Origin: a virus
Taxonomy: Duplodnaviria; Caudoviricetes
IMG/VR virus record: IMGVR_UViG_3300027278_000001
Location: 20,058-84,057 of that record
DNA: 64,000 bases
Direction: 5' to 3' (one strand)
Every line of letters begins with the position of its first letter. Position 1 is the first letter of the stretch. The position numbers and the translations under genes were made by a program. The notes below the pieces were generated by a model, which was not told the DNA's origin, ran no database searches, and was given only the letters and a program-made list of their open reading frames with translations. Below, in pieces: positions 1 through 64,000 of the stretch.

Positions 1-151
1 CCAAATAGTGTTTACCTAGATTCTTGTAAAACATCTCAATGAAAGCATCATCACCGTAACCTGCTAGTGCTTCTAGAGCACGAAGCTCACCTTCTGAGAC
101 AGTAAATTTAGCTTCAAGGTTTATGCTGTGACGTTCTGTAATCTCTGCCAT
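1..151 (-). CDS. hypothetical phage protein (partial, runs off window start)
   Basis: ATG at 151, open to position 1 (MAEITERHSINLEAKFTVSEGELRALEALAGYGDDAF...); same strand and packing as neighbours. Confidence 0.55.
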   Translation of the reverse strand, partial: MAEITERHSINLEAKFTVSEGELRALEALAGYGDDAFIEMFYKNLGKHYL

Positions 152-162
152 TTAATAACCCC

Positions 163-351
163 TTATTCAATCATTTCTTTATAGGCTGCTTGAGGCTGAA
201 GACCTTCTTCATACATCTCAAGAAACTCCGTAATGTCTTCTACGATAATCAGCAGAGCATCTTTCTTCTCAATAAAATCTCGTGTGGCAATAATATCTCG
301 TAGGTCAATCATCCATGTGGAGAGTGGGTAGTCATCTCGTTCGTTAATCAT
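163..351 (-). CDS. hypothetical protein (62 aa)
   Basis: ORF abuts the thyX stop; co-oriented in operon. Confidence 0.6.
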   Translation of the reverse strand: MINERDDYPLSTWMIDLRDIIATRDFIEKKDALLIIVEDITEFLEMYEEGLQPQAAYKEMIE

Positions 352-1029
352 TTAATCACCTCCAGTCAATGCTTTCCAACTTACAGGGAATAGCTCTGCA
401 ATCTTCTCACCAACAGGCTCTGCAAGGAGTCGTACTTCATACTGAGCAGTAGCTTCTGTACGTTTGTTGTAGAAGTTGGCAAAGCTTACCAGATTGCCAG
501 TCCAAATCCAATTAACAATTGCACCTTGAGGGAGAATAAACCGTGCTTGCTCAGGGCATACACCTTTGTCAACCATGTCAGTGTAGAGTTGTACGCACAT
601 TGTCGAGTAAGTCTTATATTCCCTCTTCCAGTAATCTGATTTAGGATGCTCACCAGCACTTCCTTGTTTAATACTCCCTTCAGGCTTTGCACGAAAGAAC
701 TCAGGAATATAAATTTCTGGTGTAGAGCTAATATACCGGCGGCTTTCTTCATTCTCAACCATGCCGATCTTGTGCTTAAAAGCTTGAGTGCGAATAGGCA
801 CTGGAGCTGAGCAACGGAACTTCAATGCTGTGTGAGCAAATGGAGTCCAGTGATCGTATTTAGCAAGGTAGTTGATAAGATTCTTGTCTGAGTCTTTCAG
901 ATTAAATTCAATACCCGGAAACTCAGTCTCTTCCCACTCACTTTTCTTATTGAAACTCACTCGCGCTGCGTCAACAACAGCCAGATCATCACCCATGTAG
1001 TCTAGCAGTTCTGCTTTAATCTGTGTCAT
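352..1029 (-). CDS. thyX: flavin-dependent thymidylate synthase
   Basis: AARVSF, HWTPFAH, a variant ThyX signature (QAFKHKIG..NEESRRY), EQARFILPQG and F..KR...AQYEVR. Confidence 0.93.
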   Translation of the reverse strand: MTQIKAELLDYMGDDLAVVDAARVSFNKKSEWEETEFPGIEFNLKDSDKNLINYLAKYDHWTPFAHTALKFRCSAPVPIRTQAFKHKIGMVENEESRRYISSTPEIYIPEFFRAKPEGSIKQGSAGEHPKSDYWKREYKTYSTMCVQLYTDMVDKGVCPEQARFILPQGAIVNWIWTGNLVSFANFYNKRTEATAQYEVRLLAEPVGEKIAELFPVSWKALTGGD

Positions 1030-1042
1030 TCATCCTCCTTAT

Positions 1043-1279
1043 TCAACTATCCAACCGACTAGACGCTTCATAATTATCTGCTCTAGTATTCTCAATATAT
1101 TCTACTTTAGCTTGATAAGCAAGGATTTCTTTCTCAGCTTCAAACCAAGACAAAGGCAGATCAGGATAGCACACCCAAGCAATCCCTGATGCCACCGCTA
1201 TATCATAATCTCTTTTGTTCTTAACGTACAGTCTGTAGTCTACACGTTCTCTGTCTGTTGGAACAAATGCATGAATCAT
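1043..1279 (-). CDS. hypothetical protein
   Basis: 78-aa ORF co-oriented in operon. Confidence 0.55.
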   Translation of the reverse strand: MIHAFVPTDRERVDYRLYVKNKRDYDIAVASGIAWVCYPDLPLSWFEAEKEILAYQAKVEYIENTRADNYEASSRLDS

Positions 1280-1460
1280 TTTAGCACCATATCTACAACA
1301 TCTTTATAGATTTCCCAGTCGTGTTCAACCACAACACAATCTACAGGTTTAATATTGTTATCCCATATTGTACACCAAAGATTTGCAATCTGATCTTCAT
1401 CTAATCCCTTCAACTTAACCACAACATAACGCTCTTCCAATCTATTATCCATAATCCCTC

Positions 1461-1946
1461 CTACGGAATAAATTTATCCAATTCTACAGTAACAAAGTCA
1501 ACAGGTTTGCGAATTTTATTACGTGCATCACGAACAGTGTAAAAAGGAAGTCCATTATAAACAGATGTTTCAATAAAGAACTCATCGTCTGGATGTTTAA
1601 CTTCCAAACCTTCCTTGGCACTACAAGCTTCGTAGTAACTATTAAATACTTTCTTACTGTTATTGTCAATTACTTGTTGCAAGGCACCCGCTACATCAAA
1701 GCCTGCTTTAGTGTGTTGCTCAATACGCCAAGCTAGAACAAACAACTCATCACACAGAGCATCAATGCTCTCTACAGCGTCATGAACATTAGCTGCATCA
1801 AAGCCTTCTGTGGATTCTTCAATCATCAAAGTAGACTGATTCTCTATAGCTCGCCAGTATTCAAGTGTATCGTATTCTGGAACCTTGTTACCAGCTTTGT
1901 AATTGAAGCTGATTGCTTGCTCCAGCAGGTTTACTAAATCTTTCAC
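1461..1946 (-). CDS. MazG-like/PRA-PH-like nucleoside triphosphate pyrophosphohydrolase
   Basis: Acidic helical motif LMIEESTE...ESIDALCDELFV followed by V..NN.KK; nucleotide-metabolism neighbourhood. Confidence 0.62.
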   Translation of the reverse strand: MKDLVNLLEQAISFNYKAGNKVPEYDTLEYWRAIENQSTLMIEESTEGFDAANVHDAVESIDALCDELFVLAWRIEQHTKAGFDVAGALQQVIDNNSKKVFNSYYEACSAKEGLEVKHPDDEFFIETSVYNGLPFYTVRDARNKIRKPVDFVTVELDKFIP

Positions 1947-2239
1947 TTACCCTCCCAAATAATTTCAAATTCATATTCACCACCAAGAGCAGGGTCTACT
2001 AGCACTTCAACAATACCATAACTCTCATCCTCTGGCATAAAGAAGACTGTAAATCCTGCTGTACCAGAGTAATGTATGCCCCAATCTTGTTTTGCAGATT
2101 CAATTACCCTATCAATAGAGCGTTGAATATCAGCCTCAAGTGTCTCAATAGTTGCTGACGCTAGGTAGCGGTTACTATATGCAAGCCAACGGGCTGCCCT
2201 TGATATAGATTCTTTGTTGATACTAATTTGCCTATTCAT
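1943..2239 (-). CDS. hypothetical protein
   Basis: 98-aa ORF with GGAG upstream; overlaps the start of the MazG-like gene. Confidence 0.6.
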   Translation of the reverse strand: MNRQISINKESISRAARWLAYSNRYLASATIETLEADIQRSIDRVIESAKQDWGIHYSGTAGFTVFFMPEDESYGIVEVLVDPALGGEYEFEIIWEGK

Positions 2240-2248
2240 TTAACACTC

Positions 2249-2812
2249 CTATAAATATAACTCACACAACCGTTCAACCACCCCAGCATTCCACTCGGAG
2301 AATGAATAAGCTACATTGCATTCTACAGATTGTGTGTAGTTGGTGGCGAACAGTACACGTTGATCATAGTCGAACCCTTTCAAATGGTCAAGACGATCAT
2401 CAACATGTGCCACAACACTCCCTTTCATCAAATGCTTCTCTTTGGTTAAGAGCACACCCACATTAAACGAAAAGTGCTCCTTGAGCCAGTAGTATTTGTT
2501 CTTATGGTGCGTACCCTTTGCTTGGCTAATGAAAGCAATGTCAAAGTGTTTTGACAAAGCCTCCAAAGCTTCTACAGACCCCTCCAGTGGCTTGAACTGG
2601 TTATAGTCAAGTGTCCTCCAGTATTCATATGGATCAGCTACAGTTGGGTACATCTTGGAAAGATCGTACTCTAACATTCCATCTGTTCGATGTACAACCT
2701 TTCCAAAACCATTGAAGTATTTAAGATAATTCATCCACCCAATATCAGACGGGCAAATTGTCAAATCGCAATCAACTCCAAGAATGGGTTTACTCATTAT
2801 CCTTAGCCTCAA
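2249..2812 (-). CDS. HAD-superfamily 5'(3')-deoxyribonucleotidase (NT5C-like)
   Basis: HAD motif I GVDCDLTIC, K..WLKEHF and motif IV HVDDRLDHL. Confidence 0.75.
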   Translation of the reverse strand: MRLRIMSKPILGVDCDLTICPSDIGWMNYLKYFNGFGKVVHRTDGMLEYDLSKMYPTVADPYEYWRTLDYNQFKPLEGSVEALEALSKHFDIAFISQAKGTHHKNKYYWLKEHFSFNVGVLLTKEKHLMKGSVVAHVDDRLDHLKGFDYDQRVLFATNYTQSVECNVAYSFSEWNAGVVERLCELYL

Positions 2813-3737
2813 TCAGCATGCGCTCACCAAAGAATACCACTTTCTCAGAGTCATAGACACCATTGTCATAGCCCTTCTTCTTAACACCTTGGCGGGCTTT
2901 AGCCTTACGCCAAATTGCTTTGAAAGCATTACCTTCAGCAAAGGTCATTTGCAGGGACTCAATTATGTCATTGCACTCAGCTTCGTATGGATCAGGCAGA
3001 GTTGTTGGATGTTTGACATACACTTTGTAGTAGTCCGAGCTAGAGCCTGTGTATTGTTCTGTATTTTGCACAGCAGCTTTACTATCCACCAAAACCCAAA
3101 CACCTTCCTTGATTCTTGTTTCTACCATCTTCTTCCTATGTGTTTGACCCTCAGAGAAGATTTCAGAGTCAGATAAACGTACAAAGTAGTGGTCTTCATC
3201 ATGATCGTGAATTTTATAAATGTAGCCTTCACCCTCGACCTGAAACTCTTTGCCTATAAAGTTATCGGCAACCTCCTCTTTTGTATTCAATAGGATTAAA
3301 GGGTTGTTACCAAAACTTCGTGCATCAATAGTGTAATCTGACTCATGATTTAGCAAGTCGCAATCATAACCCTTTACAAACCAACGCTCTCGTCGCTCAT
3401 CATACCCTGTCAGTTCTACATACTTTTCAATATTACTTGAATCCAATCCCCAACCACCGAAAGCAACCAAAACAACATCACCTACCTCCAACTGATAATT
3501 GCGTTCCACATTCTCCTCCTTTCCTGCGTGTTCAAAGTAAGTCTGATCCATATTCAACAGGATTGTATCACCCTTTTCTGTTTCAAGATAACGAATCTTT
3601 TTCGTATAACCTGTATGCAGCTCTTTGACGAAATAAGTCACACCATACTTCAGCTTCTTAAACTTGTAGTTCTTATAATTAGGGTGAATCCTTAAGGCGT
3701 CACCCACATTGATTGTAATATCTTCACCGTAAGGCAT
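2790..3737 (-). CDS. multidomain protein with C-terminal DUF3310/T7 gp1.7-like domain
   Basis: C-terminus ECNDIIESLQMTFAEGNAFKAIWRK...YDSEKVVFF resembles DUF3310; N-terminus not assigned. Confidence 0.5.
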   Translation of the reverse strand: MPYGEDITINVGDALRIHPNYKNYKFKKLKYGVTYFVKELHTGYTKKIRYLETEKGDTILLNMDQTYFEHAGKEENVERNYQLEVGDVVLVAFGGWGLDSSNIEKYVELTGYDERRERWFVKGYDCDLLNHESDYTIDARSFGNNPLILLNTKEEVADNFIGKEFQVEGEGYIYKIHDHDEDHYFVRLSDSEIFSEGQTHRKKMVETRIKEGVWVLVDSKAAVQNTEQYTGSSSDYYKVYVKHPTTLPDPYEAECNDIIESLQMTFAEGNAFKAIWRKAKARQGVKKKGYDNGVYDSEKVVFFGERMLIEAKDNE

Positions 3738-3748
3738 TTGGTTTCCTC

Positions 3749-4675
3749 CTAGCTTGTAATATTTGAAAGCAAGCTTTCTCGCTTCTCTTTCGTAAGCAAG
3801 TTTACTCTACTTCGACGTTGAACACCAGTGATTTTGTTACGATAGCGTTTGTATTTACCAAGATTACTGTAATGATAACCATCCTCTTCCCAAACATTCA
3901 TGTCCAAAACCTCATCAACATAAACATCAAAGTTTGGAAGTGTATTATCCCAAGAGCTGAGAATATCATAAAGCTCTTCCAAAGACAACACATCATTGAT
4001 GTTATAAAGCTTCATCACCGCCCAAGCTTCTGGATTGTTCTTCATGCATTCTGCCCAAAGATGATGACCAGCAAACTTACCATGTTCAAGCTTCTTGTGA
4101 CGTGTGCAAAGTTGATCTGTCATGTACTGAAGTTTGTTGCTTGTGAAGCCAAACTGAGCCTTAGCAATGTTGAGCGTGTCGATCTGCCTGAATGTACTTG
4201 GTTTTGGATAACCATTCAGTACAAGGCGGGCATTGATCTTTTTCACATCAAATCGCTTACTGTTCTGCCCTACAACAATATCAGCTTCGTTCAAGATCTT
4301 CCACAGGCTTCCCAGAAGCTTACTATCATCCTCAAAGTCATCAGAGCCTTGCAAGTCTTCGTAGATAACATCATCACTCCCTTTCCACTTAGCACAATAG
4401 GAGAGGATAGACCAATCTTCTTGGATTTGATTCAAACCAACATTCTGGTCAAACAGTCGCCACACATGTGCAAGGATAGGTTTCGTTTCAATGTCGATGA
4501 AAAGAATCTTTGGGCCTTGTTGCTCAGTAGGGCTGACTTGCTTACTGTCAAACATAAACTTAAAAAGATCATTTACCTGAGTCTTACTTTTACCAATAAT
4601 ATTAGCAATTGCACGACCACTGAAACCCTTGTCACGTAAACTTAATGCTTCTTCGTGCCATTCTTTTTTGATCAA
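3749..4675 (-). CDS. DEDD/RNase H-like 3'-5' exonuclease with N-terminal HTH
   Basis: ExoI ILFIDIET, ExoII GQNSKRFD, IDTL, ExoIII YNINDV; N-terminal G.S.RAIA.IIGKSKTQV helix-turn-helix. Confidence 0.82.
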   Translation of the reverse strand: MIKKEWHEEALSLRDKGFSGRAIANIIGKSKTQVNDLFKFMFDSKQVSPTEQQGPKILFIDIETKPILAHVWRLFDQNVGLNQIQEDWSILSYCAKWKGSDDVIYEDLQGSDDFEDDSKLLGSLWKILNEADIVVGQNSKRFDVKKINARLVLNGYPKPSTFRQIDTLNIAKAQFGFTSNKLQYMTDQLCTRHKKLEHGKFAGHHLWAECMKNNPEAWAVMKLYNINDVLSLEELYDILSSWDNTLPNFDVYVDEVLDMNVWEEDGYHYSNLGKYKRYRNKITGVQRRSRVNLLTKEKRESLLSNITS

Positions 4676-4687
4676 AACTTCTTCTCC

Positions 4688-5473
4688 TTACTCTGGCTTC
4701 TCAAACGTAAAATTACTTGGACTGTCACAACGATATTCATCAAATGTGTTATTGAACATGGTATAACAGTCTTGCTCACCAACAGACAACATTTGATTAA
4801 ACACAATTGACATACTTGCAGGAATCAAATACCAGTGACAATCATCGTCTTTGATAAAGCGATAGCGAGCTTCTTCAGTCATCTTTCATCCTCTCAATTA
4901 ATTCGTTCAATATTTCCAAATTGAACTGACTTACGCTTTCATAAAGCTCAGCCTTTTGCCAAACAGAATACGAATCCCATTCTCGCAAGCTTTTATCAAT
5001 CACTTTCTTATAAGCTTCAACGTCATTGATAGCATTCTGAATCTTGAATAAAGATTCTTGTTTAAGCTTATGTTGAGATAGATCAATTACGTCAGACATA
5101 AATCTCTCCTAGTTAAACGCCAATGGAAACCAAAGGAACAACCGAAAATAATAATCCACGATCATTGCATTGTAGTGGTTGTTCCAGAAGTCGTAGAACA
5201 AGTATGCGTATGCGTTTTTAATTAGTTTCATCTTTATTCCTCCAGTTTAGTAGTTGAAATACAATCTGCAAGCTTCTGGTTATTACTCCACACTTGGACA
5301 GTTCCTGCATCACTGAGGCTGCCTTCTTTAAGTGCATAACTTGAGTGAGCGGTGATTGTCCCTTCCTTAACAGGCTGCATAGCCTTCAACATTTCAATGC
5401 TGCGCTCAATATTCTCAAGACGTTTGTTCAAGAGTTCCCAGTCATAGTCAGTCACCATCTTCTTGTTCCTCAA
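4688..5473 (-). CDS. cluster of small hypothetical proteins (4688-4882, 4875-5099, 5234-5473)
   Basis: Tightly packed co-oriented ORFs with GGAG sites. Confidence 0.55.
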
Positions 5474-5613
5474 ACGGAATGTGTAAAGGTTTCAATCCAA
5501 GTTCTGAACAAGTCTGCCAATAGTCTAGCGACTTATCACTGTTCAACCGGCAAGCTACAACCATTATGTCGTAATAAGGGTGCAGTTTTCTAGGTTCAAA
5601 ATAATTCCACTCG

Positions 5614-6198
5614 TCAATCATTCTCTTTCTCCTTTAACACATTACGAACAGCATCTCTACGAGCATCTTTGTTTTTAGTATAACCTGTCACACCATTCTC
5701 TACAAGGTATGCGTCAATGAGTTTAGCAGGTTGCTTACAGATTGCAATTACTTTCTTCTCTAGTCTTGCATCCTCTATAGAAATACCTTGAGACTCCGCT
5801 AGGGTCTTGCAAGCATGGTCGTCACGGCATAAAATCTGAAGCTGATCAAACCCAACCATCAGGATATTGTTGAAGTAATTCTCAAAGTCCTCAACCTTGG
5901 TAAAAGTGTGGTTGCCAAACTTGTGATCAATCTCTACGTCAGTCAGCTTGAACAACTCACCACACATCTCACACCTCACCAACCACTTTGTACGTGTCTT
6001 ATCATCCATGTCTGGAATCGTATTCATGTACAAGTAAGCAAGCTTCACATCACTCTTCATCCAAGCTGAGCGTATAGCTCCTCTGACGACGCTCAGGACG
6101 TGTTTTTCTTGAGGCTTGCCGTCTGCATCAAGTTTCTTTAAAAACTGCTGTAGCTTCGCCTCACGCTTCTTAATGTCTGCTTGTGATGGGACTGTCAC
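5614..6198 (-). CDS. HNH-type (beta-beta-alpha-metal) endonuclease, possibly the recombination/resolvase partner of the exonuclease
   Basis: CEMC...EIDH.....LQILCRDDH..KT zinc/HNH motif; two genes from the 5'-3' exonuclease. Confidence 0.6.
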   Translation of the reverse strand: MTVPSQADIKKREAKLQQFLKKLDADGKPQEKHVLSVVRGAIRSAWMKSDVKLAYLYMNTIPDMDDKTRTKWLVRCEMCGELFKLTDVEIDHKFGNHTFTKVEDFENYFNNILMVGFDQLQILCRDDHACKTLAESQGISIEDARLEKKVIAICKQPAKLIDAYLVENGVTGYTKNKDARRDAVRNVLKEKEND

Positions 6199-6540
6199 TC
6201 AATTACCCCATACAGGTACAAACACTTCTGTCTTCTGCTTAGTAACATAATGAGCTTCAATGATTTGCTCTGGAACAAGCTCTTGATACTCTTCTACTTT
6301 ACAGAAGTCCATAGAATCCCATTCTGTACCATTACTGTCATCCCACATACCATTCAGAGTAATGCAGACATTCAGGAAATCAGAAGCATCAACATCTTCA
6401 TTTTTCAGCTCTTCAATATCTGTCTGAGTGATTGTGTAAGTAGCTGAGCAATAGAAGCTTGAATATTTACGATGCTCTTTCTCAAACTCACCCATATCTG
6501 CAACGTAGTCTTCCAAGTACGACTTAGTAATTTTATTCAT
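6199..6540 (-). CDS. hypothetical acidic protein
   Basis: 113-aa ORF coupled to the exonuclease stop. Confidence 0.6.
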   Translation of the reverse strand: MNKITKSYLEDYVADMGEFEKEHRKYSSFYCSATYTITQTDIEELKNEDVDASDFLNVCITLNGMWDDSNGTEWDSMDFCKVEEYQELVPEQIIEAHYVTKQKTEVFVPVWGN

Positions 6541-7492
6541 AGATAGTTCCTCTCAAATATTTATTCAAATCCCATCCATCCTTCTCATACCGTAGCAAAT
6601 ACAAGAAGAATCCATTTTCATCTAGACACTCTTCCCAACCCTCTTCCTCACCGTACATTGCAGAATAGCATTCAAATACACGAGAAGCTAAATCAACTTC
6701 TGTCTTGCAATCAGCAAGAATCTTCTTAGCCGTAGCAGGGCCAACGCCTTCCACTTTAATACCAAAACGTTCCTTGGTGATCTTAGAAAGCTTTTCAATG
6801 CCCGGAATATTATCTGCACTGTCTCCAATTAAAAGCTGTGTAGCAAAGTTATAAGCCTGTGTGAAGCCATCATTCCAGAAGATTCCATTCTCAAGCTTGT
6901 TGTAGTTCAATAACCACCCACGACTGTTGGCAGCGAGGTCTTTATCGCAGAAGGCTAGAACAACATCACACCGACTTTTATCACCTGATTCTAAACCCTT
7001 ACGATAACTCTCCCAAGCCATGATGTTGCACGTATCATCTGTTTCACGGCCTTCAGAAAGAATCACACGTCCTTTATACTTCTTCAGAAAGAACTCTCTG
7101 CACTCTTCAAACAAGATAGGTTTTTCACTACGTTGTCCCTTGTAATCTACAAACCTAGACTTGAAGTCTTTACGAAAGTTCCCTTCTCCTTCAATACAAA
7201 GAACAAAATCATCACAACCAGCAGCGTCAATGATCTTATCCACTTTCTGCTTAATTGATTGGAAAGCAAATCGAGGTTCTGCATCTGGTTTAACCTCTGA
7301 AATCACTTCAAAGGAGTAATTCGCTTTGTCTCGGTTATTCTCCTTAGCCCAATCATTAAAAGCTGTCTTAGACTCAAATAGGCGCTGCGAACCATGTTCA
7401 ATGTTTGTAGCTAGACATTTGTTTAATTGTTGTTGGGCTGCTGAGCTATAGAGGATAGTGTCAGCATCTACAACTAAAAGTTTTTTAGTCAT
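6533..7492 (-). CDS. 5'-3' exonuclease (T7 gp6/PIN-like)
   Basis: LVVDAD, NFRK...YKGQR, ETDD, DKDL, LLIGDSADNIPGI and GVGPATAKKIL (H3TH). Confidence 0.88.
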   Translation of the reverse strand: MTKKLLVVDADTILYSSAAQQQLNKCLATNIEHGSQRLFESKTAFNDWAKENNRDKANYSFEVISEVKPDAEPRFAFQSIKQKVDKIIDAAGCDDFVLCIEGEGNFRKDFKSRFVDYKGQRSEKPILFEECREFFLKKYKGRVILSEGRETDDTCNIMAWESYRKGLESGDKSRCDVVLAFCDKDLAANSRGWLLNYNKLENGIFWNDGFTQAYNFATQLLIGDSADNIPGIEKLSKITKERFGIKVEGVGPATAKKILADCKTEVDLASRVFECYSAMYGEEEGWEECLDENGFFLYLLRYEKDGWDLNKYLRGTIYE

Positions 7493-8476
7493 ATTTATAC
7501 CGCCATCTTGAGAGAGTAGTTCTCAGTTCTTCATATTCACGCAGCATCTGTACCACCATTCCGTGTCCTTGGTAAGTTGGGCCGTTCTCAGGATTAGAAT
7601 AGGCAGCGACCCACCACTGAATGCAATCTAGAGGTTGCATAGAGTCTGTTAATTCTTCTTCCAAGACCCCGCCGAGAACAAAACCTCCATCAAGAAAAGC
7701 ACCCACTAGCTTGCGGGCGATGTGCTCACAATCTGACTTATTGCCACGATAAACCTCTTGTTCACCATCCCCTATATATACAGCGTAGGGGAAAATACCC
7801 TTGTCTGTTTTCCTAACTTGGTAACGATTATTAGCTATGTTATCCATAACTTCATGAGGATAATCACCAGACATGAGCACCCCCACGAACACGAGGCTTC
7901 ACACCAGTAAGCAATTCAAATTGATGTGCTGTCTCTTTAACAACATCCCACCAATCTTCATCTACTTGTTGAAAGTTTGGAATACGAAAACCGAGAAACT
8001 GTTCATCAAGTGGTGAATCATAGTAATGACTTGCGGTTTCAAAATGCTCTTCAACAAACTCTTGGTAGCCTAAGTCTTGTTTCTCAGATTCAAGAGCAAT
8101 AAAAGCTTCAAGGTCTTTAAAGTCTGCCCCAACAAGCAAACTGTGACTTACATCAATTCCCATAACATCCTCCTAAATAAAAGCCCTACTTACTACGGCA
8201 GGGCTTGTTTGTTGATTAATCTTCTTCGTCCTGAACTATATCTTCAAGGTCAACCTCAAACGGGTAACTGATACCAAGACTCTCATAAGTACATTCATCA
8301 GGAACATAAAGTTCGTCATAGTGAAATCCATCACCATCAATCAAACCAGAATCATAATCCAGTAAATCTTTGTCTGCCAAAGCTTCAAGTTTTTTGATTA
8401 GTTCACCGTCAAACGTGTAATTTGCGCTGCTAGAACCATCCCCACAATCCGTAACAAGAACATAAAGTGTTTTCAT
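7485..8476 (-). CDS. three hypothetical proteins (7485-7892, 7864-8163, 8216-8476)
   Basis: Overlapping co-oriented ORFs. Confidence 0.55.
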
Positions 8477-8485
8477 AATCCCTCC

Positions 8486-8734
8486 TTACGAATAAGTCTC
8501 TTGAATTTCCTGAAGCTCATTAAGCTCATCAGCTTTAGTCTTCAAATCATCTTCCTTAGCTTTGGCTACAACAGCTTTGATAATTTTCTTCACGTCTTTC
8601 TTATCGAAGCCTTCAGTGTTGTACTCTTTATCATAAGCAAATTCTGTAACCAACTCTTTCAAGTCTTCTTGCAGAGTGATGATTTCTTGAGCCAGTTGGT
8701 AAGCTCGGGAGTAGAGGTTCTGTTTATCTTTCAT
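8486..8734 (-). CDS. small helical DNA-binding protein, T4 DsbA/GapR-like (tentative)
   Basis: 82 aa; long N-terminal helix, then K-E..GFDKKDVKKII and a C-terminal helix, the DsbA/GapR layout. Confidence 0.4.
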   Translation of the reverse strand: MKDKQNLYSRAYQLAQEIITLQEDLKELVTEFAYDKEYNTEGFDKKDVKKIIKAVVAKAKEDDLKTKADELNELQEIQETYS

Positions 8735-8748
8735 GTTCGGTTCTCCTA

Positions 8749-9000
8749 TTATTTAAATCGAATTACAAAGGATTCATTTTCTTCTAAGTTAACACCAACA
8801 GCAGAGTCACCTGAATCATTTTCTACACTGAACACAATACGGTCGTAGTCGTAAGTGTCCATTTCTTCCTTAGTTAGGTCTGTAAGCTTCTTGTTAATTT
8901 CATAGCACTCAGAATCAACAGTGAAACCAAGAAGAATTTGCAGAGTGTAGGCCTCGTCTTCAGTTAGCTCAAGATTGAAACGGTTTGTCTTAGTTACCAT
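8749..9000 (-). CDS. hypothetical protein, paralog of the C-terminal domain of 10431-10802
   Basis: LELTEDEAYTLQILLG vs LTLDEHEVYTLRLLLG. Confidence 0.6.
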   Translation of the reverse strand: MVTKTNRFNLELTEDEAYTLQILLGFTVDSECYEINKKLTDLTKEEMDTYDYDRIVFSVENDSGDSAVGVNLEENESFVIRFK

Positions 9001-9192
9001 GTATTTCTCCTATTCAGTTTTATTAAAGTCCGTGCATTTCACTTCACGAGTACCATCATCTTTGAAAACACCAATCACTTGCATCTTAGTGAAGTCTAGA
9101 TGATTGCACTTTCTATGCTTGTGTTCACAAGTGATACACATGTAGCCCCTGGGGATATGAGATGGATTGGGTTTCATAAGTCTCCTTGAAAC

Positions 9193-9216
9193 AGCCTCCC
9201 GTATTTCAGAGAGGCT
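9193..9216 (-). terminator. possible intrinsic terminator after SSB
   Basis: AGCCTC/GAGGCT inverted repeat; weak U-tract. Confidence 0.4.
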
Positions 9217-9231
9217 TTAGATCAACTTAGA

Positions 9232-9933
9232 TCAGAACGGGTCGTCGAAGTCTTCAGCTTCTTGTTGTACAACCGGAGCAGCTTTAGGAGCTTCTTGTTC
9301 AGCAGGCTTAACATCAGCCTTCTTTACTTTGTAACTCACCCCGAACACGTCATCATCTACAGTATCAGACGATGTAGCACCTTCGTAGACAACATGCTCA
9401 AGCACTTGAACAGTGTCCAGAGTTACAACAAGTTGACCATCACGATTTTTGTATGCAAACAGCTTAATGTTACACACGCTGCCGTTACCTACGTTGTCAG
9501 TGAAAGCATTACCTTCCTTGTCGATTACGTTGATAGTTTGCTTATTACCTTTCTTAGAGAACTCAGGACGGGTAACAGTGAAGCCCCACATACCTTCAAC
9601 TTCATCGTAGCTCAGCTTACCCTCTGCAACTTGAGAGGACAGACCATATTTAATACGCTTTGGTGGCTTGGAAGTTTTGGTTACACCCACCTTAGCAAAG
9701 GTTTTGTTCACTGCAATTTCATCTTCAAGCTTGTCTTTAGTTGATTCATCAATGAAGACAGTGACGCTAAATTCCTTCTCCTCCGATTGGAATTTCTTTT
9801 TGACTTCGTGAACCACAGGGTAAAACACTGGAACATTCTTCAGATACAGATTGAAGGTTTCCAGATCACCTTTCTTCGGCAGTTCTTTCAGTACAATGCT
9901 AGTTTCTTTAGTCATGGTTATTTCCTCTTTCAT
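9232..9933 (-). CDS. single-stranded DNA-binding protein (T7 gp2.5-like)
   Basis: Beta-rich core with NVGNGS, V.LD.VQVLEHV and an acidic tail ending in an aromatic residue (EAEDFDDPF); replication cluster. Confidence 0.68.
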   Translation of the reverse strand: MKEEITMTKETSIVLKELPKKGDLETFNLYLKNVPVFYPVVHEVKKKFQSEEKEFSVTVFIDESTKDKLEDEIAVNKTFAKVGVTKTSKPPKRIKYGLSSQVAEGKLSYDEVEGMWGFTVTRPEFSKKGNKQTINVIDKEGNAFTDNVGNGSVCNIKLFAYKNRDGQLVVTLDTVQVLEHVVYEGATSSDTVDDDVFGVSYKVKKADVKPAEQEAPKAAPVVQQEAEDFDDPF

Positions 9934-9984
9934 TTTGGGTATGATTCTGTCCCGTTAATATGAGACTGTTTTTACTGCATTATC

Positions 9985-11574
9985 TCAAGCTTTCGACTTG
10001 AAATTCTTTTTAAGCTCCCGGTACACAGACCGGACGCATACATCCATACTTGCTGTGTAGACTTTGAACGATTTAAGCTTCCCCGTCAACACATCAAAAT
10101 ATTGCTTATTGTACACTTCCATTGTGTACGTTGTTTGTTCATCAGCACCAGATGTACGGGCTTGTTGACGCAGCTTACGAGCTTGTTTTGCATTCATTAA
10201 TTACTCTCCTCAATAATTTTAGTAAGTTCTACAATGATTTCTTCAGCCATTGCTGTCTGACCAGTCGAATACCCAAGCTCAACATTATCATCAAAGTGGC
10301 TGTTATGCCAATCTGAAATGTCACCATCATTCAGTTGACCTGTGTAAGTCAAGTAGAACTCATCTTCAAAGGCGTGTTGTTTCTCAAGGCGTTTAATCAG
10401 CTCAAGTAGCTTCTCTTTCATATTTCCTCCTTATTTAAACTTAATTGTCACATCTTTATCACCATCATGCAACTCTTCTACATCACCATCTCCGTTGATG
10501 AATTGGAAGTATAGACGATTGTAGTCATCGCAGTCAAGCTCTCCTCCTGCAATTTCATCCAACTTAGCGTGAATACTATTGCATTCAGTATCCAAGCAAT
10601 GACCAAGCAGAAGACGGAGAGTGTACACTTCATGTTCATCTAATGTCAATGTATATTGCTCTTCCGAACAATTTTCTTCACTGAAAGGGCTTGGTACAGC
10701 ATCGTCCTGTTGCATACTCCATTTTACAAAATCATCATAACTCTCAAAGGTGTGGCTCACCATAACCTCACCAATGCTTTCTGTCTTACTAACGTATCCC
10801 ATAAATCCTCCTATTACATAAAGTTTACAGCAATACCACCAAAGATCAAAGTGATGATATTCAGCATCACACCTTGCACCAACACACTCGTAGCACCTTC
10901 ACTATTACTCAACCCTCGTACACCTTGCAGCAGGCTTGCAAACAATGCAATACCATATGCATGAGCCATACCAATAGATTGTACACCGAATGGCACGATG
11001 AACCACGTCCACAACGTAGACACTGTAAAGGCGCTAAACAGAGCCAAGACAATCATCACACCTACAATACCAAGACCTGCCAAAATTGCAACACCTACTT
11101 TGTCCATTTTACTCTCCTTATCGAACAAACTCCTCAAATACAAGCTTAGCTACAATCTGCTTGTGGCCAAATGTAGCAGCATATCGCTTATTAGCTCGTG
11201 CTTCCTCTCGTGTCTCAAATACACCAACAACACCAGCTTTGCTATCTACACAAGCCCAACCCTTGATGCGATTCTCGTACTTTGCAAACTCTTTGTCAAT
11301 CTTTTTCATTTGTAGCCTCCAAAGCCTCAATTTGTACAAGAAGATCAGCAACATCTTCATCAGTTAGATAACCAAGAACATCATCTGTAATTTCTGTGTC
11401 ATAGCACAGGTGCCATTTATCACCATCATAGAACTTAATTACAGCAAGCTCTTTCAAGCCTTCGTCACCACCATAAGTGTAAGTACCTCCCGAGATTACA
11501 CTAGCTCCATAGCCATTGTCAAACTTGTGTACTGTCTGAGTACCACCATTGAGTTCACGTTCAATCAGAATCAT
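9985..11574 (-). CDS. cluster of small hypothetical proteins (9985-10197, 10197-10421, 10431-10802, 10814-11143 membrane protein, 11118-11360, 11296-11574)
   Basis: Packed co-oriented ORFs; 10814-11143 has about three hydrophobic segments. Confidence 0.55.
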
Positions 11575-11610
11575 CTTTGTTTCCTCCGTTATTTTCTTTT
11601 GACTGCATCT

Positions 11611-11638
11611 ATTATAAACTAATTTACAGCAAGGTCAA
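11611..11638 (-). promoter_or_regulatory. sigma70-like promoter
   Basis: TTGACC-16-TATAAT on minus strand downstream of the DNA polymerase gene. Confidence 0.55.
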
Positions 11639-11656
11639 GCGGTATTTTGGGTTATT

Positions 11657-13771
11657 TTAGTGAACTTCACACCAAGACTTACCCACCTTCCCTTCACCGG
11701 CTAATGGTACTTTCAATTTAAGATGCTGTCCAGCTTTTTCAATAGCTTTTTCAATCATTCTGGCTATCTCGTCTGCAATCTCCTCTTCACATTCAAATTC
11801 CACCTCATCATGCATGTAGGCCACGCGCTTTACTACATATCCTTTGTACAAATAGTATGGTTTACGGTCTTTCCACTTGAGGCCGCCTAGCCAGAGGTCT
11901 AGGAAGCACAAGGCATAATCCATGGCGATACCGCCGCACGACTGAAAGATTGTATTTAGCAAAGCACTCTTTTTGCGCGTGCAGAGCATACGACCATCAA
12001 TTGCCGGGAGGTATTTCTCACGACCCGTTGTCGTCCAGTATTTTTCCAAGTTCTCTTTCAGCTTTTTAGTGGCTGGATTTGCTTCCCAGAAAGCTTCAAG
12101 TTTATCATTGCCCATCTTCACAGGAATGTTCAGTGTAGCGGCGAGCTTCGGCCCTGCACAACCATACATACAAGCGTAGTATCCGTTTTTACTCCAATCC
12201 CGATAAGGCTTGAAGGTCGGGTCGTCCTTACTGAAGTCAGCAGAGGTAATGTCAAATTTATTGACCTCTGGTACATGATCATAGAATGCAAATCGGGCGT
12301 TCTTTGAGTGTACATCGCCCTTCAACAATTCCTCTGCGGTCGCACCTCCATCATACTTGTAACAGTAGTGTCCTTGTACCCGGCCCTCTAATGCAGCGGC
12401 ATCTCCAGCAGCAATCAACATCCCATCCCCTGCAATCCAAAGAGAGCGAAACTCCTTTCCAAGTAGAACTTTCTCAGACGCTTTCGGGACATTTACGCAT
12501 GTACGATGCTTCTGTCTATGGGTCGCGGCTATACCTGTCCTGCCTGCACCAATACGACCATCCATTTGCAATCTTTCATTTGTCAACCACCCTTCCAGTA
12601 CAGACTGACGGTTACGAAGGCTCAACCACTTCACAACCAGCTTAACAATGTCACCCTCAAGCTTCATAAGGTTAGGACAAATCTTACCCTGCTCCTGAAT
12701 CTTAGGACTCGTCTGAATAAGTTGGCGGGTCTTAGGATCACGCATTGGTTTCCCGTCCGCTCCTCGTTGGAAATTCCAGAGTGTCGGTTTCCAGTTATTC
12801 TCCAAGAACCAATCTTTCATTTGATCTTGGTTAGCCATCTCCATAGGGAGCTTCACATCAAGCATTGAGCCTGCAATTACTGGATACTGCTCGCCATAAA
12901 ATTCCCAAAGCCCTGTCTCGGAATTAAGAACGCCATTGTGCTTCTCAACAAACTTATCCCAAGCAGAGCTAAAATCACCATTCTTTTTAAATGGCTTTGC
13001 TGGCATTGTGTAATACTTTTCCTCAGACTTCTTCAAAGCCCGTGGAGGAAGCTTAGGCTCAACTTCAGCACGAATCTCTTCCATCATTTGAGCAATACGT
13101 TCTTTAAGTTTCAAGCCACCTTCAACATCAAACTTAAAGCCAGTCAGTTCCTGACAAGACATTAGGTAGAAGCCTTTTTGTCCACACTTAAAAGCATCAG
13201 TAATGCTAAAAGGTTTACCATAAACTTCTTGCCATTCCTTTTTAAGGTATTCATAAAGCATTACGTTAACATCAACGTCTCGCTCACAATACACATCCAT
13301 CTCCGGATGCCATTGCATGAACTCTGCACCTTTTGGACTGTCCTTCTCGATCAGTTCAAGTTCAATTGCTTTTTCACGCCAATCAATCTTGGGCAAGCCC
13401 AGAATCTCACCAAAAGCCTCTACGCTGTGGCCTGAACGGTCTGGGTTGAGAAACATACTTAGATAGAGCGTATCGACAAACTGGCATGGCTTTCCTTCAA
13501 TTGTGTCTTTACCGACTGTGAATTTAATGTCCAGAAGATTTTGCAGAACAAACATATCGTAACCAAGGCCAAAGTGGAAACCCACGGTTGGATTTGGTTT
13601 TTTAAAGATGAATGAGATTAACTGATCTTTGGCAGTAGTATCCTTAAATGGATTTACCTTGATCTTCTCACCACTCTGGATATTCGTAGCACATACTGTC
13701 CAAATTTTTGTAGATTCAAAGATAAAGCCATTGGCCTCAATATCTAGAATAATCTCATTCTCACCTAGCAT
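11657..13771 (-). CDS. family A DNA polymerase with 3'-5' exonuclease (T7 gp5-like)
   Basis: Exo motifs LDIEANG and YCERDV; Pol motif A GDAAALEGR, motif B RDWSKNGYYACMYG, motif C YMHDE; uninterrupted. Confidence 0.96.
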   Translation of the reverse strand: MLGENEIILDIEANGFIFESTKIWTVCATNIQSGEKIKVNPFKDTTAKDQLISFIFKKPNPTVGFHFGLGYDMFVLQNLLDIKFTVGKDTIEGKPCQFVDTLYLSMFLNPDRSGHSVEAFGEILGLPKIDWREKAIELELIEKDSPKGAEFMQWHPEMDVYCERDVDVNVMLYEYLKKEWQEVYGKPFSITDAFKCGQKGFYLMSCQELTGFKFDVEGGLKLKERIAQMMEEIRAEVEPKLPPRALKKSEEKYYTMPAKPFKKNGDFSSAWDKFVEKHNGVLNSETGLWEFYGEQYPVIAGSMLDVKLPMEMANQDQMKDWFLENNWKPTLWNFQRGADGKPMRDPKTRQLIQTSPKIQEQGKICPNLMKLEGDIVKLVVKWLSLRNRQSVLEGWLTNERLQMDGRIGAGRTGIAATHRQKHRTCVNVPKASEKVLLGKEFRSLWIAGDGMLIAAGDAAALEGRVQGHYCYKYDGGATAEELLKGDVHSKNARFAFYDHVPEVNKFDITSADFSKDDPTFKPYRDWSKNGYYACMYGCAGPKLAATLNIPVKMGNDKLEAFWEANPATKKLKENLEKYWTTTGREKYLPAIDGRMLCTRKKSALLNTIFQSCGGIAMDYALCFLDLWLGGLKWKDRKPYYLYKGYVVKRVAYMHDEVEFECEEEIADEIARMIEKAIEKAGQHLKLKVPLAGEGKVGKSWCEVH

Positions 13772-13774
13772 TTG

Positions 13775-14440
13775 TTACTCCTTAGTAAATCCAAAATGTT
13801 CTAATTCAAGGGCTTCCCTATATTGGCATGCGGCCTCAAAAGATGCAAATCTTTTCTTATATACTTTACCTTCTTTATTTAACTGCGCTGTCCAAAGTTG
13901 ACAGTCAATATCAAAATTAACCCCGGTACGCCCTGACGTATTAACCACAGATATGCCCTTATCGTATGCTTGTAAAGAGAGGTTTACCCATTCACAATTC
14001 TCTTTGCTATATTCCTTGGCAGCGCCTTTGCGATTAAGTTGGTAGCCATCAGGCCGCTCTCCCATATCCTCCATAAAATTTAACAGGCCTTGACCTTCAG
14101 GTTCCAACCATCTTTCACAAACATAAACACCAGTCGCACCATAGCGAGGGTAGCTGGTATGAGACTTTACATAACACCTAGAAATCATGCCTCTCCAAAT
14201 TTTATACATAGGTGTCCCATACAATCCATGGAAGAAGTTTACTTGTCCAATCTTTTCCCTCGTCAAGCAGCCGCAGGATTTGGTATGCCCCTTCCGTAAA
14301 TTGGCTCCATTGGTTGTAAACTCTTTCCCACAACTACAGAGGCAGTCCCACCTAACTTGGCCATGCTTATCTCTGCCTGCCTCGGAAATAACTTTTACTC
14401 GGTGAAACTCCATCCCTGTTAAATCAATCTTCTTGCCCAT
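13775..14440 (-). mobile_element. free-standing HNH homing endonuclease with C-terminal AP2-like domain (degenerate active site)
   Basis: MGKKIDLTG, WDCLCSCG, TKSCGC, YKIWRGMISRC, YGATGVYVCERW and SGRTGV..W.A; likely ATG at 14440 overlaps the primase-helicase TAA. Confidence 0.8.
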
Positions 14441-16212
14441 TAAAACTCCTGTGGATTTGCCAGCAACCAATCTTCATAATCGGAAAGTGTGTGTGTTTCA
14501 TTTGAGTAGAAGAACTGCCCGGCAATTGGTGCAGTTCGGCCCGTCCAACGACATTTTGTCATCTTCATTGTAGTCACGTTTCTCAACACGTCATCTTCAT
14601 GCTCTTTGTTCCGGGTAAACAGCAAGTTACAGGCGCTGCTCTTAAAGATTGAAGACGACCCCATAAAATCTTCTTCATGCAAATCAGCGCCGGTTGAGTT
14701 TGCTTTAGCTCCAGAAGAGCTTTTACGTACATGGCTAATCAGAATGAATGTAACTTGATGACTCTTTACCATGCCCTTTAGCCATTTCATGAATACTGAC
14801 TGCTCTTCGTTACTCATCCCATCAAGTACGTCAGTTAGGGGGTCGAGAATAATAACACGACAATCGCAAGCGACAATCAGCTCCATGATTTGACTCTTCA
14901 AGCTGTCAAGGCCGCCATCACGCTCGTCAATTAGGTGGAAACGGTGTGTCCCATCATTATTTCGGAAAAGCTCATTAGCCTTTTCTTGAACATCATCAGT
15001 GTTAAGGAAATTAACCTTAAGCTGAGAATCATCAATCAGGTCAATCTTTTTACTAATATGCCGAGAAAGAATTTTTGTCCCATATTGAGCGCAGTCACTT
15101 TCAAGACTCACAATACCAATTTTGTGTGGACTATTAAAAACCCAATAATACACCATCTCCTCTGAGATTGTTGATTTACCTGCACCGCTCATAGACCCCA
15201 TGGTTAAGATGGTTCCAAGTGGAATACCTCCTGCCATTAGGTTCTGGAGTTTGTGCATAAAAGGTGGAAGCGGAATTTTAGGAATCAGAGCAGCTTCCTT
15301 AATCCGATTCATCAGCTCCCCACTGCCAACAATGCCGTCAGGGGTGTAAGAGTTTGCCGTAAAAAAGGAATTAATAAATTGCTTTTCTTTACCAGCCTCC
15401 AACATGCAGTTTGCATCTTTCATTGGCAAAGCCATAACAAAGATTTTACCCTTTGGAAGAACTTTTGCAATCTTATCCACTGCTTTCTTGCCAGCCTCAT
15501 CTTGATCTGCACAGATAATGATCTTAGTAAACCGAGAGAACCATTCATACTGAGCTTGAATTTGCTTTGCAGAGCCAGCTTCCCCAATTGTTGCACTCAC
15601 TACTGGGATAGGCTCATACCCTTTTGTCTTCTGATAGTCTGCAAGCATCTGGAAGCAACTGAGGGCATCAATTTCTCCTGCTGCAATAACTACACGTTGC
15701 TCGGTTGTGTTTTTAAATGCAAATTGCATAAACATCTCACAATCTTTACCTGTTTCGCCAACAGCTTCAAACCGTTTAGGATGGTGACGCACCTTGTACC
15801 CGCTAATCTCATAATTTTGAGTAGTTGGATAATAGGTTGCTGATACACTACCATCCTCTTGAGAATAGGAGTATCGAACACCAAAAGGGCGAGAAATATC
15901 ACTACGAATCCCACGATAGCCTTTACTGTCAGCGCCAGTTTGTTTCTTAATCTTCTCATTAACATCTAAATCAAAATAACTTCCCACTACATACTCCTCT
16001 TCATCATCTAAAATTTCACCATGTTCTGCAAGCCAGTCGTCACTTGGTATTGTAAACTCACACGCCCAGCAGAAGGCTCCTTTACCTTCCCCGTAGACGT
16101 GCAAATTATTCAAGGATTTATCGCCTCCACGCCGAATACAACGGGGGCAACCAGTCTTGTGTTCATGAGACATGTCAATCCCGTATTTGTTACTCAAGCC
16201 ACAGTCCTCCAA
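14440..16212 (-). CDS. DNA primase-helicase (T7 gp4-like)
   Basis: Zn finger CPRC...CWAC, TOPRIM GEIDALS and DQDEAG, Walker A GSMSGAGKST, ILDPL and SHVRK. Confidence 0.94.
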   Translation of the reverse strand: MEDCGLSNKYGIDMSHEHKTGCPRCIRRGGDKSLNNLHVYGEGKGAFCWACEFTIPSDDWLAEHGEILDDEEEYVVGSYFDLDVNEKIKKQTGADSKGYRGIRSDISRPFGVRYSYSQEDGSVSATYYPTTQNYEISGYKVRHHPKRFEAVGETGKDCEMFMQFAFKNTTEQRVVIAAGEIDALSCFQMLADYQKTKGYEPIPVVSATIGEAGSAKQIQAQYEWFSRFTKIIICADQDEAGKKAVDKIAKVLPKGKIFVMALPMKDANCMLEAGKEKQFINSFFTANSYTPDGIVGSGELMNRIKEAALIPKIPLPPFMHKLQNLMAGGIPLGTILTMGSMSGAGKSTISEEMVYYWVFNSPHKIGIVSLESDCAQYGTKILSRHISKKIDLIDDSQLKVNFLNTDDVQEKANELFRNNDGTHRFHLIDERDGGLDSLKSQIMELIVACDCRVIILDPLTDVLDGMSNEEQSVFMKWLKGMVKSHQVTFILISHVRKSSSGAKANSTGADLHEEDFMGSSSIFKSSACNLLFTRNKEHEDDVLRNVTTMKMTKCRWTGRTAPIAGQFFYSNETHTLSDYEDWLLANPQEF

Positions 16213-16257
16213 TTAATTACCCAAACACAACTACCCAAAAATCTCTAGCTTAGCCTT

Positions 16258-18902
16258 TCAATACCCATCATAATGATCATCAAAGTCATCATAATCCTGA
16301 CTACCTGCCTCATCCTTCATAATCTCAAGAAGCTTCTCTTCAATCAACTCAGAATATTCTGCAATATCTACTTGCACTTCTGTTTCATTCCCATCTTCAT
16401 CACAATCTAGCACTTGATTGCACTCCCAATCAATCTCTGTATACCCATAGCAATCCCAGTCACTGTCCGCTGATGGGCCTAGAGCTGGTTGGTGATGATA
16501 GCCTGTAACATTAACAAAGAATGTAAAGCTGTCGATGTATAGTTCATAGGATTTATCCATTTTACTCATCACTCATTCTCCCAAACCAATTTATATTCTT
16601 TAAACCATTCATTCCTATGTTTATTAGTCTGCTCATGAAATACTGCGTACTGAGATAAATAATGAGCAATCACCAACATATCCTGCTTTGTCAAGCTGTC
16701 TTGTGCATAACGTAGCTTCCACTGAAGCTCCCTACAATGTTCTACAGAGGGAATAATACGTCCACTTGGAGCTAACTTTGCATAACTCATCACTTATTCT
16801 CCTCATAATACTTAATCAAAGCCAAGAAGTCACTAAAATAACTCAACTTCACCATAGCAGCCAAACTTATCAGCAATCTTATTCCAAATGTCAACTTTAG
16901 ATTGGTGTTCTTCTGCATGAAGAAGCTCAGAGAATACTTCCCCGTCTGTTGTTTTATACACAGTAATGACCTTACTCATTTCTCACCTCCACCTTGCTTC
17001 AAAGCATAGCTAGCCACAATCTCTAGCTTCTCACCCTTGATTACATGAATCTTATAATCTGCTGGGTAGTTCCCTTTAATCTCAATTACACGATTCAAAG
17101 TCTCTCGCTCAGAGTCGTATTGCTCAAGCTCCAGTTCGTAATCATAATCACCAAATAGGACGAAGTATTTCATTGTTTGTTCTCCTCAAGTACAGCAATA
17201 TCAGTCCACTCATACTCAAATTCTGCACCATTGTTGCATTTGAGAGAACTAAAAGGTCCATAACCTTCTTCAATCTTCTGCCAACCACCGTTAGTTGCAC
17301 AAACCTCTTCAGCATACTTAACAGAATATGGGTGTATTGCTGGTTCTAGGCTCAGAACAGTCCAAACCCATACAAGTAGTGCAAATATGCCAATAGCACT
17401 TGGATCATCGTTCATTTCCCATCCTCCTCTTCACAATCAATACTAATTGAACTACATCCTAAATCATTCAGATGGCCATTGCAACCACCATCAAAACACA
17501 TTGTTTCGCTGTCTAGAACCTCTTCTGAGAGGCTTTGAGCTGCATCTCGTAGGGTAGCCTCACTTTTCAGTTTGCGTTGCTTAGAAGCGATTACAGAAGG
17601 CTTGTTGAAGGTGTAAAGATTCTTGGCTACTGGATTCCTCATGATTTAGTTGGCCAATAATAATGAACAATACAACCTACACAAAAGATTACACCAACCC
17701 AGCTCAATGTGCAAACGAATAGCGTAATGATAATGTCACTTTGTAAATCCTTTGCGCAACCCGCTTTGATTTCGATCCAATGCAGGAACAAACATAAAAT
17801 AATACATGCCGACACACCAATCAGATAAATTCCCATAAATCCTCCTAAACTTTATTAAACGAAAACGGACTCTTGGCACTAGGCTTCAAATCCTTGATAT
17901 GCTTATCATAGCCCTCTTTTGTGAAAGGTACAAGCCAAACATTCCAATTCTGATCTTTACATTCTACAGTATACACGTCACCCTCAACAGAAATTAGCTT
18001 GTGCCAGAGTTGTTCAGTGGCCCAGCAGTCTTCAGCAAAACCCTCCATCGTGTGAGTCTTACCTTGTACAGTGAATTGTACAATCAGTTTTGAGGCGTCA
18101 ATTAGCATAAGTAATTCCCCTGTGGAATAGGCAGATTCCTACGCTTCAGCTCTTCATTAATCTTCCTAAACTCAGCCGAACAAGCTTCTCGCATAGAACG
18201 CTCTTTATACCATGATTCTCCCTCAGCTGCATTCAGATAGGACATTTCACGAGCTTGTTTGTGCCAGAGCTGTGTAAGTTCATCGTCTGTAGTGTTTTCA
18301 AATGTCATTCAGACTTCTCCAACTTTACCAGCTGAGACTTCAACCACTTAGTATACTCAGCCTTCCATTCGGGATCATCAAAATCACCGCTAAGTAAATC
18401 TACAGTCAACTCAACAGCATATTTACCCAAAGCTTCTGTGAAACCCCAATCTTCCTCTCGTTTGTCGATAGCAACAACAAGTTCAACGGGACTAACAGCT
18501 TGTAGAGTGTGCGAACACACCAATTCGTATACGTTTGTCTTTGCATAACCAAACGCTGCTGGGTATTCAACTATAGTTTTAAAATCCCAAAGGTTTTTCT
18601 TCCCGGCTTTCTTGAAATCTTTCAAATTACTCATCACTTGTAATCCTCACAACAGTAGGAAAGAAACTCATCTTTATACAGAGCATTCACTTTATCAGAA
18701 AACTCCTCATCCAAAAACTGATGTGTCCAGACAGAATGTCCCATACGCTTCTCAACATCCTCATGGAATGCACTGAAATTTGTAGTGGTGATGCCTGTGA
18801 CCCCATGATTGCTAGAGCTTGTTCTTTAGTGAACTTCATTAGTTTCTCCTTCAGTTTGTTTTGATTGCCAACTAGAATACCACACATTCCTACAACGTCC
18901 AA
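16258..18902 (-). CDS. cluster of about 11 small hypothetical proteins (e.g. 16258-16572, 16569-16793, 16976-17173, 17170-17415, 17412-17642, 17639-17836, 17845-18108, 18102-18308, 18305-18637)
   Basis: Chains of ATGA-type stop/start overlaps; some predicted membrane-anchored. Confidence 0.55.
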
Positions 18903-19613
18903 TGGATTATCGCTATGGCTTTGTGGGTGGTGATAGGCTCAATCTTGCTTCAACCTCTCCAAATAAATGTGACACACTTACTCTCTTTACGGGCTGCTAG
19001 AAAAGCCATGATTGCTTTCAGTAGGCTCTCTCCCCGATACTGAGAGGTATTTTGCCAGCAATCATCAATCTTTACAATTTTATTCACTTCATATGTCCAA
19101 CCCATCAGTTAATCTCCAATTTAATCATCAACACTTGCTCTGCATTTTCAAGCTTACAATGGACTATCCAATCGATAAGATTTCCCAAAGTCCATTTATC
19201 AGGTAAAATATAGCTGGATTCTTCATAGCATATAGAACCAGTCAACATGTTTTCATTTTTCATATGAACCGAAATGACCATTAATCACCCTCCTGTGCAA
19301 GCCCCAATCATACCAACCAAAATTATTACAATAAAAATAATTAAAAGCAGCCAGAACTCTGCATTGTCTGCGTCCATAAACCCTCCTCTTCTCAAGATTT
19401 CAGAATGATGTATCTCAAAATCTGCTTGATTTCACTATCAAATACAGGATTTCCGGTTACAGGGAGATTCTCAATAGCCTCAAGAACATACTGACCTTGT
19501 AATTCTCGTTTGCACCACATACGAGCTTCCCCCGGTTATGTCTTGCAGATTATCAATATCTTCTTTAGTAGGTTGTTTCATCATTCCTCTCCTTTGTGTA
19601 CTGTATACGAAAC

Positions 19614-19642
19614 ATTCTAGCAGCCTTGTTACGCTTGTGCAA
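19614..19642 (-). promoter_or_regulatory. sigma70-like promoter
   Basis: TTGCAC-17-TAGAAT on minus strand, followed by an AGGAG RBS and ATG. Confidence 0.6.
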
Positions 19643-19649
19643 CATTTAT

Positions 19650-19805
19650 TGTGCTCTTGGGCTACAATTTATGTGTTATTGGCTGATTTTGTGGCCGAGA
19701 AGCTACACAGTAGCGACTACCAACGACCTTGTACCCACAAATCAGCATGATTGCAAGGGCTGATCATCGTAACGCAGTATTCATTCCAAAATCCCGCATT
19801 CCTCT
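19650..19805 (-). ncRNA. candidate small structured RNA
   Basis: 12-bp stem with one bulge, 19682-19694/19735-19746, enclosing GCTAC/GTAGC; lies between two promoters with only very short ORFs (16 aa or less). Confidence 0.3.
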
Positions 19806-19808
19806 GAG

Positions 19809-19837
19809 ACTATAGCCACCTAGTGAATACTTGTCAA
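19809..19837 (-). promoter_or_regulatory. sigma70-like promoter
   Basis: TTGACA-17-TATAGT on minus strand. Confidence 0.7.
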
Positions 19838-20895
19838 CCATTTTCTTGCAAAATTCCGCCGTTACGTTCATAAATTTCTATGATCTTTTCTAGATTGTAA
19901 GCCCACGTTGTTTCTGTATGCCCATCAGGCATGTCATACTTGCTGAGAACACCACACTCTAACTCCTGTTTACACTCCCTCTCTGCCTTCTTCGTAGAAG
20001 CGGTATCTGGAAACTCATGGAAGGAATGCTGTATTATCTTATAAAGAGATTTGGTATTTTGTTGTTTAGCCCTTTTTACGCTGTTTCGTGCAATGCCAAA
20101 TTTAATAGCCACCACATTTGTATCGTCCATAACCAAGTTTACATATGCTTGCTGTTGGCGTTGCACATTACAAAAGCACGACCTTCTCCCTTGCTGTAGA
20201 CCGGAACTCTGAGACTCACCTTGTCCTCCACACTCAGGACAGAATACATGCCAGTATATTTTGTGACCCATATTATTCAGTCTATCACTCCTCCAGAACT
20301 TAGTATCTGGATGAAATGCCCCAGAATCAAAGAATGACTGAATCATGACATCGTCAGGTTTTGTATTAACTTTAGAGATAGTAGTCAGTTGACATGCTGG
20401 GCAACCACGTCCAACATTAACTAGTGTGGCCACAATCCCACTCACCCACTCCCCATGTTTATCGCAGAGCATTCTAGTATTAGTTTTCTGATTAAGCCAC
20501 TTACCCTCAAATCCAAGAAATGTATAACCCAGCTCAGAAGCTTTGCGTGAGCATAATATAGTGTATTGGGCTACAGTCCACAGCGGGTGGCTTCCACAAC
20601 CACACGGAACACTACCCTTTAATAGGTTGCTTTTTAAACACTTAAAATAACCCTCGCCAAACAGATCAGGGTCTTTGGAACACTCATGGCACTTCAGGAT
20701 ATAGAACTTATTAGACCCTTTCCCGTTATCGTGCCCTACCACCTCTAACTGTGTATCCTTACCGAGTAGGGATACTTGTTGACTCCACTCGTCTTTCTGT
20801 AAACCTTTGTCACTAATCAAGTCTTTCAAATTCATCAACTTTACCCATAAAATAATTAACCCAACCATTATACACGACTTCACACCAATGTCCAC
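19834..20895 (-). mobile_element. free-standing putative homing endonuclease: zinc-ribbon (CapR-like) modules plus C-terminal GIY-YIG/T5orf172-like domain
   Basis: CHEC...CGC, CDKHGEW...CPAC, CPEC...CFC, then AYVNLV...IKFGIA...R; true start probably MNLKDL. Confidence 0.7.
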
Positions 20896-20930
20896 AAATA
20901 AATTATTTTCTTGTGTTGAGTAGAAAAATG

Positions 20931-20958
20931 TTGACAGTAATCAGAAAGGGTGTAGAAT
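20931..20958 (+). promoter_or_regulatory. sigma70-like promoter (divergent junction)
   Basis: TTGACA-16-TAGAAT preceded by an A/T-rich UP-like tract. Confidence 0.7.
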
Positions 20959-20964
20959 GGTTGC

Positions 20965-21245
20965 CGTTGAATCATTTAACAGAAATGACACTTGGTTCAG
21001 CTCGTGTGGGAGTTTTTGGGTAAACCGCCTTGTACCACATTAAAGAGAAAAGGAAAGCAGGCTCAAACGTGGGAGAATGCCTTTAATTAGGTTGCTAGCA
21101 CACGGCTAAGACTCCAGCAACGGAGGAAGGCTAGCACGGAGAAAGACTGGTTGCAAGGTCTTATCTGTCCCGCACCATTTTGGTGTGTCCCCTGTAGAGG
21201 GAAGAATCTTGTGGCTCCGGGCGAATAGAGAAATTTCTATTTTAT
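20965..21245 (+). ncRNA. candidate ~280-nt structured RNA
   Basis: No credible ORF between promoters 20931 and 21249; nested helices (21039-21045/21081-21087, 21095-21099/21130-21134, 21143-21147/21158-21162). Confidence 0.35.
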
Positions 21246-21248
21246 TGG

Positions 21249-21277
21249 TTGACAGGTTCTGAGGATTGTTCTATAGT
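21249..21277 (+). promoter_or_regulatory. sigma70-like promoter
   Basis: TTGACA-17-TATAGT. Confidence 0.7.
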
Positions 21278-21393
21278 TCGGTCTAGGCAGAGAAATTCTG
21301 TATGGCTGGGCTAAGGGAGAATCTGTCCAGAATTTGTTCACCAAGCGAATAGAGTAATACTAGATAGTAATAAATACATAGGAGATTAGAAGA

Positions 21394-22726
21394 ATGAGTA
21401 GCTGGGATTATCAAACAGAATACACCAAATTACTTTCCAAACTGGAAGGTCACACTGGGGATTGGATCAGCGTAGAAACACAAAACCCTCCCACAGAGGG
21501 TACACCTGTTTATTTCATGTGCGGTGTTGACTACAAAGGTGAAGCTCTTTATGATGTTGGTTATTGGGCTGATTACACAAATACACATTGGTATCAGCTC
21601 TGTCTAGAATCTGGTGAAAATGCAATTGCTGGTGAATGGGATACTGAGTTTGGCAATTGTGAAGTTACTACAGCTTGGAAGTTTGTGGAGTATAAGAAAT
21701 GATCACACAACTAAATATGCACACAACTGTAGCAGGAGAATTACCTAAGCTTATCCAACAAAACAAAGCTCAAACATTTATTCCTTATGCTGATGTATTG
21801 AAGCTTAAAGACGAATTGGTTGCAGCTTACGAGCGTGAAGGACATACGGTCTATCAGAATGCTTGTTGGGTATCTTTCCTATTGACAAAGGCGGGTTTGA
21901 AATGATCAAACACAACGGAGAATACTACACTTGGGAAATGGTGTACAAAATCTCAGGACTCTCTGGTGAAGATTTTCTACATGATAGTGTAGGCAGTTGG
22001 GAACATTTCATTCATTGTCTTGAGAAATGGGAGGATAAATCATGATCGTATCAGAACTAATCGAAACCTTGCAGAATATGCCGCAGGATGCTAGAGTCAT
22101 GTCACTTGATGACAGCTATTACATGAGTTATGCTGAAGTGAATGCTGTTAAGCAAGAAAACGTAGGTTGGGATGCCGTGAATAATGAACCAATTGTTGAG
22201 GTGTATATTCTATGACTAAAATCCCTTACGGAAGTCCGGGTAATATTCCACCAGTTGAAGGCGTGATTTCATCACAATGTAAAGCAGATGAGTTTGAGAA
22301 CTACATACGTGAGTTTGGTGTAGTAAATGCTTGTGAGTGGTTTAATCATAGTTATGATAGTGAATTTACTAAGGAGACTATTGAACTGCTGCTTGAGCGT
22401 AGTGGTCTGGAATATTCTTATCACTGAGGCTTGACACACCAACACAGATGCCCTAGACTATCCTTTCATTAACGAACGGAGCTTTACAGATGAACTACTA
22501 CACAGCAGACATGAGTGATGACGAGTTTGAGGCTAACCGTAAGAGGGCTTATGAATTTTATGAATACTACGTCTATGGTTCTGGTTGTGCTCCAAGCTTC
22601 TCCAGTGGAATTTGTGAGTCTGTGACAGCAGGCTATGGACGACTTGACTACTACGGCTACTGGGAGTATCCTCTAATTGTTGATCAAGAAACCTTGAGAA
22701 TTATCCCACTGGAGTCAAAGCCTTGA
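21394..22726 (+). CDS. cluster of small hypothetical proteins (21394-21702, 21699-21905, 22212-22427, 22490-22726 and others)
   Basis: Co-oriented packed ORFs with SD sequences. Confidence 0.55.
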
Positions 22727-23222
22727 ACTTATTCGCCACCAGCCAATGCCCTGTACAGTCTGCAAAAGAACATTGCAACGTACATAACGTGAAAATGATT
22801 TTGGAAGTGGCACAGATGCTCAGTACAGCTCATTTCGTTTTAGATGGTGTTCAGGTTGGTTATAAGCCTACCCATAAAAATCATCCGTGCAGCGTTTTCG
22901 TCCGTAGCACAAGCGAAAACTACAAATGGCGTATGAGCATCTACAAGCTTTGCTATCTGAATACACATTCAGAACAGGCAAAGTGCATAAGTCGTCTGAA
23001 TTGCTTATTTCCTTAGCAAAACAGCCCTCTAAAATCGAGATTGGCGAGAGGACGGGCTTTGCTATGACTATGCCTGAATCCTTTCAAAGACTGGGCATTT
23101 TTGACCAGACAAAAGCGTACCAAAGTTACTTGCGTTCCAAGTTCACCGAGTGGCAACAGCGTGAAAAGCCAATTAAAGTGTGCTGGGGCTTGCGTGGTTC
23201 TCCAGATTGGTATAAAGTGTAG
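22723..23222 (+). pseudogene. pyrimidine-dimer DNA glycosylase (DenV-like) family gene split by a 1-nt frameshift near 22928
   Basis: MNLF...HCNVHNVKMILEVAQMLSTAH...YKPTHKNHP...ENYKW continues as AYEHLQALLSEYTFRTGKVHK in the -1 frame. Confidence 0.7.
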
Positions 23223-23249
23223 TTGTTGATTAATCACTAGGAGAATAAA

Positions 23250-26200
23250 ATGAATTTTAAAGAGTTGCTTGACTATCCTGTTGAAAGTGTAGATAACGAT
23301 GCTTATGTTCTCGTTGGTTTCTATTACAACCATCTGCAAGGTATGGACGATCTGTATAGTCTCGATGATTCTTTTAAAGCACAGGACAGAATCTCAATCC
23401 ATTACCTAAAAGACTTTTGCTTTGATGGTCGTAGGGTTTGGCGTCTTTACTATGTAAAATTTGATGGTCAGCTGGTAATGATTTGCAAGAATGCAGGACG
23501 TGATGGGGATGACCATCACGGTAATAAAATCTTCAATACAGAAGCATATTCTGCAATGATCCGTTATATTAAAAGTTTTGAAACTGTTGATGATTGTGAT
23601 CAAATGGCTGCAACTTTAGAAGATGATGCCTCTGAGTTTGTAAGCTTCTACGGTAACAGTCTTGGTAGTTATTTTGAAAGATACTAGGATATGACTAAAT
23701 GAACCGTACAATCGAAGCAATCCAAAAAGATATATCCAACGACTTTGCTTTATCTGACTTGCTTTCTGAGCGGATTAAAGCCAACATTCAATCTGTTGCA
23801 GATGAAGTGCTGATTAAATATCCCTATCACAAGGATGCAATTGATAGTATTAAGCTGGGAGCTGCTGAAGCTTGGGTGAGTAGGTTGTGTGGGATGCTCA
23901 CTACAAAAGACAGGGATTATTTGTTGCAGCTTTTACAAAATATTGGTTGACAGCAGACGATATGCTGTCTATGATCGTACACAGGGTACAAACACATTAA
24001 CGAAATGTTGGAGGAAATAGAGATGCACAATCCAGACAAAGAATTTGCCGAATTTCTTATGTGGATAGTCGTGGTTGGTGGTATTGCGCTTAATATCTTT
24101 GTTGACCGCAATGTATACCCACGAGAAATTATTAAAGCTCAAGAACTTTGCAAAGAAGCAAATGCAGAACTTAAAGAGTTTAATGTAGGGAGCCTCTATA
24201 TAGATGTTCTGTGCAGCAATGGTGCCAAATTTAGATTTGATGCTCAACAAGTACCAGACTCAGAGAAGGAAATCTAAATGCACCAGTCCACATACGAATC
24301 ATGGACAGCTCTTAACAAGCAAATGTCCAAGGAAAAACCACTACAATTCGCTGTTTCGTTTGATAGTGATGAAAAGGTATGGACTTATAGTCGGCCAGCT
24401 GTTTATGTGTCAATTTAATAAGACTTTATAGAGGAGAAATATTATGGTAGTTCTTTCTGTCTGTTTGTGGATAGGTGCATTTTGCATTGTAATGTTCATT
24501 AAGAACGAGTTTACTTATAAGATTCAAATTGGTTGGGTTAATGATGTTTACAACAATCAAGTTAACGGAGATGGCACACTTGATTACTCAGATATTCCAA
24601 CATATATGTCTACCCTGTTTAATCCGTTTCTTTGGAGACATAAACCACTTAGTGAAGTTTTAAGTAAAGGCTCAAAATAGAAAATCTATCAGCCCCAGAC
24701 GATCAATAGAAATTATTGCATTGTGCTGGGGCTTCTTTATGCCTATAATTTGACGTAACAGAAAACGAAAGAGGGTTTTACAATGAGTCGTTACTTCATG
24801 GTACAGAGTTGGGTGGGTTCACATGAAAATGAACCTGACTACAATGGAAATCAATGTGGCCAGCGCAATGTACGTTCGTCTGAAGTTGTCCCGTTGTATG
24901 ATCAATACGGAAATGCAAATATTAAAGCGTTCAGCGATGAAGCTTTGTTAGCAAAGAAGAAATCACAAACTAAGAAAACCAGCGCGTTCGATAGCATCAT
25001 GCTCGCTGATCGTAACTACTCACGTCTTTGTGGCTTATCTGAACAGTTAGATGCCGAACTTGACCAAGGCTTAATAGACTTAGAAAGCTGGGCAGCAGCT
25101 AGAAAGAACATTGACCAGAGACTTGCTAAAGCATGGGCAAGAGTGCAGCGTGAACGGGGTTGGGAGGGCCAAGAAGAGCTTTTAGCGCTTGAGCAATACC
25201 CTAGCCAGCCTTTAGACTTTACGCTTGATATAGGGCATTCTAGGGCGCTTAGAATCAATGCTAATCCAATAGACTACAGTGTTTTACCACAAGATAGCCT
25301 GTTCAACAGCTTGAGTGATGAAAATTTATTTAAAATTAGCTACACAAAGCTGTTGACAGCTGTGAAATGGATGGCTAAGATAGCTGCAACCGGTAAGAAA
25401 ATTCTAGAGGAGGGTTTGGTATGAATTTTGAAATGGGTTATATTGTAGGCTTTGGTAGCATGATAGGTTTATTGCTGATTTTAACTTTTCAAGAACCAAC
25501 AAAAGAACAAATCGGCTACACATATCAGCAGCTTAAAGAAATGAAAGCAGAATGTGAAAAGGATTTGCCACGATCTACAGAATGCAGTATTGTTGTTTAC
25601 TATCTGCCGCAGGCTGAATTGGAGAAGACAGAATGATCAACATTTGGGATTTGAAGCCTGGGGACTTATTTAAAGTGGAAGGTTCCGATGTGATCCTCGA
25701 ATATGTTAAAATTGATGGTATGTATTCTCAGGCGCTTACACGAGATGGTCAAATGACTTTGATTGGTTTGTGTCGTGTAGAGTTGGTTCAAGGTAAATAA
25801 CCGAGGGGTAATGATTATGAAAATTGGTGATCATGTAACAATTTCAGCCAAGTATAGCACATTCGATAAGATGACCGGAGTCATTACTGACATTGTAGAA
25901 GGGACACCTTTGCCTTTTACAGTGAAGTTTGACAATCCAGAAGATGACGAAGAAATGTATTTTAGCGAAGAGGAGTTGAATAAATGAATATCAAACAGGC
26001 AATTATTAAAACCAATGATGTGTTGGTTTACATTCTGTTAACCCTAGTTGTCATTACAGCAGCTTTGGTTGCTATTAGCGGTCAGCCTATTTATGGAACT
26101 ATTGTTCTATTGGTTGGGTTTGTTATTGTCAGCGTTCTTTCTGGTTTTTGGATTGCTGTTAGTCAGATAGCAGACTCCGCACAACGTAGCGCAATCCTGC

Positions 26201-27642
26201 AAGAACAGCATCTAGAGGCGATTAAGAAATTTAATCGAAGCCTTGAAGCTCATAGAGAATTACAATTTCCACATGAATGAGTTTGTGCTATTCTTTAAAC
26301 ATTGAAGACAAACACAGAGGGCTTAGAAACATGGACAAAGTAAGAGCTTTAATCATTCGTGCATGTAAAAGCAACAACACAGAGCGCAGATTAGAAAGGA
26401 TTTACAAATCTGTTTATTACGGACAGTTTGATGAGCGACACTTGCTTATAATCCTAGCCAATATCGTAGGAGATTATCAACTCATTCGTCCTGTCAATCT
26501 TATCATGGAGCTGAACCCGCAACAGGCATGGAAATATGGCGGCAAAGAGTCAAATTCTTATGAAAAGAATGCTTGCATGTGCCTTCAGAGTGTTATACGA
26601 TTAACAGAAGTTAGCAAGCTGCCTGATTATCCAGTGCCGGCTAAATTCAGAAAGGACTAAAACCATGTTCACACAGACAAGCTTCAATAATCCTAAATTC
26701 GCTAAGCGTATCAAACGTGGCTTGTGGCTTGCTAAGCTTCAAAGCATGAAGACTGGCAAACGCTCTACAGAATATGTAAAGAATCGCAAAGGAAGTGCCT
26801 GTATTCGTATAGACGTGTATTCTGATGGTAGTATGGCTGCTTATGCTTCGGGAATGGGTAGCAAAGATATATCGAAAATGATTTTGAAAGCACTTGACAA
26901 CTAAAACACAAACAACTAAGCTTTACACAACACAAACAGCCTAGGAGGCTAGAAAATGAAAGCAATGAAAATGCAATCGAATGTACAAGCTAACACCATG
27001 AATGCTTGGGAGTATGAAGCCGAAAAACGCCAGCAAAAGAAAGCAAATAAAAGCTTGCGGGACATGAAGAAAGGTCGTAAGATGCAATGGCAAATCGAAG
27101 CTTAAACGACATAGTCTTACAATGTGTCGCAATTCCTTAGAATTTAGAATATAAAGAGATTACACAAAATGCTCAATCAATTCAGCCTTGACCAACTGGC
27201 ACACAAAGCAGATTGCGAAGGTAATCTATTAGCCTTGGTCATTCTTGATAAACTCGATGATGAAATTCAGGAAGCTGTAGAACAGGCAACAGAAAAGAAT
27301 GATGCAGATTATTATTATGAAATTTTCGATGCTGTAAATGCTGAAGAGTTTTTGATTAGTGCAGAATGGTATAAACTAGACGACATAAAGCAGACAAAAG
27401 ACAGAATCATTTACATGGTGCAAGGATTGCACGAAGACACAAGTTGTTATAACAATCAAGTAAAGCTTTGGAAATATAAAGGTTCGGATTGTTGGCATCT
27501 TGAAGTAAACGCTGGGCAGTATGGCGAACAGCAGGACAAAGACAAGTTTGCAGCCAAAGGGTTTAAAGAGGCACAAGAATTAGCCACTAAAAAGCTTGTG
27601 TATTGGATAAAGAAGGGTTTGGAGTTGAATGTAAGCAATTAA
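23250..27642 (+). CDS. cluster of hypothetical early/middle proteins (23250-23687, 23699-23950, 24005-24277, 24444-24680, 24783-25424, 25421-25636, 25984-26280, 26277-26660, 26665-26904, 26956-27105, 27169-27642)
   Basis: Co-oriented ORFs with SD sites; several with N-terminal transmembrane segments; 26956-27105 is a 49-aa basic ORF missing from the track. Confidence 0.55.
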
Positions 27643-27652
27643 TAGAATCTAT

Positions 27653-27705
27653 AAGGCACTGGCTAAGGTATTGAAAAATACTATTGGTCAGTGCCTTTTG
27701 TTTTG
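27653..27705 (+). terminator. intrinsic terminator overlapping the next promoter
   Basis: AAGGCACTG/CAGTGCCTT stem plus TTTGTTTT, immediately followed by TAGAAT. Confidence 0.65.
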
Positions 27706-27748
27706 ACTAGAATAACCCCATCGAAACGAAACAACAGGAAGCAAGACA

Positions 27749-30700
27749 ATGAAACGCGAAGAATTCTTGATCACCAGTACAGAAGGTCATAGCACTGTTA
27801 AATACAAATGGAATTCAGCACGCAAAGAAGTGCAGCGTCTTATGCAGGAATTCGTCAATAAAGAGGGCGAAAGGGAATTACTATCGTTTCTTGAGTACGA
27901 ATTGACAGAGAACAAAAGCGAGAAACAAGGTTTTCATTTTGTGTCTGGCGTTATGGGTTGGAAAGAGAAAACGAGCGGGAAAGAAATTTCCTTTTTCATC
28001 ACAAAAATTGCTTGATAAGCTGAAGCGCTAGGTCTAGAATCTAGCCATACAAAAACGAAAGAGGCTTTATTATGAAAACACCAGACATTACATACAAAGA
28101 TCACGGACTGTTTACAGCTTTCTACGCAGAAACAAAAGAAGGCGAAAACGCATGGCGTGAACTGGCAAGCCTAACAGATGGCACGGGTAAAGTATTGACA
28201 ATTCAAGCTAAGCAATTTATTGCAAGCCTTCGCAAAGCTGGCTATGTAGTGCAGAAAGCTAAAGAATCAAAGCAAAGTCTAGACGACATTTTTGCAGAAT
28301 TGAGTGAATAAAAGCTTGCAGCGCCTCGAAAGGGGCGCTATTATGTACGCAACAAACAACAAATTAGGGATAAAATCATGGATTATTACGAAAGCGCAGA
28401 AGGCTACACAATCAGCAAAGAACGTGCAAAACAAGAAATTGCAAAGCATGGTTCTAACTGGCTTGAGTTTATCGCTGATATAGGTGATGATGAGAGCTAT
28501 GATGCTCAAGCTGTGCTGGCTTGGTTAGGGTATTGATTATGGCTGATTTTATCATCGAAAATGCCATACAGGCTGTAATCTGGCCACTACTTAAGCAGAT
28601 AGCAGCAAACCGGAAGATTAAAAATAAAGCAAAATAGTAGTTGACACAGCATCCAAAACTGCTAGAATTACCAACAGAAGCGCTTTACACAAACAGGCGT
28701 TTCGATTAAGATTCTTTCCAACGAACAAAACCCCTAATACAGGTGACGTATGCAAGCCATTAAATTTGACCTTCGCAAACTGAATAACGAACAAATCCGC
28801 AGTCTTTCTGCTACCCTTGAAATTAAAGCAGCAAAGCGCAATGGTTATACTTGGTTCCGTGAGTCAATCAACGGGCGCTGGTCTAATGATCGTTTCTTGT
28901 ATGTGTCCGGCAATGCTATCGCATACGGCAATTACCCTTTCAAGTTTGAGCGTGTAGAGTTTGAAGATAAGACAGAACAATTTAAGGCAATTTGGAAATA
29001 ACTGACATGGAAACGACATACATAGAGTTCTCAAGTTCACAAACACTTTATAGCGTGTTTAATGTGTTAAAGGCTTATGGATTGGCTGGCAAAACACCTT
29101 TATCAGACGCCAAATTTATGTCGGTTTGTGGTGTGACCGGTCAAATAAACACCAGTAATTCAGATAAGATTATTTTAAGAGGGCATGAGAATTTTATTTA
29201 TTTTCTTGACAAGCCTAGTGCTATGGGCGAGAATAGCTACAACGAAAGGCAAACAGCATTGGAGCTAGAGAGATGATCACTCGACAAGAATACGAAAAAG
29301 CATGTAACGAATTTAAAGCTAATCGTGCCAGTTTGAGTGTATCTGACTTTGACACAGCAAAAGCTAAGCTTAACAAAATGTTTAAGGATATGCAGATTGC
29401 TGAAGCTGTTCAGTCATTCAAAGCAGGCGATAAGATCGAATCTCAAACATTCCTTTGGCTGTGCAAAGTCTACAACGTAGAAATAAACGAAAGTTTTAAT
29501 GATCTTATGCAAAATAGTGTTGTATCTGTTAGCACAAGCGGTTATGATAGCTACAAGATCAGCAAGCAACAATTCAAACAGCTGCAAGCATTCATCATTA
29601 AACTATTGGAGGCGATACAATGAAATCCTTTTCTGAAGCACTGGCTGAATTACCTTTCGAGCGTCAGTCTGAAATTGAAAATATACTGCTAAGGATGGTA
29701 AACGATCAAAAGAACGGTGATCAACTCTATAAGGAATTGATCCGCGAAGGTAAGATTCTAGAAACAAAACGATTCACATATAACGGCGACTATTACCGCC
29801 AGGACGACATTCTACATGATGGCAGTGTCTATGTGGTTGAGATGCGGAATGGTAGCCTGAAAAGAATTACAAAATAAAGCTTGCAGCCTTCGGGCTGCTT
29901 TGCTATTCTAGACACATACCAACCAAACAGAGATACCAGCCATGTTCGATTTTCGTAGCCATTACGCCCTAGTAAAGTCCGTTATGCAAACCAAGGCTAA
30001 AGAAGAGCACAAGCCAAGTCTAGACAATAAGGCAAGCATGGCAGCTTATGCCAAAGCTACTGGTAACACTGGTAAGGCTAAATTCATCGGCATGGATGAT
30101 GAGCTGGCTTGCTATCAACTCGACTTCACTTTGTAAGGCATACCATCATGATCTTTTATCGTTGGCAATTAGTTGTTCTAGGCATCTGCTTTGCTATGCT
30201 CTTATGCCTAGTCGGCTCTTATGACTATGAAGCGGAGCTTGCTTCGCAATCTCTTTATTGCGATATGACAACTGAGGGAAGCTGGCCAGCTTATGATAGT
30301 GCTATTGATTGCAGCTATTAGGATGATGCAGAGCTATAGAAAATGGCAATTGTACAGCTTATCCTGATCCTGTAGAATGACTACATCGAAAGCAAACAAG
30401 TAAACAGGAATACAAGCCATGAAATTCGATCAAAAGAAAAACTTTCGCATTGTCTGGAATCAATTCAAAGCAGACGCTTTTATCAACACACCTAAAAACA
30501 TTACAAAGGAATATGCTTTTATCCTGCAAGTGAATTATGTTCTCGCCCGTGCCTTCAAGGCTTCAATAGAAGTAAGCGACCGGTATGCCATTGAAAAGGC
30601 ACTCACTGACATGGACAATAAAGGCATTAAGCTTACCTTTGCTGGTCTTATGATGCACAAGACAATTTTCGAGTAAACTATGAAAACAGTAGAAAAATGG

Positions 30701-33514
30701 TTAGAGCAAAGTCCTTTGCCGGTAGTTGCTAGAATAGTGGACAGCGCGGACGACGTTCGGATGATAGCACTAAGCGCCGCAGTATATAGTAAAGGCACTT
30801 TATTAGTGATCCCTATAGAAACATTAGAACAATTGGTAAACTCTATCCGAAAGGCATAAAGCCATAGAATCTTTCAATTGTACAGCTTGCCAGATAGGCG
30901 TATGCTTAAGCCATACAAACAAACAACAGGAATAAAAACTATGGAAAAGCAAAACATTCTTACCCTTTGCCGTATGATCCAGCATTGCCACAACAAGAAC
31001 AATTCTTTAGCAGTTCGCCAATGGACAGCAGTCTGTGGCAAGCGTGCTTTACTGACGTGGACTACCCTTCGCATTATCTAAAATAAAAGCTTTACAAGCC
31101 CTCGAAAGAGGGCTATTATTCAACCATACAAACCCAAACAGTGAGGCAGCATCATGAAAAAGCCATTTTCTTTTGAATGTATCAATTGCCATCAAGTAGT
31201 CACTGAGAAATTTAGCCCCATCATGCTTGAGATGGTTAAACAATCCGGCGCTTGCTGTGATGCTTGCTGCAATGGTGCCGAAGCATACTATGCCAGCCCA
31301 GTTTATCAGGCGTTTGAAGAGGCAGAAAATAGTTCCGATTGTTATGCATAAAGGGCTTTACAAGCTCAGCCAATACGCTACAATGAACACAAGCCAAGGG
31401 GAATAAGCCCCAAGGCACTTAAGCAAAGGAAATCACCATGTCAAACTTCAATATCAACAACGTCACTTTCTTTCGTGGTCACACTGTTACCAACGGTCAA
31501 GTAGACATCAGTGAGTCTGAATACGCAGACTACATTGACGAAATTTATCCGACTGTCGAAGTAGCAGGCTTGACTTTTGATGCTAGTCGCATCATCCAAG
31601 AATGTGATCCTACAGCATTCCGTTGTGGCTTGGGTGACTATGAATCAGAAATTCAAAGCGAGCTTGAAGATGCCATCGAGAATGAAGACGAAAGCGATAT
31701 TGATTGGGAAGATGGTAAAAGCCCTTATGAGCTGGACGCACTAGAAGACGAATAAATCAAAATAAAAGCTTGACCCATACGCTCACAATGCTAGAATGAT
31801 CACAAGCCCAAGCAATCAAGCAAGGGCTACCACTACCAAGGGATCACCATTATGCAAACCATTACCACTTCCTACGCTGGCCCAACCAATACCAAAGGCA
31901 GCCGTATCATGGTTAAAAGCTGGCTTAAGAATAAAGCTTTCGGCTGGGACTACTCGCTCAATAGCGAAGCTAACCACAAGGCAGCAGCCCAGCAGATGGT
32001 TGACGTGTTGAACGCTGATCGTATCAAGAATGGTCATGGTGATTATCAGTGGTCTATCGTTGCTAGTGGCTCGATGCCAGACGGCAAAGGCAACGCCTAC
32101 ATTATTGATTTGATCGAAGCAAAATAAATCAAATTCTCTTCAAAAGCCCTGGCATTAGCTGGGGCTTCTGTATTCTAAACCCATCGAAGCAAACAACCTC
32201 AAGCGGAGTAACTAGAATGTACACACTAATGACCCAAGAACACGCCACCAGCGCACAAGAATTCCGCACCATTGAGTCAGTAGCCTTTGCTCACTCCATG
32301 GGTGAAAACGGCGGATTCTATAAAGTGCAATTGATTGATGAAAACGGCGTTATCTTGACCGAATGGAAGGTATAAATCATGCAAACAGTAAAACTTAAAG
32401 GCATCGAAGGCGACTACCATATACAAGCTGAACATGGTGTGTTTCTCACCCTTCTTGCTATGCAGTGGCAGAACATCAACGGTGAATTATTCTACTTACC
32501 GACTAAAATCGGCTTTAAAGAATGGCAATCCCTAGGCGGTAGCCTATCCAGTGATGCCCCGGTACGGTATAGCTATGGCAATCTAACCTGCCATAAGAAT
32601 CAGATTGTTTAAGCCGACGAACGGTAGCAGATAAAGCTTTGCAGATACCACAGCTGTGTTATAGTGCGCACACGGAAACAGAAAACTCACTACCTCGGAG
32701 CAATGTAACATGACAAACACTACCAGCATCACCCGCCTCGTCACTGTTTTGATTCAACGCGCAGACGATACCAAAAATCAAGGTATCATCACTCAAGGCG
32801 AGCACGTTCTTTTTGTTGAGAACGTAATAGGCATTTACATGACGTATATGAACGGCAAGGATGATGCAGAAACAGCCCGCCAAGCAATGCACAAGCAAGC
32901 CATGCGCTTTGGCATTATCTAACATCACAACAGATTGAGGCTCATCCTATGTCATTCCAAACCAAAGCAGCTCAACAATTCTACTTTGATTTCTATTCTT
33001 ACTTGAAGACCCATGGCCAAAGCTTACCAGCCCATAAATACCTGAATTGTGAAAGCATGATCAGCCTTGAGGCTGTTGTTATAGACCAAGGTAGGCAGTC
33101 TGTAGATGAGGCGGTTACCAGTATTCACTATTATCTAACTCTTATCGGGGTATAACCAAAGGAGGCTTTTTGCCTCCTCTTTTATTCCAAAAAGATTTGC
33201 ACAAGCCTAACAAAAGCCGGTACAATCCTCACCATGGACAAGCAATTCAGCAAGTCCATACCAGCCCGGAGGCTACCATGGCAATTCACACCCCTATCAC
33301 CTTCGAAGTTAAAGCCTATAACGCCAAAGGCGTATGCATTGACTCCAAGGTCTACCACACTCCAAAGCTTAATGCCTTTGGTGGCCACTGGACTGTCTGC
33401 CAGCGTATGGCTATCACGCTTGGCAAGAACAAGAAAGTGAAAAGCATCCGCTACTTTATGGATGATGTTGAATACGTCTACAACTCAGACGAATGCGAAT
33501 TCGTAAAGGCGTAA
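27749..33514 (+). CDS. early/host-takeover-like region of about 20 tiny ORFs (27749-28015, 28072-28311, 28378-28536, 28750-29001, 28992-29276, 29273-29623, 29620-29877, 29942-30136, 30419-30676, 31154-31351, 31852-32127, 32379-32612, 32710-32922, 32949-33155 and others)
   Basis: Nearly every ORF or pair has its own promoter-like element and an A/C-rich leader; 28378-28536 (MDYYESAEGY...LAWLGY) is missing from the track. Confidence 0.6.
31438..31755 (+). CDS. highly acidic small protein (DNA-mimic candidate)
   Basis: 105 aa with 29 D/E and 4 K/R; EIYPTVEVAGLTFDASRIIQECDPTAFRCG core. Confidence 0.6.
   Translation: MSNFNINNVTFFRGHTVTNGQVDISESEYADYIDEIYPTVEVAGLTFDASRIIQECDPTAFRCGLGDYESEIQSELEDAIENEDESDIDWEDGKSPYELDALEDE
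33160..33184 (+). terminator. intrinsic terminator
   Basis: AGGAGGC-TTTTT-GCCTCCT followed by CTTTT. Confidence 0.7.
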
Positions 33515-33531
33515 ACCTTCGAGCTACAAAC

Positions 33532-33559
33532 AAGCCCGCCTTATGCGGGCTTTCTTTTG
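33532..33559 (+). terminator. intrinsic terminator closing the early block
   Basis: AAGCCCGC/GCGGGCTT stem followed by TTCTTTT. Confidence 0.85.
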
Positions 33560-33673
33560 TCTATCAGAAAACATTCTATTAACTAACATTATATTGAATT
33601 ATATAGTGTTATCTGTCGTCATTCTATTGTCACTACCCTCCTGCTAATACGTCAATTATCTGTCTATCAGGTA

Positions 33674-34210
33674 GCCTATCTATTCCCCTCTTTTATCCCT
33701 ATCTATAAGCCCCTTAAACAAGCGCATAAGCCTTAGCCATACTAGCCTATGGTATAGCCTGTAATGCTGGCTAAATACGTCTGTAAACAGGCTCATTTGA
33801 GCTTATTGTGGCTAGTATAGTGTTGCCTATTATGGTGATTACATACCTTATGTGGTTAAGCCTATTCACTCTCCACTACCAACCTTCAGCATCAACTCAG
33901 CACAATTCACCGTACTTTGTACAAAACATACGCTGGCTAGTCACTTGGAATACACATCCTCAGCTATTAGCTTTGCCTATGTCATCTTGCCTGCACTATC
34001 TGGTCGAACCTATGTCCTGCTATGGGTGACCTATAGATCATCGTCTAGTGAGCTTGCCAGATAGGATAGTGACGATATTTCTAGCAGTCTGGGGCTTATG
34101 AGGGTGGCGGCTATTTGTTGCTAAGACCCTCAGCAATAGAGACAGTAATTTCTTAGTAAACATAAGCTGCCTATAGATATTTACAGGTACGAGAAAAGGA
34201 GAACACCTAT
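33674..34210 (+). repeat. tract of 10 co-oriented CCTAT motifs (6 GCCTAT, 3 ACCTAT, 1 CCCTAT) in non-coding DNA
   Basis: GCCTAT at 33674, 33745, 33825, 33860, 33975, 34169; ACCTAT at 34008, 34029, 34205; CCCTAT at 33697. Confidence 0.6.
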
Positions 34211-34343
34211 GAAAGCATGTTCTCCTGAGAGTGGGGTTTGGGAATTTCTTACTTTTCCAGAATCTTTCTTTAAGGATGCTGCCCGCAAAGCCCCGTTCTA
34301 GAGCCTTCCGTGAGTCAAGTTGGTTATAACCTAAACCAGACAG

Positions 34344-35567
34344 TTATTTTGAGTACAGCCATTCCTTGAATAAGGTCTCCATTCTCTTGGGTAGGATGTA
34401 TAAATCTATAGGTTCATCTTCCCTAATACGAGTCCTCCATATCCACTGAATCATCTCAGATAAAGCAAACTGATCGTCATCTGGAATTGCATCTAGCTCT
34501 AACCCATAATCTTGCAGATACGACTTAACAACAAGGTTTACATAACGATTGTAAGCATGGAAGGCTACAGACTTGTGTTTGTACTTGTTTGTTGCTCTAG
34601 CACCACAGTAAAGGAATACATCTTCAATGTTGATATTTGGATGTACGACAGTCCTCTTGCTTTCTTTGTTAGCATTCTCTTTTGGTAGGGTGATGAGTAA
34701 GTCATCTTTACCAACCTTCCTGTAAACAGAACGGATTGCTGATGCAAGCTTCTTCAGTTGCTCCTTAGTAGCTGTTGTGCTGTACCATGTACTACTCATA
34801 CTTAAGTTTCTAACAGCGTTAGTGCTAGGAGAACTACATATTGTAACCAGCTCCCTTGCTTTTGCTATTACATCCTCAGTCTTTTTCATTAGCTGCACTT
34901 CTGTAAAATCTACAATATCAATCCCTTTTAATTTTAAGAATGATTCCATAACACTACCTTTGAACAGGTAAGACAGAATGATTGTTCGCTTTGCTGATTC
35001 AACTAAAGACATTGGTAATTGTGTAACCATCATCTCTCTGTTACGCTTGGAACAGTACAGCATGTCAATTGAACACAGACGTTGTAAGCCAGAGTATTGA
35101 GTATCTTCACTCATTTCTTTCCAAAGCCATTCCACCTTACCTAGATTGTCCTCATCTACTTTGATGTGACCAGCTTCTTCAAGAGAGATAATGTCTCCTT
35201 TCTTGTATCTGCCTTGGTATGGCTCAATCAGGCTTACTTCCTCATCAATGATCATCACATAGCTGTGTCGTGCAATCTGGTCTAAGTGCTTCTTAGACAA
35301 CTCACTAAACAAGCTGTGAGTGAAGGAGATGTTACAGCCTTCTCGTAGTAGCTCTAGTAAGTGCTCTGATTTGGTTCTGTGATCATCTGTTGTTGGGAAT
35401 GTAAACTCCAGAGCTTCACAAGCTTCTGGTATTCGTTCTTCTACTTCTGTCAGCATTGGGGAGATGTACAAGTATTTATTGTTTGGATTAGACAACATCC
35501 ATTTGATGATTCCCTGTGTCTTCCCACTACCCATAATTGCATCCAGCACTTCGATCTTTGTTGTCAT
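34344..35567 (-). CDS. SF2 helicase-like P-loop ATPase
   Basis: Walker A DAIMGSGKT, YLYISP, Walker B IIDEE, IILSYLF and motif VI-like EMIQWIWRTRIR; likely start MTTKIEV at 35567. Confidence 0.7.
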   Translation of the reverse strand: MTTKIEVLDAIMGSGKTQGIIKWMLSNPNNKYLYISPMLTEVEERIPEACEALEFTFPTTDDHRTKSEHLLELLREGCNISFTHSLFSELSKKHLDQIARHSYVMIIDEEVSLIEPYQGRYKKGDIISLEEAGHIKVDEDNLGKVEWLWKEMSEDTQYSGLQRLCSIDMLYCSKRNREMMVTQLPMSLVESAKRTIILSYLFKGSVMESFLKLKGIDIVDFTEVQLMKKTEDVIAKARELVTICSSPSTNAVRNLSMSSTWYSTTATKEQLKKLASAIRSVYRKVGKDDLLITLPKENANKESKRTVVHPNINIEDVFLYCGARATNKYKHKSVAFHAYNRYVNLVVKSYLQDYGLELDAIPDDDQFALSEMIQWIWRTRIREDEPIDLYILPKRMETLFKEWLYSK

Positions 35568-35931
35568 TTGCGTTTGGACTTCCATTCCCACTCTTTCTGA
35601 GGCATTGCCATCTTGATGTAATATGAATTTACATCTTCATTGTTTTCGTTGTAGTAGGCGACTAACCCTTCCGCTTGCTCCTTAGATGTGGCATAACCAA
35701 TCTCAAAATCTCTACCATCATTCTTAATCTTTTTGATTATCTTATACTTCACTTACAACCTCCATCTTTATATTTCTCAGGATATTTACACAGCTTACCA
35801 AAGTTCCAAGCCTTGTCACAATCACAGATGTAGCTGTCTTTAGCTTTGTATAGCACAAACTCCAGAACATCATAATCCTTTTCCAACTTATCAAACTCTT
35901 CCTTGAGCTTTAGTTCAAACTCATCTAGCAT
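35564..35931 (-). CDS. two small hypothetical proteins (35564-35752, 35749-35931)
   Basis: ATGA/GTGA-type overlaps. Confidence 0.5.
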
Positions 35932-35969
35932 AATTGATTCCTTATTCTAAGAACAAACCATTTGCCCTC

Positions 35970-36689
35970 TCATATACGTTTATTAAGCAACGCAGTCAGA
36001 AACACAAACCTTCTGGTTGCCCATCTCCAATAATCTTCTGCATCTGTCAACCAATCTTCCATGAGTTTGTCGTGCTTACTCAGGTTGCACCTTGCACAGA
36101 GTAGTTGTAGATTCTCAATAAAGTTGCTACCTCCCTTAGAAACTGGAAGCACGTGATCAATATGGTACTCCTCTGAAATATCTGCTGAGCATATCGGACA
36201 AGTGCTGTCATGTAAATACTCCAAATGCAACAACTCATCTGCTGAGAAGCTTCCACCATGTTCACCCACCAAAGCTCTACGTCTTAGACTTGCTGCTCTT
36301 TGTACAGCCTTACCCTTCTCTGTTGCGTAGTAGTTTAAAAACCACTGCTTACGTCTATCTTTATTAAACTCTCTATACTTCTTATCACGAACCCTCTTAT
36401 TAGCCTTCTTGATAGCTGGATTCATAGGAGTGCGTTTTGGGCGTGTCAGCTTTTCCTGTTCTCGTTTAAGCTTCGCCTTTTCTGTTAGTTCATCTTTATT
36501 CTCGCTGATGTAAGCCTTCCTATATTCAGCTATATGATCTGCATTCAATTCTTTGTAGTTTCTTATGCATTCAACACACCTTGTAGTGCTAACCAACCTT
36601 TCCGATAGGTGTCCATACTTACAAGGTTTACCTGTGAAGTACCTCTTCATCTTGAGGCTTCTCGCCTCTTCCCGACTTATCACTTCCAT
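35970..36689 (-). mobile_element. HNH endonuclease (free-standing)
   Basis: C-terminal CPIC...HIDHVLPVSKGGSNFIENLQLLCARCNLSK; N-terminal RYFTGKPCKYGH...CVEC module. Confidence 0.85.
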
Positions 36690-39015
36690 CTTCTTTCCTT
36701 ATTAAAATAAATGCTTCATGTTGTAGAGGGAGGGATTCTCTACACAACAATTCAAAGTCTTCGTCTGTCATATTTTCAAAGTCGTACATTAAATTACTCC
36801 TACTCACACCATTAGACAACAGAAACAAGAAAAAGTTCCCTGAAAAGAGAAAATATTTCAGATACCCGACGAACGGTCAATAGACAACCACTCCCTCTTA
36901 GTCTTATATGTTTCACCATTAACCCTCATCCAAATATCAACAATCTCTGGTGTTGTGCATTTCCAGAAACACTTTGGTGTCTTAGCTACAAACTTAGTAC
37001 CCTCTGTTGGGAACATTGTGAGAATAAATCTAGCTTGTAAAGCTTTCAATGGGTCATCTGAGTATTGGTCAATCTTACATTGCTCATATTCTTCTTGATT
37101 CATAATCCCTCCTATTCTTTCGTATAAAGCTTTTTAAGACCGTAGTCTAGGCCAACATATTCCCTTTAGCTTGAAACCTCTTAGAGAGCCTTGTAGGAGC
37201 TTCTGGGACTATTCAGTGTCTTGTTTATTACTCTCCCAAACTTCTTTGCAGATATTCAACATCTCTTTCATGTACACTTCGTTGTACTCATCCAACTCAG
37301 CTTGTGTTGGAATACTCTCACGAATTTGAGCATTACGACCGTCTTCACGACCAGCAGTATAGAAAATGGAGCTGAAGCAAATGAATACCACACCCCACCA
37401 ATTGATTTTATATTTCATACACCCTCCTAATTTAAATAAACAACCCGTGGTATTTCAAACATGACTGATAAACCATCTTCTCCAGCTGATCAACATCCTC
37501 CTGTGTAACATCATAGCCAGCAGAAATCTTTGCGTCAATGATAGCGAATGTAATGAGCAAACTTTCACTCTTACACTGATTCATAACAGCATTCTGCCAA
37601 GAAGCTGTCCAATGACTAGAATATACAACATTCTGCTTTGTTGTGCAAGCAGAAACTAGTAGCAATACAGCTAGGAAGAAGATTTTCATGGGATGCTCCT
37701 ACGCTATGGGATTACCAAACAACTTTCGAGCCATCTTCTTCAAGAATATCAATCTCCAAACCATGAGCACGGAGGATACTTAAGTGATGAGACTCTGAGT
37801 TAGCTGTTGTGGTCAAGTTATTTGTTTTAGCAATGTCGTAAAGATGGTCCCCAACGTACCGTTGTGCATTACCATTCATGATCCAAAGGTTGGAACAACC
37901 ATCAAACTTAATAGTATAGTTCATAACAATCTCCTATTTCCACAATTGATCTAAAATATCCTGCTTCTCTTCTACAGTCAAATTACTTTCGTTAATAATC
38001 CTAGTAAACTTAGAGCAAGCTTGACTGTATGCAAGGGAGAAGCGTTGTTCTGCCTCGCGGATTTTGTCTTGGAGTTGTCTGCGTTCTGAGGGCATTAGTG
38101 GACGTGTGTCATAATCATTCATTTGAAGTACCCTCCGAAAAAAGCTTATTTTGTTTGTCAATCACCTTATCAAAATACTCTTGTGTACGACCTGTCAAAT
38201 CTAGCCATCGCCACTTAAGGTCAAGAAATGAGACACACTTAGACTTGAAAATTACTTCTGTGTTGAAAATAGTCTCAGTGTCAGGGATACCTTCGTAGTC
38301 ATAGGAGTTTTCCCATGCGATACCAATCTGACACACCACTTTCCAAAGACCGCCAACACTGTCAGATTCCTCACCAAACACATCCTGCCAGAAATCTCCA
38401 TAGCAATCAATGTAAGAATTCTTAATTTCATCAGACAAGTACAAGTCTTCTGTATCCAGAGCTATGTAGGTTTCTGAATAAATCTCTTTACGAAGAGGAC
38501 TACACCAAAACTCACAAATGACTTCCATCAATTACCTCCATAATTAAATGGTTGATACTGCAATACGTATATGCGTTTCCCGTCCAAACTACCTACACCA
38601 AAGCGTCCAGATTCTACTTTAAAGATATTTACGTAATCAGTCAAGCCTTGTAGTGTACCAAAGATGCGCTCCGATACACCAGCGGGGATGTATTCGCCCT
38701 CAATGAAGGATTTCTCGTTTTCAATTTGTTCAGTCACGATATAACCTCCACTTTGATATTCAAGTCTTTTGCAACCTGCTTAAGTTCATCCAACCGCATA
38801 CAATACAGACCTTCTCGGTGTTCATCAGTTACATCTTCTGTACCAAGCTCTGTCAGGATAGCTTGATAATAGCAGCTTTCATAATCATGTGCAGAGCCTA
38901 GGTTACAATCTGTATCTTCTGAGTTGTAGCATTCCATGTAAGTGCCTTCACAACAACTGCAACCCGGTTGATCGTAATAGCCATCATCCCAGAACGTATA
39001 AGTCTTAGTCATCAC
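36628..39015 (-). CDS. cluster of small hypothetical proteins (36858-37103, 37209-37418, 37432-37689 lipoprotein-like, 37712-37924, 37934-38161, 38115-38531, 38528-38737, 38734-39015)
   Basis: Packed co-oriented ORFs; 37432-37689 has a signal peptide with lipobox-like VSAC. Confidence 0.55.
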
Positions 39016-39557
39016 TTCCCTCCTGTATAAAATTTATGAGCACCTACGTTTGCAACAAGCTCTTTGTGTTTAGCCCAAAAAGGCTTGATACTCTTTTCGT
39101 GATAGAAAGTCATATCACCTTCCACTTCTATATAGCCATGCAATAAGTTGAAAGCAATGCTACTTGCCTCTAACCAATCACCGTCTGTCGGAGTACGTTG
39201 CTTGTGCATATCTTCAATGTAGCTAAATTGCTTTGGTTCATAAATCACTTCCTTGATTGTATCTGGCCATGATTTATGCTCTACACGATTCAGTACAGTT
39301 TTAGCTACAAGACGTTTACCCTCTAAAGGCTCACTACGAGCTTCATATACTATCAGCTCAGCAAGGAGTTTACAGTCTTCCCAAGCATTGCACAAGATTT
39401 GCTTCTCAGACTTAGTGAGGGGTTTCATCTCTGGGATTTGCTTTACAGACTCTTTACGTTCTGCAAGGTACACATCTAGCATGAACATGATTCCTGCAAT
39501 CAAGATAGCCCAGCTCCAGAACTCAAGGCTGCTCATGTTTCCGTTTTGGTTGTCCAT
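39012..39557 (-). CDS. cell wall hydrolase, SleB/Hydrolase_2 family
   Basis: LAELIVYEARSEP, VAKTVLNRV, WPDTIKEVIY.PKQFS, FYH and GAHKFY; N-terminal TM anchor. Confidence 0.9.
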   Translation of the reverse strand: MDNQNGNMSSLEFWSWAILIAGIMFMLDVYLAERKESVKQIPEMKPLTKSEKQILCNAWEDCKLLAELIVYEARSEPLEGKRLVAKTVLNRVEHKSWPDTIKEVIYEPKQFSYIEDMHKQRTPTDGDWLEASSIAFNLLHGYIEVEGDMTFYHEKSIKPFWAKHKELVANVGAHKFYTGGK

Positions 39558-39559
39558 AG

Positions 39560-40347
39560 TTAAACCTCCAGAATATCATGGTAAAGGCTTTCGGGAAACA
39601 CATAACCTTCTTGCTCAAGTGAATCAACGATTGTACATGCGGCGTCTTTACTCAACCCATACCAACTCTCACCATCGTATTGTAAGCCGATTGGTTCACG
39701 CTCAGCTGTATCAAGAAACTCCATCTGTGCTTTATATGTGGAGTACAACAGTTCCGCTGAAGACCAATCAATAGCTGGAACATCACCAACCACACGATTT
39801 GATGCTACATGAATGGCAATCCCATCGTCGGCTTCATAAATGTAAAGGTCACATTTAAAATCCATACTACTCCAACGACAATAGCTCATAAATCCTCCTG
39901 TTTGTTTATCTAGGTTCCAGAATAGCAAAAGCCCCAATGCGTGTCAACACAAAGGTGCTAAAATAATCACTCATCTTTGAAAAACAAATCAGCTTGCTCA
40001 GGATGCACAAATTTTACACGATGGTCTTGAACAATCACACCCTTCTTACGGCTGTATTGCAGCTTTACACGCAAGAGAATCTTAGCCTTACGAGCTGCTT
40101 CAAACCAACCCTCTGGGAATAAAGCAAAGCAACCATCATGGAAACGATTACCATGCCAATCTGTCAGTGTACCATTATATAATTTCACGGCTGTATTGAA
40201 TGACACATATTGTCGTCCACGATTCACCCACAAACCACTTTCAAAGCTGTGTGTAGGCATCATGTAGCTGTAGCCAAGCACTTGCATAAACTTCGTCAAG
40301 CTTGCAAGCTGAATTTTACCGCTGTCTTGTGGTTTCCATTGTTCCAT
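39560..40347 (-). CDS. two hypothetical proteins (39560-39937, 39967-40347)
   Basis: Co-oriented ORFs with SD sites. Confidence 0.55.
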
Positions 40348-40417
40348 AAATCCTCCTAGGTTTATCTTTTCCTAAATACATTCACTAATAGTGCGAGTAA
40401 ATCAAATCTTGTAAACT

Positions 40418-40858
40418 TCAGTCTAGATAAAACACATCCACCTTAGCTTCTCTGAGCTGATTCAAGCTGTGTTGAAACTCTTCACCGTATTTATAGTGTG
40501 TCCAGTCAGGCTCTGGTGAATACACTTTCGTAACACCAGCGTTGATCAACTGAGCTGTACACACTGGACACGGAAACATTGTAACAACAAGAGAGCTTCC
40601 GTTTGTACCCCTTCCAAGTCTTGCAGCATTAGCAATAGCCGAAGCTTCTGCGTGTGACGTGTAGAGGTACTTCAGTGGACGTTGACTGCGTTCCTCTGTG
40701 TGTTCCACCCCTCGTGCTAGGCAATTATATCCAATACTGATTTCTACGCAATCTGTTTCGGAAAATAGTACAGCACCAACCTTAGTATTCTCATCCCTAC
40801 TCATCTCAGCACGCTTGTGTGCCAAGTCGATAAACTCTTGTAGCCAGCGTTCTTTCAT
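40418..40858 (-). CDS. dCMP deaminase
   Basis: KVGAV, GYN, HAE..AI and PCPVC zinc motif. Confidence 0.9.
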   Translation of the reverse strand: MKERWLQEFIDLAHKRAEMSRDENTKVGAVLFSETDCVEISIGYNCLARGVEHTEERSQRPLKYLYTSHAEASAIANAARLGRGTNGSSLVVTMFPCPVCTAQLINAGVTKVYSPEPDWTHYKYGEEFQHSLNQLREAKVDVFYLD

Positions 40859-40867
40859 GTTCTCTCC

Positions 40868-41178
40868 CTATCGTGGTGGCTTACTAGACCCTTTAGCTCG
40901 TGTGGCTGTTGCGTACACTGACTGTCCACCATTCTCTTGTTTACTCTTACCTTTCAAATCACGAACAACACGAATCTTGTATTTACCAACTCCCCAATCT
41001 TCATCAGCTTGCTTCTGTGCAGCTAGACGGTCTTTAGTCTTGTAATAACAACGCGAACCAATAGCCAGAAGCACATAGAAATTACTTGGAGCATTCAATA
41101 CAAACGATTCACTAACTTCATCCCAGCATTCTGCTTGCTCTTCTGGGATAATGATACTTTCAATTGGTTTGTCAGTCA
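40868..41178 (-). CDS. hypothetical protein
   Basis: Likely start MTDKPIES overlapping the methyltransferase stop. Confidence 0.5.
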
Positions 41179-41900
41179 TTAAGAATACGCTCCTTAGCAG
41201 TGTTAAAGTAGGTTCCATCCATCTCAACACCAATAAATTTGCGGTTAAGATTTTTACAAGCTAGTCCGGTTGTTCCAGACCCCATTGTAAAGTCTAAAAC
41301 TGTTTCCCCTTCATTAGTGTATGTGTGAATCAGATATTCCATTAATTCTACTGGTTTTTGGGTTGGGTGTACTTTACCATGCTGGTTGGCATTGCTTATG
41401 GTTATAATTTGATTAGGGTGCTTAGTATCTATAATCTTGGACACTTTACGTTGCTTTCCGTAGTTCTCACTGTGCTTATTGGAGGTCTCAGAAACCCTGG
41501 GTTTTTGTTTAGTCATTTGCGGATTATAGTTTGAGTGGTGGCAATTAAATACCATGATATTCTCTACCATGCACATTGGCATTCTTTTAGCATTCAGGTG
41601 TCCACTTGGTTTCACTTTATTCCAAACCCAATCATACTTGTAATTATCTAGGTTACTAATCCTTAAAGCGCTACTGAAAGGTTCCATTCCAAACAAGACG
41701 ATAGCACCATTGTGTTTTACAATACGGTTAAGCTGAATCCACATGCTCTCAAAATCAATAACACTGTCCCAGCTACTTTGCGTCTTCTGGTAAGGAGGAT
41801 CACAAATAATAGCATCAACACTCCCATCTGGAATCTCTTTCATTCGCTCAAGGCAGTCACCCTGCATTAGCCAAAAATTCTCATCCTTATAATCACTCAC
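41172..41900 (-). CDS. DNA methyltransferase (N6-adenine/N4-cytosine, beta class)
   Basis: GDCLE, motif IV DPPY, HPTQKP, and motif I VLDFTMGSGTT. Confidence 0.92.
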   Translation of the reverse strand: MSDYKDENFWLMQGDCLERMKEIPDGSVDAIICDPPYQKTQSSWDSVIDFESMWIQLNRIVKHNGAIVLFGMEPFSSALRISNLDNYKYDWVWNKVKPSGHLNAKRMPMCMVENIMVFNCHHSNYNPQMTKQKPRVSETSNKHSENYGKQRKVSKIIDTKHPNQIITISNANQHGKVHPTQKPVELMEYLIHTYTNEGETVLDFTMGSGTTGLACKNLNRKFIGVEMDGTYFNTAKERILND

Positions 41901-42375
41901 TCTGCATCTCCTCCATTAAGGCTTCACTCAAGTTCTCGCCCAATTCACAAGCAATCCAACTTTGTTGGTGGGACATTAGATCAAGGAATTCATCATATTC
42001 TAGTTCTAGCATATGTTAAAACTCCACCTTTGGTTGTACGGGACGTGGATAAGCCACGAAGCAGATATTGTCCAGAGGACTATCTTCTACATTATATTTG
42101 ATATTGTAGGTTTCAAGCCGACTACCATTCTGATGTTTACAAGGCAGAGTACAATATATGAAATTACCAACTTTGACAGCAGAGAGACTATTCACCCACC
42201 CTTGATTGTGTGTTTTGTAGATAAGAGCTGTTCCAACTTTGTCTAGGTTGTCATTGTAGATGCGCATGTATTTACTTGCGCTGATGATCTTACGTTGCTT
42301 TGAATATTTGTTCATAAATCCTCCTTCGTTTGAATGTGGAGTAATCATACAAGCTACTCCACAAGCTGTCAAACT

Positions 42376-43242
42376 TTATTTATCGTCTTTGCTGAAATCA
42401 TACCCAGCAACGATTCCGTAATCGTCTTCTTTGGTAATATTTGAGAACAACTCCTTGACACTTTCTTGTTTAGCAACAGCCTCCTCAAAAGACTTAACCA
42501 GAGGTTCTTTCTTCTTAGCAGGAGCTTTCTTAGGCTTCTCCTTCTCAGTGAGCGTGTACTTCTTCAGCACAGCAGCCAACCCCTGTTCCACTCCAGATGC
42601 TACAGCGGTTTCAATAATGCTGTCAATAGAAGGTATGGAGTCTTGGTTGCAATCGGTACATGACTCATCGCCACATCCTTGTTCAGCATGGTAGTCGTAG
42701 AAACGCATCATACGCTCTTCAAGCTCTTTTGCACCAAACCAGAACTCTTTCCCGTCATTACACTGAGAAATTTCCTCTGGTGACAACAGGCCGGCGTAAG
42801 TGGTTTCAATTTCTTCCTCCATCTGCTTGATCCCAAACTCTGTCTGAGATTTCACGTCTGGATTCTTGCCTACTGATCCCCACCACGCGCAATGTGCCAT
42901 AAATTGAATATGCTCACCCCATCCGTGTGCACTGCACGCCAAGAATACGCCTGTAGCAGCCGACATGCAGTCATACTCGATGAATCCCTTAACATTAGCT
43001 TGAGATTCCAAGATCGCGTTTACGATCATTCTCTCAGATGACACAAAACCCCCTCTCGAATTTATTCGGATGATTACTTCATCTTGAGGGCCAGCTGTTC
43101 GCAGAATATTGCACAAATCCACATAGTTCTCAGGAGCTTCAATTGGGCCAGTGAGGTAGTAGGTGAATTGAGTACCACGAACTTCAGTTGTGAATGTATT
43201 GGTTGCCTGCATCATTGGTAGAAGCTTGAAATCATCACTCAT
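42376..43242 (-). CDS. ClpP-like protease
   Basis: YYLTGPI, IRINSRGG, CMSAATGVFLA (catalytic Ser), FMAH and FWFGAKE. Confidence 0.8.
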   Translation of the reverse strand: MSDDFKLLPMMQATNTFTTEVRGTQFTYYLTGPIEAPENYVDLCNILRTAGPQDEVIIRINSRGGFVSSERMIVNAILESQANVKGFIEYDCMSAATGVFLACSAHGWGEHIQFMAHCAWWGSVGKNPDVKSQTEFGIKQMEEEIETTYAGLLSPEEISQCNDGKEFWFGAKELEERMMRFYDYHAEQGCGDESCTDCNQDSIPSIDSIIETAVASGVEQGLAAVLKKYTLTEKEKPKKAPAKKKEPLVKSFEEAVAKQESVKELFSNITKEDDYGIVAGYDFSKDDK

Positions 43243-44075
43243 TAATTATTCTCCTTTTCAAAGTAAAATGCTTTTACAAGCGCCTTGGTTAGTTTGCTAC
43301 GACGACCACTATCCTCAAACGTGAAGTTTACAAACCCAATATTATTCTCAAGCTCATAAATGTCTTCTTTGTCTAGGAACTTTGGAGGATTTGTTTTAAT
43401 CGCTTCCAACAGTTGACTTAAATACAGAAGCCCTGTTTCTTTACGAATATCTTTTTGACGCCAATCGCCCGTCAAGCAGAGTTGGGCACCATCACCGACC
43501 CGAGTAGTCATCATCTGCATAAGGTCAGTATCAAAGCCCTGCGCCTCTTCACACAAAACGAAAACACCATCTTCAAAGGAGTAGCCGCGCAACCACTCGA
43601 CACTTTTAAACTCAATCACCTTTTTCTCAAGCATGTAGGCAAGTTGTGCTTTACCAAGAAACTTGCTCAAGTGCTCTAGAATGCTAGTAAAGATTACAGC
43701 AAGCTTCTCATTTTCTGTCCCTGGAACTGCCCCGATAGTTCGGCCACAAGACTCGTAAGGGCGAACAAGGAATAGCTTGTGAATACTCTTCTCACGCAAA
43801 AGGTTAGCAGCGTGCCATGCAGCAAGAATACTCTTACCACCACCTGCTGGCCCTTGCAGTGCTACAATCTTACGACCTTCTTGCAAGTAATAAGCACCAA
43901 GCTTCTGAGCATCCCCTACTGGGGTGAATGGCATTGCATTGAAGACCTTCTCTTCTGCAAACTTCTCACGAGTTGTAGCAGCCCCTCCGGTTTTGGTCTT
44001 ACGTGTGCGAGTGCGGGGCACCGCCACGGAAATACCATCAACGTCCATCATTATTTGTCTCTGTTTTGCGCCCAT
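43242..44075 (-). CDS. phoH: PhoH-family ATPase
   Basis: GPAGGGKS, LVRP, GAVPG..EK, LRGYSF, EEAQ and TGDWRQKD. Confidence 0.92.
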   Translation of the reverse strand: MGAKQRQIMMDVDGISVAVPRTRTRKTKTGGAATTREKFAEEKVFNAMPFTPVGDAQKLGAYYLQEGRKIVALQGPAGGGKSILAAWHAANLLREKSIHKLFLVRPYESCGRTIGAVPGTENEKLAVIFTSILEHLSKFLGKAQLAYMLEKKVIEFKSVEWLRGYSFEDGVFVLCEEAQGFDTDLMQMMTTRVGDGAQLCLTGDWRQKDIRKETGLLYLSQLLEAIKTNPPKFLDKEDIYELENNIGFVNFTFEDSGRRSKLTKALVKAFYFEKENN

Positions 44076-45253
44076 CAGTCTGTCACCTCTACTTTCCAGT
44101 TAATAAGTGCTTCATAAGTACGTGTATCGAGTTTATCTTTGTACTTATTTGCCATATCTTTTATGACATCTTCTTTTGCTACTTTATATGCTGCAAAAGC
44201 TGCTTCAACACTCGTATACCTCCCTACAGTTGTCCTTTTCTTATCTATGTTTACTTGTGCAATAAACTTCTCGGCTTTCTTGTTGAAGTAAACGCCAATA
44301 GGGTACATTCCTCGCTCATTTCCCCTGAGTGTAAATAAATTGTTAAGTTCTCTAGGGACAAAACAACAGGTTTCAGGGCTGTAAACTTTATTACCTTTAA
44401 CAATAATATCTTTGTCTAGAGACCACGAAATCTCAATATTGTATTGTGGCTGTTGATCACACCACTTTGCAAAGTTTTGGAAGTTGTGCCAACCCTCAGA
44501 AACAGAGCAACCAACATAAGTTATACCCTTCTTTAGCTGTGCCTCATCATAGCAGCGGGTGAACATATTATTCCACAACGTGTATGTCCTTGTGTTGGAG
44601 GTTGGTGTATAAATACCTACGCCTACATAACCAACACCACTGGCAAGCCTACGAAACGGGTTTCTAACACCTTGCCTAGCTGAACTTCTGGGAACAATCT
44701 TCTCATAACCGAACTCGTCTAGAAATTTGATTCTACACATCGCATTATCAAGAATTTCAATCACTTCAAATTTACACCCATAGAAGTTCTCGATGACTTG
44801 TCCTTTCTCAACAGCTTCCTTTCGTTTACGTCCATTACTCACATATACAGCTTTTGGTAGTAATGGTGTAGCAATCCAGTCGCGGATTGAACCTTCCTTA
44901 ATCTCCCTTACAGCAGACCATATCTCAAAACCACTTTCAATAAACCTCACTTTGACCTTGTGTGATCTTTGGTACTCAATAACTTCAAATTCAAGACCCT
45001 TCTTGTTCTTGAATACTTCACCAATTTGTACAGCAGGTTTTAGGTTCTCTTTCCCACGTTTCCCAATTAGCTCTTTCTGAATACACCGGCAAGACCTAGT
45101 TTTGCCAGACAACACGCTGTGTACATCTGTTATAGTTTCTCCTCCACAAGAACAGTCACAGACAAACTTAGGTTTAGGGTTTCTTACAACACTCTTGATT
45201 GTCAACCTATTAAATGTTTGACCTACATACTTTGAATAAAAATCCTCTGTCAA
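44075..45253 (-). mobile_element. free-standing HNH homing endonuclease with AP2-like C-terminus and repeated N-terminal DNA-binding modules
   Basis: CDCSCG, GVGYVG, WNNMFTRCY, W.NFQNF..W, LDKDII.KGNKVYSPETCCFVP..LN and YPIGV...F.AQ. Confidence 0.85.
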
Positions 45254-45995
45254 TGCAAACCTCCCTCTCTCTGTTCCATCACAAACTCTATTAGATCACT
45301 CAAGTCGTTGCTGCAAGCCATGGCTGCCATATCCACTGATTCGCGGTAGCGAGCATATTCAGCACTATGGAGAATGGCATCCATCTTATAAAATTCAAGA
45401 GGATCAATTCTCAAAAAGAGTTCCTGTTGAAACTTGTATTGGACTCTCTCCCAACTGCATTGCTTCAAAGCCTCTGTGATGTTTTCATCATCACGGTATA
45501 ACTGTAGAAGTGTATTTTTTAGTAAATCTTTCATTGCAACTGACCCGTTGCTGCAAGATACCGGCTCAAAAGTAGATTACGATCCCGACCTGTTCCGACA
45601 ACCGGTTTGACACTGGATTTGAAGGTTTCCCAATCTTGCTCAGCCAACTCTTCCTTAGTAAATTCAGGCTTCAGAAACATAGTTCCTTTCACAATCTTCA
45701 TACCAGTGCTGTCCCATTGCAAGCTATTCAAGTCAAACTTAGCCCCTTGTGCGACGCATGAGCACACTTGATTCAAGAATGCTTGACTATTGTAATCCAT
45801 CACTGTCAGCTCACCAAGATCAATCTTGTCAAACTCTTTCTCTTCATCCTTATAGAGAACAATCTCCTTGAGGATACCGTCAGATACGTGACCAGCATTG
45901 GTGTTCTCTACAAAATAGCCATTCTGCACAGCAGTGATGAACTCTTGCATGAACAGGACAGGGTTTGTTTCGACGATGTTGATTGTCTCAGTCAT
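45250..45995 (-). CDS. two hypothetical proteins (45250-45534; 45531-45995 with possible C-terminal HeH/Rho-N-like motif)
   Basis: Coupled ORFs; C-terminus FTKEELAEQDWETFK...GRDRNLLL. Confidence 0.5.
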
Positions 45996-46513
45996 TTAGA
46001 AATCTCCTCAAAGACGATTTGGGTGGGAAGCATTTTGCTGCACAGATAGACACTAGAGAATGGTGGATTCAAGGACGGTTTTTGTTCTGAGTAATCCTTA
46101 AAGTAGGCTACGCGCTTGTTCAAATACATAATTTCAAACACATTATTTTTGAACATTTGAAACCGCTTTTGACTTTCAAACAACCCAACCACACCAACAA
46201 GCATTGCAAAAGGCTTTCCTAATTTAAAAAGCCTATCAAAGACTTCTGCCTTTATGGAATATGGAGGATTTGACACTATGTAATCATAACCCTCTGGCTC
46301 AAAATCAAAGAAGTCTTGCCCTGTGGATAGGTGTGTGCATATAACCTCAACACCTGATGAGCGAAGCTCTTTTACAAAAATGGATTCCTCTGTATCAAAT
46401 GGACACCACACAATAGAACCACTTTGGATATATTTCAAAATCGGTGTAACGGCATACCGTGGTGTGTAAAACTCGTCGTTTCCACTCCCAGCAACTTTAT
46501 CCATCTTCATCAT
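45992..46513 (-). CDS. small phage N6-adenine DNA methyltransferase-like protein
   Basis: DEFYTP, VWCPFD, GQDFF and motif IV SNPPYS. Confidence 0.75.
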   Translation of the reverse strand: MMKMDKVAGSGNDEFYTPRYAVTPILKYIQSGSIVWCPFDTEESIFVKELRSSGVEVICTHLSTGQDFFDFEPEGYDYIVSNPPYSIKAEVFDRLFKLGKPFAMLVGVVGLFESQKRFQMFKNNVFEIMYLNKRVAYFKDYSEQKPSLNPPFSSVYLCSKMLPTQIVFEEISK

Positions 46514-47453
46514 TTCTTCCCTCGTGGTTTACGTGTACGTTTGATTGTAGTGGCTACCGCCTCAACTTGCAAATCTTTCTGCCGATTCTCCTCAGCCTTC
46601 CCAACAAGCTCATCAATCCGGTGCATAAGCTCTTGTGGAAATGGAACAAGGCAGCTTCCTAGAAAATCTACCAAGTCCAAAACATTCTCCTTCTCTTCAC
46701 CCGTTACACTATTCAACCGAGCAATATATGCACGATCAGTGCCTTGTTCAAGGGAAGCCCGAAAGAATCCATTTACATAACTTGTCTTATTACAAATACC
46801 AAATCCTAGTTTCATATTCTGTTTCAAGCTGACTACGAATGATGGCCAGTTCGATGCGCATACGACTAATTGCTTGCTCATTTTATTTCTCCTTATATTT
46901 CTGCCAGATAGCCACTATAACAAGCAGAGGCCACCCAAGACTAGCCATTACGATGCAAACCTTAACGAACGTGGGTGAAAAGCTGTCAAGGTCATTTGAT
47001 GTATCCTTCTTATATTCCTCAGTGATTCCCCATGTAAAGACAGCACCTATGATACAGTATGCAAGGATTAGGACTGTTGCAATCATTTTGTCTCCTCCAG
47101 TTTCTTAACACTGACAACATAGAATTCTTGTGTAGTGGAGTCATACAACGTAATACTTTGTACACCACTGTCTTCAACTACAATTACGTGGACTTGTTTG
47201 CCGTGTAATTCTTTCCAATTGAAGGTGGTTGCATCTTCCCATCTAATTTCACATTCTACGTCACTCATTTCTTCTCTCCTTTCAATATTTCTATCATCTT
47301 CTCTACATCTACCCCTTTAAGGTACATGCTCATTATTGTAGAGGCTTGCGATTGTGTCAAGCAATTTATTCCAAGAGACTTCTTGATTTCTGTGATGACG
47401 TATTGCCAGCTTCCTTTGTGGTATGGGTACTCTTTCATTCCTCCACCTCCCAA
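46510..47453 (-). CDS. four small hypothetical proteins (46510-46881, 46883-47086 membrane, 47083-47268, 47265-47453)
   Basis: ATGA-coupled ORFs. Confidence 0.55.
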
Positions 47454-47637
47454 GTTTCAACCCAATACATACGACCTTGAGTGCAGCAGTCATCCATCTC
47501 CTCAACATAGTCATCAGCACGGTCTTCATTGGTTGTGATGAATTCAATCTCTACTTCCTTTACATTCTGACCCCTGTGTGACATTACTATATAAACATTC
47601 ATCTCATCCTCCTATGGATTTGCTTAATGTGGCTACC

Positions 47638-47736
47638 ATTCTACAGCAATATTTCTGAGAGTCAAGAGGTATGGAGAAGATTCTTGTAAATTATTTTCTG
47701 ATGAGGGGTTGACAGAGGTGGGAATGGGTGTAGAAT
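47638..47736. promoter_or_regulatory. divergent sigma70-like promoter pair
   Basis: Minus: TTGACT-16-TAGAAT (47638-47665); plus: TTGACA-16-TAGAAT (47709-47736). Confidence 0.65.
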
Positions 47737-47811
47737 GGTTGGCATTCGGAGAGATTTCTCTCCATTTCTAGTTTTGTTCCCATATAGGGAGTTATGTTGT
47801 GAGGAGGGTAT

Positions 47812-49143
47812 GTGAGGTGTAAGGTAAGAGATTTAAGTCCTGTAGATATGTATAATCTTATGCTTACCTCTACAAAGGCTAAGCCATTCAGGGAACCAAA
47901 TGAAGCATACAACAGTTTGGTTGAGTCCTACACAGCTTTAATAGGTTCAAGGAGCTTCAACGCTGTTGAGTGGTTCTTCACCAATGTGAACAGAGCTGTA
48001 AGAAACAAGTACAGTGGTATGAAGGTGAGACTGAAACAGGAATATTGGTCTGGTAACGCTTGCGGAATTGGGGGTAAGAAGGTCAGGGATGTTCTGGATT
48101 GGTTTGAATACAATGGGTACATCACAGTGTATATGGGCAGTCATGACTATCGTGCAGAGTGGAAGTCATACCCGACAATTGTGAAGTTCAATGAAAAACT
48201 GCTTGACATGCTAGACATGGAGAAGGTAGTATTACACATTCCAGAAGAAAGACTGGAATCAACTGTCATCGTCAAAGACAGATTGACAAAAGAGGAGATG
48301 ATTTTGGAAAAGACACAGACTGTACAAGAGATGGAAAAGGAAGTGACCAAATACAATGAGTCATTCAAAGACGTACTAATCGAGTTTAATGGTGAGGAAG
48401 TACCCCTACTTGAGTACAAACGCTCGTTCTCCGGTGATCTATTCAAGGGTGGTAGGCTCTTTGCTCACGGCGGGAGCATCCAACTTCTTCCTGAGAAGTT
48501 CCGTCTAAAGTACCTGACACTTGACAAAGAACCTGTTTGTGAGATTGATTACAAAGCTATACATGCTTGCATTTTGTATGAGGATATGGCACAGAAGGAT
48601 GACAGAATCTACGAACTTGCCAGAAACGGATTTGATCCGTATGCAGCAGACAGGTCTTGTGTCCAGACTGATGACAAGATGATTGCAAAACATATGATCA
48701 AACACGGACTAACCAAATACGACCCTATACGAAGCCTATTCAAGAGTTCTATGATGATGGCTATTAACTGTGATAGTCCAACTAAAGCTCGCCAGAGTAT
48801 CAACCACGAGCTGTACAAAGACTCTCGACTTGATGAATGTGATCGCCGCTACGTAGGACTAATCAGTCCAGACGCAGAGCAAATCTTGGATGTGCTTAGT
48901 GACCATAACGCAATGATCGAAGAACACTTCTACAAAGACTATGGCGTGCTGTTGCAGAACGTAGATAGCAAGATTGCCCTACGGGTGATTGACTATTTGA
49001 TTCAAGAGGGTCATACTTGTCTTGCGTACCATGATTCATTTGCTGTGAAAGAAAGTGTTGCTCCGTTTCTTGAGTTTGCAATGCGCGCGGCATGGAAAGA
49101 CATTCTTGGTGAAAATAAGTTCTGTTTTACAGAGAGGAAATAA
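47812..49143 (+). CDS. minimal family A-related polymerase (TV-Pol-like), no exonuclease domain
   Basis: YKRSF...GGRLF, motif A EIDYKAIH, motif B-like R...K..MMMAIN, QNVDS and motif C YHDSF. Confidence 0.7.
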   Translation: MRCKVRDLSPVDMYNLMLTSTKAKPFREPNEAYNSLVESYTALIGSRSFNAVEWFFTNVNRAVRNKYSGMKVRLKQEYWSGNACGIGGKKVRDVLDWFEYNGYITVYMGSHDYRAEWKSYPTIVKFNEKLLDMLDMEKVVLHIPEERLESTVIVKDRLTKEEMILEKTQTVQEMEKEVTKYNESFKDVLIEFNGEEVPLLEYKRSFSGDLFKGGRLFAHGGSIQLLPEKFRLKYLTLDKEPVCEIDYKAIHACILYEDMAQKDDRIYELARNGFDPYAADRSCVQTDDKMIAKHMIKHGLTKYDPIRSLFKSSMMMAINCDSPTKARQSINHELYKDSRLDECDRRYVGLISPDAEQILDVLSDHNAMIEEHFYKDYGVLLQNVDSKIALRVIDYLIQEGHTCLAYHDSFAVKESVAPFLEFAMRAAWKDILGENKFCFTERK

Positions 49144-50504
49144 TGAAAACAGTATATGTAGTAATGGTTATGGACTCAGTTCCATACAGTGAAGGTAGTT
49201 GGATTTCTTCTATCTTTGACAGTGAACAGAAGGCTTATGAATACCTTTCTATGATGGAGGAACTGGACGTAGAGGGAGAATACTTCTACACAGTCAAGCA
49301 ATGGGAGCTAAAGTAGCTTGTTTAGCTGCCTAAAACAGCGTATATTCAACGATCACCTATCAACCTATGCTACCCTACTGGGTGCATCTAAAGATGCGTA
49401 TAACGATGATTCTGGGCCATTCTAGGAGGAACAACAATGATTCAAGAATATTACAAATCAGAACGAATGAAAGAACTGGAAGCTCATGCACGAAAGCTTG
49501 AGCGTTTCCACGAAATCCGTAGAGTGTCTATGGCAGCAAATATTGTAGATGGTCATCTCATCATTGGTAATCGTCACTTCTGCCCTTTGATGGGAATGCA
49601 GATTGACTTACTTGGTTTGGATGCACGCAAGCATGACATTCGATATGATCAAGGCTTTGTAGACCAATGGGGAATCTATATGTCTCGTGAAGAAGCTTGG
49701 GATGTGGCTAAGGCTCGTGGGCAGATTAAGGAAGTCATTCAAGAGGGTGTATTGTTTTCGGAGTGTTATTTGTGAACCTAGTACAAGATCGTAACGATAT
49801 GCTTGAGCACTTCCTTAAAGGCGGGAAGCCACATGGACTTCTTGAAGACTATCGAGAGAATAGGAATTCAGAGAGTTGGAGAGTCAGTAGGCAAGTGGAG
49901 GAATTGATGGAATTTATTTTGTTTCTTGAGAAAAGATTGGAGGATAAATGAAGTACAAATTCTATGAAACTGAATTCAGTGCATCAGGGGATAATAGGAT
50001 GTGGCCTGAAGAGGTTTTCAATAATACTTTTGTACTCTTCAGAAAAGAGGTTCAGTGGTTATCCGACAACACAGGTAAGGAGTACAACAAGTTCAAGGTG
50101 GATGATATGACATTTGGAGAGCCTGTTGTGTTTTACGATGGTCATTACATAGGATACCTTGATTCTTTGTTCTACTACGCAATGGATGTAGATTGCTTTG
50201 AAGACTGGTGGGGATTTGAAAATTAAGGGTTATATAAATTATTTCAACTTTTCATTAAAATAATTAGGAAAATCTATTGACAGAATCAAGATCATAGGTT
50301 ATTCTACACAAATCAAGACCTAGACAGGAACTAACAATGCAAGAGAAAGAATGTCCTCTCTGTACACCATTGGTTAGTGAATGTGTTTGCCATTTGACAA
50401 CAACCCTCCCCTACTCGGGAGAGAACTTCAAATTTGAATACACTCACGAACGGGATACAGTACCAAATACACAGTTCTGGAGAATCCTTCCAGAGTATGA
50501 ATGA
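49143..50504 (+). CDS. cluster of hypothetical proteins (49143-49316, 49437-49775, 49763-49951, 49948-50226, 50337-50504)
   Basis: Co-oriented ORFs; 50337-50504 (55 aa, Cys-rich) follows TTGACA-17-TATTCT. Confidence 0.5.
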
Positions 50505-50534
50505 CAATATTTGTCACAATATAACAAATAAGGC

Positions 50535-50563
50535 TTGACAAATCTCATTCTATAGTTCATAAT
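50535..50563 (+). promoter_or_regulatory. promoter of terS and probably of the downstream RNA
   Basis: TTGACA-17-CATAAT. Confidence 0.65.
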
Positions 50564-50590
50564 GAGACTGAACTGAAGGAAACAAACATT

Positions 50591-50971
50591 ATGTCAGAAA
50601 AAGTAGACAAGCTTGGTCGCACAGGCAAAGCGATTGGTGGCAGGCCGAAAGGCTCGACTAGTAAGCGATCAGCACGCCAGACTAAACTGAAAGTCTTCTC
50701 AGATTGGTTTGGGCCAGTTGTAGCTAAAGCGATCAATAAAGCTAGCGTCATTTTAGATGAACCTTTGGATAGTAAAGTTGCCACACCACAGGTACAGTTG
50801 GCTGCTGCCAAGCTAGTGATTGAAAAGGCCCACGACCTCGTGAATGAGGTTTATGGTCGCGAGAAAGATCAGCTAGACGATCCTGAAGAAGATGAACAAC
50901 CAAAAGAAGTTGCTCCAACACAAGCACGGTTTAGCACGAAAGTAGTGAGCATCACCAAGAGTGATGATTAA
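50591..50971 (+). CDS. probable terminase small subunit
   Basis: N-terminal GGRPKGS motif, helical core and acidic tail; nearest non-mobile conserved-looking gene upstream of terL. Confidence 0.6.
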   Translation: MSEKVDKLGRTGKAIGGRPKGSTSKRSARQTKLKVFSDWFGPVVAKAINKASVILDEPLDSKVATPQVQLAAAKLVIEKAHDLVNEVYGREKDQLDDPEEDEQPKEVAPTQARFSTKVVSITKSDD

Positions 50972-50974
50972 ACA

Positions 50975-51892
50975 CTGTCCCGTGTCTATGGATGATGGAC
51001 AGAAAGAATTGACGCCAGATAGACCAATGACAGTACACAGCGACCTCGGCAGATAGTGTATGGATTTACTGCACGTAAGGTGAGATGTTGGTTTATTGAA
51101 AGGCTGGACACTACTCAGGGTTGACTTGCGTATTTAGTTACGCTTCGTCTTCCTCCAGCACAGCGTCATCCTAATCAAGCTTCGGCTTGGTGTCCTAGAA
51201 CTTTGCCTAGTTCATGGAAAGCCCATCTGGCGGTGGGTTGTTTTACGGATACTACGTTCATACGAGGCGTAGTACGTTGACGAGTCGCTATGTAAATAGC
51301 AAAAGACCAGCCCGTTCAACCGGGATGCTGTATTTAAGGGCCAACTACGAGAGTGGTACAAGTACAGTAGTTCTACGAAGGTGTGATCGCAACCATAGGC
51401 ATCAATTGGCCTTTGAGCCCTGTTGTACAGGCTAGTGGTATTCTAGCACTTATTATCGACGGGTAATATTTAGTCTCCTGTAAAGGCACTCCCTAGACGG
51501 TAGGGTATTAAGTCGTCCTTGCGGACGCCACAAGAGGAGAGGCTGCTTAGTGTATGCAAGCAGAGAACTAGAGGCCATGGAAGAGTGGGCGCTCTAGTAA
51601 CTATTCAGACATTCCATATGTCTTCACATTCCCTCATATCATAACCAAAACAATTCCTAGGGGAATGCAATTCAAATAAGGTGTAATAAATGGCACTTCT
51701 ATTTCTGCTACAAACTATCTTTCGTAAATACAGCCGCTAAGCTGAGTATAGATAAAATGTTTTCTCCAAGGCGAGCATGTCGCCTGAAGCACGTTGTTTA
51801 CCTCACGTGTTTCTCCTCCTACCGTGAAGTCCGCAGCGGAGCATGCAAGCGGCATTAATTATTTTACAGAGAAGCTTTGAAATAGGCTTCTC
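50975..51892 (+). ncRNA. candidate large ornate non-coding RNA (densely structured core ~50975-51600)
   Basis: About 20 hairpins and long-range helices, UUCG and GNRA tetraloops, G-U pairs consistent with the plus strand, no credible long ORF, no tRNA. Confidence 0.6.
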
Positions 51893-52013
51893 GATAAAGT
51901 GATTGTGTGGTATGTTGTAAACTTAATGAGAGTGAACGGATTTGCAAGTCCTTCTCCCTGCCAACTCAGGTAGATAGCTCTCGCCTATTTAATCTAGTTG
52001 GAGATGTTTAGTT

Positions 52014-53201
52014 TTGAATGCACATGAAAAAGCCGTAGAAAACTTTAAGATAAAGGCGTCTGAAGTTCATAACGATAAGTATGACTACAGTAGAGTAGTC
52101 TATTGTGACCAGAAAACTAAAGTAGAGATAATTTGCCCCGTACACGGAAGCTTCTTTCAGAGGAAGGACTCTCATTGTAAGGGTGCCGGATGTAAGCAAT
52201 GTGTCTATGAAAATGTCCCACCTAAATGTACAATAGAAGATGTTGTTGCAAGGTTCAGAGTAATCCATGGAGATAAATTTGATTACTCTCTAGTAACATC
52301 ATCTAAGTCAATGGACAAAATTGAAATTGTATGCACTGAACATGGTGTTTTCAAACAAACTGTGGCACATCATTTGGTTTCTCGGGGATGCCCTGAATGT
52401 GCCTACGAGTCCATTAGATTACCATTAGCCGATTTTATTGCCAAGAGTCAAGAAGTCCATAATTACAAATACTCTTACGAGAAGATTTCGTTTTACCCAG
52501 GCTATAACTCCAAGGTTGTTATCACTTGTCCCGAACATGGAGACTTTCAGCAATCAGCTGGTCCTCACATGCAAGGTAAAGGTTGTAGGGAGTGTGGTAC
52601 GAAGGTCTCTTTAAGTAAGAGGTACACAGAATTCACCACAGATAATTTTATCAGTAAAGTTAAAGCGGTACATGGGGATAGGTATGACTACTCCTCGACT
52701 GAATATATAAATACTGAAACAAAAGTTAAGATTATATGTAAAACTCATGGTGTATTTGAGCAACGACCTAAGTGCCACGAAGCTGGCAAGGGTTGCGCTA
52801 AGTGCAGGAATGACAACACGACTTACAACTTTATACAAAAGTACAGAGATAATCGAGAGCTTGGTAACAAGGATGGTTTAATATACATTTTGAAAATTAC
52901 AGGAAACGATGAGTCTTTCTTGAAATTAGGCATAACTTCCAATAAATCAGGAAGATTTAAGCGTTACCGAAAACAATTTAAAGATGTAGGTTACTCATAC
53001 GAAATTTTGTTTGAGTCTGCCATGCCTAATTACCAGACTGCAATGCTTGAGAATGAAATCTTTAAGCAGTTGCGAAGGGAGGGGAGTGTCTACAAACCTC
53101 TGTTTGATTTTTCTGGTAAAAGTGAGTGTATAGTTCCTGAGCGCTTTGAGAAGGTGAAGAGTTTAATCCTCAGTCACACCAAGGATAAATATTTTGAATA
53201 A
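52014..53201 (+). mobile_element. free-standing putative homing endonuclease: 4 zinc-ribbon repeats (DUF723-like) plus C-terminal GIY-YIG/T5orf172-like domain
   Basis: Four YDYS...C..HG.F.Q....H..G.GC..C repeats, then LIYILKI...FLKLGIT...R; TTG start; stop overlaps the terL start. Confidence 0.8.
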
Positions 53202-53292
53202 CCAACAAGTAATCTCGCCTGCCTCGGAAAAGCAGGCGGCATTCCTCAAAGCAGTTAACGAAAATGATATCGTTCTGTTTGGAGGCGCGGCT
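53194..53292 (+). CDS. terL: terminase large subunit, exon 1 (33 codons, not in ORF track)
   Basis: AAGGA SD, TTG start, (M)NNQQVISPASEKQAAFLKAVNENDIVLFGGAA, then in-frame TAA at the intron start. Confidence 0.85.
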
Positions 53293-53524
53293 TAATACTA
53301 TGGGTCGCGTAAAACCCCTCTAATTGCTGGAACTCTCAAGTAGACAATCAGCAGCGAAGGCTTATAAGTAAGCAACGTCCAGAGACTATCGAAAAGGCAC
53401 AGAGATGTGTAACTTAGTAGAGTAGGCTGCAAGTGCAGTCGAAACGGGGGGCTTTCTAAGAAAGAAGATATAGTCCGATTCTCTCAGCGATGGGAGGGAA
53501 CTTAACGAGTTCCATAAGATTTTG
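53293..53524 (+). ncRNA. group I self-splicing intron (232 nt, ORF-less, IA2-like)
   Basis: Exon ends in U and intron ends in G; P1 CGCGGCU/GGUCGCG; P (AAUUGCUGG), Q (AAUCAGCAG), R (CAGAGACUA), S (AAGAUAUAGUCC); P7 GACUAU 53384-53389/AUAGUC 53470-53475; P7.1/P7.2 hairpins; P10 UACUAU/GUAGUG. Confidence 0.92.
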
Positions 53525-54862
53525 GGTAGTGGTAAGTCATATCTTGGTGTGATGGCATTTTTACAGTGGGTCACACAACCAGAAATGGCTAAATTTCGCG
53601 GAGTGATCTTGCGAAGAACAATGGTTCAAGTGACTGGCCCTGGCGGGCCAGCAGAAACTGGACAGGAAATATACCAAACATTTGGTGCCAAGTTTCGAGT
53701 TAAAGATAGTAAATTTGTTTTCCCCAACAACTCTACAATCGTTTGTAAGGGTTGTGAGCAAGAGAAGGATAAGCACAACTTCCAAGGTTGGCAAGTAAGT
53801 GCATTTTTGGTTGACGAAGCTCAGCAATTTGAAGAGTCTCAAGTTCTGTACTTTATTTCTCGTATGCGTACTGCCGCCCCTATGAAGCCTGTCATGATGA
53901 TGACAGCAAACCCTGATTATAATTCCTACCTCCGCAAGTGGTTGGAAGATGCAGGGTACTTGGATGAGAAAGGTATTCCTCGTAAAGACCGTGATGGTAA
54001 GCAAATGTGGTTTGTCCGCATTGGTAACAAAATGGAGTGGAAGGAGTCAAGGGAAGAGCTTCTAGAGATATATGGCCCAGATTGTGGCCCAATGTCATTT
54101 TGCTTCCTGCCGGCCAATTGTCACGATAATCCAATTTTGCTTGAGCGTGATCCCTCCTACGTCCATAAACTTATCAACATGCCCCGAGTAGAGATGGAAC
54201 GCCTTTACCTCGGCTCATGGTACGCAAAAGAACTTTCCTCTGGCTTCATGAAGAAAGACTTCTGTAGGCCTGTTAGGTATTATGAACAGGAGTTTGTTTC
54301 TTATTGCAGGGCGTGGGATATCGCCGGTTCTATCCCCTCAGAAACGCTCCCAAATCCTGACTGGACTGCCGGCGTTCTTATAGGCAAGACAAAACAAGGC
54401 CGGTATGTAGTTCTAGACTCTGTGAGGTTCAGAGCACGGTTCGGGGAGGTAATGCAGAAGATTATTGAAACTTGCAAAGACGATCCCCCAGGAACTCAAA
54501 TCATCCTACCACAAGAGCCTGGACAAGCAGGGAAAGCTGCTGGTCAGATGATGATTAAAGAGATTATCGAAGAAGGGTTTTATGCAAGAATGCGCCCCTC
54601 CAATAAGTCCAAGATAATTCGTTTTCAACCTTTCGCTGCTGCTGCTGAAGCCGGTCTTGTAGACTATGTTGAAGGTCCATGGAATGATGATTATTTTGAT
54701 GAGTTGGAGCTTTTTGACGGAAGTCGAAAGAATAAAGATGACCAAGTGGACGCCACATCGGATGCCTTCATCACGCTAGCCCAGAAGTTCCAAATCCCAA
54801 ATTATATGTCTGGACTCCAATCAGCAGACAACCTCCTTAAAACTAACAACCCATTCGCATAG
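53525..54862 (+). CDS. terL: terminase large subunit, exon 2 (spliced product about 478 aa)
   Basis: Splicing restores Walker A GGAAGSGKS; Walker B FLVDEAQ, MTANP, nuclease RAWDIA and DDQVDA. Confidence 0.95.
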   Translation, partial: GSGKSYLGVMAFLQWVTQPEMAKFRGVILRRTMVQVTGPGGPAETGQEIYQTFGAKFRVKDSKFVFPNNSTIVCKGCEQEKDKHNFQGWQVSAFLVDEAQQFEESQVLYFISRMRTAAPMKPVMMMTANPDYNSYLRKWLEDAGYLDEKGIPRKDRDGKQMWFVRIGNKMEWKESREELLEIYGPDCGPMSFCFLPANCHDNPILLERDPSYVHKLINMPRVEMERLYLGSWYAKELSSGFMKKDFCRPVRYYEQEFVSYCRAWDIAGSIPSETLPNPDWTAGVLIGKTKQGRYVVLDSVRFRARFGEVMQKIIETCKDDPPGTQIILPQEPGQAGKAAGQMMIKEIIEEGFYARMRPSNKSKIIRFQPFAAAAEAGLVDYVEGPWNDDYFDELELFDGSRKNKDDQVDATSDAFITLAQKFQIPNYMSGLQSADNLLKTNNPFA

Positions 54863-54870
54863 GAAGAGAT

Positions 54871-56361
54871 ATGGCGGAAGAAACAGAAGACCTTACCCCT
54901 ACTCTTACTAAAGGGGAAGATAGCACAATCCCCAGAATGCGTCTTAGTCAAGTGTCTTACAATGGCTTGAACGTATTCTCTGGTAACATTTTTGAAGAGT
55001 GCGCACACGAGCTTCGTTGGCCACATTGCATGAAAACCTACAAGGATATGGCAAAGGATGCAACTATTGCCCCTGCCTTGAACCTTGTAGAAATGGCTAT
55101 TGCTCGTGTTCCTTGGCACATTCGTGTGCCAGAAGGTTATGAAGACCAGCTCAAAGATAAAGCTGCTTTTATCAAGCAGTGCATCAATGATATGGATCAT
55201 AGCTGGGGTAGCTTCATACGTCAAGTAGTTAGCTTTAACCGTTATGGTTTTGCAGCTCATGAAAAAGTGTATCGTAAGCGCTATAAGAAGAATGGTAGTA
55301 AATATAACGATGGTCTTGTAGGTATTGCCTCTCTTCCCCCTATTACACAAGATAGTATTGAATCTTGGGATTGGACAGACACAGGACGTAAGCTTACTGG
55401 GCTATATCAATACCCTAATGTACCTGCTGGTAAGAACAAATTAGAAGTTGTAGATAAAAGTATTGAGCAGTGGATTCGCAGAGAGAAGTTTCTCCTGTTT
55501 CGTAACAACCCACTTAAAGACAGTCCAATTGGTGAATCGCCTCTCAATGGATGTTGGCAAGCTTGGAAGTATAAAACAGAGCTTGAGAAGTTTGAAGGTA
55601 CTGGCGTAGCTTCTGATGTTCGTGGTCTTAAAGTATTGAAGCTTAACCCACGATACATGGCAGAAGATGCTAGCGACTTAGATAAGCAGACCTTTGAGTA
55701 TTGGAAGAACGTAATGCGTAACCTACACATGGGTGAGCAAAGCGGCGTAATTGTTCCAAGCTTGAAAGATGAGAACGGCGAAGAAATGATTGCCGATCTT
55801 GAGCTGCTTGGTATTAATGGTCAACGTAGCTACAACGTATCAGATATTATTGGACGTTATCGTTCTGAGATTATTACAAGCCTTATGGCTTCTCAGTTGA
55901 CTCTTGGTCAGAATGGCGGTGGTAGCTTCTCTCTTGCAGAGAGTCTACAAGGCATCTCCAACATGGCTATTGAAGCTAAGTTGATTGAGATTCAAGACCA
56001 ACTTAACCATGACCTCATAAAACAACTTTTTGAACTTAATGGTTGGTCAACTGAAGTGATGCCAGAGTTTTACTTTGGTGATCTTGTTAGTCCTGACCTT
56101 GATGTTCTGTCTAAGTTCCTACAACGGTCTGCATCTGTTGGACTTATTAGCCAAGACCCTGCAACTGTTAATTGGATTGCTGAACAAGCAAACATGCCTA
56201 AACCTTTTGTTGATCAGACAATTGATATTGAAGAAGCTCGCAAGAGTTTGACTGGTTATTCAAGCGGTGCTGGTGAAGGGCAAGCCACAGCTGGTGAAGG
56301 AACTTCAACAAGTCCTACAGGCGGTGATGATGCATCAGCCGGAAATATGGAGAACACGTAG
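54871..56361 (+). CDS. portal protein
   Basis: 496 aa directly after terL; portal-like motifs (YGFAAHEKVY, FRNNP..PIGESPL, GGGSFSLA). Confidence 0.88.
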   Translation: MAEETEDLTPTLTKGEDSTIPRMRLSQVSYNGLNVFSGNIFEECAHELRWPHCMKTYKDMAKDATIAPALNLVEMAIARVPWHIRVPEGYEDQLKDKAAFIKQCINDMDHSWGSFIRQVVSFNRYGFAAHEKVYRKRYKKNGSKYNDGLVGIASLPPITQDSIESWDWTDTGRKLTGLYQYPNVPAGKNKLEVVDKSIEQWIRREKFLLFRNNPLKDSPIGESPLNGCWQAWKYKTELEKFEGTGVASDVRGLKVLKLNPRYMAEDASDLDKQTFEYWKNVMRNLHMGEQSGVIVPSLKDENGEEMIADLELLGINGQRSYNVSDIIGRYRSEIITSLMASQLTLGQNGGGSFSLAESLQGISNMAIEAKLIEIQDQLNHDLIKQLFELNGWSTEVMPEFYFGDLVSPDLDVLSKFLQRSASVGLISQDPATVNWIAEQANMPKPFVDQTIDIEEARKSLTGYSSGAGEGQATAGEGTSTSPTGGDDASAGNMENT

Positions 56362-57723
56362 ATGGCTCATAGTTTGAGGCTTCTAACTAAGAAGCTATAT
56401 AACACACCACACTTGATTGAGCCATCGAGCTTTGAGAGTGTGATTACTTATCTAAAAGAACGCAACCAAGGCGAGATGAATATCTCTGCTGGTAACAAGC
56501 CACGAGAGGGCAAACAGCTTCAATACTACTCTGATACTCAAGTAGGTATTATTGATATTGATGGCCCTCTTACATATAAATCCTCTGGTTGGGAAGCCCT
56601 ATGCGGTGGAACCTCCTACGAAGGTATTGTACAAGAGTTTAATGCTATGTCTGACATGGGTATGAAAACCCTAGTCTTTATGGCTGACTCAGGTGGTGGT
56701 GAAGCCTACGGTATGCAGGAGCTTGGAAGCTACATTCGTAAACAGGCAGATGATAAGGGCATCAAAATCCTTACCTATGTTGACGGTATGGCTGCTTCAG
56801 CTTGCTATGGTGTTACCTGTATTGCAGACGAGGTTATTCTAAACCCCCAAGCAGAAGTAGGTAGTATTGGTGTTGTTGTTCGTTTGATGAATGACTCCAA
56901 AGCCCTAGAAGAAAAAGGTTACGAACGCTCCTTTGTTTATGCTGGTGGGAATAAAGTTCCTTTCGCAGAAGACGGATCGTTTAGACCAGAGTTTATTCAA
57001 GACATTCAAGTTAAAGTTGATGCCTTGTATGAAGAATTTACATCCTATGTAGCAAGTATGCGAAAAATGGATGTGGATCAAGTTAAGAAAACAGAAGCTA
57101 AAGTCTTTATGGCTAAAGATGCTATTTCTCTTGGCTTGGCTGATAAAGTAATGACTCACGATGAGTTTTACAATTATCTCGCAGACGTTGCCCAGAAGGA
57201 CAATAAAATGTTTACAAACAATAAACTATTTAGTTTTAGCAAGCAACCTGTTGATGGGAAGACTGCTGAACTAGAAATTGATGAGGTACAAATGAAAGAA
57301 TTTGAGGAACTGCAAGCGCAGCATTCCGAACTTGAAGCTAAATTCAACGCACAGGAAACCGAGCTTGCAGCGCAACTCAATGCTGTAGCCTCCCTGTCTG
57401 CTGAACTGGCCCAAGCTAAGGAAGAGTTGAGTGTAGTAGCTGCTGATCGTGCAGCACTGGAAACCGCCGCTAAGGAAGCTAAAGTCGCAGCTCGTAAAGA
57501 GGCTATTGCTTCCGTTGAGGCTGATGCAGAGCAAGCGGATAAGTTGTATGCATCTCTGGAAACTGTAGATGATACTGCTTTTAATGTCGTACTGGCTTCT
57601 ATGAAGAAGAAAGAAGACAAACTGGAAACTTCTGATCTTTTTGAAAAGAAGAGTACAGACGTTAACGAAGAAACCAAAGAGCCGGTCAGCTTCAAAAGCT
57701 TCCTGCCTACCAAGAATAAATAA
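56362..57723 (+). CDS. prohead protease (S49 family) with scaffold-like coiled-coil C-terminus
   Basis: DSGGG, GMAASACY, VGSIGVV and A...GLADKV; Ala/Glu-rich tail. Confidence 0.88.
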   Translation: MAHSLRLLTKKLYNTPHLIEPSSFESVITYLKERNQGEMNISAGNKPREGKQLQYYSDTQVGIIDIDGPLTYKSSGWEALCGGTSYEGIVQEFNAMSDMGMKTLVFMADSGGGEAYGMQELGSYIRKQADDKGIKILTYVDGMAASACYGVTCIADEVILNPQAEVGSIGVVVRLMNDSKALEEKGYERSFVYAGGNKVPFAEDGSFRPEFIQDIQVKVDALYEEFTSYVASMRKMDVDQVKKTEAKVFMAKDAISLGLADKVMTHDEFYNYLADVAQKDNKMFTNNKLFSFSKQPVDGKTAELEIDEVQMKEFEELQAQHSELEAKFNAQETELAAQLNAVASLSAELAQAKEELSVVAADRAALETAAKEAKVAARKEAIASVEADAEQADKLYASLETVDDTAFNVVLASMKKKEDKLETSDLFEKKSTDVNEETKEPVSFKSFLPTKNK

Positions 57724-57734
57724 GGAAAAAGAAA

Positions 57735-58127
57735 ATGACTGCTATTGCATCTCGCTCTAACAAACTCTCGAACATCATTGCTTTTGAAGAAGATGTTCGT
57801 TACGGCTATTGCCGTGAAACCGTAACCGTAACCGTTGAAGCTGGCATGGATATTGGTGCAGCTCTGAAGCTGTCCGCTGGTAAATACATCTGGGTTGACC
57901 AAGCTGGTACTGCTGCTCTGACTGGTGGCGTAGCCATTCTGGTTGACCACTTTGCCGATGTTCCTAATCTGACTGCTGGTGATCATCAACTGGCTGTTCT
58001 GGTTCGTGGCCCTGCTGGCGTAACTTCCAAGTCCTTGATCTACAAAGGTGTTGTAGATGCTCCGGGTAAAGCTCTTGTTGTAGCTCAACTCAAAGCCCAA
58101 GGTGTTGTTGATCGCGTTCAAGTGTAA
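57735..58127 (+). CDS. head decoration/stabilisation protein
   Basis: 130 aa between protease and capsid; LVRGPA motif. Confidence 0.7.
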   Translation: MTAIASRSNKLSNIIAFEEDVRYGYCRETVTVTVEAGMDIGAALKLSAGKYIWVDQAGTAALTGGVAILVDHFADVPNLTAGDHQLAVLVRGPAGVTSKSLIYKGVVDAPGKALVVAQLKAQGVVDRVQV

Positions 58128-58165
58128 TCAACTTTTAACAAATAATTAAATAAGGAAACCTTAGA

Positions 58166-59209
58166 ATGTCAGTGATCCGCGATTACTACTCCAGTTTTAA
58201 AACCACCGAAATGACTGATGCAATCAACGAGATTGAAAATCAGTATGGTTATGTAAACAGCCGTAACTACTTCAATATGAAGTCTACTGGCCAAACTGCC
58301 ATCATCTTTGACGTTAACAAGCATGACATTACTCTGCTCCCACAAGTAAATCGTGGTGATCACAGTGCTACCCAAGGTAAAGAGCGTGAAGTTGAAACCT
58401 TCGCCCTGAAGCTGGCTTACTTCAAGCATCAAGATCGTCTGATGACTGAAGACATTCAGAGCTGGCGTCAGCCGGGTCAAGAGATTCAAGAAACTCTGGC
58501 TCGTGCTACTGCTGAAAAACTGCAAGACATGCGTATGGCCGCTGACCAGACCAACGAGTACATGAAGCTGCAAGCTTTCAAAGGTGTCTTCAAGACTCCA
58601 GACGGTAAAGTTGTTGCTGATATGTTCACTGAGTTCGGTGTTGCTCAAACCTCCATCGACTTCGTACTTGGCACTGGCACTACTAACGTAGATGCTAAGA
58701 TTGCTGAGCTGAAGCGTGCTGTAGCTAACAATGTTAAACAAGGTGGTGCCATCAGCGGTATCGAAGTTCTGGTTGACCCAATCTTCTTTGACAAGCTGAT
58801 CAACCATGCAATGATCCGTGATGCCTTCAAGTTCTATCAGAACAGTGGCACCCAGCGCCTGCGCGATGACCTCGCCAACTACATGCGTTGGGGTATTATG
58901 GAAGTGTTTGAATATCGTGGTGTTCGTTTCATCTCCTACGATGCAACCTTCAACCTGCCTAACGGTACTACTGAGCAAGGTATTGCTGACAATACTGGTC
59001 ATGCCTATGGCCTTGGTGTTCGTGACCTGTTCCGTGGTTATGCTGGTCCTAGCAACAAACTGTCTCAGGCTAACCAGCCGGGGCGTGAAATGTTTGTTCG
59101 TCAGTACGTTGATGACCGTGATGAGTACGTTGACTTTGAGCTTGAAATGGCTCCTCTGTACTTCTGCACCAAACCTGCATCGCTGGTTAAAGTTATCAGC
59201 TCTAACTAA
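58166..59209 (+). CDS. major capsid protein (phage major capsid E-like)
   Basis: 347 aa; T..IN.I, LLP...RG, T.EYMKLQAFKG and EMAPLYFCTKP..LVK; strong codon bias. Confidence 0.9.
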   Translation: MSVIRDYYSSFKTTEMTDAINEIENQYGYVNSRNYFNMKSTGQTAIIFDVNKHDITLLPQVNRGDHSATQGKEREVETFALKLAYFKHQDRLMTEDIQSWRQPGQEIQETLARATAEKLQDMRMAADQTNEYMKLQAFKGVFKTPDGKVVADMFTEFGVAQTSIDFVLGTGTTNVDAKIAELKRAVANNVKQGGAISGIEVLVDPIFFDKLINHAMIRDAFKFYQNSGTQRLRDDLANYMRWGIMEVFEYRGVRFISYDATFNLPNGTTEQGIADNTGHAYGLGVRDLFRGYAGPSNKLSQANQPGREMFVRQYVDDRDEYVDFELEMAPLYFCTKPASLVKVISSN

Positions 59210-59218
59210 GAGTGACGT

Positions 59219-59237
59219 GAGGGGCTTTACGCCCCTC
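59219..59237 (+). terminator. hairpin after capsid gene
   Basis: GAGGGG/CCCCTC stem; weak U-tract. Confidence 0.4.
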
Positions 59238-59259
59238 CATATTCTAGAGGAATAAGATT

Positions 59260-59475
59260 ATGGCGATTGCCGATGTAAGTGCCCCAGAACGGGCTTGGGT
59301 TGATGCTCACACTGTTATTCAGCGTGTCATCACAGAAGTGAATGGTGAAATTCCTGTAACTACGGTTATGCCTTACCAAGCACCAGCTCCTGCTGCTGAT
59401 GTGGCTGCTTTGAAGGTACAGTTTGACGCCCTTCTGGGTAAACTGGTCACTGCTGGTTTGATGGCCGCAAGTTGA
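59260..59475 (+). CDS. small head-fibre-like protein
   Basis: C-terminal AADVAALKVQFDALLGKLVTAGLM motif. Confidence 0.55.
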   Translation: MAIADVSAPERAWVDAHTVIQRVITEVNGEIPVTTVMPYQAPAPAADVAALKVQFDALLGKLVTAGLMAAS

Positions 59476-59516
59476 TTTATAGGGCTGCTTGTCAGCCCTC
59501 CTTCTGAGGAGTAGGC

Positions 59517-59963
59517 ATGGCCCTTACAGATATTGAAACAATTAGATTGTTGATTGGTGATACACCAACATCACCTTTCTATATGCTGTTTACGGATCAA
59601 GAGCTGCAAAAGTTTCTAGACTTGAACACCGGAAACCTATTACGTGCTGCAAGGATGGCTGCTATTGCTGCTTCTCTGCAATTAGCTGGGTGGTCGTCTC
59701 GCGAACGCACGGGTGATTTGGAAGTGTGGTCTAACCTCTCCACTTCGTATCTCAAAGCTCTTGATAACTTTATCAAGGATAGTGGCTCTGCAAGTATCCC
59801 AAGTGGATTACTTGGCTATGCAGCCGGTATTAGTTACGAAGATGTTTGTGCCAATAACAATAATCCAGATAATGTTCGTCCAAACTTAGTTGGCATTCGT
59901 TTGTGTGATGGGAATATGTTCTCTTATACAAACCCATTTAGAATTAAGTCTTGTGGCTGCTAA
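59517..59963 (+). CDS. head-tail adaptor
   Basis: IRLLIGD...FTDQEL..FL motif and position after capsid. Confidence 0.7.
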   Translation: MALTDIETIRLLIGDTPTSPFYMLFTDQELQKFLDLNTGNLLRAARMAAIAASLQLAGWSSRERTGDLEVWSNLSTSYLKALDNFIKDSGSASIPSGLLGYAAGISYEDVCANNNNPDNVRPNLVGIRLCDGNMFSYTNPFRIKSCGC

Positions 59964-59966
59964 CAA

Positions 59967-60443
59967 ATGTCTATGAAATTAACAGTAGACAAAAGCCCTT
60001 GGCTTGCTCTGAAGAAGTCCTTCGTTAAAGCTGAAACTCTTGAAAATCGCCTCGGTTGGTTTGAAGAAAATCGCTACGGAAGTGATAACGAGAATCTTCC
60101 AATGGCCCAAGTGGCTCAATGGATTGCTGAAGGTGTAGCTTCTAAGAATATTCCACCTCGTGATTTTATTCGTACAGGATTAACGAATGATCTTAAGAGA
60201 GGAGCTAACGATGCAAGCTTTAAGCGAATCATCATAGCTGTGGCTAATGGACAGGATGTATTCAAAGCTTTGCACAGAGAAGGTGACAGTTTCAGGCAGA
60301 CATTACGTCAAGTAATGATTGATTGGGATACACCACCTAACTCTCCCGTCACTATTGAATTGAAGGGGTTTGATGATCCTTTGATTGAATCCAGTGAACT
60401 TATTTCTAATGTATCTGTGAAGACAACTAAGCGAGGAACATAA
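59967..60443 (+). CDS. virion morphogenesis/neck protein
   Basis: IPPRDFIR and NSP.TI..KGFDDPLIES motifs. Confidence 0.7.
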   Translation: MSMKLTVDKSPWLALKKSFVKAETLENRLGWFEENRYGSDNENLPMAQVAQWIAEGVASKNIPPRDFIRTGLTNDLKRGANDASFKRIIIAVANGQDVFKALHREGDSFRQTLRQVMIDWDTPPNSPVTIELKGFDDPLIESSELISNVSVKTTKRGT

Positions 60444-60811
60444 TGTTAAAACCAAATTTCCTCCTTACTAAGAAGATTCCTCTTACTATTCTTCGATCTA
60501 CACAAGGTAGTTATGTTAATGGTGAATGGGTTGAAGGAACAGAGACTAGTATTCCTGTTGAAGTAAATATTCAACCTTTCAAGGATTCGGAGCTTATGCT
60601 TCTTCCTGAAGCTGATAGGTCAAAGGAATGGTACAAACTTTATTGCGCTGACGAGCTTCGTACAGCTAAACAAGGAACTTCTGGCTGGGAAGCCGATGAG
60701 TTTGTTTGGGAAGGTGATCGCTACAAGGTGATGAAGTCTAAGAGATATTCCATGGGAATCTTGGATCATTGGAAAGCAGCAGCGGCAAGACTTGAGGTAA
60801 GTGCAGGATGA
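60443..60811 (+). CDS. head closure/head-tail joining protein
   Basis: G.YVNGEWV, VNIQP, LLPEADR and W.G.RYKV. Confidence 0.65.
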   Translation: MLKPNFLLTKKIPLTILRSTQGSYVNGEWVEGTETSIPVEVNIQPFKDSELMLLPEADRSKEWYKLYCADELRTAKQGTSGWEADEFVWEGDRYKVMKSKRYSMGILDHWKAAAARLEVSAG

Positions 60812-61362
60812 ATATTTACTCAAGTTTACGAACTGCTGTAAGGAATGTGGCTTTAGTTGCTTTGGATGAATTTGTTAACCCTCTGGTCATCTATTCTCAT
60901 ACCAATGGTAATGAGCCAGCTGGCTCTTATGTAACAGTTAGTATTTTAAACGTAGATCAAACAGGACGACATGTAAGCAGTGGTCTTGTTGAAGCTAATG
61001 GTGCCACATTTGAAGAAACTATTAAAGTCTCTTATGAAGTGATGGCTCAACTAAGCTTTGTTGGTAGTCAATCTGGTGAGATGGCTTACAGTCTCTACCA
61101 AAGAATAAACAATAACCCTCTGGTGTTAGAAGAGGCTGCTCGTAACAAGCTTGGCTTTATGAGAAAGAGTCAAGTAAGACGTGCTCCTCAGAAACGTGAC
61201 ACTACTTGGGTAGAGTACCACAATCTAGACGTAACATTTTCCTACCATGTAGTTACTAAACAAGTGGTGGATATTGTAGAGGGTATTACAGTCGAGGGTG
61301 TTTACAACGACACAATCCAAGACAATTTTACAATACCTGAAGACCTAGTAATAAACCCTTAA
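60808..61362 (+). CDS. tail completion/neck terminator protein
   Basis: 184 aa directly before the sheath gene. Confidence 0.6.
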   Translation: MNIYSSLRTAVRNVALVALDEFVNPLVIYSHTNGNEPAGSYVTVSILNVDQTGRHVSSGLVEANGATFEETIKVSYEVMAQLSFVGSQSGEMAYSLYQRINNNPLVLEEAARNKLGFMRKSQVRRAPQKRDTTWVEYHNLDVTFSYHVVTKQVVDIVEGITVEGVYNDTIQDNFTIPEDLVINP

Positions 61363-61383
61363 CCTAATAAAGGAAAATAAACG

Positions 61384-62700
61384 ATGGCGGAACTCGACCA
61401 GATCGTTCAAATCACGATTACGCGAGAATCTACCCCTGTAGAAACTGCGTCTTTCCAAATCCCCCTTGTACTTGCAACACATACTAACTTTGCTGAACGT
61501 ACTCGTTCTTACACTGACTTCTCTGCTGTTGAAGATGACTTTGACAGTGCAGATGCAGTTTATAAGATTGCTCAAAAGCTCTTTGGTCAAACTACTGTAG
61601 GTGCACGTCCGCCTAGCATTGTAGTAGGCCGTCGCCAAGTAGATGAGGTAGTTGGCTCTGTTGCTACTGTTACCAATAGCACAGCTTACACCGTAACCAT
61701 CGCTGGCCCATCTAGCGTAACACCTACTGTATTTACTTACACTTCGGATGCCACAGCACTTGCAACAGAAATCGTAGCTGGCCTCAAAGCAGCTTATGAT
61801 CTTGCCCCTGTGACCGGCGTCACCTTTACAAACAACCTTGACGGTACATTCTCCGTGGCTGTTGTGACTCCAGGGTCTGCGTGGTCTATTACTGCCTCCG
61901 GTAATCTGACTCTGGTGAATGCTGCCTCCACTGAGACTTATCCAGAAGCATTGGAAGCTGTTAGTGATGAGAACAGCACTTGGTACGCATTGATCCTTGA
62001 TACTCATGATGCTGCTATTGTAGAAGCTGTCAGTGACGTTATTCAAGCACAACGTAAGATCATGGGTACTTCTACTGCTGACCCAGTAGCAATCACCACT
62101 GGTACTACTGACATTGCTTACAAGCTCAGTGCTAAAACTGCTGACCGTACCTTTGGCGTGTATCTGCCAACTGCTGATACTGAGTATCCAGAAGCTGCTT
62201 GGATTGGTGCTCAACTCGCTTACACTCCGGGTTCTAATGACTGGGATAAGAAGCGTGCCGTTGGCGTAACTCGTTCTAAGATCAACGACACTGCTCGTGT
62301 AAACCTTCGCGGTAAGAATTGCAACATGTACACTCGTGTTGCTGGCGTTGATATCTTCCAAGACGGTGACACTTTTGGTGGTTCACCGTGCGATGAGATT
62401 ATCGGCATCGACTGGCTTTATGCTCGTTTGCAAGAAGCAGTGTACTTTCGTCTGATTAATAGTCTCAAGGTGCCGATGACAAATCCCGGACTTTTGATCA
62501 TTGAAAACGAAATCCGCAGCGTACTCTCTCAAGCAGAAGCTAACGGTCTTATTGATCGTGGTTGGGTGGTACAAACTCCTGATGTTCTGAGTATTCCTGA
62601 GAACCTTCGTGCCCAACGTATTGCAGGTGCATTCGTGTTCCGTGCTCGCCTTGCGGGAAGTATTCGCCGAGTTCGGGTGGAAGGGTTCCTGTCAGTTTGA
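61384..62700 (+). CDS. tail sheath protein (DUF3383-like)
   Basis: IVQITITRE, Y..A.KLFGQ, GK.CNMY, DEI.G.DWL.ARLQ, KVP.T..G and LAG.IR.V. Confidence 0.9.
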   Translation: MAELDQIVQITITRESTPVETASFQIPLVLATHTNFAERTRSYTDFSAVEDDFDSADAVYKIAQKLFGQTTVGARPPSIVVGRRQVDEVVGSVATVTNSTAYTVTIAGPSSVTPTVFTYTSDATALATEIVAGLKAAYDLAPVTGVTFTNNLDGTFSVAVVTPGSAWSITASGNLTLVNAASTETYPEALEAVSDENSTWYALILDTHDAAIVEAVSDVIQAQRKIMGTSTADPVAITTGTTDIAYKLSAKTADRTFGVYLPTADTEYPEAAWIGAQLAYTPGSNDWDKKRAVGVTRSKINDTARVNLRGKNCNMYTRVAGVDIFQDGDTFGGSPCDEIIGIDWLYARLQEAVYFRLINSLKVPMTNPGLLIIENEIRSVLSQAEANGLIDRGWVVQTPDVLSIPENLRAQRIAGAFVFRARLAGSIRRVRVEGFLSV

Positions 62701-62722
62701 TTATAAAAGGATAGCTTAGTGT

Positions 62723-62751
62723 ATTGACATCTAACACTTTAAATGTTAAAC
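62723..62751 (+). promoter_or_regulatory. promoter preceding the inserted HNH gene
   Basis: TTGACA-17-TAAACT. Confidence 0.5.
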
Positions 62752-62787
62752 TTAATACTCAACTAACAGAGTAGTAGGTGTAATGAG

Positions 62788-63681
62788 ATGTCAACTAAAG
62801 CTATCCAAATTAACATTGGCGACAAATATAATAGATGGGAAGTTCTATCGGATATTTTCTATAAGACCTTCCCAAATGGTTCAAAGGCGAAATTTGTAAA
62901 GTGTGTTTGCAGATGTGGAACTGTGTCTGTTCTCAGAGCCGCTGCACTAACCTCCCCGACTAAGCCCAGCATCTCTTGTGGATGTTACCGAGCTGAGCAA
63001 ACTTCTCTACTTAACACAGTGAAATTAGGTGTGGGTGAAAAGTTTGGCAGGTTGATAGTTCTTGAGAGTTTAGGCATGGAGTCTATAGGGGCCGGTAAGA
63101 GAAATATGGTTCTGGTGTCCTGTGAATGTGGTTCTGATCCTTTCAAAATACGACTTGATGGCCTGAAAGATGGGAACACCAAATCTTGTGGGTGTTTACA
63201 GAAAGAGACTGTCGGTTTAGTGATGACAACTCACGGGATGACCGGTAGATCGGCTTACAGATCATGGCAAGGGTTGAAGGATCGTTGCACCAATCCAAAC
63301 AACTCACGCTGGGATCGGTATGGCGGTCGTGGAATTCGCTACCCATCAAACTGGGAAACTTTTGAAGGTTTCTGGAATGACATGAGTGAAGGTTGGTACG
63401 AAGGAGCTGACATAGATCGTATCGACTTCGATGGTAACTACCATAAAGAGAATTGTCGTTGGGTTAACAGGGATGTTGGTAATCATAATAAGTCTAAGTC
63501 TGATGGAACTTCGTCATATAAAGGTGTTTACTATGACAAGGCTCGTGATGCTTGGGTTGCTCGTTTAAACCGTAACTCAACAATTTATCTTCAAAAGCGA
63601 TTCAATACGGAGTTAGCTGCCGCAAAAGCTTACGACGACATATCAGAACAAATTTATGGTGACAGACCTAATGGCACCTAA
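62788..63681 (+). mobile_element. free-standing HNH homing endonuclease with AP2-like domain
   Basis: Two C.C.CG...SCGC modules, YRSWQGLKDRC, YGGRGI, IDRID..GNY.KENCRW..N.N and SSYKGVY..W.A. Confidence 0.88.
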
Positions 63682-63701
63682 CCAGATAAACAGGAAATAA
63701 A

Positions 63702-64000
63702 ATGGCAGATCAAATTTTAATTGGTAACTATAGCCCGGAAGGTGTGACAGTTATCCTATCTAAGGGAGATTTTTCCCACCAAGTTACAGGCTTCATGGAC
63801 GGCACTTTCCTGAATGCGACTAGAATGGTAGTCGCGTCGGAGCCGTATATCGGCGCAGATTTGTCGGGCGGACGGGTGAAGCGTCGTAATCGTTCTATGA
63901 ACGTAACCCTGAGCTTGCATCAATATAGCCAGTCGAACTATGTTCTACAAGCACTTCAACGTGCCGATGAAGAAACAGATAATAATGACTGGGTTGTAAA
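63702..64000 (+). CDS. tail tube protein (DUF3277-like), partial
   Basis: MADQILIGNYSPEGVTV...G.DLSGGRVKR...TLSLHQYSQSN..L; follows the sheath; runs off the window. Confidence 0.8.
   Translation, partial: MADQILIGNYSPEGVTVILSKGDFSHQVTGFMDGTFLNATRMVVASEPYIGADLSGGRVKRRNRSMNVTLSLHQYSQSNYVLQALQRADEETDNNDWVV

Follow-up and report, generated by a model that had tools for sequence, protein, structure and literature searches.

A plus-strand island of predicted structured RNA modules, with a new conserved RNA family, at the tRNA locus of an uncultured tailed phage

Introduction

To our knowledge, the small RNAs encoded by virulent phages have hardly been studied: after fifty years no function is known for the T4 band C/D RNAs, and the small RNAs of the myophage PAK_P3 are known from RNA-seq only. 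The two PAK_P3 species, sRNA1 and sRNA2, measure 83 and 134 nt, are not tRNAs and appear as abundant late transcripts from a tRNA island that directly precedes the large terminase gene (terL), sRNA2 lying between two tRNA genes (PMC4933390). The only earlier small RNAs of a virulent phage are T4 band C/D, as cited in PMC4933390. RNA species I/II of T4 are encoded in the tRNA region of that phage, with the gene of the homing endonuclease SegB alongside (PMC2330249). GOLLD and ROOL are typically found beside tRNA genes in phages and prophages (PMC5737381). Finally, a survey of structured RNAs in IMG/VR reported covarying motifs that number in the thousands and are often tRNA-like or located upstream of terminase genes (PMC10690425).

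The stretch of DNA considered here (the window, 64,000 nt) belongs to an uncultured virus genome of 84,057 bp with direct terminal repeats. Positions 50975-52013, about 1,040 nt, are poor in open reading frames (ORFs), the longest having 73 aa, and carry a series of structured modules. Like the small RNAs of T4 and PAK_P3, they represent non-tRNA structured RNA at a tRNA cluster, which is recognized here by synteny with related phages. The likeness to PAK_P3 includes the place of the island upstream of terL, although its RNAs share neither sequence nor covariance-model similarity with the present modules, which are known from sequence alone. Moreover, sRNA2 resembles what is left of a tRNA, canonical T-arm included, whereas B-core, the most widespread module, does not. 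The T4 band C/D RNAs, compared by description only, are stable structured RNAs among tRNA genes, with segB adjoining and driving mosaicism; T4, however, retains its tRNAs, and the phage of the window has none. GOLLD and ROOL are similar in being complex structured phage RNAs with a variable periphery and a tRNA-gene neighbourhood, which in the present case is seen in the relatives. In contrast, each of them is one RNA of ~580-800 nt built around a fixed multi-junction core, while the universal unit here is only ~140 nt long. The IMG/VR survey used the same data source as the window, and its motifs, again compared by description only, average 67 nt.

Methods

Relatives were recruited through the protein of the 126-aa ORF that precedes the region, through DNA patterns and by blastn. 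They comprise Pseudomonas phage vB_PsaM_M1 (L001, Ounavirinae; M1 below) and more than 12 uncultured phage contigs, referred to by L numbers where necessary. Members of the B-core family, one per phage contig, were collected by scanning for patterns and with a covariance model (R1). Known RNA families were searched with cmscan in positions 50400-53700, using all 4227 Rfam families (release 15) at E<=10, and a second Rfam scan covered the entire window at the gathering threshold.

Results

Layout of the region and its flanking genes

A sequence-only reading had described an RNA-like element of 0.9 kb between terS and terL. Its location upstream of terL holds, but the terL ORF is separated from it by the gene of a homing endonuclease and the short terL exon 1 (Table 1). 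The label terS is tentative: the only PHROG match of the upstream ORF is phrog_3330, of unknown function (E = 3e-4), and a Pfam search gave no match. The ORF is truly coding, since 72 of the 138 substitutions that separate it from its L004 counterpart (36% divergence) fall on the third codon position. The promoter proposed at 50535 was recovered, and no strong plus-strand terminator was found between it and 52013. The hairpin at 50975-51002 is kept in part in L004, L007 and M1 and is followed by no U-tract.

Table 1. Positions of the island modules and neighbouring features in the window
Feature	Position	Strand	Description
Sigma-70-like promoter	50535-50563	+	TTGACA-17-CATAAT; 11/12 consensus matches; nearest one upstream of the island
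126-aa ORF ('terS' of the earlier reading)	50591-50971	+	Behind the near-consensus promoter at 50535
Hairpin	50975-51002	+	CUGUCC...GGACAG; in the MFE fold; directly 3' of the ORF stop codon
Module A	51003-51172	+	Closing helix TGACGC/GCGTCA; inner hairpin A1 (51019-51096); GCUGGA/UCCAGC with inner hairpin
Module F	51173-51241	+	Three hairpins: CAAGC-UUCG-GCUUG; variable stem; GCCCA-UCUGGCGG-UGGGC
B-core	51242-51387	+	Structured RNA, ~130-150 nt; three helical elements in series: Pa, H3, P5-H4 stack
B-core helix Pa	51245-51277	+	
B-core optional hairpin	51287-51300	+	Some members only
B-core hairpin H3	51311-51324	+	Invariant loop UUCAAC
B-core helix P5	51326-51334 with 51361-51369	+	Encloses H4 (51340-51357)
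Linker and module C1	51388-51512	+	Linker GGUGUGAUCGC...GCAUCAAUU; hairpins ~51431-51447, 51451-51468, 51491-51505
Module C2	51513-51600	+	Three hairpins: GUCC-UUGC-GGAC; CUGCUU/AAGCAG; CUAGAG/CUCUAG
Scar region	51601-51689	+	Hairpin AGACAU...AUGUCU, conserved leader, gene stump
16-codon ORF	51690-51740	+	Encodes MALLFLLQTIFRKYSR; conserved in 8 distinct loci
Module E1	51741-51895	+	Hairpins 51770-51784 and 51786-51813; terminal hairpin 51869-51893
Unaligned linker	51896-51924	+	
Module E2	51925-52013	+	5' UTR of homing-endonuclease gene; three-way junction 51927-51983
E2 hairpin	51992-52005	+	AUCU-AGUUGG-AGAU; base-pairs the endonuclease gene's ribosome-binding site (GGAG)
Homing-endonuclease gene	52014-53201	+	Free-standing; 395 aa; phrog_681 (E = 2e-63), phrog_559 (E = 1e-62)
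Group I intron	53283-53497	+	Splits terL; Rfam RF00028, 72.8 bits, full-length match
terL exon 2	53522-54862 (ORF)	+	

The homing endonuclease carries T5orf172 and zinc-finger domains according to Pfam. The terL ORF is ~48% identical to its PAK_P3 counterpart; its alignment to the phrog_979 profile starts at position 176 of 642, and ~38 N-terminal residues are missing in comparison with the terL of PHB09. The intron match lies only inside terL, outside the RNA island.

The tRNA locus of the lineage

The same interval holds tRNA genes in many of the relatives: Pro/Asn/Thr in M1, Asn/Thr in L004, L005 and L011, Thr in L016 and L020, Met and Gly in L006, and Asn in L024. The modules are adjoined by these genes in M1, L004, L006, L011, L016, L020 and L024. 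The tRNA genes sit just left of the position that in the window is occupied by a scar, and in L004, L016, L020, M1 and, for Gly, L006 they end directly at a conserved ACAUUCCCUCA block. Unlike its relatives, the phage of the window has no tRNA gene anywhere in its genome. The scar contains the stump ATG CAA TTC AAA TAA (51665-51679), whose four codons are what is left of a 275-aa gene that follows the tRNA genes in the relatives and was lost here. Decayed tRNA-like pieces are present in L007 and L023, and neighbouring genes vary among the relatives on both flanks. By this synteny, the island occupies the tRNA locus of the lineage, a few kb ahead of terL.

Search for known RNA families and homologues

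The scan of 50400-53700 at E<=10 returned a single Rfam match, the group I intron in terL, and the scan of the entire window at the gathering threshold agreed. At this sensitivity, the result excludes GOLLD, ROOL, pRNA, tRNA, tmRNA and RNase P. Among the individual models, neither the tRNA model RF00005 nor that of the phi29-type pRNA matched the region at E<=10. ARAGORN, run with default, intron-allowing and relaxed settings, reported 0 tRNA or tmRNA genes in the window and 0 in the 84-kb genome. The earlier observation that no tRNA cloverleaf, tmRNA, RNase P or intron core was recognised in the region is thus upheld, while the suggestion of a divergent GOLLD- or ROOL-type RNA finds no match to either model. 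A link to packaging, also put forward earlier, is not borne out, with no pRNA match and with flanking genes that vary among the relatives.

Homologues were equally sparse outside the lineage. No cultured phage with B, F or C was found by blastn of 51170-51620 against 50,697 GenBank phage records, and two B-core patterns gave 0 matches in the genomes of 185,579 prokaryote species. B-core was not found in the records of M1, PHB09 and PAK_P3; for the last, model R1 found nothing on the whole record. No homology to the PAK_P3 small RNAs or to its 272-aa island gene was found. Within Rfam release 15 and the GenBank phages, the predicted island modules match no described RNA family.

Independent inheritance of the modules

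Comparison of eleven related uncultured-phage loci indicates that modules A, F, B-core, C1/C2, E1 and E2 are inherited separately. Module A was found in L004, L011, M1 and L007; it occurs without B in M1 and L007, and B occurs without A in at least 8 loci. The A1 hairpin stands alone in L014, L023 and L024, and in L022 module F lies 1.2 kb downstream of B-core. B-core is the only universal unit, and C1/C2, E1 and E2 each have a different distribution. In the group formed by L012, L014, L015, L017 and L022, the gene-free stretches share almost nothing with the window beyond B-core. Because homology is patchy, the modules are independent and their order differs across at least 11 loci, the region does not correspond to one RNA of fixed architecture. 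An undescribed non-coding RNA had been proposed; the absence of a described family agrees with that proposal, but the modules are independent and do not form one RNA of 0.9 kb.

The degree of divergence also differs along the locus. Between the window and L004, module A differs by 5% and the F-B-C segment by 9%, without 3-periodicity, against 36% in the adjacent ORF. Some blocks are 97-98% identical between phages in which a neighbouring gene is less than 80% identical; recent gene conversion driven by endonucleases, and not constraint, could account for part of this near-identity.

Folding energies carry little weight as evidence in this case. For the region as a whole, the z-score of the minimum free energy (MFE) against shuffled controls is -2.9 (plus strand) or -1.35 (minus strand). 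Among the parts, only F (-2.92 plus, -1.34 minus) and E1b (-3.09) stand out, and the other modules are unremarkable (A +0.57, B-core -1.29, C1 -0.2, C2 -1.0, E2 -0.06).

In L022, a plus-strand promoter with 12/12 consensus matches lies ~35 nt upstream of B-core, and in L012 a consensus or near-consensus one lies ~80 nt upstream. L014 has a plus-strand promoter farther upstream, and L017 a consensus-pattern match upstream of B-core. No intrinsic terminators bounding the modules were found in the window or in the relatives' loci examined; consequently, the modules could stay within long mRNAs. As judged by covariation of the modules' helices in syntenic intervals, the region codes for structured RNA that is read from the plus strand and is under selection.

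The B-core RNA family

B-core has 13 distinct members, each on its own contig. In their alignment, the model comprises 31 base pairs with 98.8% of the cells paired. Compensatory changes affect 9 pairs and 41 cells, compared with 0-1 in slid controls, and the covariation score was reached by 0 of 500 shuffles. An alignment of 11 sequences made with MAFFT gives the same picture. Of the 403 pair cells, 72 (~18%) are G-U, which would read as A-C mismatches on the complementary strand, so the fold is specific to the plus strand, as the sequence-only reading had noted for its helices. The loops and joints UUCAUACGMGG, UGACGAG, UUCAAC, AAGGG and ACUACGAGAG are nearly invariant, and about half of all nucleotides are invariant, unpaired loops among them. 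The long-range helix AAGGGCCAA/TTGGCCTTT proposed earlier is not conserved; instead, GCCA/UGGU nested in CUGUA/UACAG covaries. Two further pairings are possible within the element. A candidate pseudoknot between J and the H3 loop (GUUGA with UCAAC) has two invariant strands and partly conflicts with helix Pa, and the long-range candidate GAUGC/GCAUC conflicts with the covarying P5 helix.

Most B-core homologues have stops in all six frames. The 73-aa ORF at 51214-51435 was accordingly discarded as a gene, being also not conserved. A hammerhead ribozyme, read by eye from GUUGACGAG...CGAA, was rejected as well: the invariant C3 position holds U, L015 and L020 have A in place of the putative G12, and the region of stem II shows no conservation. 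Comparison of neighbouring genes across loci gave no tie between B-core and a particular protein gene. The ORFs downstream belong to at least three unrelated groups, the upstream genes vary, and the next ORF is 400-700 nt away. A riboswitch or cis-acting leader was set aside, as B-core has no constant position upstream of one homologous gene. Insertions of ~115 nt directly follow B-core in L016 and L018.

On the strength of its covariation and invariant loops, B-core is a new, very conserved family of plus-strand RNAs of ~140 nt. It contains a T-loop-like GUUCAAC hairpin and probably binds a host or phage factor.

The remaining modules

The helix coordinates given in the sequence-only reading are exact, and most of the helices it listed are backed in relatives by covariation or one-sided G-U changes. 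These include TGACGC/GCGTCA and ATAGACCAA/TTGGTTTAT in module A, as well as CAAGC-UUCG-GCTTG, TACTACG/CGTAGTA and CTAGAG/CTCTAG. Module A is 94.7% identical to its counterpart in L004, 86% to that in M1 and 96% to that in L007, where the neighbouring ORF reaches only 70-80%. Compensatory changes support 4 of its 45 predicted pairs, with four sequences available, and in L007 a short hairpin takes the place of A1. Module F, known from 7 loci, shows compensatory changes in 5 of 16 predicted pairs; the stem of its middle hairpin has another sequence in each lineage, with the loop YUUGCCUAR held constant.

The linker and C1 are 89-95% identical to L004, L016 and L020 and have diverged in L015. In that locus, 6 of the 7 pairs of the hairpin at 51451-51468 are kept through double changes, and the compensatory changes of C1 as a whole (9 of 28 pairs) come mostly from one divergent sequence. 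The C2 stems covary, with different sequences at the same positions in L004, L016 and L020 (e.g., UUGGG/CCCAA and CAGGA/UCCUG).

Module E1 includes an invariant UCCUCCUAC and an invariant CCUCC block resembling an anti-Shine-Dalgarno sequence. Compensatory changes affect 7 of its 14 predicted pairs, and an 8-bp stem has three unrelated sequences across the window, L007 and M1. An H-type pseudoknot is probable at ~51823-51855; by eye, the window type and the L004/M1 type show consistent differences in both of its stems.

E2 always abuts the start of an endonuclease gene. Of its 24 predicted pairs, 10 show compensatory changes, and the hairpin over the ribosome-binding site changes from AUCU/AGAU to CCU/AGG in L004. 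Hairpins that sequester the ribosome-binding site control the translation of phage homing-endonuclease genes, e.g., that of T4 I-TevI. The terminal hairpin of E2 is alike in pairing GGAG and in being kept by compensatory change. By these changes, E2 is a cis-regulatory 5' UTR predicted to sequester the endonuclease ribosome-binding site. Control of this type covers 51925-52013 only and leaves modules A, F, B and C unexplained.

The statement that the region lacks a credible protein gene is correct for long ORFs, none of which is conserved, but it overlooks the 16-codon ORF. At least 10 of its codons carry synonymous changes (Ser AGC/AGT/TCA among them), compared with 3 variable residues, and GGAG or AAGGUG, resembling a ribosome-binding site, lies 7-12 nt upstream. 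This substitution pattern marks 51690-51740, i.e., 51 nt of the region, as protein-coding.

Discussion

Judged by comparison across loci, the island of structured RNA modules on the plus strand is real and includes at least one new RNA family, and it is neither a single giant RNA nor a form of GOLLD or ROOL. The preferred reading, to which a probability of roughly 0.6 is assigned, is that the interval after the 126-aa ORF is the RNA-gene island of this lineage, whose precursor would be cut into trans-acting small RNAs. The phage would have lost all of its tRNA genes together with the 275-aa gene, and modules A, F, B-core, C1/C2 and E1, the 16-codon ORF and the E2 5' UTR would be what remains. 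The island would be read rightward, and the promoter at 50535 is the probable starting point in this phage; in the relatives, consensus promoters stand directly ahead of individual modules. From the precursor, small RNAs would arise that are discrete and stable and have a trans-acting role in infection, for which PAK_P3 sRNA1/sRNA2 and T4 band C/D are precedents. B-core would be the best candidate for such an RNA. The shuffling of modules between phages would follow from the homing endonucleases in and around the island.

An alternative is that the modules are purely cis-acting parts of mRNAs, serving as processing sites, stabilizers or translational controls for the endonuclease, the 16-codon ORF and the tRNAs. 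This suits the right end of the island, where E2 masks the endonuclease ribosome-binding site with compensatory changes and E1, with its CCUCC block, follows the small ORF; the absence of terminators is also in its favour. It is nevertheless unlikely to hold for the whole, because the genes flanking B-core differ by locus, with the next ORF at a distance, and the invariance of half of B-core, loops included, exceeds the needs of a processing site. Furthermore, the RNAs of the comparable PAK_P3 island accumulate as discrete, abundant species (PMC4933390). A single ornate RNA of 0.6-1 kb, in the manner of GOLLD and ROOL, with B-core as its core, an exchangeable periphery and possibly a multimeric form, is a distinctly improbable solution. 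Its appeal lies in the fact that B-core sits inside a gene-free stretch of 0.8-1.2 kb in 11 of the 11 loci examined, that insertions are tolerated right after it, that terminators do not separate the modules, and that GOLLD and ROOL also adjoin phage tRNA genes (PMC5737381). Against this, five of these stretches share almost nothing with the window outside B-core, the order of modules varies, A and B each occur without the other, and the full-consensus promoter of L022 lies just ahead of B-core. In addition, the GOLLD and ROOL models are unmatched at E<=10, and no covarying long-range helix between modules was found, the one previously proposed having failed.

Functionless relics, i.e., decayed tRNA genes or selfish elements kept alike by homing-endonuclease gene conversion, would explain the mosaic locus with its flanking endonuclease genes, the tRNA-like pieces in L007 and L023, and the similarity of PAK_P3 sRNA2 to a tRNA remnant with a T-arm. 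Helices are, however, kept between diverged lineages by compensatory double substitutions, and neither drift nor gene conversion yields such changes. The Rfam tRNA model and relaxed ARAGORN are negative in the region, and the modules persist despite the loss of every tRNA gene, which makes this explanation very hard to sustain. The inverted repeats are abundant, and a terminase gene lies a few kb downstream, as might be expected of an element acting at the DNA level, be it a packaging signal, an origin of replication or a palindromic recombination hotspot. This is barely conceivable: with 18% G-U in the B-core pair cells, pairing is possible on one strand only, loops are conserved besides the arms, promoters in the relatives are aimed at the modules, and direct terminal repeats are located elsewhere in the genome.

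Returning to the island of separate RNA genes, the locus lends itself to a clear-cut comparison: the tRNA island of one lineage holds a set of structured RNA genes that are exchangeable. Since the modules survive in a genome without any tRNA, their role is not decoding. The conservation of B-core, in which covarying helices are combined with invariant loops, is similar to that of ribozymes and riboswitches, and at ~140 nt the element is small enough for direct biochemistry and structural work. More speculatively, and with small odds, B-core may represent a new functional class of RNA with a biochemical activity of its own (a self-processing ribozyme, a ligand- or protein-binding RNA, or a mimic of the tRNA elbow as a decoy for a host defence enzyme that targets tRNA) or a GOLLD/ROOL-like core with swappable domains. 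If it is a new functional class, phages would retain it in the tRNA island even after losing every tRNA gene. On a smaller scale, the comparison revealed a conserved gene for a 16-residue peptide of the kind that normal ORF calling misses, and E2 provides a worked example of an endonuclease ribosome-binding site apparently masked by a covarying hairpin.

Loss of tRNA genes and a conserved short ORF

tRNA genes are not detectable anywhere in the complete 84,057-bp genome that contains the window; relatives carry one to three of them at the island locus. The corresponding part of the window bears deletion scars, the tRNA genes and the 275-aa gene of relatives being absent, and a stump of that gene, ATG CAA TTC AAA TAA, remains. 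A conserved 16-codon ORF, which in relatives lies 3' of the 275-aa gene, is followed by the structured module E1 with its invariant CCUCC block. The product of this ORF could be either a leader peptide or a functional small peptide.

Features of the RNA island, terL and related loci
Feature	Location	Remarks
Deletion scars	window 51542-51689	
Stump of 275-aa gene	window 51665-51679	
16-codon ORF	window 51690-51740	product MALLFLLQTIFRKYSR; clear synonymous-substitution signature, 8 loci
Endonuclease start with ribosome-binding-site hairpin	window 51992-52016	hairpin covarying
terL, split by a group I intron	window 53194-54862	Rfam match 53283-53497
Insertion, ~115 nt	L016:6964-7075; L018:985-1100	CCUGAUGAAAGC block
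Additional module	L006:1780-1830; L012:1550-1640; L018:745-835	GCACCGGG...CCCGAGGAG-ACACGGCUGA
tRNA-like 3' half	L023:4130-4235; L012:1760-1890	GUCGAAGGUUAGAUUCCUUC T-arm
PAK_P3 island with sRNA2	PAK_P3 record (L029) 85348-86578	sRNA2 T-arm GGAGGUUCGAUUCCUC
phrog_4756 gene	window 47812-49143; L022:2402-3817	upstream of RNA island in both

Endonuclease gene and terL

The homing-endonuclease gene starts at a TTG codon (52014), and its GGAG ribosome-binding site sits paired inside the hairpin. Because the 5' UTR of this gene is shared with the related phage loci L004 and L007, where it is followed by another endonuclease gene (MNYKKIYDQ...), the recombination point appears to lie at the start codon. 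The interrupted terL has an ORF of 446 aa, lacking the family profile's N-terminal part, and introns also occur in terL of relatives (L004, L006, L014, L015 and L016), at one or two per gene, with two in L015.

Modules and tRNA-like pieces in other phages

Immediately 3' of the ~140-nt structured B-core, two relatives carry an insertion with its own hairpins, within which Rfam made no call. The additional module is common to several relatives and absent from the window, and the side of the B-core on which it lies varies between phages. The tRNA-like 3' half found in two loci received no call from ARAGORN and probably represents a decayed tRNA or a non-canonical one. The island of Pseudomonas phage PAK_P3 occupies a position relative to terL identical to that of the window's island, and its sRNA2, in which the T-arm is canonical, has the appearance of a tRNA remnant. 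Upstream of the island, the window and L022 both carry the phrog_4756 gene, and the wider gene order is therefore conserved.
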